A stretch of DNA of 64,000 nt from Verrucomicrobiaceae bacterium (GTDB lineage Bacteria; Verrucomicrobiota; Verrucomicrobiia; Chthoniobacterales; Chthoniobacteraceae), in the NCBI GenBank assembly GCA_043755735.1, contig JAYUSJ010000004.1, positions 4,311-68,310 of the forward strand, in the 5' to 3' direction. The stretch's first letter is position 1; each line of letters opens with the position of its first letter. Made by a program: the position numbers and the translations under genes. A model generated the notes under the pieces. The model was not told where the DNA came from. It was given only the letters and a program-made list of their open reading frames with translations, and did not search any database. Positions 1-64,000 of this stretch are shown here, one piece after another.

Positions 1-269
1 ACTTCACTCTCGGTGAGCGCTACAAGCCGCGCGAGGTGCTGGTCGTATCGCCTGACGAGCAAGGGATCGCGCAACATGTGGCCGAGCGTCGGCGTCACCG
101 TCATCGCCAGCCGGAATGGCACACCTTCCTCTGCGAGGCGGAAGAGCATTTCCACGAGCGGCAGATACGTCTCGGAGATCGCCTCAAAGAGCCAGTCCTC
201 TTCCAGAAAGTGTTCATGCTCCGGGTGCCGGACATACGGCAGGTGGGCATGAAGCAGAATCGCCAGCAC
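1..269 (-). CDS. Glycoside hydrolase family 57 (alpha-glucan branching-enzyme-like), N-terminal fragment; gene runs off the window
   Basis: Manual minus-strand translation from GTG at 269 gives (M)LAILLHAHLPYVRHPEHEHFLEEDWLFEAISETYLPLVEMLFRLAEEGVPFRLAMTVTPTL. This matches the HAHLPYVRHPE..WLFEAI..TYLPL N-terminal pattern I associate with GH57. It is absent from the ORF track because the window edge truncates it. Confidence 0.5.
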   Translation of the reverse strand, partial: MLAILLHAHLPYVRHPEHEHFLEEDWLFEAISETYLPLVEMLFRLAEEGVPFRLAMTVTPTLGHMLRDPLLVRRYDQHLARLVALTESE

Positions 270-271
270 GG

Positions 272-877
272 CTAGCCTTGAGGCACGACGACTTTGCGGG
301 CGAAAACGGCGTCGTAGCCAGGAACAGACGCCTCGATGACGTAGGTTTTCCCTGCTTTCATGTTTCGCGTGGAAACGGTGGTGGAGTATTCCAGACGTTC
401 GTTTGGATTGATCACGACGAAGCTCGCTTCGCGCTCGATGCGCTGGTCTTCGGACCAACGTTGAATGACTTTGCCGTCCTCCGTTTTCACAACGACCTCG
501 ATGTGCTGGCTCGTGGGAAAGTTGAATTGCAAGCTCTGCGCGGCTTTATTGGTAACGAGCACCGTTGCCTCGATGGAGCGTGTGCTGGCAACATAGATGA
601 CGTCCGGCTTGATCTGGATGGAGGTCTCCAACTGCCGGTATTTCGAGCCGGTGCTCTTCGATTTGGAGCCCGAAAACGGAGCGCTCACGAGGTTCTTCGT
701 CGAGTGCCAGCCCTTGTCCGCGCCGGACTTGGTCGTTTCCCATACGGCACTCGTTCCTTTCCGGGTGCTCGTCCAGGCCCGCTCGAGAAACCCCGGCTTC
801 CGCGCGGGTTGTTGCGCGGGTGTGGAGCAGCCTGCTGAAAAAGCGACGACGGCGATGGTAAGAATACGCAGATACAT
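272..877 (-). CDS. Putative lipoprotein with BsuPI-like (proteinase-inhibitor fold) beta-sandwich domain
   Basis: This lies in ORF 272..1042. The internal ATG at 877 gives MYLRILTIAVVAFSAGC, a lipobox-type signal peptide. The C-terminal LQFNFPTSQHIEVVVKTEDGKVIQRWSED..KAGKTYVIEASV resembles the BsuPI domain pattern. The stop lies 3 nt before the GH57 start. Confidence 0.55.
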   Translation of the reverse strand: MYLRILTIAVVAFSAGCSTPAQQPARKPGFLERAWTSTRKGTSAVWETTKSGADKGWHSTKNLVSAPFSGSKSKSTGSKYRQLETSIQIKPDVIYVASTRSIEATVLVTNKAAQSLQFNFPTSQHIEVVVKTEDGKVIQRWSEDQRIEREASFVVINPNERLEYSTTVSTRNMKAGKTYVIEASVPGYDAVFARKVVVPQG

Positions 878-929
878 GACGTGACTGTGGGCCCTCCGAT
901 GGTGGGTTGCAAATCGCATTTGGCACGCC

Positions 930-1577
930 ATGCTCTCCGATATGAGAGTTTCCGTCCGTTTCGCGCTTGTCCTTTTCGCCGCCGCATCACTCGGCATGTC
1001 GGGTAAACCCAAGGTGACCGTTCGCTTCCATTCCGAGACCAACCGGAATGATTCGAGCAGTTTCGCCTCGCCTGTGAAGCTTCACTACGCGAACCGCGAG
1101 GCATTTATCAACAAGGTCCCTGATTTTTCCGAGCGCAACATTAAAGCCATTTTCCCCTGGAAGAACGCTGACGGAAAATGGGGCTGTGCATTCAAGCTGA
1201 ACGACAGCGGGCGCATCCGTCTGGAGACGCTGAGCAGTGATAATCGAGGGTCTGCAATCATCGCGCTCATCGGCACGAAGCAGGGCGTGCATCAGGTCGT
1301 CGATATGGTCATCGACCGCCCGATCACCGACGGGATCGTCACGATCCCCACGGGGATCACCGACATCGAAATGCTCGTACTGAAGAACCAGTTCCCGGTT
1401 CTGGGAACCGTGAAAGGCGGAAAAAAAGAAGAGCCCAAACCGCAGGACCTCACCGACTGGCGGATGGATCGCAATCGCGAGACGCCTGCGAAAAAACTTC
1501 CGCCGCTGCCCGTGGAGGCCCCGCGGAAAAGCAAGCGTGCCGCACCGGAGCCGGACCTTCCGCGAGTCGCGGATTGA
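930..1577 (+). CDS. Hypothetical secreted protein
   Basis: The 215-aa ORF has an N-terminal hydrophobic signal-like segment (VRFALVLFAAASLGMSG) and a Lys/Pro-rich tail. Its stop is 3 nt before the recF ATG, which suggests co-transcription. The segment SAIIALIG..DRPITDGIVTIPTGIT is faintly like a SecD P1-head; this is a weak impression. Confidence 0.5.
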   Translation: MLSDMRVSVRFALVLFAAASLGMSGKPKVTVRFHSETNRNDSSSFASPVKLHYANREAFINKVPDFSERNIKAIFPWKNADGKWGCAFKLNDSGRIRLETLSSDNRGSAIIALIGTKQGVHQVVDMVIDRPITDGIVTIPTGITDIEMLVLKNQFPVLGTVKGGKKEEPKPQDLTDWRMDRNRETPAKKLPPLPVEAPRKSKRAAPEPDLPRVAD

Positions 1578-1580
1578 GCA

Positions 1581-2618
1581 ATGCTCACGAAGATCAAGGT
1601 CCGGCATTTTCGCTGTTTCGAGCAGTTTGAGTGGGAGCTTGGGAGCGGGCTGAATTTCATCATCGGCCCCAACGCACACGGCAAAACTTCGCTGCTCGAG
1701 TCCGCGTGCATTTTGCTCCGGCTGCAATCGCCGCGGGTCGCGTCGCTCGCCCGGGTCGTGCAGCACGGAAAGCGGGGATTTGTCGTGGATGGTTTTTTTG
1801 CGCAGCGGCACCTTCAGTTTTACTACAGCACGCAAAAGAAAAAACTGGCTCTCGACGGCGTCGAACAGACGAATGGCAAGGAATGGCTCCAGCTCGGGCG
1901 CGTCGTTTGGTTCGGCAATGAGGATATCGAGCTCGTTCGCGGGTCTGCGGACAAGAGGCGGAAGTTTCTCGATTTTATCGGCGCGCAGCGGGATGCGGAA
2001 TATCGCACATCGCTCCGCGCGTTTGAGCACGCGCTGCGTTCGCGCAATCATTTGCTCAAGCAACCGTCGCCCCGATGGCGTGAGATTGCAGCGTTCGACG
2101 GGCCGCTGATTCAGCATGGCGACTACGTCCGCACGGTGCGGCACAACCTTCTTGCCGAGCTGCAAGCCGACGCGGACGCCGCGCACTTCGCCATTAGCGG
2201 ACATCGTGAAAGCCTGCGGCTGGAGTACGTTCCGGGCGATCAGGGGAACTTCGCCGCAGCGCTCCCGGCCGCCCGCGCGGAGGATGCGCGGCTTCGCCAG
2301 ACGACCGTCGGGCCGCACCGCGATGACGTCCGCTTTTCTCTCAACCAACTACCCGCGGACGACGCGAGCGAGGGACAGCAGCGCACCCTTGTCCTCGCGC
2401 TGAAGCTCGGTGCGACGCGATTGCTGGAGCGGCATTTCGGGGGGGCTCCGCTGCTTTTGCTCGACGACATTTTTGGTGAACTCGACCCCGGTCGCCGCAA
2501 CGCGCTGCTCGCTGCATTGCCTGCCTCGGCGCAGAAAGTGATCACCACTACACACCTCGACTGGATGCCCGAGGCGTCAAGCGCACGGGTCCTGACGCTC
2601 GATTCCGGCCGCGCGTGA
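1581..2618 (+). CDS. recF: DNA replication and repair protein RecF
   Basis: The N-terminus is LTKIKVRHFRCFEQ..LNFIIGPNAHGKTSLLE (Walker A). The RecF/SMC signature SEGQQRTLVLALKL and the Walker B motif LLLLDDIFGELD are also present. Confidence 0.9.
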   Translation: MLTKIKVRHFRCFEQFEWELGSGLNFIIGPNAHGKTSLLESACILLRLQSPRVASLARVVQHGKRGFVVDGFFAQRHLQFYYSTQKKKLALDGVEQTNGKEWLQLGRVVWFGNEDIELVRGSADKRRKFLDFIGAQRDAEYRTSLRAFEHALRSRNHLLKQPSPRWREIAAFDGPLIQHGDYVRTVRHNLLAELQADADAAHFAISGHRESLRLEYVPGDQGNFAAALPAARAEDARLRQTTVGPHRDDVRFSLNQLPADDASEGQQRTLVLALKLGATRLLERHFGGAPLLLLDDIFGELDPGRRNALLAALPASAQKVITTTHLDWMPEASSARVLTLDSGRA

Positions 2619-2656
2619 TGCATTCAGTTTGACTACGCAACCTGCAGCCGGTTTTT

Positions 2657-3838
2657 TTGCGGACGATGGGAGCGCCGGCACGCAGACACGGGAGACGCAA
2701 CGAGTCGGAGGGCTCGGAACTCCAGGCTGCCTGCATGGATGCATTGCGCGCGGTGTTTGTAGAAAAACTCACACTCGACCGCGTGGTGACGACGATCCTC
2801 CGGGAGCGGCGAAGCTGGGACCCGAAGGAGCGCGGAGCATTTGTGACGGCGATTCATGCGCTGGTGCGATCATGGCGCGACGTGTGGAACAGCGCGGGAT
2901 TTGACGACGGCATTTTTCTGAACCCGATGGCGTTCACAAAGCAGCGTTTCCAAAAAATCTGCATGCTCTTTGCCGGCAACAGGATTCCAAGGCGCGGCTG
3001 CAATGTGCCGGATTGGCTGAACGGCGTCGGACGAGTGGAACTGCCCGACGACTGGCTGCGTGTTCGTGCGTCGATGGACGAAGCGGCCGATCTTTTTCTG
3101 CGAGTGAACACCCTTCGCACACAGCCTGCCGCTGTCCTCGCAGCGTTTAAGAACTCACCACATTCATGCGAGGCGACGGCGTTTCCGGGCGCGCTGCGTG
3201 TGACGGGACGGCGGGATTTTTATGACACGCTGCCGTTCAAGAATGGATGGATCGAGGTCCAGGATGCCAATTCACAGAGAGTTGCGCCATTCGTCGGTGC
3301 GCAGCCTGGGATGCGCGTGATCGATGCCTGTGCCGGTGCTGGAGGGAAGACCCTGCACCTCGCGGCGCTGATGCAAAACAAGGGCCGCATCGTGGCGCTG
3401 GATGTCGCCGCTCCGAAGCTCGAGGAGCTTAGGCGCCGAGCTGCAAGAGCGGGCGCGGATACGATCGAGACGCATGTGATTGCCGACTCAAAAATATTGA
3501 AGCGTTTTCACGGGTCTGCGGATCGGGTTTTGATCGACGTCCCTTGCTCGGGCCTCGGCGTCGTGCGGCGGAATCCAGACATTAAGTGGAAGCTCACGCG
3601 GGACGAACTGCACCGGCTGCAATCCCTGCAGGCAGAGTTGCTGCGGGCCTACAGCCGCTTCGTGAAGCCGGGCGGGAAGCTCGTGTATGCTACATGCAGC
3701 ATCCTGCCCTCGGAAGGTGAGCGGCAGGTGGATGCATTTCTGGAGGAGAATCCGGCCTGGAAGTTGGAGGCTGAATCGCGGCTGCACGCTGGCGACAACG
3801 GCGGCGACGGATTTTATATGGCGCGGTTGGCGACGTAG
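2657..3838 (+). CDS. SAM-dependent RNA cytosine-C5 methyltransferase (RsmB/NOL1/NOP2/Sun family)
   Basis: Motifs seen are VIDACAGAGGKTLHLAAL (SAM binding), RVLIDVPCSGLGVVRRNPDIKW and LVYATCSILPSE (the two catalytic Cys motifs). The exact start is uncertain; an alternative Met lies at 2735. Confidence 0.8.
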   Translation: MRTMGAPARRHGRRNESEGSELQAACMDALRAVFVEKLTLDRVVTTILRERRSWDPKERGAFVTAIHALVRSWRDVWNSAGFDDGIFLNPMAFTKQRFQKICMLFAGNRIPRRGCNVPDWLNGVGRVELPDDWLRVRASMDEAADLFLRVNTLRTQPAAVLAAFKNSPHSCEATAFPGALRVTGRRDFYDTLPFKNGWIEVQDANSQRVAPFVGAQPGMRVIDACAGAGGKTLHLAALMQNKGRIVALDVAAPKLEELRRRAARAGADTIETHVIADSKILKRFHGSADRVLIDVPCSGLGVVRRNPDIKWKLTRDELHRLQSLQAELLRAYSRFVKPGGKLVYATCSILPSEGERQVDAFLEENPAWKLEAESRLHAGDNGGDGFYMARLAT

Positions 3839-3846
3839 GGATTGCG

Positions 3847-4722
3847 TTGGCGCTGAAGATGAAGCATCACGCACTCATGCGACTGCCGTCGGGAATGCGA
3901 ATGGTAAACCTGCTTTGCGGGTGGTGGACCGTCGTGGTCTTTGCGTTCCTCTACATTCCTATTCTCCTTCTCGTCATCTATTCATTCAATACCTCGCGGT
4001 TGAATGTGAATTTCGAAGGCTTCACGCTCCAGTGGTATCGCGAGATGTGGGCCAACGATCAGATTCGCCGTGCACTTGGAAACAGTGTGAAAGTCGCGGC
4101 GTGGGCGACGGTGATCGCGGTGGCGCTTGGAACGACGGGAGCCTGGCTGCTCTATCGTTACAAGTATCGCTTCAAGCGGCTCTGGGAGACGCTCCTTTTC
4201 ATCCCGATGGCGATTCCGGAAATCATCATGGGCGTGTCGCTTCTCATCCTTTTCAGCGCTGTCAATCGTCCTCTCAATGAGGCGCTCAATTCGGTGTTCG
4301 GCGTGCCGGAGTCCCCGCGATTCGGGCTTGGTTTTCTCACCGTCGTCATCTCGCACGTCACATTCTGTTTTCCGTTTGTTCTCGTAGCCGTACAGGCGCG
4401 ACTGGCGGATGTGGACCCGTCGCTGGAAGAGGCTGCGATGGATCTTGGAGCCACTCCGTTTCAGGCGTTCGTGAAGGTCATGGTCCCTTACATGATGCCC
4501 GCGATTATCTCCGGCGCGTTGATGTCTTTCACGCTATCCATGGACGAAGTGCTGGTGACCTACTTCGTGAACGGTCCGGAATCCAAAACGCTGCCGCTGG
4601 AGATTTACGACCATGTGAAGAAGGGCTTGAATCCCATGCTCAACGCCGTGTCTTCGCTCTTCATCGTCGTTACCGCGGCCGTCGTCGTGATCGCGGAGCG
4701 GCTCCGCCGCTGGAATCGCTGA
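3847..4722 (+). CDS. ABC transporter permease, PotC/spermidine-putrescine-type
   Basis: The protein has six hydrophobic segments and a PotC-like N-terminus (FAFLYIPILLLVIYSFN). It also has the EAA-loop region DPSLEEAAMDLGATPFQAF. No cognate ATPase, second permease or binding protein is adjacent. Confidence 0.8.
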   Translation: MALKMKHHALMRLPSGMRMVNLLCGWWTVVVFAFLYIPILLLVIYSFNTSRLNVNFEGFTLQWYREMWANDQIRRALGNSVKVAAWATVIAVALGTTGAWLLYRYKYRFKRLWETLLFIPMAIPEIIMGVSLLILFSAVNRPLNEALNSVFGVPESPRFGLGFLTVVISHVTFCFPFVLVAVQARLADVDPSLEEAAMDLGATPFQAFVKVMVPYMMPAIISGALMSFTLSMDEVLVTYFVNGPESKTLPLEIYDHVKKGLNPMLNAVSSLFIVVTAAVVVIAERLRRWNR

Positions 4723-4723
4723 A

Positions 4724-5386
4724 CTACGGCGACGTGAGTCCGTGCCGAATCGCGTATTTTGTCAGGCCGGGGATGTCGTGAATTCCGAGTTTGTTCGCGA
4801 GGCTGGAGCGGTAATACTCGACGGTTCGAAGGGTGACCCCCATCCGCTGGGCGATGGCTTTTTGCGGATGGCCTTCCGCGATCATTTGCAAAACAACGAT
4901 CTCACTGTCGTTGAGAATACTCTTCATGTCCGAGGCCAGATTTGCCTCCACGCCCATGGCGCATGCGGTGATGTAGCTGCCGCCATTGCACACGGCTTTG
5001 AGCGCGTGGCGTAGTGTGTCGAGGCTGTCCTCTTTGTGCACAAAACCGTGCGGCTTGCACTGCATCACCTCTGCGATGATATCGGCGTTGTTGGTGCCCG
5101 AGTAGATCAGAGTGCGGGTCTGGCAGCCTTCCGAGTGAATGCGCCGGATGATTTCGATACCGCTCAACTCCGGCAGCATGATGTCGAGAATCATGACCTT
5201 GGGCCGGAGAGTCTTGCAAACATGGAGCGCCTCAAAACCGGAAGACACCTGGGCGACGATGTCGTAAGGGCCCTCGCGCGGGATCACGAATGCCAGCATC
5301 TGGCGGATGGACGTGTGATCGTCCACCAGCATGATACTGGTGCGTTCCGCAGTTGTCTGCGAAGGCTGCTCCGATGGTGAAGGCAT
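4724..5386 (-). CDS. NarL/FixJ (LuxR-type) response regulator
   Basis: The REC domain is IMLVDDHTSIRQML..VMILDIMLPELSGIEII. The C-terminal LuxR HTH is LNDSEIVVLQMIAEGHPQKAIAQRMGVTLRTVEYYRSSLANKLG. The start was set at the ATG at 5386 (MPSPSEQ..). No cognate kinase is adjacent. Confidence 0.85.
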   Translation of the reverse strand: MPSPSEQPSQTTAERTSIMLVDDHTSIRQMLAFVIPREGPYDIVAQVSSGFEALHVCKTLRPKVMILDIMLPELSGIEIIRRIHSEGCQTRTLIYSGTNNADIIAEVMQCKPHGFVHKEDSLDTLRHALKAVCNGGSYITACAMGVEANLASDMKSILNDSEIVVLQMIAEGHPQKAIAQRMGVTLRTVEYYRSSLANKLGIHDIPGLTKYAIRHGLTSP

Positions 5387-5527
5387 TTGAATTCTGATCT
5401 TTCCTAGATTCTCACAGCTATGGGCTGCAAGAACTCCTCTGCAAAGCAGGATTGGCACCCGGAAAGGGTTTTTGACAAGTGAGATTTCAGCTTAAAATAT
5501 TGCAATATCACGATAAATACTTTTCCG

Positions 5528-5583
5528 GTGTTTTCCCAGTCGGGAATCAGTGGTTTCCCATAGGATTTACAGTGTTTTCCACA
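5528..5583. promoter_or_regulatory. Three phased direct repeats (GTGKTTTCC) in the AT-rich intergenic region upstream of the LuxR-type regulator
   Basis: GTGTTTTCCCAG starts at 5528, GTGGTTTCCCAT at 5550 and GTGTTTTCCACA at 5572. The spacing is exactly 22 bp, about two helical turns. The repeats lie 142-197 nt upstream of the regulator start, in a 445-bp region that looks low in GC. Confidence 0.3.
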
Positions 5584-5903
5584 GTCCGTGAAAGTTCAAG
5601 TAACTGATATATCCATCAATGAGTGAGATTCGCCGCCGACGGGTGACGGAAGCAAAGATGACATCGGAAAAACATTTTTATTAAACGCGCAAGAGCGTCT
5701 TTTCCCCCGGCAATTTGTATTCCTGAGAATCCGGGCAAACCAAGTCATCCCGAATAGACCGCGTTGCGTCCCCCGGCGGTTTCGCACCCCTCGCCGGTGC
5801 GAACTGCCCGGTTCCCGTTTCGCGACAAGTCACGGCTGAATCGCCCATGACCAAGCGTGCGATTGAATGCGGGTATCGCCCTGCCCGCGGTCAATTGCAC
5901 CGG

Positions 5904-7529
5904 TCATGCGCGGGTGCGCCTGCGTGAAAGTCTGCGATTCACGACATCAATAATATCCCGCATTTCCCGCAGCCTGAGCATATTGGCGACGGCCACAAAT
6001 GCCGCGATGGCCAGAAAAATCGTCATACCCAGACTCAAGAGGCGGATGAAAAAGCTCATCTCCAGCCATTTCGACAAGAACAGCCAGTCGCAACCAACGC
6101 AAACGAGCGCGAGTGCATCGGTCGCGAGAAAGACTTTCACGAGGGTGACGATCAATTGATTCGTCTGGAGATGCCCTATCGACCTGCGCATGAACCAGTA
6201 GAGAAGCGCGAAGGTTGTCAGCGCGACGCAGCCGGTGCTCATCGCCAGGCCCTCATGACCCCAGCCGAGGCTGACAAAAAGCGAGTTGAGCCCGTAGTTC
6301 AGAGCGATGGAGAAAAAGCTCACGTACATCGGAATCTTGCGGCGCTCAATGGCGTAGAATGCGGGCGCCAGCACTTTCATCCCGGCGTAGGCTGCGAGGC
6401 CGAGTGCATACCAGCGGAGCGCGCGCGCCATTTCGATAATGTCCAGCCGGGCGACCTTTTTCCCGTGCTCGAAAATGATGCTCATGATCGGCTCGCCCAG
6501 CAGCCATAGCCCGACGCTCGCCGGAAGCGTGAGGAAAAAGACGAGCCGGATTCCGCGGGCGAGATTCGCGCGGAATTCATCGCGATTTCCGAGGGCCGCA
6601 TTTTTGCTGAGAAGCGGGAGAGTCACAGTCGCCACGGCTACGCCGAACACGCCGAGCGGAAGCTGCATGAGGCGGAATGCGTTGCTCAGCCAAACCACCG
6701 CACCCGGCTGGTCCGCGAGGTGGGTGGCGAAGCTGGTGTTCACCATGACGTTCACCTGCACCGCGCTTGCTGCGACGACTGCCGGTGCCATGATTCGGAG
6801 CACTTCCATCACGGCGGGGTCCTTGAAATTGAAATCGAGTCGCGGTCGATAGCCCGCGCGTCGCAGCGATGGAAACTGAACGGCGAGCTGCATGAAGCCA
6901 CCGATGAGCGTGCCGTAGGCGAGCCCGAACAGCGCGCGCCGTCCGAAGTCATGATCGAGAAACCAGCCGATCGTGAGACCACCGGCAATGCTTCCGATAT
7001 TGAAGAACGCAGACGCCATTGCGGGCCAGCCGAACACGTGCTTCGCGTTCAACATTCCCATGATCTGCGCTGCCAGCGAAACCATGAGGATGAAAGGAAA
7101 CATCGTCATCGTGAGCTGCGCGGTGAGCACTGCGTCGTCACCCGTAAAGCCGCCCGCAATCATCCCCACGAGGAAGGGCGACATTACCATGCCGAGCAGA
7201 GTAATCAGGCCCATCACGATCAGCGTGAGCGTGCCGATTCGATGCGCGAGCCGCCACGCCGAGGCGTCGCCTTCCGTCGCGATTTTCCGGGAAAAGACCG
7301 TGATGAATGCGGTGGAAAGAGCGCCCTCGGCGAAGAGGTCACGCAGCAAATTTGGGATACGAAACGCAGCGGTAAAAAATTTAAGGACCACGGGTCCGAA
7401 GAGCGTCGTCAGTGCGATTTCGCGAATCAGTCCGAGCACTCGCGAGCACATCACCGCGATTCCGACGATCGCGGTGGCTTTGCCGGTGCGCCGGGCCTGC
7501 TTTGCTATCTCGGAGGCCTCTTCAGCCAT
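5904..7529 (-). CDS. murJ: Lipid II flippase MurJ (MviN)
   Basis: This is a 541-aa polytopic membrane protein. It has the MurJ N-terminal pattern VMCSRVLGLIREIALTTLFG..AFRIPNLLRDLFAEGALSTAFITVF. Confidence 0.9.
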   Translation of the reverse strand: MAEEASEIAKQARRTGKATAIVGIAVMCSRVLGLIREIALTTLFGPVVLKFFTAAFRIPNLLRDLFAEGALSTAFITVFSRKIATEGDASAWRLAHRIGTLTLIVMGLITLLGMVMSPFLVGMIAGGFTGDDAVLTAQLTMTMFPFILMVSLAAQIMGMLNAKHVFGWPAMASAFFNIGSIAGGLTIGWFLDHDFGRRALFGLAYGTLIGGFMQLAVQFPSLRRAGYRPRLDFNFKDPAVMEVLRIMAPAVVAASAVQVNVMVNTSFATHLADQPGAVVWLSNAFRLMQLPLGVFGVAVATVTLPLLSKNAALGNRDEFRANLARGIRLVFFLTLPASVGLWLLGEPIMSIIFEHGKKVARLDIIEMARALRWYALGLAAYAGMKVLAPAFYAIERRKIPMYVSFFSIALNYGLNSLFVSLGWGHEGLAMSTGCVALTTFALLYWFMRRSIGHLQTNQLIVTLVKVFLATDALALVCVGCDWLFLSKWLEMSFFIRLLSLGMTIFLAIAAFVAVANMLRLREMRDIIDVVNRRLSRRRTRA

Positions 7530-8514
7530 TCGCGGAAGCTTTTCTCAGGCGGTCCATGATGGCAATGCCGATGCCGATTTCCGGGACCGACTCCGCAACG
7601 ATACGGTCGAGGCCAAACGAATCGAGGCGCCGAAGTTTTTGAAAAAGAGTGGCCGCAGCTTCCTGAAGGCTGCCTGTCGGACTGAGGACCTCGACATTGC
7701 GAAACGCACCGACATCGTCGGCGCTGCACCACGCGAGCAGCCCCGCTTTTCCCTCTCCCTCCCACCACGGGAGCGAGTCCGGCGGAAGGAGTTCCATCGG
7801 AGTTCTGGGCGCATAGTGGCTCTTCATTTGCCCAGGCGCGAGCGGCTTCATCCCGGAGCCGATCTGTGCGACTTCGCCGATGCGGCCGAGTTCGTCGATG
7901 GCGATCGGGCCGCTGCGCAGGATATACATCTTCTGCCGCTTGATGAGCACGATGGTGCTCTCGATCCCAAGGCTGGTCCGACCGCCGTCCACGATGAGGT
8001 GGATGCGTCCATCGAGTTCCTCTTTCACGTCTGCAGCGCAAGTCGGGCTGATCCGCCCAAAGCGATTCGCGCTGGGGGCGGCGAGCGGCTTGCCGAAGGC
8101 CTTCACGATGTGCGAGAACACGGGATGCGCGCTCATTCGCACGGCCACGGTTTCCAATCCGGAAGTCACGACATCGGGCACGTGCGGCTGGCGCGGCAGG
8201 ACAATGGTGAGCGGCCCAGGCCAGAACTTGCCGATGAGTTTCTCCACCAGCGGCCAGTCTTCATCGGGGATCGATGTAAGCTGATTCAGCCAGTCGAGCG
8301 TCGGAATGTGAACGATCAGCGGATCAAAAAGCGGACGCTCCTTGCACTGAAAAATCCGCAGGACGGCGTTCACATTCAGCGCATCCGCAGCGAGTCCGTA
8401 AACGGTCTCCGAGGGCAGTGCGACGGGGTAGCCGGCCTGAAGCAGGCTCACCGCCGGCTCGGTGACTTGGGCGAGTGCGGCGGGTGAAAGTGCTGAAGCT
8501 ACGGTAGTCTGCAT
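7522..8514 (-). CDS. tsaC: L-threonylcarbamoyladenylate synthase, long Sua5/YwlC form
   Basis: The YrdC-domain motifs are LPSETVYGLAADALN, KERPLFDPLIVHI and WPGPLTIVLP. An additional C-terminal Sua5 domain brings the protein to 330 aa. It overlaps the murJ start by 8 nt. Confidence 0.85.
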   Translation of the reverse strand: MQTTVASALSPAALAQVTEPAVSLLQAGYPVALPSETVYGLAADALNVNAVLRIFQCKERPLFDPLIVHIPTLDWLNQLTSIPDEDWPLVEKLIGKFWPGPLTIVLPRQPHVPDVVTSGLETVAVRMSAHPVFSHIVKAFGKPLAAPSANRFGRISPTCAADVKEELDGRIHLIVDGGRTSLGIESTIVLIKRQKMYILRSGPIAIDELGRIGEVAQIGSGMKPLAPGQMKSHYAPRTPMELLPPDSLPWWEGEGKAGLLAWCSADDVGAFRNVEVLSPTGSLQEAAATLFQKLRRLDSFGLDRIVAESVPEIGIGIAIMDRLRKASANG

Positions 8515-8529
8515 GGTGGTGAATGTTGC

Positions 8530-9681
8530 TCACGCAACAAGCGCGGCGCGTGCCAGTCTCGCATTCATCGCAGCCGTTTCAACATCGCTCGCAGTCACGG
8601 TGATGTGGCCCATTTTCCGGCCCCGCTTGGGCTCCGCTTTTCCGTAGAGATGAAGGTGGACGCCGGGGATGGCGAGAGCCGCAGCCCAGTCCGGCGTGCC
8701 GGTGCGGCTGTCGAGCCACACGTCGCCAAGCAGATTCGACATGGCGGAAGGCATCATCGAATCCGTGCTGCCGAGCGGAAGCCCGCAGATCGTCCGGACC
8801 TGCTGCGCAAACTGCGAGGTCACGCTTGCGTCGAAGCTGAAATGCCCGCTGTTGTGGGGCCGCGGTGCGAGTTCGTTAATGACTAGCGAGCCGTCGGCCA
8901 AAAGAAACATCTCCACCGCCAGAACGCCGACCAAATCAAGCGCCAGAGCCGCGCGCCCTGCCAGGGCGCGCGCCTCGGAAGCCACGCTTTCCGGGATTCG
9001 CGCGGGGCAATAAGTGATGTCGAGGATATGGTTGGCGTGCTCGTTTTCGCACACGGGCCAGGTCGCCAGAGCGCCGTCCACGCCGCGGCAGACGAGGACG
9101 GAAATTTCGCGTTCAAATCGAACAAACCCTTCCAAAACCGCAGGCGCTCCCTCGAACGGAACCCACGCTTCGGGGAGATCATCGCCCGGCATCAGCTTGC
9201 GCTGGCCCTTGCCGTCGTAGCCAAACGCCGCCGTCTTTAGCACGCCCGGCAGCCCGATTTCCGATGCTGCGGCGATGAGCCCGGCAGCGGTGTTGACCTT
9301 GCGAAACGGCGCAACCGGAAGCCCGGCTCCGGCGAGAAATTCCTTCTCGCGCAACCGATGCTGGCAGATGTGGAGGACGCGTCCCGCAGGCCTGACGATA
9401 CAATGCTCCGCAGCCCACTCGATGGTTCGTGAGGGAACGTTTTCAAACTCAAACGTCAGCACAGAAATGCCCTTCGCAAAATCGCGCACGGCGGCCTCGT
9501 CGTCGTAGCTGGCAGTCACTTCGCGATCCGCGATCTGTCCGGTCGGCGAGTCTCTGTCCGGCGAAAGCGTATGGACACGGTAGCCCATCTTGCGCGCATC
9601 GATGGCGAACATTCGCCCGAGCTGCCCGCTGCCCATCACGCCGAGTACGGCGCCCGGTAAAATTGCGTCCCCTTTGGTCAT
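8530..9681 (-). CDS. purK: N5-carboxyaminoimidazole ribonucleotide synthase
   Basis: The N-terminus is LGVMGSGQLGRMFAIDARKMGY. The protein has an ATP-grasp core and a PurK-like C-terminal RKMGHITV. Confidence 0.9.
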   Translation of the reverse strand: MTKGDAILPGAVLGVMGSGQLGRMFAIDARKMGYRVHTLSPDRDSPTGQIADREVTASYDDEAAVRDFAKGISVLTFEFENVPSRTIEWAAEHCIVRPAGRVLHICQHRLREKEFLAGAGLPVAPFRKVNTAAGLIAAASEIGLPGVLKTAAFGYDGKGQRKLMPGDDLPEAWVPFEGAPAVLEGFVRFEREISVLVCRGVDGALATWPVCENEHANHILDITYCPARIPESVASEARALAGRAALALDLVGVLAVEMFLLADGSLVINELAPRPHNSGHFSFDASVTSQFAQQVRTICGLPLGSTDSMMPSAMSNLLGDVWLDSRTGTPDWAAALAIPGVHLHLYGKAEPKRGRKMGHITVTASDVETAAMNARLARAALVA

Positions 9682-9726
9682 CAGCAGGGAGTTACATGCC
9701 CGAATCGGTCGATGTCGAGCGCGGGC

Positions 9727-10299
9727 TCAACTGCCGAAAACCTCCGCCTTGGAAAATACGGAGATGAGCTGGAATCCTTTTTCGGCAAACTTTTCGCGTC
9801 CACCGGATTCGCGATCCACGAGGCACGCCACGAGATCGATGATGCCGCCTTCCGCCTCGATGGCCTCGATCGCTTGCAGCGTGGATTTACCGCTCGTGAT
9901 GACATCGTCCACGACGACGACGTGATCGCCCTTTTTGAAATTCCCCTCCACACGCTTTCCCTGACCGTGATCCTTCGCCTGTTTGCGCACGCAAAAAACC
10001 TTCAGCCCAGCATCGCCGTCCACATTCCACGATGCGATGCCTACGGCCATTGCCACAGGGTCCGCGCCCATGGTGAGTCCGCCGACCGCGACCGGCTTGT
10101 GCGCACCCAGTGCGTGGCGGATCTTCGCGTAGAGCACCTCGCCAAGAAGCACGGCGGCCTCCGGGTTCATCGTGGTGATGCGGCAGTCAACGTAGATGTT
10201 GCTCTTCGCTCCGGAAGCCAGTGTGAAGTCGCCGTGGAAAACGGAGTCGCGCTTTAGGAGTTCCAAAAGCCGGTTGCGTGATTTGTCGAGATCGCTCAT
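9727..10299 (-). CDS. pyrE: Orotate phosphoribosyltransferase
   Basis: The PRPP-binding loop is HVVVVDDVITSGKST. The N-terminus is FHGDFTLASGAKSNIYVDCR. The start was set at the ATG at 10299 (MSDLDKS..). Confidence 0.9.
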   Translation of the reverse strand: MSDLDKSRNRLLELLKRDSVFHGDFTLASGAKSNIYVDCRITTMNPEAAVLLGEVLYAKIRHALGAHKPVAVGGLTMGADPVAMAVGIASWNVDGDAGLKVFCVRKQAKDHGQGKRVEGNFKKGDHVVVVDDVITSGKSTLQAIEAIEAEGGIIDLVACLVDRESGGREKFAEKGFQLISVFSKAEVFGS

Positions 10300-10386
10300 G
10301 CGCTTCGTGCGTAACCGCCCCAACCCGCGGGTGTCAACGCATCGCGACTTGCGGCGCACGATATTGCGGCGCTATCAAAGCCCTCC

Positions 10387-11487
10387 GTGCTCTATTTCGA
10401 CCACAACGCCACACATCCGCTCAGCGCCGCCGCGAAAAGCGCGTGGCTCGACGCTGTGGATAAACACGGTGCGAATCCGTCATCGCAGCACCGCCCCGGC
10501 CAGCGGGCCGACGCCGCGCTGGACGCTGCTCGGGCAACACTCGCACGGCATCTCGGCTGTGGGGCGGATGCGATTATTTTCACCAGCGGTGCGACGGAAT
10601 CGAGCAATGCCGTCCTTCACCACACCGCGCAGACCGAAGGCGAAGTGTTGCTCTCTGCTGTCGAGCATCCCTGTGTGCTGGAAGCCGCGCAGCAATGGCT
10701 CGCGGGCCGGCACAAGTTGCTTCCCGTCACTTCGGATGGAGTGATCGACCTCGATTACCTCGCCGATGCACTGCGAAACAGCCGTCCGGCGCTCGTAGCC
10801 GTGATGGCCGCGAACAACGAGACCGGCGTTCTTCAGCCGTGGTCCGTCATCCAATCACTCTGCGAAAAGCGCGGCGTTCCGTTTTTCTGTGACGCTGCGC
10901 AGTGGATGGGAAAAATGCCTGCGACCGGCCTCGGCGCGTGCGATTTCGTCGCTGGCTGCGCGCACAAATTCGGCGGCCCGCCCGGCGTCGGCTTCCTAAA
11001 ATGTCCGGCCAACTTCCGCCCGTTGCTCGCGGGCGGCCCGCAAGAAGACCGCCGTCGTGCGGGCACTCAAAACGTCCCCGGAATCCTTTCCATGGTAGCC
11101 GCGCTCGAGTCCTGCCAGCCGCGCACCGCCGACGATCGTGTGTGGTTTGAAAACGAACTTCTCTCGGCTCTGCCTGCCGTTCGGCTGCTTGGAAGTCGGG
11201 ACAATGTTTTGTGGAACACCGTCTGTGCGATTATGCCGGAGAGTCCGGACTGCCGGCGCCGCTGGGTCGTGGTTCTCGACCGTCTTGGCTTCGCGGTCTC
11301 CACGGGCTCGGCGTGCGCCAGCGGCAAGGAAAAGCCGTCGCATGTGATGCTTGCGATGGGACTGTCCGAAGGCGAAGCCGGCCGCGCTTTGCGGTTCAGC
11401 GGAGGCTGGGAAACGACGCGCGACGACTGGGCGCGATTGCTCGCCGGAATTGTGAGCGCAGCCCGCGAACTCGGCGCTGCGAAATAG
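10387..11487 (+). CDS. Cysteine desulfurase (class V aminotransferase, NifS/IscS-like)
   Basis: Motifs seen are YFDHNATHPL, the PLP-lysine motif CAHKFGGPPGVGFL and the active-site Cys loop STGSACASGK. The start codon is GTG. Confidence 0.8.
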   Translation: MLYFDHNATHPLSAAAKSAWLDAVDKHGANPSSQHRPGQRADAALDAARATLARHLGCGADAIIFTSGATESSNAVLHHTAQTEGEVLLSAVEHPCVLEAAQQWLAGRHKLLPVTSDGVIDLDYLADALRNSRPALVAVMAANNETGVLQPWSVIQSLCEKRGVPFFCDAAQWMGKMPATGLGACDFVAGCAHKFGGPPGVGFLKCPANFRPLLAGGPQEDRRRAGTQNVPGILSMVAALESCQPRTADDRVWFENELLSALPAVRLLGSRDNVLWNTVCAIMPESPDCRRRWVVVLDRLGFAVSTGSACASGKEKPSHVMLAMGLSEGEAGRALRFSGGWETTRDDWARLLAGIVSAARELGAAK

Positions 11488-11496
11488 TTACGATCC

Positions 11497-11970
11497 CTAC
11501 TTCAGAATGATCGTCTTTTTCGCAGGCGCAGTCGTTCCGAAGCTGTCCATCAGCGTCGGAGCCATCGCCGCCGGTTTTGCTGCCGGTGCTGGCGCGGGTG
11601 CTCCGCCGAGCGCCTGCCGTAGCGCGCCTTCGACGAGCTGTGCGCAGTGAATCTTCATCGGCGGGAGCGGGCCAAGCGGAGCGCTGAGTGCCGCGCCGTC
11701 CATTGCGAGCGCTTCTTCCGGCGTCTTCCCCTGAATGAGCTGTGTAGCAAGGCTCGCCACCGCGATGGCCGTCTCACAGCCGAACGTCTGAAAGCTGGCT
11801 CGATCGATTACTTTGCGCCCGTCTTCCTCGCGAAACTTGATCCACATCCGCAGCATGTCGCCGCAATCCGCGCTGCCCACCGTCCCCACGGCGTCGGCGT
11901 TTTCCATTTCGCCGAGGTTTTTGGGCTGGGCGATGGTCTCTTGGATTTTTTGATGCAGGTCTTCGTTCAT
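11497..11970 (-). CDS. IscU/NifU-N-type Fe-S cluster scaffold protein
   Basis: The three scaffold Cys motifs are GSADCGDMLRMWI, FQTFGCETAIA and KIHCAQL. The start was set at the ATG at 11970 (MNEDLHQ..). The protein has an Ala/Pro-rich C-terminal tail. Confidence 0.8.
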   Translation of the reverse strand: MNEDLHQKIQETIAQPKNLGEMENADAVGTVGSADCGDMLRMWIKFREEDGRKVIDRASFQTFGCETAIAVASLATQLIQGKTPEEALAMDGAALSAPLGPLPPMKIHCAQLVEGALRQALGGAPAPAPAAKPAAMAPTLMDSFGTTAPAKKTIILK

Positions 11971-11975
11971 AGCGT

Positions 11976-12515
11976 TTAGGCGACGTCGTAGCGCGGCAGT
12001 GAAGGGTCGATTTCGCAGCTCCAGACGTCGATTCCGCCCTTCATGCTCTTCGCATTTTCCAGCCCGTGCCCGGCAAAATACGCCGCAGCGTCGAGACTGC
12101 GCACGCCGTGGTGGCAGACAAAAATAACGAGCTGCTCGCGCGGCCAGCTCCCGATTTCGTGCATGACTTCTTGCGTGAGAAATGTGCTCCCCTCGATATG
12201 CACAGCGTCCCACTCTTCGCGACTGCGAACGTCCACCAGATGGGCCTTCCCGGCTTTTACGAGCTCGGCGGCCTGCTGCACGGTGACTTCGATGTCGCCC
12301 TCCGCTTCGTGTGCTTCGAGGATCGTTTTCGCGACTTCTTCGACCGGCAAATTTTCATTCCGCGCGCACACTTCGGCGAGAGTCTCATCGGGCCGGAACC
12401 CGCAACTCGAACATCCGCCGACATGATACCGGCGAAAGAGCGCCCGCTGCGCGCTCGGATACCGGGCCGTCAGTTCCTGCATCGTGATGGATGGATCAAT
12501 CGTCATACGGTCCAA
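11976..12515 (-). CDS. Rhodanese-domain sulfurtransferase with N-terminal DUF1858-like domain
   Basis: The N-terminal segment MQELTARYPSAQRALFRRYHVGGCSSCGF is DUF1858/ScdA-N-like. The rhodanese active-site loop is FVCHHGVRS. The stop is 5 nt before the IscU-like start. Confidence 0.75.
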   Translation of the reverse strand: MDRMTIDPSITMQELTARYPSAQRALFRRYHVGGCSSCGFRPDETLAEVCARNENLPVEEVAKTILEAHEAEGDIEVTVQQAAELVKAGKAHLVDVRSREEWDAVHIEGSTFLTQEVMHEIGSWPREQLVIFVCHHGVRSLDAAAYFAGHGLENAKSMKGGIDVWSCEIDPSLPRYDVA

Positions 12516-12554
12516 CGTATCGGCTCATGCGGCGGCCGGAGCAAATGGAATCTG

Positions 12555-12902
12555 CTACGTCCCGCCCGTCACAGTGTATCCCTGCGCCCGGAGATCCTCC
12601 GTGAGATCCTTCTCCATTTGCGCCGCGGCCTCGAACGGCATGGGGTTCAAATGCGCGAAGAGCTCGGGCATGAGCCGGATCCCGTATTTCTCCACAGTCC
12701 ATGCGGACTTGTAGCCGTGCTTGTGGTTCTCAAATCGGTGCTCCACCGGCAGGCCCGTCATGCCCACATAGACGCACGGCTTCGACGGATCTCGATTCGG
12801 ATTCAGCCGGAGCACGGACGGATGCTTCGCCACGGCATCATCGAGCAAAATCACGTAAACGTTGTGGTGGTGGTTGGCTGGCATTTTCCCGAACGTGGAC
12901 AA
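12555..12902 (-). CDS. Small conserved hypothetical protein, possibly GIY-YIG-like
   Basis: The 115-aa ORF contains NVYVILLD..KPCVYVGMTGLPVEHRFENHKHGYKS, which recalls GIY-YIG-type cores. The assignment is from memory only. Confidence 0.4.
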   Translation of the reverse strand: MSTFGKMPANHHHNVYVILLDDAVAKHPSVLRLNPNRDPSKPCVYVGMTGLPVEHRFENHKHGYKSAWTVEKYGIRLMPELFAHLNPMPFEAAAQMEKDLTEDLRAQGYTVTGGT

Positions 12903-12945
12903 AATAGACGGGCCACCGAACGGATTGCGACTTCATATTCCTTGC

Positions 12946-13890
12946 TCAGGACGCCTTAGGCAACTCGCAGAACTCCACGTAGTCGGGCCGGTCGGCGGCG
13001 GTCTTGTTCATGAAGCGGCGCACGACGACACCATCGCGGATGATAAATGTTCCCGGCATCTGCATCCCGTCGCCCTCCAGTTTTCCCACACGATGCCCGG
13101 AGAAAAATGCCCCGGCACCGCGGACCCAAACCGACCATCCAAGCAACTGCGAAAGCGTCCCGCGCTTGAGCCCGATCGCGCGATAGAGCCGCTTCTCGGG
13201 ATCAGCAATCGCCGGCACATCGCCCAGCCCATAGCCGCCCGCAAACGCCGCGAACGACTCCGCTGTCGTCATGTGAACGAGCGCGAGTTTGACCCCGCGT
13301 TTTTCCAACTCCGCCCGCCGCGAAGAAAGGTCCGCAAGCGCCTCGCGACAAAACGTACAGCCCGAGTGCCGAAGGAAAACGACGAGCACGGCCTGCCCCT
13401 GCGAAATCTCCGCGAGACTCTGCCCCGTCGTGGTCTTGATTTCGCGTAGAAGCACCGCTTCATCGGGAATATCGTGAGCCTTGGGATCTGCGAGTTCGCA
13501 TGACCAGGCATGCTTCAAAATGAGCGCGAACGGCACCCACCAGATGAGGTCATTCGTCACGCAGTTCAGCGCGAAAGCCCACGGCAGCGAGTCGGTCCAG
13601 AGCGCCTCCACCATTCCGAGCGGGCCCAGCACTTTCCCCAAAAGCCCCACGAGCACGATCGGCCAGTGCCGCACAGGATCGAAAGCCGCGATGAGATAAC
13701 CGAGGCCATACACGCCGACGATCATCCCGATGCACTGCCAAAACTGCGGATAGTTCGGAGTCGGCATTGCCAGCCAGTGGAAAATCGCGTTTGGAAAAAG
13801 CACGGCAAATCCGCCCCAGACGAGATTGTAGATTCCCGCTGCGATGAGCGTATGTTTCATCCAGCGCGGGATGGACGGAGAAGTGGTCAT
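12946..13890 (-). CDS. Fusion of a polytopic membrane domain and a peroxiredoxin-like (AhpC/TSA, SelL-type) thioredoxin-fold domain
   Basis: The N-terminal ~130 aa has four hydrophobic helices. The C-terminal part is AVLVVFLRHSGCTFCREALADL..MPGTFIIRDGVVV, which carries a CxxC redox motif in a thioredoxin fold. Confidence 0.65.
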   Translation of the reverse strand: MTTSPSIPRWMKHTLIAAGIYNLVWGGFAVLFPNAIFHWLAMPTPNYPQFWQCIGMIVGVYGLGYLIAAFDPVRHWPIVLVGLLGKVLGPLGMVEALWTDSLPWAFALNCVTNDLIWWVPFALILKHAWSCELADPKAHDIPDEAVLLREIKTTTGQSLAEISQGQAVLVVFLRHSGCTFCREALADLSSRRAELEKRGVKLALVHMTTAESFAAFAGGYGLGDVPAIADPEKRLYRAIGLKRGTLSQLLGWSVWVRGAGAFFSGHRVGKLEGDGMQMPGTFIIRDGVVVRRFMNKTAADRPDYVEFCELPKAS

Positions 13891-14026
13891 GCTGAAGTGA
13901 ACGCGTTGCGCGGCGATAATGGACGCTTGTGATTTCCTGTGAAGCGGAATGTAAACCTGCGGTCTGCGCCGGCTCCTTTACTCCGCCGATGAAGCATTCT
14001 TCATGGGCTGCGAAAATTCGCCCGGC

Positions 14027-17475
<3,449 letters not shown>

Positions 17476-17484
17476 GGTGGAATC

Positions 17485-17870
17485 ATGGCAGTTGCACAGC
17501 GAGTCCCAAACTTGAAGACGGTCGCGAATCTCACGCTGTCAGGCGGAGAATTTTCGTATGCGATTCGTGATTTTCTTGATGGGTTCATTGAAAACCCGAA
17601 CCGCGAAGCGATCGTGGATGAACCGCCGTTTTTGGACGGCAAAGTTCCTGACGGTTTGAGGCTCGACGCTTATCTGGCCGCTGTTGCGGAGCATTTGTGC
17701 AGGGCTCACCACTTTTCCTTTCCCGCATGGGTGGGGAATGAGCGTCGGTTTTTGAAATTGCCGTGGTTTGCGATGAAATCCCACCAAGGTCGAATGCTGC
17801 TGCTCATGGATAGTCCGTCCGCTTTTCGTGCACGCAATCTTTTCGTAAGTGCGGACGCGCTGAAACGCGT

Positions 17871-17874
<4 letters not shown>
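17485..17874 (+). CDS. Hypothetical protein, partner of the nucleotidyltransferase
   Basis: The 129-aa ORF starts 9 nt after the NTase stop. Its TGA overlaps the uppS ATG (ATGA). I recognise no motif in it. It looks lower in GC than its neighbours by eye. Confidence 0.5.
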
Positions 17875-18569
<695 letters not shown>

Positions 18570-18573
18570 GTTC

Positions 18574-19737
18574 TCAGCGAGCGGAAGCAGCGCCCGCCCG
18601 CGTGCCCGTGGCGAAGCATCCTTGCATCAGGTAGCCGCCGGTCGGGGCGTCCCAATCCAGCATCTCGCCGCAGCAGAAAACGCCGGGCAGTTTTTTGAGC
18701 ATGAGTTGTGAATCGAGCTCGCTCCAGCAGACGCCCCCGGCAGTCGAGATGGCTTCTGCGATGGGCCGCGGTTGTGTGAGCGGGATGCGGCAATCCTTGA
18801 CCGCACGGGCCAGCGATTCCGCGGAGTCAAAGGGTCCGTAATATTGCGCCAGCACCGCGCACGCAGGCGCGGGGAGCTTCCAGCGGACTTGCGCCTCGGC
18901 GAGAAAATTGCGGCGGGCCGATTCCATTTTTGCCACGAGCCGCTCAAGGGTAAATGTGGGTTTGAAGTCGATGTGGATCTCCGGAGCAGCCATGGCGCGA
19001 AGGGTGCGTCCGAGCTGATAAATGCATGTTCCTTCGATGCCGTAGCGGGTGAGCATGAGCTCGCCGACAACCGTTGTTTCGCCAGCGCGGACGTGGAGAT
19101 TGTGCAGCGGCTGTCCTTCGACTGCGGAGCGTGTTTCGTTGGTCCAATCGCATTCCCATCCGCAATTCGCCGATCGGAGCGGCTGGACTCGAATGTCGTG
19201 CCCTTCAAGGATTCGGACCCAGCCGCCATCCGAGCCCGTCTCCGGCCAGGACCCGCCGCCGAGTGCGAGAATCACGGCGGCGCATTTGACGGAAATCTGG
19301 TCGGAAAAATAAAGGCGAAGGTCCGAGTCGATGCCAGTCCAGCGATGGTTCATCGCAAATCGCACTCCGAGATCCTTCAGCCGCTCGACCCATCTCCGCA
19401 ACAGCGGCGCGGCCTTTTTCGTGATGGGAAAAACCTTCCCTCCTGACGCCACAAACGTCTCCACCCCAAGCCCCGCAGCCCATTCGCGCGTCGCAACCGC
19501 ATCAAACTCGGCGAGGCACGAGCGCCAGAAATCCGCGCCGCCGCCGGAGTATCGCGCGACGAACGCATCGAACGCGGCGTCATTCGTAAGATTTAGCCCA
19601 CTCTTCCCCGCGACGAGGAACTTCCTGCCGACCGAGCGCTTCGCGTCGTAGAGCGTGACGGCAGCGCCCGCAGATGCGGCGACCTCCGCAGCACGAAGAC
19701 CCGCCGGGCCTCCGCCGATGATGGCGATGGTTTTCAA
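18574..19737 (-). CDS. BaiN/YhiN-family NAD(FAD)-utilising flavoprotein (TIGR03862-like)
   Basis: The N-terminus is [19 protein letters not shown] (a dinucleotide-binding fold) followed by [16 protein letters not shown]. The C-terminal [16 protein letters not shown] is typical of the HI0933-like family. Confidence 0.8.
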
Positions 19738-19783
19738 AATCGTGTGTGTTTTCTACGTGGAACTCCCAGTGGACAACCAGAAT

Positions 19784-19825
19784 CCCATTTCCGATGCGGC
19801 TTTTCGCAGCCCTATCGGAAATGGG
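19784..19825. other. Imperfect 42-nt hairpin or palindrome between the giant surface-protein gene and the flavoprotein gene
   Basis: The arms CCCATTTCCGAT (19784-19795) and ATCGGAAATGGG (19814-19825) are perfect reverse complements. An inner GGCT/AGCC pair extends the stem. No U-tract follows on either strand. Confidence 0.3.
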
Positions 19826-20026
19826 CTGTGCGAAACCAATTTCCTGAAATAGAGAGACGGCAGTGAAAAGAGGCGAAGCCCAAGGCCCGATCTGCCGAGG
19901 CCAGCCTCTCCGCTGACTCAACGCGCACGCTACTTTGGAGCAGTCGGGCTTTCGCCCTCTTCTCTGTTTCCGAAAGCGGCGTATCGGCGGTGCGTTTTGA
20001 AAATTCTTCGATAATCTCGGGGCCGC

Positions 20027-23000
20027 CTACGGCAGTTCGCTGCGGATGATGGCGCTGGTTTTGTCGGTGAAGGTCGCGAGCCAGACGACGAGGGCGGTGT
20101 TGTTGAAACTGCGCGTCACTCCGGCGTTGCCGACGGTCACTTTGAGCAGGGAAAATGTGGCGAGTGTTTTGCCGTGAATGGTCTCGCCAGTGCGGAAGAG
20201 TAGGCGCGGGTTGCCGCCCAAGTCGCACACCCACACGCCGCTGGCGCTGCTGGCGGTGACGCCGCGTTTTGGCACGAGCTGGGCGGCGAAGATGGGGCCT
20301 CTGTCGGTAATGGCGAGGGAGGTGAAAGATTCCCACTGCGAGCCGGGGAGGTCGCCAGCGGCGGTGCCAGTTTGGGCGAGGAGGCGGAGGGGCTGGCCTG
20401 CGGGTTTCCACCAGAGCGTTTTTGCAGTGCTGCCTTTGCGCGTGGCGGTAAATGCGACGCTGCTATTTGCGGAGAGCACGGGGTCGCCGAGGGTGCTGAA
20501 GTCTGCGCCGATGCGGGCGATGGTGGTGTATTGCGCGTCGTCGTCGCCGAGGAAGATGCCGCGTGCGTCTGCTTTCGTCACGCCGCCGGGGCCGATTTTG
20601 AGCGTGGCGAGGAAGGCGGTGTTGGCGCTCTCGTTAATTGCTGGGACGCTGTAGCTGGCGAAGCTTGCACCCGTCAAAGAGGCGTCGAAAATCGTCGTGG
20701 GCGCGTCGCTTCTCGTGAGGATGGAAGTGTCGCCGTTTGCGTTCGCCACGACGATGCCTTGCGTTTTGTCGGTGAATAGCGTCAGCGCGAATGCGACGCC
20801 GGTGCCGGTAGTTGTGAGCCAGCCGCGACCTTGGCCGGGCGAGTCTTTGCCGGGCATGAATGAGATGAGCGTCTTCACGGTTTTCCCTTCGATGGTTTGG
20901 CCTTCGCGCAGGGCCAGCTTCAGCGGGCTTGCGCCGACTTTGAGCCAAAGGCCGAGGTCGCTCGCAGCGGGTGCTTTGAGCTGGGCAAAAATGGCGAGGC
21001 ATCCGCTGCGGACGGCGACGGCTTTGAATTTCTTAAACCTCGCGCCGCCTGCATCCGGCGCGAGGTCGCCGCTCTGGGCGATGGCGCTGAGTGCCACGGA
21101 GCCGCTCAGTACTACGCTGCCGGAGGGTTTTAGCCCGGCAATGGTGGCCACGATTCCGCCGTCCACTACGGGGTCGGTGAAGCTCTTGTAGGCGGCTAAG
21201 TTGATGAGGGTGGGGCTTGTGTTATTGAGGAAAAGCCGGGTGCCTTTATCGTTCGGCCCGGTCGTCCACTTGCCGAGAAATGCCACGTCGCCCGCGTCGT
21301 CGGTCGCGGGTGTGCTGAGGCTCGTGATGATTGCGTTTGGGGGGATGCCATTCGTCCCGATGCCGGGCGCGGCTGTGCCAGTGGTGAGCTGCGTGGTGTG
21401 GATGCGGAGCACGCTGAGGTCGAAGGTCGTGCTGCTCGTATTGCCAGCCGCATCCGTGGCGGTGAGCGTGATGGTGCGGAGGCCCGCCGTGGTGGGACTG
21501 CCGATGGCGGGAGACTGCGTCACCGTGCGCGGGCTCGCGTCCGTCACCACTGCGAGGCTGGTGTAATTTGCGAGCGTCCCCTCGAAGGCTTGCCGAGTCG
21601 CAGCGGGCACGGAGATTTGCGGCGGCGTGGTATCAATCATCACGCCCGCCCGAGTGGCCGAGGCTGGTGGATTTTCTCCATCGTCTTGGTAGCTCAGCGT
21701 CACCGCATACACTCCATCCGGGATCGCCGCGCCACTCGCCACCTGCGCCGAAGCCAGCGGAGCGGCTGGGGAAAAAGAAACGCTGTGCGCGCCGCTCGTC
21801 TCTTGCGAGGCGGCGAGCGTGAGCGTCGTCGTGGTTGTGTCGGTGAAAGTGAGCGTCACCGAGCCCGGCAGCGCGGCTTCAGGAAGGGAGAAAGAAACCG
21901 TCATTGGATTGAGCGAGAGCGCGTTTGCAGCAGGCGCAGTAGGCGTCGGCGCGAGCGCCGTGGAATTTACCGTGAAGGCCGCGACTTGCTCGATCATGCC
22001 CGAGGCGCAGCCGTGAAAGCCGCCCAGCGTGCGGCCACGAGCGCGGACTTGGCCGGTGGTCGGGAGCGCGAGCCCGGTCAGCAGCCAATCCGCCGAAGTG
22101 CCCATGCGAGTCGGGTTACCCAGCGGCATCCACGAGCTACCGCCGTCCGTGCTCAGGTCCAGCGTCACGCTCGCAAGCTCCGGCGCACTACCGCCGCGCG
22201 TCCAGCGCACCCGCGAAGCGCTCAGCGCTGTGAGGCTTTGCGTCGCCGGGTCGTTCAGCAGCCGGGCGAAGTGGTTGCGCGTGGTCGTGTTGAGCCTCGT
22301 GAAGTAGCCGCCCGCGAGAATCTTCCCATCCGCCTGCAACGCCACGCTGCTTACGCGGTCGTTCGCGCTGGGATTAAAGGTCGTGTCGAGCGAACCATCG
22401 GCATTCATCCGCTCGATTCGGTTTCGCACATTATCTCCGAGCAGAATCCTCCCATTCACCTGAAGCGCCATGCTGTGGATGTTATCGTTCGTAGGTGGGA
22501 CAAAGCCCACATCCAGCGTCCCGTCCGCATTCACTCGCGCCAAGTAGTTTCGCGTCGTCGCGCTCGCCGCGCCATTGGGCTGAAGCGCGGTGAAATAGCC
22601 CGCGAACAGAACCTTCCCGTCCGGCTGCACCAGGAGGCTTTCCACACCGCCGTTCGTATTCGGGTTAAAGCCCACGTCGAGCGAGCCGTCCACATTGAAC
22701 CGCGCGACGCAGTTGCGCGTAGTCGCGCTGAACGGGCTGACCCCGCCATTCCGCACCGTCGCGCTGGTGGGCGGGAGTGTGGTAAAGAAGCCGCCAAACA
22801 GGATTTTCCCGTCCGGCTGTACCGCCACGCATTCGACGTAGCTGCTCACGCTGGGACTGAAGCCCGCGTCCAGCGTCCCGTCCACATTCACCCGCGCGAT
22901 ATACTTGCGCATCGTCGCGCTCGCAGCGCCGTTTGACTGGAGCTTGGTGAAATAGCCGCCGAGCAGAATCTTCCCGTCTGCCTGCACCGCCAAGCATCGG

Positions 23001-23485
23001 ACGTGACTGTTTGCATTCGGATCAAAGCCCACCTCGAGCGAACCGTCCGCATTCACCCGAGCGATCCCATTGCGCACCGTCGCGCTGGCCGCGCCGTTTG
23101 GCTGGAGTGTCGTGAAAGCGCCGCCAAGCAAAATTTGCCCATCCGCCTGCACCACCACCGTATGAATCTCGCCGAATACATTGGGGTCAAAGCCAACGTC
23201 CAGCGTCCCATCCCCATTGAGCCGAGCGACATTGCTGCGAGGCACACCCAGCACCGAAGTGAAGCGCCCCGCGAGGATGATCTTCCCATCCGGCTGCACC
23301 GCCGTCGCATACACCGTTGGATACCCGTCGCTGGCTACAACATCCACATTCAGCGAATCCAGATCACCCGGCGCAGCCAACGCACGGCTGGTGGAAAACA
23401 GAAGGAACGCAGCCAGCAATGTGGCGCAGAGGAAGTGGATGGGTGGTCGCATGACGCCGCTGACGGTAGCTGCCTTTCGCAGCAT
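20027..23485 (-). CDS. Giant secreted or surface repeat protein (delta-60 beta-propeller-type repeats, Ig/HYR-like domain, NxxGxxAF-type repeats)
   Basis: The signal peptide is MRPPIHFLCATLLAAFLLFSTSRALA, so the start is possibly at 23452. About 8 N-terminal repeats have the form DGKILLGGxFT..xRNxIARVNADGSLDxxFxP. The central segment TLTATDAAGNTSSTTFDLSV is HYR/Ig-like. The C-terminal part has recurring DDAGDVAFLGK, NESANTAFLATL and ANSSVAFTAT units. Confidence 0.8.
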   Translation of the reverse strand: MLRKAATVSGVMRPPIHFLCATLLAAFLLFSTSRALAAPGDLDSLNVDVVASDGYPTVYATAVQPDGKIILAGRFTSVLGVPRSNVARLNGDGTLDVGFDPNVFGEIHTVVVQADGQILLGGAFTTLQPNGAASATVRNGIARVNADGSLEVGFDPNANSHVRCLAVQADGKILLGGYFTKLQSNGAASATMRKYIARVNVDGTLDAGFSPSVSSYVECVAVQPDGKILFGGFFTTLPPTSATVRNGGVSPFSATTRNCVARFNVDGSLDVGFNPNTNGGVESLLVQPDGKVLFAGYFTALQPNGAASATTRNYLARVNADGTLDVGFVPPTNDNIHSMALQVNGRILLGDNVRNRIERMNADGSLDTTFNPSANDRVSSVALQADGKILAGGYFTRLNTTTRNHFARLLNDPATQSLTALSASRVRWTRGGSAPELASVTLDLSTDGGSSWMPLGNPTRMGTSADWLLTGLALPTTGQVRARGRTLGGFHGCASGMIEQVAAFTVNSTALAPTPTAPAANALSLNPMTVSFSLPEAALPGSVTLTFTDTTTTTLTLAASQETSGAHSVSFSPAAPLASAQVASGAAIPDGVYAVTLSYQDDGENPPASATRAGVMIDTTPPQISVPAATRQAFEGTLANYTSLAVVTDASPRTVTQSPAIGSPTTAGLRTITLTATDAAGNTSSTTFDLSVLRIHTTQLTTGTAAPGIGTNGIPPNAIITSLSTPATDDAGDVAFLGKWTTGPNDKGTRLFLNNTSPTLINLAAYKSFTDPVVDGGIVATIAGLKPSGSVVLSGSVALSAIAQSGDLAPDAGGARFKKFKAVAVRSGCLAIFAQLKAPAASDLGLWLKVGASPLKLALREGQTIEGKTVKTLISFMPGKDSPGQGRGWLTTTGTGVAFALTLFTDKTQGIVVANANGDTSILTRSDAPTTIFDASLTGASFASYSVPAINESANTAFLATLKIGPGGVTKADARGIFLGDDDAQYTTIARIGADFSTLGDPVLSANSSVAFTATRKGSTAKTLWWKPAGQPLRLLAQTGTAAGDLPGSQWESFTSLAITDRGPIFAAQLVPKRGVTASSASGVWVCDLGGNPRLLFRTGETIHGKTLATFSLLKVTVGNAGVTRSFNNTALVVWLATFTDKTSAIIRSELP

Positions 23486-23682
23486 TGAAACCGGAAAAAT
23501 CCAGTCGCCCTGTCTCCCATGCCACCCTCATCATCAGGCGCTTCGCCAATTTTGCAAAGACCTCCGCGTTGTGTGACTGGCTGCTACCGCTGCCGAGGAA
23601 CGGCCAAGTCAGCGCGCTGCGAGAAGCGCCGTGGAATGCTGGAACTGATTCCAGCCGTGGGTTGCGGGACTTGCCACGCACA

Positions 23683-23706
23683 GAGCCGTGGCACCTGCCA
23701 CGGCTC
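23683..23706. promoter_or_regulatory. Perfect 24-bp palindrome in a divergent intergenic region (candidate operator)
   Basis: The palindrome is GAGCCGTGGCA-cc-TGCCACGGCTC, with 11-bp arms and a 2-nt spacer. Related half-sites CCGTGG (23655-23660) and GCCACG (23673-23678) lie just upstream. It sits between the giant-protein start and the NagB-like start. Confidence 0.3.
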
Positions 23707-23890
23707 GCCACAGGCTCAGCGCGACAAGTCGCTTGAGTGACGGCGCGGTGCGCAGCCGCGATTCAGAGCCGTGAACCCTGATAAATAGCCTTGGCGGGCG
23801 GGTGTGGATTGCATCTCTTATGGAGGGCGTCTTGCGACGCCGCAACCGTCCAACAGCCATTGAGCACGCCATAAGTTTAGAATCCGCCGT

Positions 23891-24829
23891 ATGAAACTTC
23901 GTCCATCCAGCATCTCCGCCGATTGGTGGGATTACACCTGCCTTCCGCTCGACCTCATCAATGACGTTTCGCGTCTCTCTCCGAAGGATATCGCGCAACT
24001 CAGCCGGCCCGGTTTTCGCGTTGTGATGTATGACACGCTGGAGGACTTCTACCTCGCCGAAGCGCTTGAATACATCACGGCATGGAAATCCAGCACTGCG
24101 GATAATCCCGTCGGCATCTGCGGCCCCATCGGCCCGACCGAGCAACTCCCGCTCGTCGCACGGCTGGTAAACGAGCTTGGGCTCGATATTCGCAGCGGAC
24201 ATTTCTGGGGGATGGACGAATGGTTCGACGTGGAGACGGGCAAGGAAGTTCCCGCGTCGCACCCGCTGAGCTTCGAGAAAGCGGACCGTTCGATGTGCTT
24301 CGATCGCACCAGCAAAAAGCTGCGGATGCCGGAAAAGAATCTGCATTTCCCAAAAGCCGACACGAGCGAATACCGCGCAAGCTGGGACAGCGGCGCGACA
24401 TGCGCCGTGATGCAAGGCGGCCAAGGCGATGTGAAACACTGGGCGTTCAACGATCCGCTGCCCCGTCGTGGAAAATACAAAACGCAGCCGCCCACGCCCG
24501 AGGAATATCGCAAACTGCCGACCCGCGTGGTCGATCTGCATCCGCTCACGATTGCTCAGAATGCGCGGACGAGCGGTGGCGGAAATATTTCGATGGTGCC
24601 GACCAAGGCCATCACGGTCGGTCCTGCGGAAACATGGAAGGCGAAGAAAGTCTCCATCTGGCAAGCGGGCACCCACGACAATCCATTCGGTCAGCGCCTC
24701 ACGGCATTCATGATCAGCAAGAAACTCGCGAGCGCGTGTGTGCCGATGTCACTTCTCGCCGATCATCCGAACGTGCAGTTCAACTACTACCGCGGCGGCC
24801 TCGGCTCGTGCGCGGTCGAGATGCACTGA
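23891..24829 (+). CDS. Glucosamine-6-phosphate deaminase / 6-phosphogluconolactonase family protein
   Basis: The segments [22 protein letters not shown] and HFWGMDEW resemble the NagB LPTGSTP..NMDEY pattern. This assignment makes the 355-aa antisense ORF 23609..24676 a shadow frame. Confidence 0.7.
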
Positions 24830-24831
24830 TT

Positions 24832-25770
24832 TTACGCCGCCGGGACGCTGGCGCACAAATAGAGCACGGCCATTCGCACCGCCAATCCGTTGGTCACCTG
24901 GTCGAGAATCACACTGCGCCCGCTGTCCGCGATGTCGCTGTCGATTTCCACACCGCGATTGATCGGGCCGGGGTGCATAATCAAGCAGTCGCTTTTGAGC
25001 CTGCTTGCGCGCTCTTTGGTGAGGCCGAAAAGCGACGTGTATTCGCCGAGCGACGGGAAGTATTCCTTCCGCTGTCGCTCGTGTTGAATGCGAAGGAGAT
25101 TCACGACATCCACGCTTTCGAGGATGCTTTCGAGGTCGTGGGTGATGGTCACGCCGAGCGACTCCAACGTTCGCGGAACCAGCGTGGGAGGTCCGCACAA
25201 CGTGACTTTCGCGCCGAGCTTTGTGAGCGCGTGGATGTTCGATCGGGCGACGCGGGAAAACTGGATGTCGCCGATGATCGCGACGTGGAGTCCGCTCAAA
25301 TCGCCATCCATTCGCTTCTTCGCTTCACAGATGGTGTAAGTGTCGAGCAGCGCCTGCGTGGGGTGCTCGTGCGCTCCGTCGCCTGCATTGATGACGCTCG
25401 CATTCAGCCGTTCCGCAAGGAATTGCGCGGCTCCCGCGCTGCTGTGGCGAAGGACGATAATGTCGGCAAGAAGAGCCTCCAGATTGCGCGCGGTGTCTTT
25501 GAGCGTCTCGCCTTTCGTGAGCGAGGATGTGGAGGCGCTGATGTTCACCACGTCGGCACTGAGGCGAAACGCGGCGAGCTCGAAACTGATGCGCGTCCGG
25601 GTGCTCGGCTCGACGAAGAAATTGACAAGCGTCTTTCCGCGCAGAGCAGGCACTTTCTTGATGTCGCGCGCGCCCACGGTTTTGAAATTGGACGCGTGCT
25701 GGAGGATGAAGCGGATTTCTTCCGCGCTGAGGTCGGCGATGGAGGTGAGGTCTTTGCGGGTCCAGTTCAT
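24832..25770 (-). CDS. pyrB: Aspartate carbamoyltransferase catalytic subunit
   Basis: Motifs seen are [27 protein letters not shown] and [12 protein letters not shown]. Confidence 0.92.
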
Positions 25771-25773
25771 GGA

Positions 25774-26337
25774 TTAGGAAACGTGCGCGTCGAGCCAGAC
25801 GCTGTCTTTGTTGAGCGGATCCGTCACGGCGAAGCGCACATACACGCGCTCGCCGAGCGAAGTCGGGACATTTTTGCCGACGTAGTCTGCGCGGATGGGC
25901 AGTTCGCGGTGGCCACGGTCGACGAGCACCGCATACTGGATTCTCGCGGGGCGGCCAAAGTCGGCGAGCGCATCCATCGCAGCGCGGCAGGTGCGCCCGG
26001 TGAAGGCGACATCGTCCGCCAGAATCAGCGTCCGGTTTTCCAAGTCATACGGCAGCTTTGTGGCCACGACTTCCGGGACGGGGCGGCGGGACAGGTCGTC
26101 GCGGTGCATGGAGATGTCGATGACGCCGCTGGCGACTTCGGTGCCGCCGAAGTTCGAGACGAGCCTGGCGAGGCGCTCGGCGATGACGATGCCTCGGCTT
26201 GGGATGCCGATGATGGCTATTCGCCCGAGGTCGCTATTGCGCTCGATGATTTCGTGGGCAATGCGATGCAGAGTCCGCTCAATGGCGGTTGCGTCGAGGA
26301 GGAGACGTGCGGTTGGTGATGGTGGATTACTATTCAT
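25774..26337 (-). CDS. pyrR: Bifunctional pyrimidine operon regulator / uracil phosphoribosyltransferase PyrR
   Basis: Motifs seen are RTLHRIAHEIIERN and the PRPP loop LILADDVAFTGRTCRAA. The stop is 3 nt before the pyrB start. The start was set at the ATG at 26337. Confidence 0.9.
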   Translation of the reverse strand: MNSNPPSPTARLLLDATAIERTLHRIAHEIIERNSDLGRIAIIGIPSRGIVIAERLARLVSNFGGTEVASGVIDISMHRDDLSRRPVPEVVATKLPYDLENRTLILADDVAFTGRTCRAAMDALADFGRPARIQYAVLVDRGHRELPIRADYVGKNVPTSLGERVYVRFAVTDPLNKDSVWLDAHVS

Positions 26338-26395
26338 GGTTGCGTCCTTTGCGAACTCTCGGGTTCGCATTAAAAGGCGCTCGCGGCGACTTATT

Positions 26396-26599
26396 TCATG
26401 TCTGTTTGCCAGCCTGTCGTTCGCGACGCCACTTTGCCCGGTAGTTGACGATCCAACTCAAGAGTGCTTTTTCAAAGCCTACATCGTGATGCGCGTTTTC
26501 GCTCAGGAACCACTTGTGTTCCAAAATGGCATTTCGTTCCGCGAGAAATTCTCGGTAGAGGAGGGAGCCTTTCAGTAGATTGTTATCGGCGTCGCTCAT
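26396..26599 (-). CDS. Small hypothetical protein (67 aa) with HKW-x-SE helix motif
   Basis: The segment YREFLAERNAILEHKWFLSENAHHDVGFEKALLSWIVNY resembles the (I/L)xxH(R/K)WxxSE..G.D.G..A motif I recall from DUF4032-type domains. It is co-directional with pyrR and looks lower in GC by eye. Confidence 0.4.
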   Translation of the reverse strand: MSDADNNLLKGSLLYREFLAERNAILEHKWFLSENAHHDVGFEKALLSWIVNYRAKWRRERQAGKQT

Positions 26600-26751
26600 G
26601 GGTCGAAGTGATGCATTACATTGCCTGCATTTTCCGTTCCGTCAAGCGGTCGTATTTCACTGATTGGTCCTGCTTAGAAGAAAAAGATTCGTTTTACCGC
26701 GTCTGTCCGATTGACCGCACAATCCTCCGCCGCTACGCCACGCATCGCACT

Positions 26752-28029
26752 ATGAAAACAACCGTCTTCCTCTCCGCACTCATCGCAATGTCCGCCAGCG
26801 CCTTCGCACAAAACGAAGCGCCTGCCGGATTCACCTCGCTCTACAACGGAAAAGACCTCGCTGGCTGGCGCGGCGGCGATACCGCCGACCACCGGGCCTA
26901 CGCCGCCATGCCCGACGCAAAAAAGCAGGAGTGGACCGCCGACATGCTCAAGCACTGGAAGTCGGAGGGCGGTGAGCTGCTCAATGACGGGCACGGCAAG
27001 TACGCCACCACCGAAAAGGAATACGGCAATTTCGAGCTGCTCGTCGAATACAACATGGCTCCAAAAGGGGACTCCGGCATTTACCTGCGCAACGTCCCGC
27101 AAGTGCAAATATGGGATCACACCGACGACGACAAAGGCGCCCTCGGGCGCACGAAAGGAAGCGGCGGACTTTGGAATAACAGCCCGAACGCTCTCGGAAA
27201 AGACCCGCTCGTCCTCGCAGACAAGCCGGCTGGCGAGTGGAACAAATTCCGCATCGTCATGGTCGGCTCGCGAGTCAGTGTCTGGCTCAACGACAAAATG
27301 ACCGTCGATCACGCCATCCTCGAGAACTTCTACGACCGCAAAAAGCCGGTGCCTGCGCGCGGCCCGATCTGCCTGCAAACCCACGGCGCACCCATCAAAT
27401 GGCGCAACATTTTCGTCCGTGAAATCGGCAGCGAAGAAGCCAACAAGATCGTCGCCGGCAAGGGCGGCGAGGGTTTTGAATCCATCTGGAACGGCAAGGA
27501 CTTCGAAGGCTGGGGCGGGCCTGTGGATCAATATGAAGTCGTCGATGGCGCGATTCGATGCATCAAAGGCAAGGGCGGCACCATTTACAAAAAGGAAGAA
27601 TACTCTGACTTCGTCGCACGCCTCGAATTCAAGCTCCCGCCGAACGGCAACAACGGCCTGGCCATCCGCTACCCCGGCGAAGGCAACACGGCCTACGTCG
27701 GCATGATGGAAAACCAAATCCTCGCCGACGACTACAAAGGCATCGACCCGCGCCAGTCCCACGGCTCCGCATACGGAATGCTGGCCGCCGAGCGCGGATA
27801 CCAGCACCCGATTGGCGAATGGAACTTCGAGGAAGTCACCGTCAAAGGTTCCACGATCAAGGTCGAACTCAACGGCGCTGTGATCCTCAACGGCGACGTC
27901 TCCAAGGTCACCGAATTCATGGCAAAATCCGAGCACCCCGGCAAAGACCGTAAGAGCGGCTTCTTCGGCTTCGCCGGCCACAGCGACCCAGTGATGTTCC
28001 GCAACATCAGCATCAAAAAGCTGAAGTAG
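26752..28029 (+). CDS. Secreted tandem DUF1080 (3-keto-disaccharide hydrolase-like) protein
   Basis: The signal peptide is MKTTVFLSALIAMSASAFA. Two DUF1080 units are present: FTSLYNGKDLAGW...IKWRNIFVREI and FESIWNGKDFEGW...VMFRNISIKKL. The start was set at the ATG at 26752. Confidence 0.8.
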   Translation: MKTTVFLSALIAMSASAFAQNEAPAGFTSLYNGKDLAGWRGGDTADHRAYAAMPDAKKQEWTADMLKHWKSEGGELLNDGHGKYATTEKEYGNFELLVEYNMAPKGDSGIYLRNVPQVQIWDHTDDDKGALGRTKGSGGLWNNSPNALGKDPLVLADKPAGEWNKFRIVMVGSRVSVWLNDKMTVDHAILENFYDRKKPVPARGPICLQTHGAPIKWRNIFVREIGSEEANKIVAGKGGEGFESIWNGKDFEGWGGPVDQYEVVDGAIRCIKGKGGTIYKKEEYSDFVARLEFKLPPNGNNGLAIRYPGEGNTAYVGMMENQILADDYKGIDPRQSHGSAYGMLAAERGYQHPIGEWNFEEVTVKGSTIKVELNGAVILNGDVSKVTEFMAKSEHPGKDRKSGFFGFAGHSDPVMFRNISIKKLK

Positions 28030-28051
28030 GCCCGCCGCGAAAAACCGAATC

Positions 28052-28091
28052 AAAAAAAGACCCGGCTACTGGAAACGTGGCCGGGTTTTTT
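28052..28091. terminator. Bidirectional intrinsic terminator between convergent genes
   Basis: An A-run (28052-28058) precedes the stem ACCCGGC (28060-28066) / GCCGGGT (28080-28086). A T-run follows (to 28091). Confidence 0.6.
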
Positions 28092-28136
28092 GCGTTGTGA
28101 TTGCGGTCCACAAAGACCGATCCGATCGCGGAACTT

Positions 28137-28652
28137 CTAGCGCCCTGAAAGCGGCGGCGGGCCTTTCGGCTGCTCTCGGCGGGTGGTATTTTGTGCAGGG
28201 AAACTGTTCTGGATGATTTCCCGGATGCGCAGGCCGCGGGTGACTTCACTGGTGAAAAGGTCGAGGTTTCCGTCCGGCCCTGTGACTCCGAGAACCATAT
28301 CGCCTTTCAGTCCGTAGGCTGCGGCTACCGCCGGTCCGTTGTTGGCGACGACGAAGGGCACATTGCTCGCCACACTTTCTCCTCCCTCGCTGAATGCTAC
28401 GACGAAGACCGTTCCGCGGCTGGCGAGCTCGCGGTAGGTGTCTTCGATGATTTGCACCTGTTTGCGAAATGCGCGGGTCTTCGGGCTCTTCGCGACAATC
28501 ACCACGACGGGCTGCCCACGGAGGCTGCGCGATGATTTCATGCCGCCGATCCCTGAGAAAGAAAAGTCCGGCGCGGGACGCACGACCGGGCTCGCCGCGT
28601 CGGCGGCGGCGAATGCGAATACGAGAAGAGCTGCGAGCGTTTTCATCGGCAT
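28137..28652 (-). CDS. Secreted thioredoxin-fold (TlpA/ResA-like) protein lacking the CxxC motif
   Basis: The signal peptide is MPMKTLAALLVFAFAAADA. The segment RGQPVVVIVAKSPKTRAFRKQ occupies the position where TlpA-type proteins have FWATWCGPC. The ATG at 28652 overlaps the frr stop by 1 nt. Confidence 0.55.
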   Translation of the reverse strand: MPMKTLAALLVFAFAAADAASPVVRPAPDFSFSGIGGMKSSRSLRGQPVVVIVAKSPKTRAFRKQVQIIEDTYRELASRGTVFVVAFSEGGESVASNVPFVVANNGPAVAAAYGLKGDMVLGVTGPDGNLDLFTSEVTRGLRIREIIQNSFPAQNTTRREQPKGPPPLSGR

Positions 28653-29212
28653 CAAACCTTCATGATTTCCGCGTCCTTGTGGGCGAATGTTTCGTCCACT
28701 TTCTTCACGAAATCATCAGTGAATTTCTGCACATCCTTTTCAAATCCCTTCAGATCGTCCTCGGTGATTCCTCCGTCTTTCTCCGCCTTTTTCAGCGCGT
28801 CCATTGCCTCCCGCCGGCAGGAGCGAATGCGGACGCGTGTTTCCTCGGCGATGTTTTTGCAGGTCTTCACGAGGTCGCGGCGGCGCTCTTCGTTGAGCGG
28901 AGGGATCGGGAGACGGATGACCTTTCCCGCGACGACGGGATTGATGCCAATATTGCTTTCGCGGATCGCTTTTTCGATGGCCTGCACGGTGCCGGGATCG
29001 AACGCATCGACGACGAGCATCCGGGGCTCGGGCGAGCTGATGGCGGCGCACTGTTTGAGCTTCATCATCGTGCCGTAGCACTCCACGTCTATATTCTCCA
29101 CGAGGGCTGGAGAGGCTTTGCCGGTGCGGATCGCGGAGAACTCCTGCTTCATGTATTCAGCAGCTTTCTCCATGCCCTCCTCGGCGTTCATCAAGATTTC
29201 ATCAGGGTCCAT
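28652..29212 (-). CDS. frr: Ribosome recycling factor
   Basis: The 186-aa protein carries KQEFSAIRTGKASPALVENI, GINPVVAGKVIRLPIPPLNEERRRDLVK and ITEDDLKGFEKDVQKFTD. Confidence 0.93.
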   Translation of the reverse strand: MDPDEILMNAEEGMEKAAEYMKQEFSAIRTGKASPALVENIDVECYGTMMKLKQCAAISSPEPRMLVVDAFDPGTVQAIEKAIRESNIGINPVVAGKVIRLPIPPLNEERRRDLVKTCKNIAEETRVRIRSCRREAMDALKKAEKDGGITEDDLKGFEKDVQKFTDDFVKKVDETFAHKDAEIMKV

Positions 29213-29236
29213 AATAGTGTGTAGGTTGTTGGGAAT

Positions 29237-29971
29237 TTATTCCGGGACGACGAGTGTGCCCACTTTTTTTCCGAGCACGACATCCTTGAGCGCATTCGGG
29301 GCGAAAAGGTCGAACACTATGATGGGCAGCCGGTTTTCCTGGCAGAGCGAAAACGCCGTCGCGTCCATGACGCCGTAGCGTTTCGCCAGTGCCTCGCCGT
29401 GGGTGAGTTGATCGATCTTTTTTGCTTTGGGATCTTTGTTGGGGTCTGCGGTGTAGATGCCGTTTACCTTGGTCGCCTTCAGTACGATCTCCGCGCCGAT
29501 TTCATTGGCCCGGAGGGCCGCACCGGTGTCGGTGGAGAAGAAGGGATTGCCCGTTCCTGCGACGAAAATCACGACGCGCCCCTGCTCCAGATGGCGCACG
29601 GCTTTTCTGCGGATGAAGGGCTCCGCGACCATATCCATGCGGATGGCGGTTTGCACGCGGGTCTGGACGCCGAGTTCTTCTAGTGTGGACTGGATGGCGA
29701 GGCCGTTGATGACCGTCGCGAGCATGCCCATGTAGTCCGCCGTGGTGCGTTCCATTCCTCGATGGCTCGCGGTGAGCCCGCGCCAGATATTTCCACCACC
29801 GATGACGATGCCAATTTCCACGCCAAGTTCGTAAATCCCGAGGATGTCGTGGGCCAGTCGCTGGACGATCTCCGGGGAGATCGTTTCGATGGAATCCTTT
29901 GAGCGCAGAGCTTCTCCGCTGAGCTTCAGCAGAATTCGTTTGTATTTTGCTTTGGCAGTCTTTTTCGGCAT
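29237..29971 (-). CDS. pyrH: UMP kinase
   Basis: Motifs seen are YKRILLKLSGEAL, VIGGGNIWRG and VIFVAGTGNPFFSTDTGAALRA. The start was set at the ATG at 29971; the 493-aa track ORF is an upstream extension. Confidence 0.93.
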   Translation of the reverse strand: MPKKTAKAKYKRILLKLSGEALRSKDSIETISPEIVQRLAHDILGIYELGVEIGIVIGGGNIWRGLTASHRGMERTTADYMGMLATVINGLAIQSTLEELGVQTRVQTAIRMDMVAEPFIRRKAVRHLEQGRVVIFVAGTGNPFFSTDTGAALRANEIGAEIVLKATKVNGIYTADPNKDPKAKKIDQLTHGEALAKRYGVMDATAFSLCQENRLPIIVFDLFAPNALKDVVLGKKVGTLVVPE

Positions 29972-30070
29972 GAGGCGTGAGAAAAGCGCAACCGCCCGCG
30001 AATGGGAAGAGAATCCGCGCGAGTGAAGGCTGGTCTTTTTGCCGCCGGGATGCCCGAATGGGGCGCGATA

Positions 30071-31327
30071 ATGCTCCACACGATACAGCCCGAAACGCAC
30101 GGTCCCCTCGGAAAGCCCATGGCGGACGCCGTGCAGGCGTGCGTGCATTGCGGCTTCTGCCTTGCGGCGTGCCCGACTTACAAGGAACTGGGCCAGGAGA
30201 TGGATTCGCCGCGCGGTCGCATCGTGCTGATGAAGCAGGTGCTGGAGGGAACGCTGCCTGTCGCCGGAGCGCTTCCGCATGTCGATGCCTGCCTCGGCTG
30301 CCTCGCTTGCGAGCCCGTGTGCCCGAGCGGCGTACAGTATCGCGACCTCATCTCGCCCTTCCGCGCCATCACAGAAAAAGACCGTCGCCGACCGTTGATG
30401 GAGCGTATTCGGAGGTGGATGATTTCCGCGACGTTGCCGTATCCGCGCCGTTTCCGACTGGCTGCGTGGCTTGGAAAAATCGGCAAGGAGTTCACCCCGC
30501 TGATGCCCAAATCGATGCGCCCGATGCTCGAGTTGCTCCCGCAAAAACTGCCGCCAGCGCAACCGCTCGCTGGTTTTTATCCCGCAATCGGCACCCGTCG
30601 CGGACGCGTCGCGCTGCTCGCCGGTTGCGCGCAGCAAGTGCTGGAGCCGGATATCAACGCAGCGACCATCGACGTTCTTTGCCGCAACGGCATCGAGGTC
30701 GTCGTTCCCGCCACGCAAGGATGCTGCGGCGCGCTATCGTGGCATGTCGGAGACATCGAGAGTGCGCGGAGGTTTGCGCGGCAAAATTTACGTGCATTTC
30801 CTCCGGATGTGGATGCCATCGTCACCAACGCTGCGGGTTGCGGCAGCGGTCTGCACGAATACCACCTCATGCTCGCAGGCGAGCCGGAAGCGGAGCAGGC
30901 AGAGCAGTTTCGGCATCGGGTGAAAGACGTGTCCGCATTTCTCGCAGATGTCGGGCTGGTCGCGGAGTTTCCGGTCGGAAAAAAGGGCCGCGTCGCTTAC
31001 CAGGACGCCTGCCATCTCGCGAATGCTCAAGGCGTGCGCGACGAGCCGCGTGAGCTCCTGCGAGCGGTCCCGGGGCTGGAGCTCGTCGAGATTGCCGACG
31101 CGCATCTTTGCTGCGGCAGCGCCGGGACTTACAATATCGACCAGCCGGAAATCGCCGCTCGCCTCGGCGCGGCGAAAGCGAAAGCAGTGATCGATTCCGG
31201 CGCGAAGGTGGTGGCCACGGGAAATATCGGCTGCATGACGCAACTCCGTGCGCACTTGTCCGGGCAAGGCATTGAGGTTCGTCACACGATGCAAGTTTTG
31301 CGCGATGCGTATGGCTTTCGTGCGTGA
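30071..31327 (+). CDS. Glycolate oxidase iron-sulfur subunit GlcF-like (Fe-S) oxidoreductase with CCG domains
   Basis: Two ferredoxin-type motifs are present: CVHCGFCLAACP and CLGCLACEPVCP. There are also two Cys-rich CCG-type regions (GCCGALSWH and HLCCGSAGTY). The start is uncertain (30002, 30050 or 30071). No glcD or glcE is adjacent. Confidence 0.75.
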   Translation: MLHTIQPETHGPLGKPMADAVQACVHCGFCLAACPTYKELGQEMDSPRGRIVLMKQVLEGTLPVAGALPHVDACLGCLACEPVCPSGVQYRDLISPFRAITEKDRRRPLMERIRRWMISATLPYPRRFRLAAWLGKIGKEFTPLMPKSMRPMLELLPQKLPPAQPLAGFYPAIGTRRGRVALLAGCAQQVLEPDINAATIDVLCRNGIEVVVPATQGCCGALSWHVGDIESARRFARQNLRAFPPDVDAIVTNAAGCGSGLHEYHLMLAGEPEAEQAEQFRHRVKDVSAFLADVGLVAEFPVGKKGRVAYQDACHLANAQGVRDEPRELLRAVPGLELVEIADAHLCCGSAGTYNIDQPEIAARLGAAKAKAVIDSGAKVVATGNIGCMTQLRAHLSGQGIEVRHTMQVLRDAYGFRA

Positions 31328-31355
31328 GATGAGAGGGCCTGCGATTCCGGTTCGC

Positions 31356-31388
31356 TTGACAGTTCACCGAGCCGGGCTCCATTATAAG
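31356..31388 (+). promoter_or_regulatory. Candidate sigma-70-type promoter for the APC permease gene
   Basis: A TTGACA hexamer lies at 31356-31361, followed after 18 nt by CATTAT (31380-31385, overlapping TATAAG). It is about 155 nt upstream of the ATG at 31542. This is pattern match only. Confidence 0.25.
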
Positions 31389-31541
31389 GAACAATTGAAC
31401 ACTAATTCTCACATCGACCAGCCATGGGCTGGCCCCGGTCTTGAGCCAGCTCTCCGCTCCCGTGCTGCATTTTCAAACATCCCTCAATTGTCTCCCGCAT
31501 TTCGGGCGGGCGTAAACTGACGCGCAGCGACTGAAACACCT

Positions 31542-33422
31542 ATGGGTCCATCCCTTGAAGTAAACCGCCCCCGTAATGTTGATTGGAAACGGGCAGCCGC
31601 GCTGCTCTACGGAGATTGGGGCACGTCGAAAGCCTACGTCATCGGCCTCGCTTTCGTCGCGGCCGGGTTTGCATCGCTACCCGTCATCATCGCCGTTTGC
31701 GTACTCACCGCCATCGTGGGCTACAACTACTCGATCGTCTGCCGGAATTTCCCGGATGGCGGCGGCGTTTACTCCGCGGCGCGGCAGTCGAGCCGGCTTC
31801 TCGCGGCGGTCGGTGCGTTGCTCTTGATTGCGAATTTTCTCGTCACTGCCGCACTGAGCGGATGGGCGGCGATGAGCTATTTTGGGGTGCCGGAGAAATG
31901 GATCCCAATCGCGACAATGTGCACGATCGTTTTCCTGGGAGCCGTGAATTGGTTTGGCCCGAAGCACAGCGGAACCATGTCCATCGCCATGGCGGTGCCG
32001 ACCGTGATCATCGTGGTGCTCTTGCTCGGCATCACCATTCCGTTCCTCACCACCGGTTCGCTCCGATGGCCGTCCGAAGCGCTCGCCGACCCGGCCTTCC
32101 TCGCGGCGCATCCGAAGGCGACCCACGGCCCGCTTGCGCAGACGTGGATCTGGTTCACCGGGGCCATCCTCGCACTCAGCGGCGTCGAGGCGGTCGCCAG
32201 TATGACGGGCGTCATGAAGCTCGATCCCGGTAGCGATCCCGAGAAGCCGCGCGTGGGGAAAACGGCGAGCAAGGCGCTGTTCATCGTCGCCGTCGAAGTC
32301 ATCGTGGCGACCATTATTCTCGGTTGGGCGATGCTTTCCCTCCGCGACACGCCGGAGAACGTTGCTCGTCTGGAAGAGCATAAAGACTACATGCTCCGTT
32401 TTCTCGGCGAGCACTACGGCTCGCTCCTGTGGGGACCGGTGGTGGGTAAAACGTTTGCATGGATTGTCGGTATCGTCTTTGGCGTGCTGCTTCTCAGCGC
32501 CGTAAACACAGCGATCAATGCCGTCGTCGGCGTCTTCTACATGCTTGCCCAGGACGGGGAAATGCCTCGCGGCCTGACGAAGCTGAACGCCCATGGCGTC
32601 CCGTATCTCCCGCTATTTCTGGGCGCGGGGCTGCCCGTCTTAATCCTCAGTTTTACGAGCAATCTCGAAGCGCTCGCGGAGCTCTATGAGATCAGCGTGG
32701 TGGGAGCCATCGCCGTCAACCTCGGCGCGTGCTTTACGAACCGGAAACTCGAGATGCACATCGTCGAGCGGGTGCTGATGGGCCTGACTTTCCTTGTCCT
32801 CATGGGCGCGGAACTGACCATAGCCTACACAAAGCCGACCGCCCTTTTCTTCGCAGTCATTGTCATCGGAGGCGGGCTCGGGCTTCGTGGCTACTCGCAC
32901 AAGCTTACGGGAATCAAGACCCTTACCGTCGCGAAGGAAGTCGCGGACATGGTTACCCCCGAAGCGATCGAGCGCCTGCGCCCCCAGCTCAAGGAAGGGC
33001 AAAAAATCATGGTCGCAGCACGCGGCCCGACACCGGTGCTCCGCTTCGCGCTCGATGAAGCCAAGCTCCGCAACGCCACACTTTGCGTTCTCTACGTGAA
33101 AGAAATCGCCGTCTTCCTCGGGGCCGCGCAGACCAGCGGCGTGCGCAAACAGCAGCGCTGGCAGGATGACCCGCAGGCTGCCGCAGTCATGTCCCTGGTG
33201 CTGAAGCTCGGCGAGGAAGTCGGGGTCCCCGTTCAGCCCGTGTATTGCGTGAGCATGGACCCGGCAGCCACGATCCTCGATCTCGCTGCCACGCTCGGCG
33301 CCGACTACCTCATGCTCGGCTCGCCACACCGAAATGCCATGGCGCGCTTGCTGAAAGGGAACGTTGTCGAGCGTGTCGCGTCGCATCTGCCGGAAAACAT
33401 CCAGCTCATCATCCACAGTTGA
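31542..33422 (+). CDS. APC-family amino acid/polyamine permease fused to a C-terminal universal stress protein (UspA) domain
   Basis: The protein has about 12 TM segments and starts LLYGDWGTSKAYVIGLAF. The C-terminal ~150 aa (KIMVAARGPTPVLRFALDEA..ADYLMLGSPHRN) is Usp-like. Confidence 0.8.
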   Translation: MGPSLEVNRPRNVDWKRAAALLYGDWGTSKAYVIGLAFVAAGFASLPVIIAVCVLTAIVGYNYSIVCRNFPDGGGVYSAARQSSRLLAAVGALLLIANFLVTAALSGWAAMSYFGVPEKWIPIATMCTIVFLGAVNWFGPKHSGTMSIAMAVPTVIIVVLLLGITIPFLTTGSLRWPSEALADPAFLAAHPKATHGPLAQTWIWFTGAILALSGVEAVASMTGVMKLDPGSDPEKPRVGKTASKALFIVAVEVIVATIILGWAMLSLRDTPENVARLEEHKDYMLRFLGEHYGSLLWGPVVGKTFAWIVGIVFGVLLLSAVNTAINAVVGVFYMLAQDGEMPRGLTKLNAHGVPYLPLFLGAGLPVLILSFTSNLEALAELYEISVVGAIAVNLGACFTNRKLEMHIVERVLMGLTFLVLMGAELTIAYTKPTALFFAVIVIGGGLGLRGYSHKLTGIKTLTVAKEVADMVTPEAIERLRPQLKEGQKIMVAARGPTPVLRFALDEAKLRNATLCVLYVKEIAVFLGAAQTSGVRKQQRWQDDPQAAAVMSLVLKLGEEVGVPVQPVYCVSMDPAATILDLAATLGADYLMLGSPHRNAMARLLKGNVVERVASHLPENIQLIIHS

Positions 33423-33471
33423 TCGTGTGAAGAGCATTGCATCCGGCGGGCGCTTCTGAAAACTGCGCGAA

Positions 33472-35070
33472 GTGCTCACCCGCATTGCCCAATTCACCTG
33501 TGTTGTTTTAGCCGCGCTGTTTTTCGGCTGCGGACGTGCGCCGGATCGTGCGGAGATTGTCGTGATCAACGGTGCGGAGCCCGCGTCCATCGATCCCGCG
33601 AAGATCTCCGGCCAGCCGGAAGGGCGCGTCGCAAACTGCATTTTCGAGGGGCTGACGCGCTACAACGAAAACGGCGAGACCGAGCCGGGCATGGCGGAGC
33701 GCTGGGAACTCTCGCCGGACGGCAGGACTTACACGTTTCACCTGCGCCAGGCGCTGTGGAGCAACGGCGACCCGTTGACTGCGAAGGACTTCGTCTGGTC
33801 GTGGCTGCGCGTGCTGAAGGAGCCGAGCGCGGAGTATCGCTACCAGATGTATTACCTGCGCGGTGGCGAGGATTTCGCAAAGGCGCTGGACGATCAAAAG
33901 ACGCCCGATGAAGCCACTGTCGGCCTGCGTGCCGTGGACGACAGAACATTCGTCGTCGAGCTCAACAACCCGACGCCTTACTTCATCGACCTCTGCGCGT
34001 TTTACACGTTCTTTCCCGTCCACCGCGGTTGCATCGAGGCTGCTGAAAAAGACGGCCAGTCATGGTTGCGCCCCGGCCGGATCGTAGGAAACGGGCCGTT
34101 TGTTCTAAAAGAGTGGCGGCTCAACGACCGCATCCGCGTAGAAAAGAATGCTCGTTATTGGGATGCCGCAAACGTGCGCGTGCAGACGCTCGACATCCTT
34201 CCTGTGAACAACCCGAACACGGCGTTCAACTTCTACCACAGCGGCGTTGCGGACCTCATCCTCGACAAATCGCTCGTCCCTACGTCGCTCATCGCCGAGC
34301 TGAAAAAGCGGCCCGATTTTCATTCGACGCCCATCCTCGGAACTTATTTCATGCGGTTCAATGTGACGAAAAAGCCGTTCACCGATGTGCGGGTCCGGCG
34401 GGCGTTCTCCATGCTCGTGGACAAGCCGTTGCTTACGGAAAAGATCACGCAAGCCGGCGAGGTTGCCACGAATGAATTCGTCCCCGCTGGAACCGCCGGA
34501 TATGTCTCTCCGAAAGGCTTGGCGCGGGACGTGGAAGGCGCGCGGAAGCTGCTCGCCGAAGCCGGATTCCCAGGCGGAAAAGGCTTCCCGCAAGTCCACT
34601 ATCTCTACACGAATCGTAGCGATGTGGACGACAAAATCGCTGTTGAAATCCAGTCGATGTTTAAAAAGGAACTCGGCATTTCCGTGGACCTGACGAAGCA
34701 GGAGTGGAGCGTTTACCAAGACTCGCTCAAGAAGCTCGACTACGATTTCGCGCGCTCCTCCTGGATTGGCGACTACAAGGATCCCAACACGTTTCTCGAC
34801 ATGTGGCTCGGCAGCAGCGGCAACAACGAGACGGGCTGGAACGACAAGCAATACGACGACCTGATCGCCGCTGCCGGACGCGAGCCGGACCGCGAGAAAC
34901 GGTTCGGCTTCTTTCGCGAGGCCGAGAGCAGGCTGCTCAACGAAGCGGTGGTCTGCCCGCTCTTCACCTACGTCGTCATCATGTTCTACGACGACAAGCG
35001 GCTCGGCGGCGTGCATGGAAACCTTACGGACGAACACCCGTTCCGCACTTTGCATTGGAAGAAGCCTTGA
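33472..35070 (+). CDS. ABC transporter substrate-binding lipoprotein, family 5 (OppA/DppA-like)
   Basis: The lipobox is VVLAALFFGCG. Family-5 patterns are LTRYNENGETEPGMAERWELSPDGRTYTFHLR and WSNGDPLTAKDF. No permease or ATPase genes are nearby. Confidence 0.85.
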   Translation: MLTRIAQFTCVVLAALFFGCGRAPDRAEIVVINGAEPASIDPAKISGQPEGRVANCIFEGLTRYNENGETEPGMAERWELSPDGRTYTFHLRQALWSNGDPLTAKDFVWSWLRVLKEPSAEYRYQMYYLRGGEDFAKALDDQKTPDEATVGLRAVDDRTFVVELNNPTPYFIDLCAFYTFFPVHRGCIEAAEKDGQSWLRPGRIVGNGPFVLKEWRLNDRIRVEKNARYWDAANVRVQTLDILPVNNPNTAFNFYHSGVADLILDKSLVPTSLIAELKKRPDFHSTPILGTYFMRFNVTKKPFTDVRVRRAFSMLVDKPLLTEKITQAGEVATNEFVPAGTAGYVSPKGLARDVEGARKLLAEAGFPGGKGFPQVHYLYTNRSDVDDKIAVEIQSMFKKELGISVDLTKQEWSVYQDSLKKLDYDFARSSWIGDYKDPNTFLDMWLGSSGNNETGWNDKQYDDLIAAAGREPDREKRFGFFREAESRLLNEAVVCPLFTYVVIMFYDDKRLGGVHGNLTDEHPFRTLHWKKP

Positions 35071-37136
35071 TGAACTTCTTCGTCTATCTCCTTTACCGCA
35101 CCCTCAGCTTCGTCATCGCCCTACTGCCGCTCGGTTTTGTCATTCGCGTCGGCCGTCTCATCGGGCTCTGCGGATATTTTATCGCCGGCAAATACCGCCG
35201 CATTGCGCTGCGCAATCTCGGCATCGCCTTCCCGGAAAAATCCCCCGGCGAACTCCGCTCCATGGGGCGCGCTCATTTCGCGACGCTCATCGGCAATCTA
35301 TTCGCGGCGGAAAAAATCGGACGCCTCTCTCGCGAGCAGATCGTAGCCATCGTGGATATCGAGGGCCGCGAGATCATCGATGGTCTGCTCGCAAAAAATC
35401 GTGGGATCGTCGCTCTCGTGAGCCACATCGGGAACTGGGAATTGCTCTCACAGATTTGGCCCGTGGTATTTCAGTGCCCGAGCGGGTCGGTGTATCAGCA
35501 ACTCGGCAACCGCTACATCGACGCACAAGTGCGCAAGACCCGCAGCCGGCTCGGACTCGCTCTCTTCGAGCGCAAGGAAGGCTTCACGCAGGCGATGGAA
35601 ATGCTGCGCAAAGGCGGCTGTGTCGGCGTGCTTTTCGATCAACACGCGGGCGATGCAGGCGTTTGGTGTCCGCTCTTCGGACGGCTCGCCAGCACGACAT
35701 CGCTACCCGCCATGCTCGCGCTGCGGACCAAGGCCGCGCTTGTCCCGCTCGCGATGCACACGAACGGAGTCGGCAAATGGCGGCTCGTAATCGAGCAACC
35801 CGTCGTGCCCGCCGAAAAGGAAGCAGGCGCGGTCACTGCGCAGCTCAACCTTGCTCTCGAAAAGCAAATCCGCGACGTGCCCGCGGACTGGTTCTGGGTC
35901 CACAATCGCTGGAAGACGCCCAAGCCGGAATTCCTCCTCGCAAACTACAAACGCGGCATCGTTTACCAGCGAACCGTGAGCACGGAAAACGTGCCCGAGG
36001 CCGCAGCGGGCGAACTCTTCGCCTACGCCGCGCGCAAAGTCGCGGAGCCACCGCCGCTCCAGCCGTTCCGGATTCTTATCCGCTCATCGAACTGGCTCGG
36101 CGATGCCGTGATGACGGTGCCAGCGCTCCGGGCAATCAAGCGTGGGCGGCCCGATGCACACGTCACGGTCCTCACACCCGCAAAACTCGCAGACGTCTAT
36201 CGGCTTGTTCCGGAGGTCGATGACATCATTCCATTCGACCCGCCTGCGGGCAAAGGATTGCTCAAAACGATACGCGGCATCTTCCACGTATTCACCGTCG
36301 CGGGGCTGATCAAAAAGCGCGCGCCGTTTGATGCGGCAGTCATTTTCCCAAACAGCATCCGAACCGCCGTGGAGGCATGGCTCGCCGGCATTCCGCGTCG
36401 CGTTGGTTTCCCCGGTCATTCGCCGCGCGCATCGTTGCTGAATCAGGTCCTCAAGGAGAAGAAACGAAAGCAAAAAGACGGCCCCGCACCGCCGCCGGTT
36501 CATCAAGTGAACCATTACCTGCGACTCGCCCATTTCATCGGCGGACGCGCGGAGATGGGATTGGCGCCGGAAGAGTTCGTGAGCGAACTCGCTCCGCAAA
36601 ACGTCAGCAGCGAAAAAGTCATCATTCCACGCGTGCGCATCGCCGTCTGCCCCGGCGCGGAATACGGCCCGGCGAAGCGCTGGCTGCCCGAACGTTTCGC
36701 TGAAGTAATGCGGACCGTGAATGAAGAATACGAAACTGAGTGGTACCTGGTCGGCACTGCCAAAGACCGTCCTGTCGCCGAGGAGATCGAGCAATTTGCG
36801 CAGATCTCCGGCGTGAACAACGTTTGCGGAACTACGACTCTGCAAGAGCTGATCGAGCTTCTGAAAACCTGCCACGTCCTTGTCACCAACGACACCGGCA
36901 CTATGCACCTCGCGACGCTCATCGGGCTGCGCACCGTATCGATCTTTGGCAGCACTGAGCCGCAGTTGACCGGTCCGCTGGGCCCCGGTCACATCGTCAT
37001 GCGGCAGCAGGTGGAATGCAGCCCGTGTTTCCTGCGGGATTGCCCGCTCGATTTCCGTTGCATGAAAGCGATCGAAGCAACTGATGTCGCCGCCGCGATT
37101 TGCTCCATCGTGGATGCGGGCGTCGAGGTGAAGTAG
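35070..37136 (+). CDS. Fusion protein: LpxL/HtrB-type lipid A late acyltransferase (N-terminal) + GT9 ADP-heptose:LPS heptosyltransferase WaaF-like (C-terminal)
   Basis: The ATG at 35070 overlaps the upstream TGA (TGATG). The N-terminal part has SHIGNWELL (HX4E acyltransferase motif) and WFWVHNRWK. The C-terminal part has ILIRSSNWLGDAVMTVPALRAIK, CPGAEYGPAKRWLPERF and LVTNDTGTMHLA. Confidence 0.8.
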   Translation: MNFFVYLLYRTLSFVIALLPLGFVIRVGRLIGLCGYFIAGKYRRIALRNLGIAFPEKSPGELRSMGRAHFATLIGNLFAAEKIGRLSREQIVAIVDIEGREIIDGLLAKNRGIVALVSHIGNWELLSQIWPVVFQCPSGSVYQQLGNRYIDAQVRKTRSRLGLALFERKEGFTQAMEMLRKGGCVGVLFDQHAGDAGVWCPLFGRLASTTSLPAMLALRTKAALVPLAMHTNGVGKWRLVIEQPVVPAEKEAGAVTAQLNLALEKQIRDVPADWFWVHNRWKTPKPEFLLANYKRGIVYQRTVSTENVPEAAAGELFAYAARKVAEPPPLQPFRILIRSSNWLGDAVMTVPALRAIKRGRPDAHVTVLTPAKLADVYRLVPEVDDIIPFDPPAGKGLLKTIRGIFHVFTVAGLIKKRAPFDAAVIFPNSIRTAVEAWLAGIPRRVGFPGHSPRASLLNQVLKEKKRKQKDGPAPPPVHQVNHYLRLAHFIGGRAEMGLAPEEFVSELAPQNVSSEKVIIPRVRIAVCPGAEYGPAKRWLPERFAEVMRTVNEEYETEWYLVGTAKDRPVAEEIEQFAQISGVNNVCGTTTLQELIELLKTCHVLVTNDTGTMHLATLIGLRTVSIFGSTEPQLTGPLGPGHIVMRQQVECSPCFLRDCPLDFRCMKAIEATDVAAAICSIVDAGVEVK

Positions 37137-37141
37137 GCCGC

Positions 37142-37711
37142 TTAGATGCTGTCGCGAGGGACGATGCGGACCCGGCGAAGCTCCACGCGATCCACCGGGT
37201 AATCGTTCGCATCCGCGGGAAGTTCCGCGACACGCTCCAGGACTTCCATTCCCTTGATGACGTTGCCAAAAACCGTGTGCTTTCCGTCGAACTCGGCTTG
37301 AGGCGCAAGCGTGATGAAAAACTGGCTGCCGTTGCTTTGGCGTTGCGGGTTGATTTTATCCGGGAGGCGTCCGGCTGCGACCGCGCCCTTTCCGTGCTTC
37401 CTGCGAATCTCCGCCGGGAGCGTGTAGCCGGGGCCGCCGGTGCCCACTTTTGTGCGGTCGGTTTTCTTGCTGAGCGGATCGCCCATTTGCACGAGACCGC
37501 CGGGAATAGCGCGATGGATGGCACATCCTTTGTAGAAGCCGTCGTGTGCCAGCTTCTTGAAATTCGCCACCGCTTGCGGCGCGTCTTTCTCATAAAACTC
37601 GATCGCCACGGTGCGCACGGTTTTCTCGCCCGCGAACCGGAACTCGAGCAGCGCGACATCGTCGGCGAGCGCGGAAATAGTGAGGCAGGCAAGAATCAGG
37701 AGCGACTTCAT
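37142..37711 (-). CDS. Secreted cyclophilin-type peptidyl-prolyl cis-trans isomerase
   Basis: The signal peptide is MKSLLILACLTISALA. Cyclophilin motifs are FYKGCAIHRAIPGGLVQMGDP, NGSQFFITL and HTVFGNVIKGMEVL. The start was set at the ATG at 37711. Confidence 0.9.
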   Translation of the reverse strand: MKSLLILACLTISALADDVALLEFRFAGEKTVRTVAIEFYEKDAPQAVANFKKLAHDGFYKGCAIHRAIPGGLVQMGDPLSKKTDRTKVGTGGPGYTLPAEIRRKHGKGAVAAGRLPDKINPQRQSNGSQFFITLAPQAEFDGKHTVFGNVIKGMEVLERVAELPADANDYPVDRVELRRVRIVPRDSI

Positions 37712-37789
37712 GGAATGGGTGTATGCGACGGCCCGATGGAGATCAACCTTGTCGGCACGGCCTCCGTCGCTACGGTCCCAGCCCATTTT

Positions 37790-40501
37790 ATGACACAAGG
37801 ATTGCCAGCGCGCGGACAACGATGGGTAAGTAACAGCGAGCCAGAGCTCGGGCTCGGCGTGATCGAGAAATGTGAGTTTGGCCGTGTGGAGGTCTATTTT
37901 CCGGCATCGGACGAGCGGCGACAGTATGCGACGGAGTCTGCCCCGTTGCGTCGCGTTCGCTATGCGGTCGGTGATACGATTGCTGTGCGCGACGGCGCGG
38001 ATGCCGTGGTGATCGCGGTCGAGGAAAAGTCGGGGCTTCTCGTGTATCGCACGGCTTCCGGCGAGGTGCCTGAGGCGCTGCTCTCCGCCGCCACGAGCTT
38101 TAGCAAGCCGGAGGACCGCCTCTACTGCGGGCAGGTGGACGACCTTCATGTCTTCGACCTTCGCGTGCGTGCGCTCCGGCGGCGGTGCGAGCTGCGGCAG
38201 TCTCCCGTGCGGGGTTTTGTGGGCGGTCGCGTGGATCTTCTGCCGCACCAAATGTCCATCGCCGCCGAGGTTGCCGCGCGTTTGGTGCCGCGCGTGTTGC
38301 TCGCCGATGAAGTGGGCCTCGGAAAGACCATCGAGGCAGGCTTGATCCTCCACCGTCTTCACCTCACAGGACGGGCGGCGCGGATTTTGATTCTCCTCCC
38401 GGAGGCCCTCGTGAACCAATGGTTCGTGGAGCTGCTGCGGCGGTTCAACCTCCTCTTTAGCATCTTCGATGAGGACCGTTGCGAATCGATTGTGGAGCAT
38501 GACGGAGAGGCGAATCCGTTTCTCGACAGCCAGCTCGTGCTTTGTGACGTGGCGTTCCTTTCAAAAAATCCAGTGCGCGCCCGGCAGGCTGTGGATGCAG
38601 GCTGGGACTTGCTCGTCGTGGACGAGGCGCATCATCTCGAGTGGTCGCCGACGCAGGCAGGTGATCAATATTTGCTCGTCGAGGAATTGGCGAAGCGCAC
38701 GCCCGGATTGCTGCTGCTCACTGCGACTCCGCAGCAACTCGGCCCCGAGGGACACTTCGCGCGGCTGCGGTTGCTCGATCCTGATCGGTACTCGGACCTC
38801 GCGAAGTTTCTGGAGGAAGCCGAGCACTACGAGCAGGTGGCTCGCGCGCTCGATCGACTCCTCGCCGGCGAGCCACTGAGTGCGGCGGATCGAAAGCTTT
38901 TCTCCTCGCAGTCGCCGCGCGTCGCAGCCCATCTCGATGGATCGAGCGAAGGACTCGTGAACGAACTGCTGGACGCATTCGGAACCGGTCGTGTGATGTT
39001 TCGTAATACGCGCGCTGCGCTGACCGGCATCCCGAAGAGGAAGGCGCATCTCGTGGAACTCGCGGGCGACGAAGACACGGATGCGAAGGTGAAATGGCTC
39101 GCTGCCTTTCTGAAAAAACATGCACGCGAAAAGGTGCTCCTCATTTGCAAAACACGCCCGCTCGTTGAAGAAATCGCGGAGCGTCTTCAGCGCGAAATCG
39201 CGGTCAATGCGGGTGTTTTCCACGAAGGGCTCACGCTGCTCCAGCGCGATCGAAACGCGGCATATTTCTCGGAAGAAGATGGCGCACGAGTGCTCCTTTG
39301 CTCCGAGATTGGAAGCGAGGGCCGGAACTTTCAGTTCGCGCATCACCTCGTGCTTTTCGATCTGCCGGAGAACCCGGAGTTGCTGGAGCAACGAATCGGC
39401 CGCCTCGACCGAATCGGACAAACCGCGACCATCCACATTCACGTCCCCTATTTGGCGGGATCCGATGGTGAGGCACTGGCGAAGTGGTATCACGAAGGGC
39501 TCGCCGCGTTTGAGCATCACCCGCACGGTGCCGGAGAAATATCCACCGCGCTGCGCAAGGATCTGGACGCTCTGGCCGATACGTTCTCGGCGAAAAAGCT
39601 CTCTGCTTTGGTGAAGAAAACCCGTGAACTCCATGCGAAAGTGACGCGCAAGCTGGAGCGCGGAAACGACCGTCTGCTGGAGCTGAATTCCTGCAAGCCC
39701 GCGATCGCGGCGCAAACAATTCGCCACATTCGCGCGGCGGATGCAGATGCTTCGTTCGAGGAATTCTGCGTGGATCTGTTCGACCACTTTGGCGTGCAGG
39801 TCGAGGACCACAGCGCGAAGGCCTTCTTGCTGAAGCCGGGGCATTTGCTCACCGATGCTTTCCCCGCGCTGCCGGAGGAAGGCATCACAATTACGTTTGA
39901 ACGAGCCCGTGCGCTGAGCCGGGAGGATCTCGTGCTGATGTCGGGCGATCATCCGATCATGACGGGCGCGCTCGATTTGCTACTCGGCTCAGACGGCGGG
40001 AACAGCGCATTCGGCGTGTGGAAGGGCAGCGGCACCGAGGCCATCCTGCTCGAGATACTCACGATCGCGGAATGCACGGCTCCGGCGGCGCTCCACATGG
40101 ATCGCTTTCTGCCGCCGTTCCCGATCCGCGTCGTCGTGGATCACACGCTGGCCGATCAATCTGCTGACCCCCGCCTTGTCGCTGCAAAGCTCGAAAAGGC
40201 CGACATTTTCCGCCTGCTCGACCGCGGTCCGATGAAACAGAAACTGCTTCCCGCAATGCTCTCCGCAGCGCAAGCCATCGCTGCGAAACAGCTCCCGGCT
40301 TTGATCCAACGCGCATCGAAGGAGATGGCGTCGCATCTTGACTCCGAGATCGAGCGGATGGAGACGCTCCGCTCGATTAACGATCACGTCCGCCCCGAGG
40401 AAGTCGAACTGCTTAGAAGCCAGAAGTCAGCGCTTCAAGCGGCGATTAGCACCACGCGGATGCGCTTGGATTCGCTCAGGCTGATCCTCCGCACTCCATA
40501 A
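37790..40501 (+). CDS. rapA: RNA polymerase-associated SNF2-family ATPase RapA (HepA)
   Basis: The RapA-type N-terminus is GQRWVSNSEPELGLGVI. Helicase motif I is LADEVGLGKTIEAG, motif II is LLVVDEAHHLEW, and the C-terminal helicase block is CSEIGSEGRNFQFAHHLVLFDLPENPELLEQRIGRLDRIGQ. The start was set at the ATG at 37790. Confidence 0.88.
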   Translation: MTQGLPARGQRWVSNSEPELGLGVIEKCEFGRVEVYFPASDERRQYATESAPLRRVRYAVGDTIAVRDGADAVVIAVEEKSGLLVYRTASGEVPEALLSAATSFSKPEDRLYCGQVDDLHVFDLRVRALRRRCELRQSPVRGFVGGRVDLLPHQMSIAAEVAARLVPRVLLADEVGLGKTIEAGLILHRLHLTGRAARILILLPEALVNQWFVELLRRFNLLFSIFDEDRCESIVEHDGEANPFLDSQLVLCDVAFLSKNPVRARQAVDAGWDLLVVDEAHHLEWSPTQAGDQYLLVEELAKRTPGLLLLTATPQQLGPEGHFARLRLLDPDRYSDLAKFLEEAEHYEQVARALDRLLAGEPLSAADRKLFSSQSPRVAAHLDGSSEGLVNELLDAFGTGRVMFRNTRAALTGIPKRKAHLVELAGDEDTDAKVKWLAAFLKKHAREKVLLICKTRPLVEEIAERLQREIAVNAGVFHEGLTLLQRDRNAAYFSEEDGARVLLCSEIGSEGRNFQFAHHLVLFDLPENPELLEQRIGRLDRIGQTATIHIHVPYLAGSDGEALAKWYHEGLAAFEHHPHGAGEISTALRKDLDALADTFSAKKLSALVKKTRELHAKVTRKLERGNDRLLELNSCKPAIAAQTIRHIRAADADASFEEFCVDLFDHFGVQVEDHSAKAFLLKPGHLLTDAFPALPEEGITITFERARALSREDLVLMSGDHPIMTGALDLLLGSDGGNSAFGVWKGSGTEAILLEILTIAECTAPAALHMDRFLPPFPIRVVVDHTLADQSADPRLVAAKLEKADIFRLLDRGPMKQKLLPAMLSAAQAIAAKQLPALIQRASKEMASHLDSEIERMETLRSINDHVRPEEVELLRSQKSALQAAISTTRMRLDSLRLILRTP

Positions 40502-40513
40502 TTCCTGCTCCCT

Positions 40514-40582
40514 GAAAAAGAGAACGGCCCGCTTCCCTTCGGCAACGGGCCGTTCTGACCAAACACCACCAAGTGTTGTGTC
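40514..40582 (-). repeat. Dispersed ~65-nt two-hairpin element, copy A (inverted relative to copies B and C)
   Basis: The reverse complement reads GGTGGTGTTTGGTcAGAACGGCCCGTTGC..AGCGGGCCGTTCTcTTTTTC. The stem is AGAACGGCCCG (40521-40531) / CGGGCCGTTCT (40546-40556). The U-tract is present only on the minus strand, although the nearest upstream gene (rapA) is on the plus strand. Confidence 0.6.
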
Positions 40583-40699
40583 CGGGTTACGGACACCCCA
40601 ACTACGTCCAACTTTCTGGTTTTCGCAAGCTGCATCGGAAGCGCTTGTGATTTCAGCCTTTCATGCGCGGTCCGTTTCGAATTACTCTGCATCCACGAA

Positions 40700-41392
40700 A
40701 TGAAATATCTGGTCGCCGATGATGATCCGCTTGTGTGCGAGACGGTGGAGTCTTTTCTCCAGCGGCTCGACGATACCGAGTTCTGCCTGAAGGTGGGCGA
40801 TGGACTCACGGCTTTGCAGGTGCTTTCGGCCGGAGGGATTGACGGGGTGTTTTTGGATTTGCAGATGCCGGAGTTGAACGGACCCGACGTTTTGCGGGCG
40901 CTGCCGCGCGACATTCCGATTGTCCTCATCAGCGCGAGTGCGGAATTCGCGGCGCAGAGTTACGAGTTTCAAGTCGCGGATTATTTGGTGAAGCCGCTGA
41001 CGTTCCCGCGGTTTGCGCAAGCGGTGACGCGGATTCGCGAGAAGGTGGCGGCCAAGGATGCTGCGCGCGGGACGGCGCCTTTGCGGGAGGTTTTTGTGAA
41101 GGACGGGACGAAGCTCGTGCGGGTGGTCATGGACGATTTGATGCTGCTGAAGGCGGACGCCAATTACGTGGAGTTTGTGAGCAAGGATTCGTCGATTTTG
41201 AGCCTCATGACGATCGGGCGATTGGAGACGCAGTTGCCGCCGGAGTTCATCCGCGCGCATCGCTCTTACATCGTGAACATCCGGCACATCACGAAAATCG
41301 AAGGCAACACGGTCTGGCTGGGCAAACACTCGGTGCCCGTCGGCGAATCGTATCGCGACGCGCTACTCGCCCGGCTGCCCGTTTTGCGCTGA
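40700..41392 (+). CDS. LytTR/AlgR-family response regulator
   Basis: The REC domain is MKYLVADDDPLV..VFLDLQMPELNG..YLVKP. The LytTR domain is LLKADANYVEFVSKD..FIRAHRSYIVNIRHI. Confidence 0.88.
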   Translation: MKYLVADDDPLVCETVESFLQRLDDTEFCLKVGDGLTALQVLSAGGIDGVFLDLQMPELNGPDVLRALPRDIPIVLISASAEFAAQSYEFQVADYLVKPLTFPRFAQAVTRIREKVAAKDAARGTAPLREVFVKDGTKLVRVVMDDLMLLKADANYVEFVSKDSSILSLMTIGRLETQLPPEFIRAHRSYIVNIRHITKIEGNTVWLGKHSVPVGESYRDALLARLPVLR

Positions 41393-44008
41393 GGCTTCGC
41401 GCTCGCATCGGGCTGCGGCGCGTTCGAGTTCGGCGAGCGTGTTTTCCAGCGCAGTCCAGTCGCCGGAAATCAGACGCTCCATCGTCCTGTTTACGGCGTC
41501 GAGTTCCATCTGCGAAATCGCGGAGTGTAATCGGTGGCGCGTCTTGCGGAGGGCTTCGGCGTCCTTCGTTTCCACTGCGCGGGTGATCTCATTCTTCGCC
41601 CTTCGCATCTCGGTCGCGATGGAAATGAGCACGCGCTTCAGCCGGTCTCCGGTGAACATTTCATGCAGCGGCGTGCTGCGCTGCGGTGCTGCCGGCACCG
41701 TGCAGGATTCGAGCGTGGCGAAAAGGATTGCTGGCACGATGGGCTTTGCCACGGCACCGCGCATGCCGGCACGGATGCACTCTTTGCGCGCTTCGTCGGA
41801 GAGCTGCGCGGTCACGGCAAAAATGGGCAACTCCGGACGGATGAGGAGCGCGGCGCGGGCGAGCTCGAGGCCTGTCATGTCGGGCAGTTGAAGATCGAAC
41901 AGCGCAATGTCGTACGTGCGCTGGCGAAGCAACTCCAGCCCTGCGCCGGCGGTCTCGGCCATCTCCAGAGTAGCGCCCGTTTCTTCGATCAAAGCGGACA
42001 TCACTTCGCGATTCGATGCGGTGTCTTCCACATACAAAATGCGTCGTCCTTCGAGTCGCGCCACGGCTTGTTCCTTTTGCCCGGCAGGCGTCTCCGTCGC
42101 TTCACACGGGAGTTCGAAAACAAACCGCGACCCGCGAACCACGCCCGGTTCGACGCGGATTTTCCCGCCCTGCATTTCCAGCAGCGAGCGCGTGATGCTG
42201 AGGCCGAGGCCTGTTCCGCCGAAACGCTGCGATTTGGACGTCTGGTCGAAGGGCGAGAAGATGCGCTCGCGGTCCGCTGCCGGGATGCCGATGCCCGTGT
42301 CGCTCACTGCTCCGTGCAACCGGCCCGCCGACCATTCCACGCGCAAGGTCACGGAACCTTCGCTGGTGAACTTCACTGCGTTGTTGAGCAGATTGTGCAA
42401 AATCTGCGAGAGCCGTGTCGCGTCGCCCATCGCGAATTCCGGCACTTCCGGCGCGACGTCTTCTATGAATTCCAGCCCTTTCTGCGCGGCGAGCGGCCGG
42501 TGGACCAGCGCGATATCCTGTAGCAGTCGCCGCAGCCCGAATGGCTCGGAGCGAACCTCCATTTTCCCCGCGCGCAGTTTGGACCAATCGAGCACGCCGT
42601 TGAAAAGCGCGGTCAATTGCTGCGCGGCCGCGTTGATGGAACGCAGCACCGGGATTTGATGCGGTCCGGGGTTGTTGCGCTCCAGCAGCCGGAGCAGTCC
42701 AGTCACTGCATTCAGCGGGGTGCGAATTTCGTGACTCATCACTGCGAAAAACTCCTCTTTCGCACGCGACGCTTCGACAGTCTCGGCGTGAGCGGACTCG
42801 ATCGCGGCAACCTGCGCGGCGATCTTTTTCGTCATGGAATTGAAGCCCGTAGCGAGCAGTCCGACTTCATCGTTCGAGGTCTCCGGAAGAAGTTCCGGCG
42901 TGCGGCCGGCGCCGAAATCGCCGATGGCTTCGGCTACTTTTCGCAGCCGCGCCGTCGTCCACCGTGCGAGCAGGACAAGCACGAGGATTCCCGCCAGTGC
43001 AGCCGATCCGGAGATGAGCAGCGCACGATTCCGCGCCGCGCGCAGGCCGTCCAGTTCGACTTCGCCGGACGATGCCGTGCGGATGAAGACGCTCCTTTTT
43101 CCATCCGGAAGCAGCGGATGTGTCGCCTCGGAGAATACCCAATCTGCGGCAAACTCCGCTGTGTCTCCGGGTGAAGGTTTCGTCGCGCTCCACGCGTGCC
43201 CGAGGTCCGCGCCGAAGAGCGCCTCAGCCCGCGGATGTACGAGCCACGAGCCTGTGCCGCTGGCTACGTAGAGCCGTGTGCGCTCGGCGCGCTCCTTTTT
43301 CAGGTCGGCAAAAAACGCAGTGAGATCGACATTGATCACCACCATCGCGGGCTCGCCGAGGACCATCGCCACGGCGCGGACTGTCGGCATGTAGGGCTGC
43401 GAGATGCCTCCGAAGTCGCGGTTCAAATCGATGTCCGAGAGGTACACCTCTCCGTCGCCCATCTTCGCACCCTCGCGCACATAGTCGCGGTCGCCTTTTG
43501 CCTGGAGCCGTTCCTGCGGCATCGTGGTGACGATTGCGCCGTTGCGATCGAGCCGCACCATTTCCGTCCAGTCGCCGCCTGCGGTGATGATGCGCACTTG
43601 CATGTAGCTCGGCTTCACGGCCATCAGCGCCCGGAAGTCCGACTCCACCCGTCCCCGCGCAACGAGGCTGCGGCCCGCGAGAAAATCGACCACCGGCTGC
43701 GAGCGAGCGAGCACCAGAGAATCGCGCGCGACATCACCAGCCAGCGCTTGGAACTTCAGCGCAGCCACCTGCCGCTCGTGGTCCAGCGTGCGCCGCCATG
43801 TTTCCGTGATGTGCTTTTTACTACCTTGAAAATTAAACCACCCGAGGACCGCCATCGCTACGACGACCACGATCGATGCCGTCGCGCTGAAGCGAAACAC
43901 CAGCGAGGTGCCTCCTCGGGCTTGGAGGCTGCGGGCGTCGATTTGATTCATTGGACGCGTGACTACCGATTCGCTGCGGACATTTCGAGCACGGAGTTTT
44001 TCGCACAA
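41363..44008 (-). CDS. Hybrid sensor histidine kinase (periplasmic sensor-HAMP-HisKA-HATPase-REC-Hpt)
   Basis: An N-terminal TM segment is followed by a ~270-aa periplasmic region. The H-box is FFAVMSHEIRTPLNAV, the G-box is GGTGLGLSI, the REC domain is RILYVEDTASN..FDLQLPDMTG, and a C-terminal Hpt-like helix is RHRLHSAISQMEL. The 3' end overlaps the LytTR gene by 30 nt in convergent orientation. An alternative start lies at 43951. Confidence 0.85.
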   Translation of the reverse strand: MCEKLRARNVRSESVVTRPMNQIDARSLQARGGTSLVFRFSATASIVVVVAMAVLGWFNFQGSKKHITETWRRTLDHERQVAALKFQALAGDVARDSLVLARSQPVVDFLAGRSLVARGRVESDFRALMAVKPSYMQVRIITAGGDWTEMVRLDRNGAIVTTMPQERLQAKGDRDYVREGAKMGDGEVYLSDIDLNRDFGGISQPYMPTVRAVAMVLGEPAMVVINVDLTAFFADLKKERAERTRLYVASGTGSWLVHPRAEALFGADLGHAWSATKPSPGDTAEFAADWVFSEATHPLLPDGKRSVFIRTASSGEVELDGLRAARNRALLISGSAALAGILVLVLLARWTTARLRKVAEAIGDFGAGRTPELLPETSNDEVGLLATGFNSMTKKIAAQVAAIESAHAETVEASRAKEEFFAVMSHEIRTPLNAVTGLLRLLERNNPGPHQIPVLRSINAAAQQLTALFNGVLDWSKLRAGKMEVRSEPFGLRRLLQDIALVHRPLAAQKGLEFIEDVAPEVPEFAMGDATRLSQILHNLLNNAVKFTSEGSVTLRVEWSAGRLHGAVSDTGIGIPAADRERIFSPFDQTSKSQRFGGTGLGLSITRSLLEMQGGKIRVEPGVVRGSRFVFELPCEATETPAGQKEQAVARLEGRRILYVEDTASNREVMSALIEETGATLEMAETAGAGLELLRQRTYDIALFDLQLPDMTGLELARAALLIRPELPIFAVTAQLSDEARKECIRAGMRGAVAKPIVPAILFATLESCTVPAAPQRSTPLHEMFTGDRLKRVLISIATEMRRAKNEITRAVETKDAEALRKTRHRLHSAISQMELDAVNRTMERLISGDWTALENTLAELERAAARCEREASAQNGQPGE

Positions 44009-44164
44009 TGTCTTATTTTCTCCGCAATTTAGCCTTCAAACTGACGAGAGTTCACGCCAGCGTCGCAATTGAGTCGCGGGATTGTAACATTAGTCCGCAA
44101 CTCTGCACATGAACGCAACACTACCGTTGCACTCACCACACAAAGAAACCCAAGAAACAAATAC

Positions 44165-45334
44165 ATGCTAAAGACCACACTCGTTCTGGCCCTCGCCGCA
44201 TCTACTGCGCTCGCCGGAAACACGACAGTCGCCACGAAGGAAACACCCAAGGAACAATCGGCCTTCGACCGCCTTTGGGACCTCCCCGTCCTCTACAAAA
44301 ACAAAGAAAACCCCGTCCTTCAGAAGTTCGAGCTTCAAGGCCGCATCCAGCTCCAATACGGCTCTGGGTCATCCGACCAGGGCAGCTACGGCTCCGAAGA
44401 TCGGCCCGACGATCGCCTCTGGGGCGATGCCATCGAAGTCCGCCGCTGGCGCCTGGGCTTCAAGTCCGTTTGGTTCCACGACTTCAAACTCGAAGGCCAG
44501 ATCGACATCAACCCCGACTTCGACCCCGAGTTCTACTCGCAGATTTACGATCTCTACCTCACCTGGGCGCGCCACGATTCCTTCAACATCAGCCTCGGTA
44601 AATTCAAGGCCAACTTCTTCGGCCTCGAGCAAGGCATCTCCTCCAAAGAGATCCTCACCATGGAGCGCGGACTTCTCTCCAACGCCATCTTCCCCGGTGA
44701 GCTTACCGGCGTCCGCGTCAGCGGCAAAGCCAACGGCTTCCTCTACGGCGTAGCACTCTACGCCGGCGACCAGACCCGCGAGTTTACCGAAGACTCGGAC
44801 GGCAACGTGGTCCAGGCCTACGTCGGGTACGACTTCAAAAAGCAGACAGGCTTGGACAAGGCACTCGTCCGCCTCGACTACCAATACGGCACCGACGACA
44901 CCAACGCGGGCGGCGGCGGCGCGTTCGAGCATGCCTTCTCGCTCAACGCCACCGTCCAAAAAGACGCATGGCTCATCAGCGGAGAAATCCTTGGCGCGAC
45001 CGGCCGCGGCACACAGGGCGACGTCTTCGGCGTGAACCTCATCCCCGCATACAATATCACCGACAAGCTCCAGGTCGTCGGGCGCTACCAATACGCCAAC
45101 GGCGACCACGACGCGCTCCGGCTTCAAAGCCGCTACGAGCGCCTCGCGCCAGAGCTTACCGACGGCGGACGCGGCGAAACGTATCATGCCGCCTACCTCG
45201 GCCTGAACTACTATATCTACGGCCACAAACTCAAACTCATGGCCGGCACCGAATACCACCACATGGATGGCGGCGGTGATGGTGGCGACTTCGATGGCTG
45301 GACATCGACCGTCGGCCTTCGCATGAGCTTCTAA
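44165..45334 (+). CDS. Outer-membrane porin, phosphate-selective porin O/P-like
   Basis: The signal peptide is MLKTTLVLALAASTALAG. The sequence has an alternating amphipathic beta-strand pattern, the segment FELQGRIQLQYG, and a C-terminal aromatic residue (GLRMSF). Family assignment is from overall resemblance only. Confidence 0.65.
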   Translation: MLKTTLVLALAASTALAGNTTVATKETPKEQSAFDRLWDLPVLYKNKENPVLQKFELQGRIQLQYGSGSSDQGSYGSEDRPDDRLWGDAIEVRRWRLGFKSVWFHDFKLEGQIDINPDFDPEFYSQIYDLYLTWARHDSFNISLGKFKANFFGLEQGISSKEILTMERGLLSNAIFPGELTGVRVSGKANGFLYGVALYAGDQTREFTEDSDGNVVQAYVGYDFKKQTGLDKALVRLDYQYGTDDTNAGGGGAFEHAFSLNATVQKDAWLISGEILGATGRGTQGDVFGVNLIPAYNITDKLQVVGRYQYANGDHDALRLQSRYERLAPELTDGGRGETYHAAYLGLNYYIYGHKLKLMAGTEYHHMDGGGDGGDFDGWTSTVGLRMSF

Positions 45335-45350
45335 ACACGAAGCCAGGGAA

Positions 45351-45418
45351 TCTCCACCGAATGGTGGTGTTTGGTGAGAACGGCCCGTTGCAGCGATGCA
45401 GCGGGCCGTTCTTTCTTT
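45351..45418 (+). repeat. Dispersed ~65-nt two-hairpin element, copy B; probable intrinsic terminator of the porin gene
   Basis: Hairpin 1 is CCACC-gaat-GGTGG. Hairpin 2 has 15-bp arms, AGAACGGCCCGTTGC (45377-45391) / GCAGCGGGCCGTTCT (45398-45412), followed by TTTCTTTC. Confidence 0.65.
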
Positions 45419-45473
45419 CGGACGAAACCCCGGTCATTCGGAGACCGGGCGTTTAATATTTTCGCGCGACGCC

Positions 45474-46016
45474 CTACTTCGCGCCGGCTGCCTGCGGCAG
45501 TGCTTTCACGTGGGCAGCGAATTCCACGCCGTTCACCTTGCCCTCGACTTTGTCGGCGCCGAGCTTAATGCCTTTCACGTCGTAAAGATGCCCGTCGGGC
45601 GAGATGGCTTTGATGCCGTAGTTCGTGCCGTCGGCGGCGATTGCCTTGATGTTGATGATGCTGCCGGCGGAAGAAACTCCCTTGACGTCGAGCTTCGTGC
45701 CGTCGGGCAATACGGCTTTGATGCCGAGCACCGTGCCGTTCGCAGCCACGGCTTTCACGGGCCGCAGTTTGTCATCACTCACGAGGATTTTCACCGGGAG
45801 TTTGGTGTCGCCCACGAGCGCCTTGATGTCGAGAAGGTGCGCATTCCCCTGGGTCTGGATTGCTTTGACGGCGTGGAGTTTTCCCTCGGCGTCCACCGCT
45901 TTCACGTCGATGAGACGGCCTTCGGGATGGACAGCTTTAATGTGCCAGATGATGTCGTCGGCGGCTTGGAGTGTGGTGGTGAGAAGGAGGGCGGCGAGTA
46001 AGTTTAGGAGCTTCAT
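45474..46016 (-). CDS. Small secreted protein built from ~11 tandem 12-residue repeats ([IV]KA[IV]xxxGxxxx)
   Basis: The signal peptide is MKLLNLLAALLLTTTLQA. It is followed by IKAVHPEGRLID VKAVDAEGKLHA VKAIQTQGNAHLLD IKALVGDTKLP VKILVSDDKLRP VKAVAANGTVLG IKAVLPDGTKLD VKGVSSAGSIIN IKAIAADGTNYG IKAISPDGHLYD VKGIKLG.. The start was set at the ATG at 46016. Confidence 0.6.
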   Translation of the reverse strand: MKLLNLLAALLLTTTLQAADDIIWHIKAVHPEGRLIDVKAVDAEGKLHAVKAIQTQGNAHLLDIKALVGDTKLPVKILVSDDKLRPVKAVAANGTVLGIKAVLPDGTKLDVKGVSSAGSIINIKAIAADGTNYGIKAISPDGHLYDVKGIKLGADKVEGKVNGVEFAAHVKALPQAAGAK

Positions 46017-46242
46017 GGCGCAACAGGGAAAGGAGAAAATCACCCCGCCGTCAAACATAGAATCACATCGTCGATCCTCGGGCGGCGGATGCACGATGCC
46101 CGTCACCCTGCGGTTCATTCCGCGAAATTCTCGCCTCCCGTCGATCTGGCGCTGGTCCATGCCCTGTGCCGGTTTGTGAACCGTCTTCGGGAGTTCACAC
46201 TATGGCCGTTGCGTAATGGGATCGCGGCGTCGATGGTGCGGA

Positions 46243-47790
46243 ATGACTCATGTAAAGAACATCATCGTCCTCGGTGGCGGCAGCGCAGGCTTGCTCGCCG
46301 CGATCTCCATCAAAGCAAAGCTCCCCCAGCTTGGCGTCCGTGTCGTGCGGAGCAAGGAGATTGGCGTTATCGGCGTCGGCGAAGGCACCACACCAGGGTT
46401 TAGCCGCCACTTGTTCGACTTCCTCGGGCTGCGCCGCGCCGCGTTTTATAAACACGCCCGGCCCGTCTGGAAGCTCGGCATCCGCTTCCTCTGGGGCCCG
46501 CGCGAGCGGTTCGACTACACCTTCTGCCCGCAGCTCGATTCCGGCCTCGGTAACCTCCCACGCCCCAACGGCTACTATTGCGAGAACGAGTTTCGCGACG
46601 TCCACCTCGCCTCCGCGCTCATGAACCGCGACCTCGCCTGGCCGCGCCAGAAGAACGGCGCGCCCGACGTCCAGCCGTGGCACGGCTTCCATCTCGAAAA
46701 CACCCTCCTCGTCGAAGTCCTCGAAAAGGTCGCGCGGGAAAACGGCGTCGAGTTTACCGACGCCACCGTCCGCAACGCTGAGCGCGGGCCGAAGGGCATC
46801 GCCGCACTCTGCCTCGAAGACGGACGCCGCCTTGAGGCCGACCTGTATGTCGATGCCAGCGGCTTCCGCTCCGAGCTCCTCGGCAAAACACTCGAAACCC
46901 CCTACCAGAGCTACGACAAAGCCCTTTTTTGCGACCGCGCCATCGTCGCCGGGTGGGACCGCCAGCCCGACGAACCCATCCTCCCTTTCACCACCGCCGA
47001 GACCATGGACGCCGGGTGGGCGTGGCAGATCGAGCACGAAGAAATCATCAACCGCGGCTACGTTTACAGCTCCGCCCACATCACCGACGACGAAGCGTGC
47101 GCCGAATTCCTGCGCAAAAACCCGCGCATCAACCGCGAGCCCCGCATCGTCAAATTCCGCTCCGGCAACTACCGCGAAGTCTGGCGCGAAAACGTCGTCG
47201 CCGTCGGCAACGCCAGCGGCTTCGTCGAGCCCCTCGAAGCCAGCGCCCTCATGGTCATCTGCTCCCAATGCGAGACCATCGTAACGTCGCTCAGCCACAG
47301 CGGCATGGAGCTCGGCCCCGCAATGCGCCGCTTCGCCAACAAGCACCTCACCCGCCAGTGGGACAACATCCGCGACTTCCTCGCCTTCCACTACAAATTC
47401 AACACCCGGCTTAACACCCCCTTCTGGCAGCACGCCCGCGCCGAGACCGACATCAGCCCCCTCGCCGAGATGATGGAGATGTATCACCAAAACGGCCCCA
47501 CCGGCCTCCTCCGCTACACCCTCCCCAACGGCCCGGAGAACGACTTCGGCATCGAAGGCTACCTCGTCATGCTCCTCGGCATGCGAGTCCCCTGGCGGCG
47601 CAGCTACCAGACCTCGCCGGAAGAGCAGCGCATCTGGCAGAGCCACCTCGCAAACCACCGCGCCATCGCCAACCAAGGCCTCACCACCGAGGAAAGCCTC
47701 CGCTACGTCCATGATCCCCGCTGGTCCTGGAACGACACAATCGAGCAGCAGCCCGCAGCCGGCCAGCCGCACCAGCAGATGCTTGCGTGA
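46243..47790 (+). CDS. Flavin-dependent halogenase family protein ('tryptophan halogenase' homolog)
   Basis: The N-terminus is KNIIVLGGGSAGLLAA (GxGxxG). Also present are IGVIGVGEGTTPG (GVGEAT-like) and the Trp_halogenase-type core DAGWAWQIEH, a variant of WxWxIP. The start was set at the ATG at 46243. There is no signal peptide. Confidence 0.75.
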   Translation: MTHVKNIIVLGGGSAGLLAAISIKAKLPQLGVRVVRSKEIGVIGVGEGTTPGFSRHLFDFLGLRRAAFYKHARPVWKLGIRFLWGPRERFDYTFCPQLDSGLGNLPRPNGYYCENEFRDVHLASALMNRDLAWPRQKNGAPDVQPWHGFHLENTLLVEVLEKVARENGVEFTDATVRNAERGPKGIAALCLEDGRRLEADLYVDASGFRSELLGKTLETPYQSYDKALFCDRAIVAGWDRQPDEPILPFTTAETMDAGWAWQIEHEEIINRGYVYSSAHITDDEACAEFLRKNPRINREPRIVKFRSGNYREVWRENVVAVGNASGFVEPLEASALMVICSQCETIVTSLSHSGMELGPAMRRFANKHLTRQWDNIRDFLAFHYKFNTRLNTPFWQHARAETDISPLAEMMEMYHQNGPTGLLRYTLPNGPENDFGIEGYLVMLLGMRVPWRRSYQTSPEEQRIWQSHLANHRAIANQGLTTEESLRYVHDPRWSWNDTIEQQPAAGQPHQQMLA

Positions 47791-48014
47791 AAAGGCGGTG
47801 TGGGCGAAGCTGCCCGGTGCAAAGTATCCCGCCCGGCCTTGACTTCAGCGTTGCGAGCTGGGCGGCGGGTTGTGAAGTGCACTGGCTCCGCCCATTGAGC
47901 CAGTGAACCTTGCGATTCATCCCGTGAAAACGGGCCTTCGTACAAAACGGGTTGCTGCTTTGAGGAGTAGAACGTATTCCGCCATTTCTCATCACTCCAA
48001 ACAATCAACTTCCT

Positions 48015-49532
48015 ATGAACCTAAAACCACTCTTCGCCAGCGTCGCCCTGCTCATTGCCGTCCAACCATGCGTCTTTGCACAAGACAAACCGGCGGCCCC
48101 CGCCGGGGACAAACCCATCCACAAAATGCTCGGCCAGCCCGCTACCGAAGCGGATTCATTCGCGTACAAGCTGCTCGATATTTGCCAGGAGGCCGCAGCC
48201 AAAGACGTGGACCGCTTCAATGCCCGTCCGACCGTGCTTTCCCGCCAGATGGCCATCTGGGCCACTTCCGTCTATGACGCCTGGGCCGCGTATGACGAGA
48301 AGGCGGTGGGCACGCGTCTGGGCGGGACACTTCGCCGTCCGAAAAAAGAGCAGACGCTCGCCAACAAACAAAAAGCCATCGCGTACGCCAGCCATCACGC
48401 GCTGATGTTTGTTTACCCGGAATCGAAGGAATTCCTCGAGGGTGAGATGAAGAAGATGGGCTACGATCCGGCACTTATCTCGAAAGACGCGAAGAAACCC
48501 GAGGGCATCGGCCAACTCGCAGCGGCAGCGGTCATCGAATACCGCCGCCACGACGGGTCCAACCAGTTTGGCGATGAAGCCGGCACGGTCGGCGCGAAGC
48601 CTTACTCGGACTACACCTTTTACTCACCGGTCAATACGGCGGACAAAATCAACGACCCCGACCGCTGGCAGCCCATCACATTTACAAAGCCCGACGGCAC
48701 GAAGATCACGCCCGGCTTCCTCACGCCGCACTGGTATCGCGTGAAGCCGTTTGCGCTCGAAAACAGCGCGCAGTTCCGGCCCGGTCCGCCGCCTTTGCTC
48801 ACGAAAGATCCCGAGACGCTGAAGAAGGAAACCGATCAGGTGCTCGAGTACAATGCGAAGCTCACGAACGAGCAGAAAGCCATCGTCGAGTTCATGCGGG
48901 ACGGTCCCCGGAGCACCGGCCAGAGCGGGCACTGGCTGCGGTTTGCGCAGGATGTTTCACGGCGCGACAAGCACGACCTCGATAAGGACGTGCAGCTTTA
49001 CTTCGCCGTCGCGAATGCCGCGTTCGACGCCTTCATCTCCTGCTGGGAAACCAAGCGCGTGTATGACTCGTCGCGCCCGTGGACGCTCATCCGCCACTTC
49101 TACAAGGGCCAGAAAATCACCGGCTGGGCAGGCCCCGATGGCGGCACGAAAGAGATGCTCGGCGACGAATGGCACCCGTATTCGCCGCAGGTCTTTGTCA
49201 CGCCTCCATTCCCTGGATACACCAGCGGCCACGCCACCGTCAGCGGTGCTTGCGCCAAGGTGATCGAGCTCTTTACCGGCTCCGACAAATACGGCTTTTG
49301 CGAGCGTCGCAAACACTGCGAGCTGACCGAAAAAGGCGGCGGCGAGATGATGACTCTGGACCTGCCGACATGGAGCGGCACCGCAGAAATGGCGGCGCAA
49401 TCCCGCGCGATGGGCGGCTACCATATCCCGATCGACAACAACGTCGGCCTGAAGGTCGGCCGCGAACTCGCCACATGGAGCTGGCCGAAATATCAGGAAT
49501 ACTTCGCCGGGACCGCGAAGGTCCGCAACTAA
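48015..49532 (+). CDS. Secreted PAP2-superfamily protein, vanadium-dependent haloperoxidase-like
   Basis: The signal peptide is MNLKPLFASVALLIAVQPCVFA. All three PAP2/VHPO motifs are visible: KRVYDSSRP (KX6RP), YTSGH (PSGH) and SRAMGGYHIPID (SRX5HX3D). A long helical N-terminal domain is as in bacterial VHPO-like proteins. Confidence 0.7.
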   Translation: MNLKPLFASVALLIAVQPCVFAQDKPAAPAGDKPIHKMLGQPATEADSFAYKLLDICQEAAAKDVDRFNARPTVLSRQMAIWATSVYDAWAAYDEKAVGTRLGGTLRRPKKEQTLANKQKAIAYASHHALMFVYPESKEFLEGEMKKMGYDPALISKDAKKPEGIGQLAAAAVIEYRRHDGSNQFGDEAGTVGAKPYSDYTFYSPVNTADKINDPDRWQPITFTKPDGTKITPGFLTPHWYRVKPFALENSAQFRPGPPPLLTKDPETLKKETDQVLEYNAKLTNEQKAIVEFMRDGPRSTGQSGHWLRFAQDVSRRDKHDLDKDVQLYFAVANAAFDAFISCWETKRVYDSSRPWTLIRHFYKGQKITGWAGPDGGTKEMLGDEWHPYSPQVFVTPPFPGYTSGHATVSGACAKVIELFTGSDKYGFCERRKHCELTEKGGGEMMTLDLPTWSGTAEMAAQSRAMGGYHIPIDNNVGLKVGRELATWSWPKYQEYFAGTAKVRN

Positions 49533-49562
49533 TGTCCTCAACCAACCAAACCAAACTACCAA

Positions 49563-50957
49563 ATGACCAACAAACTAACGCTGGCGGTTCTCGCCGTGCT
49601 CTCTACATCGCTCCATGCTGGCCCACCTCCGGCACCCGTCCCGCAGCCCGCCGAGCGCAAGCTCATCACTTGGGACGTGCAGGAACGTGTCCGCTGGGAA
49701 ATCAAGGACAACGCCTTCGACTTCAACAGCGGCGTCCGCACCATCAACGACGACAACTGGGTGCTCAACCGCTTCCGCCTCGGAATCGGCGTGCAACCCA
49801 CCGACTGGCTCAAGGTTTATGCCCAGGTGCAGGACTCCCGCGAATGGCTCAGCGACCGCGCGGACATCCCGGGCGTGCTCGGGGCGGAAGGGGATGATTC
49901 CTTCGACCTCCGTCAGGCCTACATCGAGCTCTCGATGAATGAATGGGGACTCAAAATCGGCCGTCAGGTTCTCGCGTTTGGCGACCAGCGCCTTATCGGG
50001 CCGCTCGAATGGACCAATCTCGCCCGCACATTCGACGCCGTGCGCGTCACCTACAAAGGCTCGAACTACACCGTCGATGCATTCGCATCCAGCGTCGTCG
50101 TGGCAGACCGCGGCAGCTTCAATCAATCCGACGCGTTCAACGGCAACGAAACGCACCGGGAGCAGGTCTTCAGCGGACTCTACTTCAACACCCGCGCCTT
50201 CGCCATCGCCGACGCCGACCTCTACGCACTCCACCTCCACGAGGCAGGAAACACCGACTTCTTCACGCTCGGCACGCGCGTGAAATCCAAGCCCGCCGCG
50301 CCCGCCCCGATGCACCACGACGGCAAGAGCTTGAAGCACGATGGCAAAACCATGGCGTGCCCCGTGCCAGCCGCCAGCCCGTGGGATTGGGATGCGGAGT
50401 TTGCGTTTCAGTTCGGCGACGTCCGCGGACGCGACCTCACCGCATTCGCAGGTCACGTCGGCGTCGGCTACACCATCCCCGGCTGCCCGATCAGCTCGCG
50501 CATCGGCCTTGAATATAACTATGCCACCGGCGACGGAGACCCGACCGATGGCGACGTGGAGACATTCCAAAATCTCTTCCCGACGAACCACATCTACTAC
50601 GGCTTCATGGACGCCTTCTCGTGGCAGAACATCCACGACCTGGCAGTGAGCTACAAAACCAAGCCGTGCAAAAACGTGACCACCCGTCTGGACTTCCACG
50701 CCTTCTGGCTGGCAGACACCAACGACGTCTGGTACCGCGCCAACGGAACCACCGCCGTCCGTCCGCTGACCCCCGCCGCCCGCAATGCGGACAACTACGC
50801 AGGCTCGGAGATCGACTTCGTCGTGACCTGGCAGGCGCGCAAGGAACTGGTCATCGAAGCAGGGTATTGCCACTTCTTCGCAGGCAGCTACCTCGGCGAT
50901 ACCGGCGCTGATGACGACGCCGACTTTGGCTATGTGCAAGCGACCATCAGCTTCTAA
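49563..50957 (+). CDS. Alginate-export (AlgE-like) family outer-membrane porin
   Basis: A signal peptide is present. Family patterns are RFRLGIGVQPTDWLKVYAQVQDSR, LRQAYIEL and IGRQVLAFGDQRLIGPLEWTNLARTFDAVRV. The protein ends in a terminal Phe. The gene starts 30 nt after the VHPO-like gene. Confidence 0.75.
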   Translation: MTNKLTLAVLAVLSTSLHAGPPPAPVPQPAERKLITWDVQERVRWEIKDNAFDFNSGVRTINDDNWVLNRFRLGIGVQPTDWLKVYAQVQDSREWLSDRADIPGVLGAEGDDSFDLRQAYIELSMNEWGLKIGRQVLAFGDQRLIGPLEWTNLARTFDAVRVTYKGSNYTVDAFASSVVVADRGSFNQSDAFNGNETHREQVFSGLYFNTRAFAIADADLYALHLHEAGNTDFFTLGTRVKSKPAAPAPMHHDGKSLKHDGKTMACPVPAASPWDWDAEFAFQFGDVRGRDLTAFAGHVGVGYTIPGCPISSRIGLEYNYATGDGDPTDGDVETFQNLFPTNHIYYGFMDAFSWQNIHDLAVSYKTKPCKNVTTRLDFHAFWLADTNDVWYRANGTTAVRPLTPAARNADNYAGSEIDFVVTWQARKELVIEAGYCHFFAGSYLGDTGADDDADFGYVQATISF

Positions 50958-50967
50958 ACAGAAAAAT

Positions 50968-51034
50968 TCTCCACCTTAGGGTGGTGTTTGGTGAGAACGG
51001 CCCGTTGCGTGATGCAGCGGGCCGTTCTTTTTTC
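50968..51034 (+). repeat. Dispersed ~65-nt two-hairpin element, copy C; probable intrinsic terminator of the AlgE-like porin gene
   Basis: Hairpin 1 is CCACC-ttag-GGTGG. Hairpin 2 is AGAACGGCCCGTTGC (50994-51008) / GCAGCGGGCCGTTCT (51014-51028), followed by TTTTTT. It is nearly identical to copy B, including the preceding AGCTTCTAAACA. Confidence 0.65.
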
Positions 51035-51055
51035 CCCGCGAAGGAGGCCGTCCGC

Positions 51056-53221
51056 TCAAAACGCAAACTTCGCCCCGAGGATGAAGTTGCGGCCGGGCTC
51101 GTTGATGCCGCTGCCGTGGATTCGGTAGTCCTCGTCGGTGAGGTTCTCGCAGGCGGCGAAGATGTTCACATGCTCGCTGGGCTTCCATCCGGCGCGGAGG
51201 TGATAGACGGCGTAGCCGTGCGTGCCGCCGGGCGGGATGCGCTGCGTGTCGCCCATGTCGCCGGGCGAGAGGCGGTCTTGATGCCGCGCGAGGATGGCGC
51301 TGCCTTCCGCCCACCACCGCGCATCTTCGCTCTCCCAGCGCAGGCCCAGTTGCGCGGTGAGCGGGTGGATGCGGGAGACGGGATAGACGCCGACTGCACC
51401 GTTGTTGAACTGCCCCACTTCGCCCTCGCTCCATGCGAAGTTCCCGGAGGCCACCCAGCCTTTGGCGAAGTTCCACGATGCGCCGAGCTCCACGCCCTGG
51501 ATGTAGCCGTCGCCGCTGTTCACGCGCTGCACTTCGGGGTCGCCGTTCACGACGTTGCCGGTGGGGAAGCGGATGATTTGGTCGTCGATCCAAGTGCGGT
51601 AATAGGCGGCGTAAACGTCGAGCTGGCTGGCGATGTTCGCTTTCGTGCCGAACTCAAACGCGAGATATTGCTCGGGGTCGAGATTGCGCGTGGGCGTCTC
51701 GAGTTCGCCGCTGCGGGCGATGTCGAACGAAGTGAAGTCGTTCACATTTGGCGCGCGGAAGCCCTGCGAGAGTCCGGAGAAGACGTTCCACTTTTCCGAG
51801 AGGTCGTATTTCCCGCGCAGTGAGAATGTCACGGCGCTCATGTCCTCGGTGAACGTTTCGAGTACGAGCGCGTCGGCGGGGTCGGGATCGATCACGCCGG
51901 CGTCCATGTGGGCATAGGTCCAGCGCACGCCGGGCGTGAGGGTGAAGCGGCTGCCGAGCTTGATCTCGTCCTGCAAATACACACCGAGCAGGTCGTAGCC
52001 CGCATCGTCGGCGACGGGGCCGCGGGGCTTGATGTTGCGCAAGGAACCATCGGGGTTCCAGCGACTGCCCCATGATTGGATTTCGTCGTGGTAGTACTCC
52101 ACGCCGTAGGTGAGCTTGCCGATCGGCGACGGGCTTTCGAGGTTCACGCTGAAGCCGTATTGGTCGTCCTGAAAGCCGTCGATGTCGCGGCGTCCGCCGT
52201 CGCGGATGCGGTCCTGCTGCTCGGTCTGGCGCTGGAAGGATAACGTGAACGTCGCCTTGCTCAGCCACGGCGCGATGTCGCGCGATTCGAGCTTCGCGTA
52301 GGCGAGGTCGCGGGTCTGGTCGAAGTCGCGGCGCAGGTCCGTGCCGGTGGCAGTGCCGTCGAAGCTCTGGCTGAAAATCGTGGAGTGCCAGCGCGGGGCA
52401 TTGTTTTGCTCGAAGTGGTAAAGCGCGACGGTCAAATCGGTGCTATCGCTGAGCTTCCAGAGCATCTTCAAATCACCGTCGATCTCGTCGTAGCCGCTGT
52501 TGCGCTGGCGGCCCGTCACGTTACCGCCGCGCAGGTCGCCGTAGCTCTTGAGCGAGAGCCCGCCGATGATTCCGAAGTTTGGCGAGAGGCCGAGCGAGAG
52601 TTCGCCGCGCGCGGTGTGGCTGTCTTCGGCGCTGGCGTAGCGGTACTCGGTGCTGCCGTGGATCTCGGTCCCGCCGGCTGCCTGGGTGATGGTCCCTTTT
52701 CCTTCGCGGACGGTCGTCGCGCGTGCGGGAAGACGCGGGTTTTTAGTAATGGCGTTCACCGTTCCGCCGATGGCGTCGCTGCCGTAGAGGACGGACGACG
52801 GCCCTTTCACCACGTCGATCCGGTCGATGGTGTAAGGGTCGATCGTGCTCCAGTATTGGTTCGGGCCTTCGCGAAAGACCGCGTTGTTCAGCCGGATGCC
52901 GTCGATGAGCGCGAGCGTGCGGAAGCCGGTAAACCCACGGATGAACGGCGAGGCCTGGCCGTTTCCCGTGCGCTGGAGCATCACGCCCGGCGTCGTGCTC
53001 AGCGCATCTGCAAACGTCCGCACCGAGCGCCGGTCACGGAAGTCCGCGCTATCCACGACATGCGCGGTGAAGGGTGCATCGAGCACGGTGCTCTCCGAGC
53101 GCGTCGCGGTGATCACGACTTCGTCGAGAATGCTGTAGTTCATCGAATCCGCAGGCGTCGCGGCGTGTGCGAGGACGGCGGAGCAGGCAAAAACGAGTTG
53201 GAGTTTGGTTTGAATGGTCAT
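51056..53221 (-). CDS. TonB-dependent outer-membrane receptor
   Basis: The signal peptide is MTIQTKLQLVFACSAVLAHA. The TonB-box/plug region is LDEVVITATRSES..GFTGFRTLALIDGIRLN. A 22-strand-sized barrel follows, and the C-terminus is GAKFAF. The start was set at the ATG at 53221. Confidence 0.9.
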   Translation of the reverse strand: MTIQTKLQLVFACSAVLAHAATPADSMNYSILDEVVITATRSESTVLDAPFTAHVVDSADFRDRRSVRTFADALSTTPGVMLQRTGNGQASPFIRGFTGFRTLALIDGIRLNNAVFREGPNQYWSTIDPYTIDRIDVVKGPSSVLYGSDAIGGTVNAITKNPRLPARATTVREGKGTITQAAGGTEIHGSTEYRYASAEDSHTARGELSLGLSPNFGIIGGLSLKSYGDLRGGNVTGRQRNSGYDEIDGDLKMLWKLSDSTDLTVALYHFEQNNAPRWHSTIFSQSFDGTATGTDLRRDFDQTRDLAYAKLESRDIAPWLSKATFTLSFQRQTEQQDRIRDGGRRDIDGFQDDQYGFSVNLESPSPIGKLTYGVEYYHDEIQSWGSRWNPDGSLRNIKPRGPVADDAGYDLLGVYLQDEIKLGSRFTLTPGVRWTYAHMDAGVIDPDPADALVLETFTEDMSAVTFSLRGKYDLSEKWNVFSGLSQGFRAPNVNDFTSFDIARSGELETPTRNLDPEQYLAFEFGTKANIASQLDVYAAYYRTWIDDQIIRFPTGNVVNGDPEVQRVNSGDGYIQGVELGASWNFAKGWVASGNFAWSEGEVGQFNNGAVGVYPVSRIHPLTAQLGLRWESEDARWWAEGSAILARHQDRLSPGDMGDTQRIPPGGTHGYAVYHLRAGWKPSEHVNIFAACENLTDEDYRIHGSGINEPGRNFILGAKFAF

Positions 53222-53653
53222 ACGTTGTTGGTGAAGTAAAAGCGCATATTGGTCGCGCGGGCAGGCCCCATAGCGGGCGGTGTACCAGGCGGAGGAAAAA
53301 GTCCCGCCGCTTCTGTAAATGCGGCTGTTGCGGCGTGAATCACGGGCATTCTTCCCGGAGGAATGAATCGCTTTTATCCACCGCTCATCCACTGATGGAT
53401 ATATCTCGTCCATACGATCGCTGGGCTACTCTACCTGACAGCGTTGCATGTACCGAATCCTGCACATGCGTCCACAGCCTCGCCGATCCACTCATCCACA
53501 TCCGTGCGCGATTCCTCCTCCGCCGCCGTGGGCGAAACTGCCCGCCCCCGAAGCGGAGGCAGTGATGGGCTGATTGGCACCTTTACTTAACGCTCTCTCC
53601 AAACAGCCGCCGCCCGAGCACGCCCCAAGCGCTGTCTTTTGGTTCAGCGAGAG

Positions 53654-54045
53654 TCACTTGTCGGGCGAGCTGAACTTCGCGATTGCGGCATAGATGGCGA
53701 CTTCTTCGTGCGGGACGGATTCCAGAGCGAGAATGTCTGCGAGAGCGATGAGCCAATCGGGCGTCGGCCGGGAGAAAGTGGGAACGTCCCAAATCCGCGC
53801 CGAATTCCCCTCCGAGACGCTGAGCAGGCGCTTACCGGATGGGTGGAAGCTCACACTGCTCACGCTGCCTTCGTGATGCAGCGGTTCCGAAATGAGGAGG
53901 CCAGTCGCGGCGTACCATACCCGCGCCCGCCTCGACTATCTCACGGTGGCTACCGAACACTACCGCGCCCAATTCCTTCTCCGTCGCGCTGTCGGTGAGT
54001 CCGTCCGCACGCTGAAAGCCGAGCAGTAGCCGAAACGGTTGCGCG
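53654..54045 (-). pseudogene. WD40-repeat gene remnant (frameshifted or interrupted) immediately downstream of the kinase gene
   Basis: One frame (open 53654..53935) reads ARVWYAATGLLISEPLHHEGSVSSVSFHPSGKRLLSVSEGNSARIWDV, which is WD40 units. The adjacent upstream frame reads ..AVVFGSHREIVEAGAG.., which would join it as a preceding unit. A TAG at 53936-53938 and a frame change separate them. Confidence 0.4.
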
Positions 54046-57000
54046 TCAGTTCCCATCCTGTTCACGCCAGAATTCCTCGGCGGTTTGTGCGGGCTCATAT
54101 TTCCTTTGATTTCCAGTGGCTGAGATTCGCTCGATAGCCGGATTCTTTCGAAGAGCGGCGACGTTTACCGCATCCTTTGGGATGATGAGGTTGCGAAGCG
54201 TGGACATTCCGGCGAGGGGAGTCAGGTCGGTGACTCCGGAGCCGCGCAGGTCGAGCGCATTGATTTTTGAGTCGGCGAGGACGGAGAGATCACGAAACGC
54301 AGGGTCGCGGATCACGAGAACGGCGATGCCGCTGCTGAGTTGGGCGATGGTGAAATCGAGCCCCTTCAGTTTGGGGAGCCATGTGAAACTGTCCCATTCG
54401 GCCCAGAATTCGGCAGCGGTGCGGGAGGGCCTGTAGGTCTTGGAGTCGAATGTGAAGGAGAGGTATCGCAACCGGGGAAGGGCGCGGAGTTTTTCGACGG
54501 AGGAGGGATGTTCGGGGAGGATTAGCTCCTCCAGCGTTTCCAGGTTGGCGAGGGGCGCGAAGTCCACGGGGGCCTTGCTTTTATCCATGTAGAGGGCGCG
54601 GAGGGGGAGGCTCGCGAGGGGGGTGAGGTCTGTGATGTCGGTGTTGGACATCCAGAGATCTTCGACCTTGGTTCCTTTGAGGGGGGAGAGGTCCGTGACT
54701 TTGGTGTTGGCGATGCGAAGGGTTTTGACGGGGATGGTGATGAGAGGGCTGAGGTCGGAGATTTCGCTGCACGAACTGACGTCGAGGAGGCCGATGTTGC
54801 CGCCTTTGAAAACGGCGAGGTCCGGGAGCGGCTGGCTGTGAGTCATGACGGACCATGTGCCGTCGGGTCGTTTGCCGATGTTGGCCTTGATGCCCATTTT
54901 TCGCAGCGCGCGCTGCCAGCTTGTGTCGGCATCCCACGCAGCCCAAAATGCACCGGTCGATTTCGCTGCTGCCGGGACTTCGCCTTCCGGGAGCTGACTG
55001 CTGAGTCGTTGAAGCGCGGGGTGGTTGCGCAAGCCTTCGATTGCGTCGAGCTCGGACTCCGGGAGCGAAGCGAGGCCTTCCGGCAAGGCGAGCTCTTTGA
55101 GGGTTTTCACCTCGGACAGGGCGGCGAAATTGGTCACGTTTCGGGCTTTGGTGAGCACGAGTGTTTCGAGCGGAATGGCGCGAAGAAATGAGAGATCGCC
55201 GACCGTGGTGCCCTGGAGCCAGAGCTGGCGGAGCGGAACTTTTGCGAGTGGCGAGAAATCGGTGATGTTCGTGTAGGAGCAATCGAGCAACTTGAGCGGC
55301 AGTTCCGCGAGGGGGGCTAACGACCCCACGCCACGCGCGTTCCCCAGCACGAGATGCTCGAGCGGAAGACCACGGAGTGGCGTGAGGTCGCGAACCTCGC
55401 CATGCACCAGCCAAAGCAAGCGCAGAGGCAGTGTGGCGAGGGGACCGAGGTCGGACGCCGGGGTATGGTTCAAATTGAGAGAGTAAAGTGCCCGCGTGGT
55501 GGCGAGCGGGGAAAGGTCGCTGACGGACGTGTGTTCGAGATTGAGGACGCGAAGCGGGGCGTCGCGCAGGGCTTCGATGTCGCGCACGTAATTGCAGCCG
55601 GATAGGTTCAGTTCGCCGAGCGGCATACCTTGGAGCGGACTCAGGTCCGCAATACCGGTGTCCCGCAAGTCGAGCGAAAGAAAGCCGTCGGAGCGCGCCT
55701 CGATTCGTGCGTCGATCGATTTTTCCGTCGGATTGGGCAGGCTACGGAGACGCTCCTGCCAATGGGCGAGCGCGAACTCGTTTTCACGCCCGAGACGACG
55801 GGCGAGCGGCATTGTTTCTGCCGCGGGACGTTTTTCGGCCGAGACAGCATTCAGAAGCTCCGCGAGTGTTTCGCGGGAGAGGCTGCCATCGGGCTGGACC
55901 GGCCGCGCAAGGAGCTTTTCACAAAGCGCGAGGTTATTGCGAGCACGGCGGTCATCCGGCGCGGCATCCAGTGCGGCTCGATAGTCGGCGGCGGCTTCGG
56001 TGAGCCGGCCTTGGGCCTGAAACAAGTCGGCGCGATAAAGACGGAACGAGGCGTTGCCGGGTTGCAAACGGATTGCGTAGTCGAGTTTATCGATTGCCGC
56101 GTTCCACGATTCCGTGGCTGCCAGTTCGCGTGCCATTGCGGCGAAGGCTGGTGCCGTCTGGCGCAGGTCGGAGAGGGCTTGATTTGCGCGACGGGCGTTT
56201 TCATTCGCCCGGACGGCCTGCCATACGCTTACTCCCGTACCCAGCACGAGAGCCATGGACACGATCGCCGCAGTGACGAACGCGCCTTTGTTGCGCATGA
56301 CAAGCCGCCTCGTGCGATATCCGATGGTCGGCGGGCGGGCCACGACTGGCTCTGAGCGCAGGTGCCGCTCGATGTCTTCCGCCATCGCGGTGGCGGAATC
56401 GTAGCGACGATTGCGGTCTTTTTCGATCGCGCGCATGACGATCCAGTCGAGGTCGCGCTTCAGGATGCCGACGAGGTGCGGCGCCTCGGTGTGCCGATGT
56501 CTGGCGACGGCTGCGAGGGCCTCCGGCGCGATGGTTCCCAAGGCTGTCGAGGGGCGTTGCGGTTCCTGCTCCCGGATAATTTTGCGGATACCTTCCACGC
56601 CGTTCTGCTCCATCTGTTCCCTTGTGAAGGGCGTGTGTCCGGTCAGCAGTTCATAAAGGAGGACGCCGAGACTGTACACATCGCTACGGGTGTCGATGTC
56701 GAGCGTGGTGGTCTCCGCCTGCTCGGGCGACATATAGAGCGGCGTTCCGATGATCTGGCCGATCTCGGTGTAGAGCGAGTGTTCGCCGATCCGCGATTGC
56801 GTCGCCTTGGCCACTCCGAAGTCGATAATCTTTGGCATCGGCACGCCGTCCACCATTCCCACAAGAATGTTCGAAGGCTTTAAATCCCGGTGGATGATTC
56901 CCTTTTGGTGCGCGTGATGCACTGCATGGCAAATGCGGACGAAGAGCTCCAGCCGCTCGGTCGTGGAAAGGTCGTGCTCGTCGCAGAATTCGGTGAGCTT

Positions 57001-57513
57001 TGTTCCTCGCACCAGTTCCATGACGAAATACGGACGTCCAGAGGGCGTCACCCCGGCGTCGAAGACCCGTGCGATATTGGGATGATCCATCACCGCGAGG
57101 GCCTGCCGTTCCTGCTCAAATCGGGCGACGACCTCCTTGGTATCCATGCCGAGCTTCACGATTTTCAGCGCAACCCGGCGGCGCACAGGATGCGATTGCT
57201 CGACCATCCACACGACTCCAAATCCGCCATGACCAATCTCTTGCAGAAGACGGTAAGGCCCGATGTTATCGCCTATGTCCTCTGGGACCAGTCGGGCGAT
57301 ACGCGCCTGAATCGAAGGCGAGACGTCTTCCTCCATGAAGCCGTCGGATTCGTGCGACGCGAGGAGCCGCTCCACGCGCTGCTTCAAAGTCGGGTGACCG
57401 TCACACGCAGAATTCACATACGCAGCTCGCTCCTTTGAAGACATTGCTGCGGCAACCAGGAAGATTTCTTCCTCCGAGATCGAATTTTTGTCGGGCATAG
57501 CGCCGGCTTTCAT
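54046..57513 (-). CDS. Receptor-type Ser/Thr protein kinase: cytoplasmic kinase - TM - TPR - two leucine-rich-repeat blocks
   Basis: Hanks motifs are VALKIVK, HRDLKPSNIL, DFGVAKA and LYMSPEQ. The single TM segment is AFVTAAIVSMALVLGTGVSVW. TPR units follow (AIRLQPGNASF..AAADYRAALDAAPDD). About 20 LRR units of ~22 aa are present (L.L..T.V.DLSPL..LPL..L). Confidence 0.88.
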   Translation of the reverse strand: MKAGAMPDKNSISEEEIFLVAAAMSSKERAAYVNSACDGHPTLKQRVERLLASHESDGFMEEDVSPSIQARIARLVPEDIGDNIGPYRLLQEIGHGGFGVVWMVEQSHPVRRRVALKIVKLGMDTKEVVARFEQERQALAVMDHPNIARVFDAGVTPSGRPYFVMELVRGTKLTEFCDEHDLSTTERLELFVRICHAVHHAHQKGIIHRDLKPSNILVGMVDGVPMPKIIDFGVAKATQSRIGEHSLYTEIGQIIGTPLYMSPEQAETTTLDIDTRSDVYSLGVLLYELLTGHTPFTREQMEQNGVEGIRKIIREQEPQRPSTALGTIAPEALAAVARHRHTEAPHLVGILKRDLDWIVMRAIEKDRNRRYDSATAMAEDIERHLRSEPVVARPPTIGYRTRRLVMRNKGAFVTAAIVSMALVLGTGVSVWQAVRANENARRANQALSDLRQTAPAFAAMARELAATESWNAAIDKLDYAIRLQPGNASFRLYRADLFQAQGRLTEAAADYRAALDAAPDDRRARNNLALCEKLLARPVQPDGSLSRETLAELLNAVSAEKRPAAETMPLARRLGRENEFALAHWQERLRSLPNPTEKSIDARIEARSDGFLSLDLRDTGIADLSPLQGMPLGELNLSGCNYVRDIEALRDAPLRVLNLEHTSVSDLSPLATTRALYSLNLNHTPASDLGPLATLPLRLLWLVHGEVRDLTPLRGLPLEHLVLGNARGVGSLAPLAELPLKLLDCSYTNITDFSPLAKVPLRQLWLQGTTVGDLSFLRAIPLETLVLTKARNVTNFAALSEVKTLKELALPEGLASLPESELDAIEGLRNHPALQRLSSQLPEGEVPAAAKSTGAFWAAWDADTSWQRALRKMGIKANIGKRPDGTWSVMTHSQPLPDLAVFKGGNIGLLDVSSCSEISDLSPLITIPVKTLRIANTKVTDLSPLKGTKVEDLWMSNTDITDLTPLASLPLRALYMDKSKAPVDFAPLANLETLEELILPEHPSSVEKLRALPRLRYLSFTFDSKTYRPSRTAAEFWAEWDSFTWLPKLKGLDFTIAQLSSGIAVLVIRDPAFRDLSVLADSKINALDLRGSGVTDLTPLAGMSTLRNLIIPKDAVNVAALRKNPAIERISATGNQRKYEPAQTAEEFWREQDGN

Positions 57514-57572
57514 ACCTACACATGCGTAAAAATCCGAGAAAACCTATCACCCGCGGGCAATTTTTTTAAAAA

Positions 57573-58136
57573 TTAATTGCGCGAGGCCGTGATTTCCAGG
57601 TGGAGCCAGGCCCGCGCATACGCCCAATCCCGGTGCGCGGTAGGAACGGAAATCCCCAGCAGTGGTGCCAGTTCCTCAAACGTCAGCCCCGCAAAATACC
57701 GCATTTTGACGACTTCCGCCTTCCTCGCATCGACCTCCGAGAGCCGGTCGAGCGCATCATTGACTGCGAGAAGCTCGTCGTCCGTCCCGGATGGGGCCAG
57801 AATTTCCACACTATCCACGTCCACATGCTCGGAGTCGCCGGCGCGCCTCGAAGCCGCGCGGCGTCTCGCACTATCCACGAGGATGCGCCGCATCGCCTGC
57901 GCGGCGGCACTGAAAAAATGTGCCCGGCATTCAAATTTGCCGCCTTCCTCCTCGCCCAGGCGAATCCAGGCTTCATGCACCAGCGATGTAGCTTGAAGGG
58001 TGTGGCCGGGCCGCTCGCCCTTCATCTTAAGTGCCGCCATCCTCCGCAACTCGTCGTAAACGAGCGGCAGCAAGTCGTCGCCGGCCCGGTCGTCGCCCGC
58101 GTTGATTGCGCTCAGAAGTTGCGTAATGTCTTGCAC
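57573..58136 (-). CDS. ECF-type RNA polymerase sigma factor (TIGR02999 / kinase-associated ECF group)
   Basis: The N-terminus is ITQLLSAINAGDDRAGDDLLPLVYDELRRMAALKM. Region 2 is TSLVHEAWIRL. Region 4 is RYFAGLTFEELAPLLGISVPTAHRDWAYARAWL. No anti-sigma gene is adjacent. Confidence 0.88.
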   Translation of the reverse strand: MQDITQLLSAINAGDDRAGDDLLPLVYDELRRMAALKMKGERPGHTLQATSLVHEAWIRLGEEEGGKFECRAHFFSAAAQAMRRILVDSARRRAASRRAGDSEHVDVDSVEILAPSGTDDELLAVNDALDRLSEVDARKAEVVKMRYFAGLTFEELAPLLGISVPTAHRDWAYARAWLHLEITASRN

Positions 58137-58175
58137 CTCGCAACGAGTAGCAAATACCTGCCCCCGAATGCCAAC

Positions 58176-59396
58176 CTATTGCGCGGATAATCTTTTCTCG
58201 TGGGCGGCCCCCCATTTGCCATTGGCAAAAGGAAGCACGATGAGATTGAGCGGTGCTGTTTTGTAATGCACGTTGATCTCCATCCCGCGCGACTGGAGCG
58301 CGGAGTAGTCATCCGCGCCGGCCCGCAGCACAAATGCATCCCGCGGAGTCGAATCCCGCACCGCAATATAGACGCTTTCCAACGGCTGCCCCGCCAGATC
58401 CGGCAGAGGCAAGTGCAGGGTGGCGGATTCCAATTGCCCGGCTCCCACCGCCCAGGGTTGCGGTGCGCCGCAGGGCGGTGGCGCGGCGGCGAGCGCCGAC
58501 GGGTGAATGATTCTCCAGTGGCAGTCCACGCCCGACCATGCCTCAAAATCCGCAAGCGAACGTCGCCATCCGAGTCCGTCTTCATCCGCGATGTGTGGAG
58601 CAGGGCCGAAGAGACGCGTCCATTTCGCCACGCTCTTGCGCTGCGCTTCCGTCCATGAACTGGCCGACCCTTCCGGGTGATCATTCCAGTGGCGGGGCGC
58701 TACTTCGCGCCCATATCGGTGCCATGCCGGGGCCTTCCGTGGATGATACACATCGAAGCCGTGGGTGAAGGCGCGGACACTCATGCTGACTTCCTCGCCT
58801 GTAAAGTAGAAATCCGGATCGTATGGAACACGCCTCACGAATTCACCGGGGGCGAAAATGAAGTGCCCCGAGACATAGTGCCCGCGCACCGGTGGCAGTG
58901 CCGGATCGCCCGCGATTTGGTGGGATTTAATGTGTAGCACGCCGTCATGGTCGAAGTGCGATGCGTGCAGAGCGCCTCCGGTATCATCCGCGCGCCATTC
59001 TGCTCCGTCCTTTTCTGCAAAGGGCGGTAGATAGCCGCTGAGCACCGGGAGCCCGGACGGACATCGCGCGAGCTCCGACTGCAGGACGGAGTCCCAACCC
59101 GGCGCAAAGCGATGGTGCGAGTCGAGTTGGAAATAAAACGCCTCGTCTTCGAAGCGCTTCTGAATTTGCGTACGCGCCCAACAAGTCCCGAGGCTGTCCT
59201 CGGGCTTGCAGTGGTCGTGAATGATCGTGACCCCGTGCGGAAACGCCGACTTGGGAAGGGACTCGGAGTCCTGCTCCAACAAAGCAATGACAAGGCGCTC
59301 CGGCTGCGCGGCATTCGCCACGAGATCTGCTATCGTCGCTGCTAGATCCCGGTCCCTGTAAGATGCGACCGAGACAAAAATCCGATTGCCCACCAA
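58176..59396 (-). CDS. GlcNAc-transferase family glycosyltransferase (Pfam PF11397 / CAZy GT60-like) with extra C-terminal domain
   Basis: Family patterns are IFVSVASYRDRDLAATI, ERLVIALLEQD, YFQLDSHHRF and FTGEEVSMSVRAFTHGFDVY. The ORF opens with TTG-GTG directly after an in-frame TAG. Confidence 0.7.
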   Translation of the reverse strand: MVGNRIFVSVASYRDRDLAATIADLVANAAQPERLVIALLEQDSESLPKSAFPHGVTIIHDHCKPEDSLGTCWARTQIQKRFEDEAFYFQLDSHHRFAPGWDSVLQSELARCPSGLPVLSGYLPPFAEKDGAEWRADDTGGALHASHFDHDGVLHIKSHQIAGDPALPPVRGHYVSGHFIFAPGEFVRRVPYDPDFYFTGEEVSMSVRAFTHGFDVYHPRKAPAWHRYGREVAPRHWNDHPEGSASSWTEAQRKSVAKWTRLFGPAPHIADEDGLGWRRSLADFEAWSGVDCHWRIIHPSALAAAPPPCGAPQPWAVGAGQLESATLHLPLPDLAGQPLESVYIAVRDSTPRDAFVLRAGADDYSALQSRGMEINVHYKTAPLNLIVLPFANGKWGAAHEKRLSAQ

Positions 59397-59534
59397 CTAC
59401 GTTGACGGCGTCGGCGTTGGGGTCGGCGTCGGTGTCGGCGTTGGCGTCGGTGTTGGCGTCGGTGTTGGCGTTGGCGTTGGCGTCGGAGTTGGTGTTGGCG
59501 TTGGCGTTGGCGTTGGTGTCGGGATTGGCGGCAT
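59397..59534 (-). CDS. 45-codon mini-ORF encoding MPPI(PT)19PST, in frame with the downstream glycosyltransferase
   Basis: Manual translation from the ATG at 59534 gives 19 consecutive Pro-Thr pairs. All differences between 6-nt units are at third codon positions of this frame (cca/ccg; aca/acg/act/acc). It ends at TAG 59397-59399, immediately before the GT start. It is too short for the ORF track. Confidence 0.45.
59406..59522 (-). repeat. Imperfect hexanucleotide tandem repeat (CCR-ACN)x19.5
   Basis: The plus strand reads (GGCGTT/GGCGTC/GGTGTT/GGTGTC..)n. It spans 117 nt and lies 7 nt upstream of the glycosyltransferase start. Confidence 0.9.
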
Positions 59535-59758
59535 GGCTATTATGGGCTTTGAGTAGGATGCGCTCGCTCGAATGGTTCCTTGTGAAACTCTTGGCTTCGG
59601 TGAATTTTCGCACCCTTCGCAAGTTCACTTAGCGTGACTGTCCACATCCTTTCAAGTCAGTAATTATAGCAAATCCATACCTTGCCATTTGCCCGTTCAC
59701 CATCGCTCCGTCCTTAACGACCTTGCCGTTCCCTCCCGGCTCCGCTATCGCGCGGTGC

Positions 59759-60178
59759 ATGACTCGCGCTGTGGGAATTGATTTTGGCGACGCCCGTGTG
59801 GGCGTCGCGGTGTCGGATGAACTCGGGATGCTTGCGCACCCGTTCGAAACCATCAATGTGCGGGAGACCGATCCCGTCGCCCGCGTCGTGCAAATTGTCG
59901 CGGAAAAGAGCGCAGGCATCGTCATCATCGGTCTGCCGAAGAACATGGACAACACGACCGGCACCGCAGCGGAAAAAGCGCGCGCATTTGCCGACAAACT
60001 GCGCGCTGCGGGCATCACTGTGCGGATGTGGGACGAGCGGCTAAGCACGGTCGCAGCGCAGCGCAATCTCCACGAAGCCGGTCACAACGCGAAGTCCAGC
60101 CGCGCCATTATCGATCAGGCGGCGGCGCAAATCATCCTGCAGGGATGGCTGGATTCGCAGGCGATGTTGGGGACATGA
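59759..60178 (+). CDS. ruvX: Holliday junction resolvase-like protein RuvX (YqgF)
   Basis: Motifs seen are MTRAVGIDFGDARVGVAVSD, VIIGLPKNMDNTTG and WDERLSTVAAQ. The start was set at the ATG at 59759. Confidence 0.88.
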   Translation: MTRAVGIDFGDARVGVAVSDELGMLAHPFETINVRETDPVARVVQIVAEKSAGIVIIGLPKNMDNTTGTAAEKARAFADKLRAAGITVRMWDERLSTVAAQRNLHEAGHNAKSSRAIIDQAAAQIILQGWLDSQAMLGT

Positions 60179-60927
60179 ACGTGCGGCGGCTCAAGTTGCT
60201 CATCGCTTACGATGGCCGCCCGTTTTCAGGATGGCAGAGCCAGGCCGAGGGCACCGGAATCCAGGATCACATCGAATCTGCGCTCGCGAAAATCGTGGGC
60301 TCGCCCGTCCGCATCCACGGCTCCGGCCGCACCGACGCAGGCGTCCACGCGCTCGGCCAGGTCGCACATTTTGAGGAGCCCGATCAAAAGCACACCAACG
60401 CGCGCTGGCAGGCCGCGCTGAATGCAAACCTCCCGCCCGGGATTCGCATCCTCCGAGTCACACGGATGCCCGGCGGAAAGGAAGGCTTTCACGCCCGGTA
60501 TTCGGCGACGGGGAAACGCTACATCTACCGCATCTGGAACGAGCGCTATTTGCACCCCATGGAAATCGGCCGCGCGTGGATGGTCCCCTATCCACTCGAC
60601 CTCGCCAAGTTGCGCGCCGCCGCCGCCGTGCTCGTCGGGAAGCACGATTTTGCGGGCTTCGCGGCAAATCGCGGCGAGGTGGAAAAGGACACCGTGCGCA
60701 ATGTCACCGGTATTCGCGTCACCAAGCGCGGTCCGCTCGTCACATTGACGTTCGAGGGCGAAGGCTTCCTTTACAAAATGGTGCGTCTGCTGACCGGCAG
60801 CCTCGTTCGTGTTGCACAAGGAAGAGGCGATGTCGCGTGGTTGCGGTCCATTTTGGCAGGCGGAAAAAAGACCAGCTACTCCGCGCCACCCGACGGGCTC
60901 TTCCTCGCGAAGGTGTTTTATCGCTGA
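60175..60927 (+). CDS. truA: tRNA pseudouridine(38-40) synthase
   Basis: The ATG at 60175 overlaps the ruvX TGA (ATGA). Motifs are LLIAYDGRPFSGWQSQ, GSGRTDAGVHALGQV and FLYKMVRLLTGSL. Confidence 0.92.
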   Translation: MNVRRLKLLIAYDGRPFSGWQSQAEGTGIQDHIESALAKIVGSPVRIHGSGRTDAGVHALGQVAHFEEPDQKHTNARWQAALNANLPPGIRILRVTRMPGGKEGFHARYSATGKRYIYRIWNERYLHPMEIGRAWMVPYPLDLAKLRAAAAVLVGKHDFAGFAANRGEVEKDTVRNVTGIRVTKRGPLVTLTFEGEGFLYKMVRLLTGSLVRVAQGRGDVAWLRSILAGGKKTSYSAPPDGLFLAKVFYR

Positions 60928-60984
60928 TCGCGCGTCGCAGTGTTTTGAAGCATACACTTTACCCCGCCGCTCGTTCCTCTTTTA

Positions 60985-62061
60985 ATGCAGAACATGATCA
61001 CAGCTGAATGCGACGAAGCCATCGTGGACAAAGTCATCGCCGGAGAGCGCATCTCTTCGGAGGACGCGCGCGCCCTTTATGATCTCCCCCTGGCAGAGCT
61101 CGGCGAGCTCGCCAACCGCCGGCGTGGCGGCAAGCGGAGCGACATCGTCACCTACATCGTGGACCGCAACATCAACTACACAAACGTCTGCAACGTTTAC
61201 TGCAAGTTCTGCGCGTTTTACCGGACGGAAAAAGACCACGACCACTATGTGCTCACGCACGAGCAGCTCGACCAGAAACTCGACGAACTCACCGACATCG
61301 GAGGCGTGCAAATCCTCCTTCAGGGCGGGCATCACCCCAAGCTCGGCATCGACCACTACCTCAACATGCTGCGGCACATCCGCGAAAAATATCCCCACAT
61401 CAACATCCACGGATTCAGCCCGCCGGAGTTCCAGCATTTTGCCACTGTGTTCAACATGCCCCTCCGCGAAGTGCTGAAAAAATTCATCGAAGCCGGGCTC
61501 GGCAGCATCCCCGGCGGCGGCGGCGAAATTCTCGTCGATAGCGTCCGCGACCGGATTGCGCCGCTCAAATGCAAAAGCGACCAGTGGCTCGAAGTCATGC
61601 GCATCGCCCATGAACTGGGGTTGAACTCAAGCTGCACGATGATGTTTGGCCACGTCGAAACCGTCGAAGATCGAATCGAACACCTCCAGCGACTCCGCGA
61701 CACACAGGATGAGACCGGCGGCTTCACCGCGTTCATCTGCTGGACGTTCCAGCCCGAGCACACAAAGCTCCGCGCGGAGCCCGTGGGCAGCAGCGAGTAT
61801 CTCCGGATGCAGGCGCTCAGCCGTATCTTCCTAGACAATATCGAGAACCTGCAAAGCTCGTGGGTCACCCAAGGTCCGCGCATCGGACAGATCGCGCTGA
61901 AGTATGGTGCCAACGATTTCGGCAGCGTGATGATGGAAGAAAATGTCGTCTCCAGCGCCGGCACATCATTCCGGCTCAGCAAAGAGAACATCGAGCGCCT
62001 CATCACCGAAGCCGGCTACGAGCCACGCCGCCGGGATAACTGGTACCGGCTGCTCGGCTAA
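60985..62061 (+). CDS. mqnC: Futalosine-pathway radical SAM enzyme (MqnC/MqnE family; closest by pattern to cyclic dehypoxanthinyl futalosine synthase MqnC)
   Basis: The segment VTYIVDRNINYTNVCNVYCKFCAFYR carries the CxxxCxxC radical-SAM cluster. Also present are GGVQILLQGGHHP and NDFGSVMMEENVV. The choice of MqnC over MqnE rests on the remembered TY(I/V)xDRNINYTN pattern. Confidence 0.7.
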   Translation: MQNMITAECDEAIVDKVIAGERISSEDARALYDLPLAELGELANRRRGGKRSDIVTYIVDRNINYTNVCNVYCKFCAFYRTEKDHDHYVLTHEQLDQKLDELTDIGGVQILLQGGHHPKLGIDHYLNMLRHIREKYPHINIHGFSPPEFQHFATVFNMPLREVLKKFIEAGLGSIPGGGGEILVDSVRDRIAPLKCKSDQWLEVMRIAHELGLNSSCTMMFGHVETVEDRIEHLQRLRDTQDETGGFTAFICWTFQPEHTKLRAEPVGSSEYLRMQALSRIFLDNIENLQSSWVTQGPRIGQIALKYGANDFGSVMMEENVVSSAGTSFRLSKENIERLITEAGYEPRRRDNWYRLLG

Positions 62062-63398
62062 AACAATTCCGGCTCCGCGGACCGATATACGCTGCGGCCG
62101 CGCACGAAAGTTTCCAGCACGGCCTGCGGGCCGCCGCGATAGACGCAGAGCGAGAGAATGTCTTCGGTCGTGAGTTCGTCGGGCTTGGTGGCACTGCCGC
62201 GATAAGGGAGCATGGTGCCGATGTCCATGACAGTCATGTCGGCGTCCTTGCCGATTTCCAGCGTGCCGATTTGCGCCTCCTTCCCGAGAGCCTCGGCCGC
62301 GCCTTGCGTGGCGAGATGCAGGACGTGCGCAGGCGACGGAACGGGGACATTCTGCTCGTAAAAGCCGCGCATTTTCTGGCTCTCGATGGCACTGCGCATC
62401 ACCTGCCACAGATTGAGTTCAGGCCCGGCGGCGACATCCGTGCCGAGGCCGATTTTCAAGCCGGCGGCGCGGTGTTCGGCGAGGGGCATGATGCCGCTGC
62501 CGAGGTAAATATTCGCGGTCGGGCAGTGCGCGATTCTTGCGCCCGCTTCCGCCATCGCGGTGCGCTCGCGCTCCGAGAGATGGATGCAATGACCGAAGAC
62601 CGTCTTGGGCCCGAGCATGCCGAATTTCTCATAGACCTCCGTGTAATCCTTTGCCCACGGAAACATGTGCTTCACGCGCTCGCACTCTTCGCGATTTTCG
62701 GCGAGGTGCGTCTGGATGTAGCAGCCATAGTGGGCGGCCATGGCGGCTGATTCGCGCATCAGCTTTTCGCTGCAAGCGAGGGCAAATCGCGGGCTGAACG
62801 CATACTCCAGAAGCCCTTCGTTTTTCCCGTGCCAATGTCGGCAAAGGCGCTCGCTTTCCAGCATGGAAACGCTGAGCACCTTGCGCGGCTGGACGTTGCC
62901 GTAGGTGCCCACGTCCATCATCATTTTCCCCATGATAATCCGCAGTCCGCTCTTCGCCGCCGCTTGAAAAGCCGCGTCGCACGAGTCCTCAAAAATTGCC
63001 GCGTAAATCATCGCGGTCGTGGTGCCGTGGCGCGCCAGTTCGGGAAAAAACGCCGCTGCTTCCCGCTGCCCCGCTGGTCCCGTGAAGGCTTTCTCCCGCG
63101 GAAAAATGGAGTGATGCAGCCAGTCGAGCAATTGCCCGCGGCCCCGCGCGACGACGGGGTATTGCGGGAGGTGCGTGTGGATGTCGATCAGACCGGGGAA
63201 AATCGCGGCCCGCTCCGTGTGCAGCCAGCGCACCGGCTGCTGACGGGGCTTTTTGCCAAGGTGCTGATACTCGCCCACCTCCAGAATCTTTCCACCGCCA
63301 AACACCACGGCTCCATCGCGCCAGGCGCGCAATTTTCCGTATTCCGGCGCGTCAATCACGCACCCTCTGATTCCAGTCAGCGACGAGTCTGGCGACAT
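62058..63398 (-). CDS. Amidohydrolase, guanine deaminase-like
   Basis: Motifs seen are PGLIDIHTHLPQYP (HxH metal site), LLDWLHHSIFPRE, ELARHGTTTA and QTHLAENREE. It overlaps the mqn gene by 4 nt in convergent orientation. Confidence 0.7.
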   Translation of the reverse strand: MSPDSSLTGIRGCVIDAPEYGKLRAWRDGAVVFGGGKILEVGEYQHLGKKPRQQPVRWLHTERAAIFPGLIDIHTHLPQYPVVARGRGQLLDWLHHSIFPREKAFTGPAGQREAAAFFPELARHGTTTAMIYAAIFEDSCDAAFQAAAKSGLRIIMGKMMMDVGTYGNVQPRKVLSVSMLESERLCRHWHGKNEGLLEYAFSPRFALACSEKLMRESAAMAAHYGCYIQTHLAENREECERVKHMFPWAKDYTEVYEKFGMLGPKTVFGHCIHLSERERTAMAEAGARIAHCPTANIYLGSGIMPLAEHRAAGLKIGLGTDVAAGPELNLWQVMRSAIESQKMRGFYEQNVPVPSPAHVLHLATQGAAEALGKEAQIGTLEIGKDADMTVMDIGTMLPYRGSATKPDELTTEDILSLCVYRGGPQAVLETFVRGRSVYRSAEPELF

Positions 63399-63440
63399 GT
63401 GGCGGGAAAAGTAGCGGGCACAGCGCGGGCGTCAACCGAT

Positions 63441-63752
63441 TCAAGCCGTTTGCTCTCGCACCCAGTCAAGATACGGCGGCCAGCCGCCCTCCACGGGCAG
63501 TCGCAAAATCTCCGGCACTTCATAAGGATGCAACTCGCGCAACCGCGCCTGCGCCGCTTCGGCGGAATCCGCAGTCGTTTTGAAAATGACCATCACTTCC
63601 GTGCTCGTCTCCACCGCGCCCTGCCAGCGGTAGATCGACTCCACGCCCGGCATGATGTTCCCGCAGGCCACGAGCCGTTCTTCGACGAGTGTGCGGACCG
63701 CAGTTCGGGCGACGGCAATGTCGGGGAAGGTCGAAAGAAGCACGACGATCAT
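63441..63752 (-). CDS. cutA: Divalent-cation tolerance protein CutA
   Basis: Motifs seen are MIVVLLSTFPD..ERLVACGNIMPGVESIYRWQG and LHPYEVPEI. The ATG at 63752 overlaps the upstream stop (ATGA). Confidence 0.85.
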   Translation of the reverse strand: MIVVLLSTFPDIAVARTAVRTLVEERLVACGNIMPGVESIYRWQGAVETSTEVMVIFKTTADSAEAAQARLRELHPYEVPEILRLPVEGGWPPYLDWVREQTA

Positions 63753-64000
63753 CGCTTCGCCCCGCACCCCACCTGCTCCACCTCGAAATTCTCATCCGCT
63801 TTCGGAGCCGGCATTTGCGGACGCAAAATCGGCACGACCTTTTGCCGCTCGATCCAGCCGCCGCCGAGCACTTCGTCGCCGCGGTAGCAGACGGCGGCTT
63901 GACCGGGCGTTACGGCGCGTTGGGGTTCGTGGAGTTTCACACGGGCTTCGCCGCGTTCGCCGGGGAAGATTGTCGCCTCCACCGCGGGGGCGGCGTAGCG
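63749..64000 (-). CDS. mnmA: tRNA 2-thiouridine(34) synthase MnmA, C-terminal fragment (gene continues beyond the window)
   Basis: The C-terminal barrel pattern is ARVKLHEPQRAVTPGQAAVCYRGDEVLGGGWI. The ORF is open to the window edge. Confidence 0.8.
   Translation of the reverse strand, partial: RYAAPAVEATIFPGERGEARVKLHEPQRAVTPGQAAVCYRGDEVLGGGWIERQKVVPILRPQMPAPKADENFEVEQVGCGAKR

Follow-up and report, generated by a model that had tools for sequence, protein, structure and literature searches.

We found that the minus strand of a 64,000-nucleotide stretch of Verrucomicrobiaceae DNA (hereafter the window) carries a micro-ORF for an almost pure (Pro-Thr)n peptide, and that the stop codon of this micro-ORF abuts the start codon of a glycosyltransferase (GT) gene. 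On balance, we favor the reading that the micro-protein is a translationally coupled, cis-encoded acceptor of a cytoplasmic polypeptide HexNAc-transferase, to which we attach a modest degree of confidence. The ORF is conserved, as are the geometry of its junction with the GT gene and the order of the genes around it; the enzyme could be assigned to a family and a fold, and the association of such enzymes with Pro/Thr (P/T)-rich ORFs is family-wide.

The micro-ORF, as delimited from the sequence, its frames and related loci, occupies positions 59397..59534 of the minus strand and comprises 45 codons plus TAG. Translation gives MPPI (59534-59523), 19 uninterrupted Pro-Thr pairs (59522-59409) and PST (59408-59400), followed by the TAG stop (59399-59397); the GT start, TTG-GTG-GGC-AAT, follows with zero spacer and in the same frame, as the first-pass annotation of this DNA had described. 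The repeat is made of 19 CCNACN hexamers, a unit number that may be imprecise in any single assembly, since several related contigs break within the tract. Positions 1, 2, 4 and 5 of the hexamer are invariant and unit variation is confined to position 3 (A11/G8) and position 6 (G12/A5/T1/C1), that is, to third codon positions of the PT frame. We confirmed that an ORF also exists at 58984..59628, in whose frame the tract reads as N/D/T/S and A/P and the same unit differences are non-synonymous. Of the window's 471 ATG-initiated ORFs with 25 aa or more, the PT micro-ORF was the sole P/T-rich case, defined as a 20-aa stretch with at least 70% P+T. Searches of the micro-ORF peptides against Pfam, NCBIfam and PHROGs matched no family, and no recognizable leader, signal peptide, protease partner or transporter partner was seen for the peptide, which weighs against the acceptor reading.

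The first-pass annotation had read this wobble pattern as the one expected from purifying selection on the PT frame. It made no mention, however, of the plus-strand frame through the tract, a (Gly-Val)n ORF at 59386-59556 that is synonymous to the same degree as the PT frame. The wobble pattern is thus insufficient to identify the PT frame, and the question was settled by comparative data, which replace the wobble argument and uphold the selection itself. When the micro-ORF of the window was compared with that of locus L001, we counted 15-23 synonymous versus 3 non-synonymous codon differences, distributed over the three codon positions as [2,2,17]. More distant related peptides are non-repetitive and use all codons, with the sense strand alone open, and still they retain their P/T-rich character: those of L007 and L094 are 50% identical over 44 aa and have two Cys in common, against 73% identity between their GTs. 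These comparisons suggest that selection acts on the amino-acid level of the peptide and persists where the DNA repeat is lost.

A search of relatives for an upstream PT tract returned a small P/T-rich ORF ahead of the GT in 13/13 related loci retaining at least ~35 nt upstream (listed at L001-L005, L007-L011 and L091-L094, with GT identities of 89-34%); L013, with just 24 nt upstream of the GT, was uninformative. The hosts of the conserved pair are freshwater Verrucomicrobia. All 11 complete related micro-ORFs start with ATG, and their products measure 22-120 aa with a constant composition, at most 4 residues ahead of the repeat (MPPI alone in the window) and C-termini that vary by locus (PST, PSPAE, PARH, PTLL, SIPPTYT, PTRP, PTPH). 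Across 11 related loci, 7/726 ORFs were P/T-rich, and all seven lay directly upstream of the GT.

These data also bear on the view that the tract is a non-coding hexanucleotide contingency repeat, or belongs to the antisense (Gly-Val)n ORF. The antisense frame is likewise devoid of non-synonymous variation, tract length varies widely between lineages, and the contigs of L002 and L092 break within the repeat, all of which would fit such a view. Nevertheless, a 6-nt unit is unable to switch frame, only the sense strand keeps an ATG start and a stop codon where the GT begins, and the P/T composition survives loss of the DNA repeat. Moreover, every antisense frame of the non-repetitive homologs is interrupted by stops (3/3 in L007; in L093, 5/5 other frames are closed), and we give this explanation practically no weight. 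A phase-variation contingency locus was considered and rejected: the unit is 6 nt, it lies inside an ORF, and tract lengths differ among loci by whole codon pairs.

The junction between the two genes was then compared among loci. TAG is directly followed by TTG in the window, L001 and L002, whereas L091 and L092 have TGA or TAG, 3 nt and then GTG; in all five the micro-ORF and GT share a frame and lie 0-1 codon apart. In L003, L004, L005 and L008 the junction is TTGA, the TGA of the peptide overlapping the TTG of the GT, hence in another frame. Abutment or overlap of stop and start, together with a non-ATG GT start, was found at 9/9 close-clade loci. At L007, L094, L009 and L093 a spacer of 26-46 nt lies between the peptide ORF and the GT, which there starts at an ATG or GTG of its own.

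Besides a cis-encoded acceptor, the first-pass annotation had proposed that TAG read-through adds the tract to the enzyme as an N-terminal PT linker, or that the tract is what a nonsense mutation or an assembly error has left of such a linker. The shared frame at the five loci named above agrees with a linker. At the TTGA loci, however, the peptide lies in a different frame, and for this reason the read-through, severed-linker and assembly-error readings were rejected. The spacers of 26-46 nt speak against them as well, as does the finding of an N-terminal PT-run extension in 0/120 GT homologs, and the four residues MPPI ahead of the tract leave nothing to link. A peptide stop is present at every locus and in 3 independent assemblies of the closest lineage, the TAG of the window being reproduced in 2 independent MAG assemblies (L001 and L002). 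A linker in either form is therefore an extremely improbable account, and the shared frame in the window is incidental to a junction of stop and start. In this genome TAG serves as a regular stop, ending 10/32 long ORFs including that of the GT, and stop-codon reassignment was dismissed on the same count. The acceptor option is the one that gained from these comparisons, through the P/T ORF at all usable loci, the amino-acid conservation of the peptide and the resemblance of the GT to polypeptide transferases.

The GT (58176..59396, minus strand; 406 aa; TTG start) matched PF11397 with E = 1.5e-58 (199.4 bits, cut-off 21), in agreement with the family that had been suggested for it; its GT60-type label rests on this Pfam profile. 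All 120 listed GT homologs carry PF11397, and all begin 2-10 aa ahead of the motif IFVSIAxYRD. The AF2 model (pLDDT 93.2) has a GT-A fold with a DxH rather than a DxD metal motif, as in GT27 enzymes: the motif, D92-S-H94, is invariant in 69 sequences, and H226 is invariant as well. The best 35 PDB fold matches of the model were all polypeptide GalNAc-transferases, several solved with mucin peptides, and those to GT27 enzymes had E = 8e-11 to 1e-8 at a sequence identity of 11-18%. A PDB search by sequence gave no relative and NCBIfam has no model for the GT; inspection by eye showed no signal peptide or transmembrane segment. The enzyme looks like a polypeptide O-HexNAc transferase.

GT27 members (GalNAc-T1, T2, T4, T12, PGANT9 and Toxoplasma GalNAc-T3) are the best structural matches and have the DxH site in common with the GT. 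These enzymes favor Thr with Pro at -1, +1 and +3, and every Thr of (PT)n is flanked in this way. They differ from the window GT in that they have a lectin domain, are Golgi type II membrane proteins rather than cytoplasmic ones, and belong to another Pfam/CAZy family.

Closer in family are the protist GT60 enzymes, namely the Dictyostelium and Trypanosoma cruzi pp-alphaGlcNAcT and Gnt1, which share PF11397, the GT-A fold and the DxH motif with the window GT and, like it, have no ricin-like lectin domain. GT60 enzymes are found in prokaryotes and protists only, start mucin-type O-glycosylation of Ser/Thr-rich domains, and match GT27 in their DxH motif and in the way they act; the protist enzymes modify Thr/Ser within mucin-like sequences rich in Pro and Thr, or hydroxyproline in the case of Gnt1 (PMC8724618, PMC7185993). 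Gnt1 is cytoplasmic and acts on Skp1, and the window GT likewise appears soluble, without a membrane anchor; that Gnt1, a PF11397 member, targets hydroxyproline and not Thr counts against an acceptor role of the PT peptide. The bacterial case differs further in that the presumed acceptor is a separate, coupled upstream micro-protein instead of a large mucin or Skp1, that no prolyl hydroxylase is linked, that the GT is set in an ECF sigma/kinase block, and that it has a C-terminal alpha/beta domain of ~120 aa in the AF2 model.

Two bacterial systems offer partial parallels. Glycosylated RiPPs, among them the glycocins (sublancin SunA/SunS, glycocin F), pair the gene of a small ribosomal peptide with a neighboring gene for a GT-A enzyme that modifies it, as proposed here; a further likeness, seen in distant locus L079 only, is a protein encoded immediately upstream of the GT in which a PqqD/RRE-like domain is fused to a PT tail at the C-terminus. 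Glycocin peptides, however, are structured bacteriocins with one or two sites, whereas the low-complexity repeat of the window could offer many. Assignment to a RiPP/glycocin cluster was rejected: a small peptide gene beside a modifying enzyme is present, but the block has no leader/core arrangement, protease, ABC exporter or immunity gene, and the GT is GT60-like rather than a SunS-type GT2. In the serine-rich repeat adhesins of Gram-positive bacteria, as proposed here, a highly repetitive tract of hydroxy amino acids receives an O-GlcNAc-type modification in the cytoplasm from enzymes (GtfA/GtfB) of the same locus, but there the substrates are huge and secreted, the repeats Ser-rich, the fold GT-B (GT4), and an accessory Sec system is involved.

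From the conserved tract and the kind of enzyme that follows it, we infer that the micro-ORF is a real translated gene whose 45-residue, near-pure (Pro-Thr)n product serves the GT as a dedicated acceptor. One mRNA would carry the micro-ORF and the GT, and probably the ECF sigma factor and Ser/Thr kinase described below. Ribosomes that end the peptide at TAG would re-initiate on the abutting TTG, or in orthologs at the TTGA overlap or across the 3-nt gap; we propose that re-initiation at this junction ties enzyme synthesis to substrate synthesis. The GT, as a soluble cytoplasmic enzyme with a DxH metal site, would move HexNAc, most likely GlcNAc from UDP-GlcNAc, to Thr hydroxyls, and the predicted product is a densely O-glycosylated, mucin-like micro-glycopeptide. 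A further novel reading, and an improbable one, is that this glycopeptide may act as a mucin-like or antifreeze-glycoprotein-like protectant. Several of the source metagenomes appear, going by record names only, to come from cold freshwater or a glacier-fed stream.

The 5' leader with a promoter-like element spans 59535..59671 of the minus strand, as defined by alignment of the close loci. It contains TGcTATAAT (59671-59663) and a conserved CTTGAA 122 nt before the ATG (59656-59651), and the arrangement TAAT-N4-5-CTTGAA recurs in 7 close loci, 106-122 nt ahead of the micro-ORF start codon. A role of CTTGAA in a -35/-10 pair gained no support, its distance to -10-like hexamers being inconsistent among loci, and no canonical sigma-70 promoter was found. 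Rfam gave no match to the leader up to E = 1, and a riboswitch or other known RNA was set aside on that result. No Shine-Dalgarno (SD) motif was found in the micro-ORF leader; SD-like motifs precede 3/32 long ORFs of this genome, where non-SD initiation is the norm. Between 57400 and 59800, terminator-like sites were absent from the minus strand; matches occurred on the plus strand only, and one of these, within the tract, resembles a G-T pairing artefact of the repeat.

The micro-ORF could also be a translational device only, its peptide being functionless. In a detailed form of this explanation, an unstructured CA-rich leader ORF loads ribosomes and hands them by termination-reinitiation to a GT with a weak TTG or GTG start and no SD; such a device might also tune expression through the availability of Pro/Thr-tRNA or EF-P. 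Consistent with this are the conserved junctions and non-ATG GT starts of the close clade, an mRNA around the tract with less structure than its shuffled versions (z = +1.59), and the presence of PP motifs close to some ORF ends (MPPI, SIPPTYT). Third positions of the micro-ORF are, in addition, almost all purine (CCR ACR), unlike those of the flanking genes; this bias resembles RNA-level constraint and points to an extra constraint at the RNA or DNA level, or to repeat dynamics, and the acceptor model leaves it unexplained. On the other hand, the uncoupled loci L007, L094, L009 and L093 still keep protein-conserved, non-repetitive P/T-rich ORFs, and in distant loci the P/T tract lies inside large proteins. 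A length of 22-120 aa with no conserved C-terminal arrest motif is atypical of leader peptides, neither alternative hairpins nor a terminator were found, and non-SD initiation is normal here, so that no special loader is needed. We consider a purely translational role unlikely. An attenuator leader was likewise tried and rejected: there is a short ORF in a 5' leader, but the C-termini of the peptides differ among loci, the coding strand has no terminator, Rfam gave no hit, and the RNA is less structured than its shuffles.

Downstream of the GT, 39 nt past its stop, lies a gene for a 187-aa ECF-type sigma factor (57573..58136, minus strand; PF07638, E = 2e-56; TIGR02999, E = 8e-64), followed by one for a 1155-aa Ser/Thr protein kinase that contains TPR and LRR regions (54046..57513, minus strand; Pkinase, E = 1e-44; TPR; LRR_4). 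These partners, too, had gone without mention in the first-pass annotation. An ECF sigma ortholog directly follows the GT in L001-L004, L008, L091 and L092, and kinase orthologs of 49-93% identity adjoin in every close-clade locus with enough DNA. The PT-ORF, GT, ECF sigma and Ser/Thr kinase genes thus form a co-directional block conserved in the window and these seven loci; no protease or transporter is conserved in it across loci. In the Chthoniobacter-like clade (L009, L093), the peptide-GT pair occurs without sigma factor or kinase, as it does at distant and phage-like loci, which argues that the pair is the older unit.

This linkage raises the alternative that the PT micro-protein and GT are regulatory parts of an ECF sigma/kinase pathway instead of jointly forming a product. 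Whether as decoy, pseudo-substrate or anti-sigma-like partner, the peptide could have its Thr-Pro sites phosphorylated by the kinase and/or glycosylated by the GT; or else the sigma factor and kinase could be the real targets that the GT modifies. The co-directional block supports this alternative, as does the kinase still abutting the GT, in convergent orientation, in L007 and L094, together with upstream neighbors that vary among loci and the lack of a terminator-like site between the genes on the coding strand. ECF43-type sigma factors are phosphorylated directly by Hanks kinases and have no anti-sigma factors (PMC13147305). The PF07638/TIGR02999 sigma factor and adjacent transmembrane Hanks-type Ser/Thr kinase of the window resemble such pairs (EcfP-PknT, EcfK-PknS), the absence of an anti-sigma factor being judged from gene order only; we found no report in the literature of a GT or PT micro-ORF as a conserved member of ECF43-type operons. 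However, the pair exists without sigma factor or kinase at the loci named above, nothing ties (PT)n to sigma binding, and the explanation overlaps with the acceptor model, in which the peptide would still be the acceptor of the GT. We regard a purely regulatory pathway as decidedly unlikely. Quite improbable in our estimation, too, is a variant in which the peptide is a signalling element whose same Thr-Pro sites receive O-HexNAc from the GT and phosphate from the kinase, its state controlling the ECF sigma factor. If true, the doubly modified peptide would give bacteria an equivalent of the eukaryotic cross-talk between O-GlcNAc and phosphorylation, with an encoded pure repeat as its substrate.

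The association extends beyond the close relatives of the window. At 80 distant PF11397 loci, 10/17 P/T-tract ORFs sit immediately upstream of the GT, a ~30-fold enrichment in that slot (odds ratio 30.5, Fisher P = 7e-10), with such an ORF upstream at just 10/80 loci; not every PF11397 gene thus shows the pairing, a point against the acceptor reading. Our search of the literature on PF11397, bacterial GT60, Pro-Thr small ORFs and proline-rich RiPPs found no description of a PT-peptide/GT pairing in bacteria, in line with the first-pass annotation, nor a bacterial GT60 member with an assigned acceptor or role.

Collectively, our results, if the favored acceptor reading is right, would give bacterial GT60 enzymes a concrete, testable substrate, and would describe a minimal, self-contained bacterial system for mucin-type Thr O-glycosylation consisting of one enzyme and one repeat micro-protein. 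Such a two-gene cassette yielding poly-glycosylated (PT)n could serve to make defined mucin-like glycopeptides. That PF11397 genes across the family tend to lie behind P/T-tract ORFs, phage-like loci included, suggests a general rule for predicting their acceptors. Verrucomicrobial genomes gain a conserved small protein that gene finders usually miss or mis-call, and protein glycosylation would be linked to an ECF sigma/Ser-Thr kinase circuit.

On the minus strand of the window, positions 59534 to 59397 read ATG CCG CCA ATC, 19 CCN-ACN hexamers and CCG TCA ACG TAG, a micro-ORF encoding MPPI(PT)19PST, and the codon directly after its TAG is the TTG (59396) that opens the glycosyltransferase gene (GT, 58176-59396); the first-pass annotation had described this arrangement accurately. 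Positions 1, 2, 4 and 5 of the hexamers were invariant, position 3 was A or G and position 6 was G, A, T or C, and Tandem Repeats Finder reported a period-6/12/30 array with 80-84% matches. The earlier observation that the units differ only at third codon positions therefore held, but the pattern alone cannot identify the coding strand, because a plus-strand (Gly-Val)n frame, which had been overlooked, is likewise free of non-synonymous variation (CCN-ACN reverse-complemented and shifted by one base gives GTN-GGN). The micro-ORF was the sole P/T-rich one among 471 ATG-ORFs in the window (at least 25 aa; P/T-rich meaning at least 70% Pro+Thr across 20 residues). Elsewhere in the window, a 165-nt tandem repeat (22860-23229; 2.2 copies, 75% match) lies within a 1152-aa ORF (20027-23485, minus strand).

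A one-genome-per-species scan returned five loci whose GT identities were 89, 83, 60, 55 and 63%; their sources were Verrucomicrobiaceae, Chthoniobacteraceae, an unclassified Verrucomicrobiota bin and a MAG of Prosthecobacter debontii. Look-ups of individual GT homologs added L007, L008, L009/L010, L091, L092, L093 and L094. A P/T-rich small ORF preceded the GT in 13/13 related loci keeping at least about 35 nt upstream (over the upstream stretch L011 does not differ from L010, and L013, with only 24 nt, is uninformative). All 11 complete ORFs start with ATG, those of L002 and L092 being cut by contig ends. The close homologs are MPPI(PT)22PST in L001, 96 and 120 aa of PTPTPTPI / PT units in L003 and L005 (P. 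debontii), M(TP)7SIPPTYT in L004, M(TP)9SIPPRYT in L008, MS(TP)28TRP in L091, an incomplete peptide in L002 and one ending in PTPTPSPTPH in L092. Contigs start inside the P/T tract in L002 (1-36), L092 (1-93), L010 and L011; assemblers break at this repeat, and unit counts from MAGs, possibly including the window's 19, need checking against reads.

The ORF preceding the GT in more distant loci was still P/T-rich though its DNA is not repetitive. It encodes MEPLPSNAYPPPTCTPTLLPTYLPTTTMIPTATLIPTMTVTCIPIPPPSK in L007 (GT 45% identical), 81 aa in L094 (46%), which shares the TC...TC core and has a Lys-rich tail, 89 aa with three PSATPPPITMPVPSATPK units in L009 (35%), and 79 aa with a (PT)5 core in L093 (34%). 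In the 444-aa GT subclade of L007 and L094, two conserved Cys of the peptide (encoded at 5816-5968 and 133-378, respectively) flank [LIM][LI]PT repeats, and the GTs carry a basic C-terminal extension of ~40 aa. A perfect hairpin, AGCTTCGG-ttacc-CCGAAGCT, spans L093 824-850, from the P/T-rich ORF's stop codon to just before the GT start; in some peptide-modification operons, stem-loops of this kind set the ratio of precursor to enzyme.

Over 44 residues the peptides of L007 and L094 share 50% identity (their GTs, 73%), L007 has stops in every antisense frame, and L093 has stops in all five other frames. Between the window and L001, 15-23 codons differ synonymously and 3 non-synonymously, the latter being register artefacts at the ends of the tract; by codon position, the differences were [2,2,17], the third-position bias that a comparison across strains had been expected to reveal. 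Collectively, these data indicate that the sense P/T frame is the coding frame and that conservation acts on the amino-acid sequence; a non-coding or antisense reading of the tract, for which the synonymous (Gly-Val)n frame could speak, is thus scarcely credible.

Third codon positions of the tracts were ~92% purine (CCR ACR) in the window, L001, L003, L004, L005, L008 and L091. Micro-ORFs pooled over 7 loci used CCA/CCG/CCC/CCT 89/98/9/4 times and ACA/ACG/ACC/ACT 69/95/10/9 times, versus 15/55/44/12 and 21/34/49/10 in the window's flanking genes, which favour CCC/CCG and ACC/ACG, unlike the repeat-type micro-ORFs. The mRNA around the tract was less structured than shuffled sequence (z = +1.59). 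The purine bias could stem from transition-only drift of an amplified CCAACG unit, from selection for a CA-rich message that lacks structure, or from the use of particular tRNAs. The GT start region GUUGGUG (59380-59400) is complementary to CACCAAC motifs that recur in the tract, and the minimum-free-energy fold pairs the two; L003 and L004 do not conserve this complementarity, which is therefore probably incidental.

The first-pass annotation had also offered TAG read-through into a PT-GT fusion, and an N-terminal linker severed by a nonsense mutation or assembly error, for which the shared frame could be invoked. In L001 and L002, as in the window, TAG is followed by TTG without a gap, and in L091 and L092 one codon separates the stop from GTG, again in the GT frame; in L003, L004, L005 and L008, however, TGA overlaps the TTG start by two bases (TTGA), placing the micro-ORF in a different frame. 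None of 120 GT homologs is extended at the N-terminus by a PT run; all start 2-10 residues ahead of the IFVSIA(A/S)YRD strand. We therefore reject read-through, a severed linker and an assembly error, the TAG being reproduced in two independent assemblies (L001, L002), and a read-through or relic origin is very hard to sustain. TAG is an ordinary stop in the window, ending 10 of 32 long ORFs, the GT among them. From these comparisons, the shared frame is one variant of a stop-start junction and no evidence for fusion.

Downstream of the GT on the minus strand lie an ECF sigma factor gene (57573-58136; PF07638 and TIGR02999) and a 1155-aa Ser/Thr kinase gene with TPR and LRR regions (54046-57513). 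By tblastn, the order PT-ORF, GT, sigma factor, kinase recurred in L001-L004, L008, L091 and L092; in L007 and L094 the kinase ortholog converges on the GT, and the Chthoniobacter-like loci L009 and L093 carry the peptide-GT pair but neither sigma factor nor kinase. The upstream neighbour varies (ruvX in the window and L001, a sulfatase in L008, DUF1501 in L091). No terminator-like site was found between the genes on the coding strand, and the conserved block contains neither a signal peptide nor an exporter or protease. Hanks kinases activate ECF43-type sigma factors by phosphorylating them directly (PMC13147305). A regulatory role of the peptide within this sigma/kinase circuit, which would be compatible with its still being an acceptor, is distinctly unlikely.

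Seven close loci (window 59651-59671, minus strand; L001, L003, L004, L005, L008, L091) share a conserved element, TAAT-N4-5-CTTGAA, located 106-122 nt ahead of the ATG of the micro-ORF. The window copy, TGcTATAAT...CTTGAA, is extended -10-like; a sigma-70 consensus scan gave no match to the element, and the leader matched no Rfam family. The micro-ORF could be a purely translational or regulatory leader ORF, but its uncoupled, non-repetitive homologs are conserved as protein, and starts lacking a Shine-Dalgarno (SD) sequence are normal in this genome: an SD-like motif precedes 3/32 long ORFs of the window, with starts approximated as the first start codon after a stop, which suggests mostly SD-independent initiation. 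We consider a mere leader unlikely.

The 406-aa GT matched PF11397 (E = 1.5e-58), the family to which it had first been assigned, and no NCBIfam model; D92-x-H94, H226 and other invariant residues are kept in an alignment of 69 homologs. A confident AlphaFold2 model (mean pLDDT 93.2, pTM 0.89) showed a GT-A domain followed by a ~120-residue alpha/beta C-terminal domain. A PDB sequence search detected no relative; the top 35/35 Foldseek matches in the PDB were polypeptide GalNAc-transferases (E 8e-11 to about 1e-8), including GalNAc-T1, T2, T4, PGANT9 and Toxoplasma GalNAc-T3, several solved with mucin glycopeptides. GT60 enzymes, restricted to protists and prokaryotes, are polypeptide alpha-GlcNAc-transferases, which in protists initiate O-glycosylation of the mucin type; the DxH motif and the mode of Ser/Thr glycosylation are common to GT60 and GT27, and GT60 lacks the ricin-like domain of GT27 (PMC8724618, PMC7185993).

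Across 11 related loci (103 kb, 726 ORFs), 7 ORFs had a P/T stretch as defined for the window, and 7/7 lay directly upstream of the GT. A metagenome scan gave 80 distant PF11397 loci (29-42% identity), many of them phage-like with tandem GT paralogs (e.g. L014, L017, L020, L029, L039; second core motif ILVHLPAYRE), and the window GT itself matched phage family phrog_24687 (4e-58). Here 17/2,255 ORFs contained a P/T tract, and 10/17 occupied the slot before a GT (ORF end -40 to +150 nt from it, same strand) versus 100/2,238 other ORFs (odds ratio 30.5, Fisher P = 7e-10). In these loci the tract sits within larger proteins adjoining the GT: an RCC1-repeat protein (L089), phrog_15511 proteins (L049, L067, L077) and a large Hint-domain protein (L069). 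On the GC-rich L079 contig, a 159-aa ORF (1983-2462) with a PqqD/RRE-like domain (PF05402, E = 1.9e-8), a hydrophobic stretch and a C-terminal PT tail stops 5 nt ahead of the GT (core from 2467), which hints that some PF11397 members work in RiPP-like settings. A looser composition screen added a 154-aa L034 ORF with a Tat/lipoprotein-signal-like N-terminus by eye and P/T/S-rich repeats, and an inner L065 ATG-ORF beginning MTPSPSPT.

An enzyme-substrate cassette with translational coupling is the best-supported reading, held with moderate confidence. The (PT)n micro-protein would be made first, ribosomes terminating on it would re-initiate at the GT, and the cytoplasmic GT60-type enzyme would add HexNAc to its Thr residues. 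The analysis demonstrates the conserved micro-ORF, its junctions with the GT, the enzyme's family and fold, the synteny and the family-wide enrichment; that the peptide is translated and serves as acceptor, which sugar is added and what role the product has are inferences. GT27 enzymes prefer Thr with Pro at -1, +1 and +3, and every Thr in (PT)n fits this. The P/T-rich peptides matched no Pfam or NCBIfam model, and our literature search, in agreement with the first-pass annotation, found no description of a bacterial Pro-Thr micro-ORF paired with a PF11397/GT60 enzyme. O-glycosylation of peptides by GT60/GT27-type enzymes is already known, and so are enzymes whose peptide substrate is encoded in cis; the conserved signalling context is unusual. 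Since the cassette is present in Prosthecobacter, a genus with cultured strains, it is directly testable. Given the enrichment in the 80 distant loci, an upstream P/T tract is a tendency of the PF11397 family, one that in the Verrucomicrobial clade has been reduced to a free-standing micro-protein.
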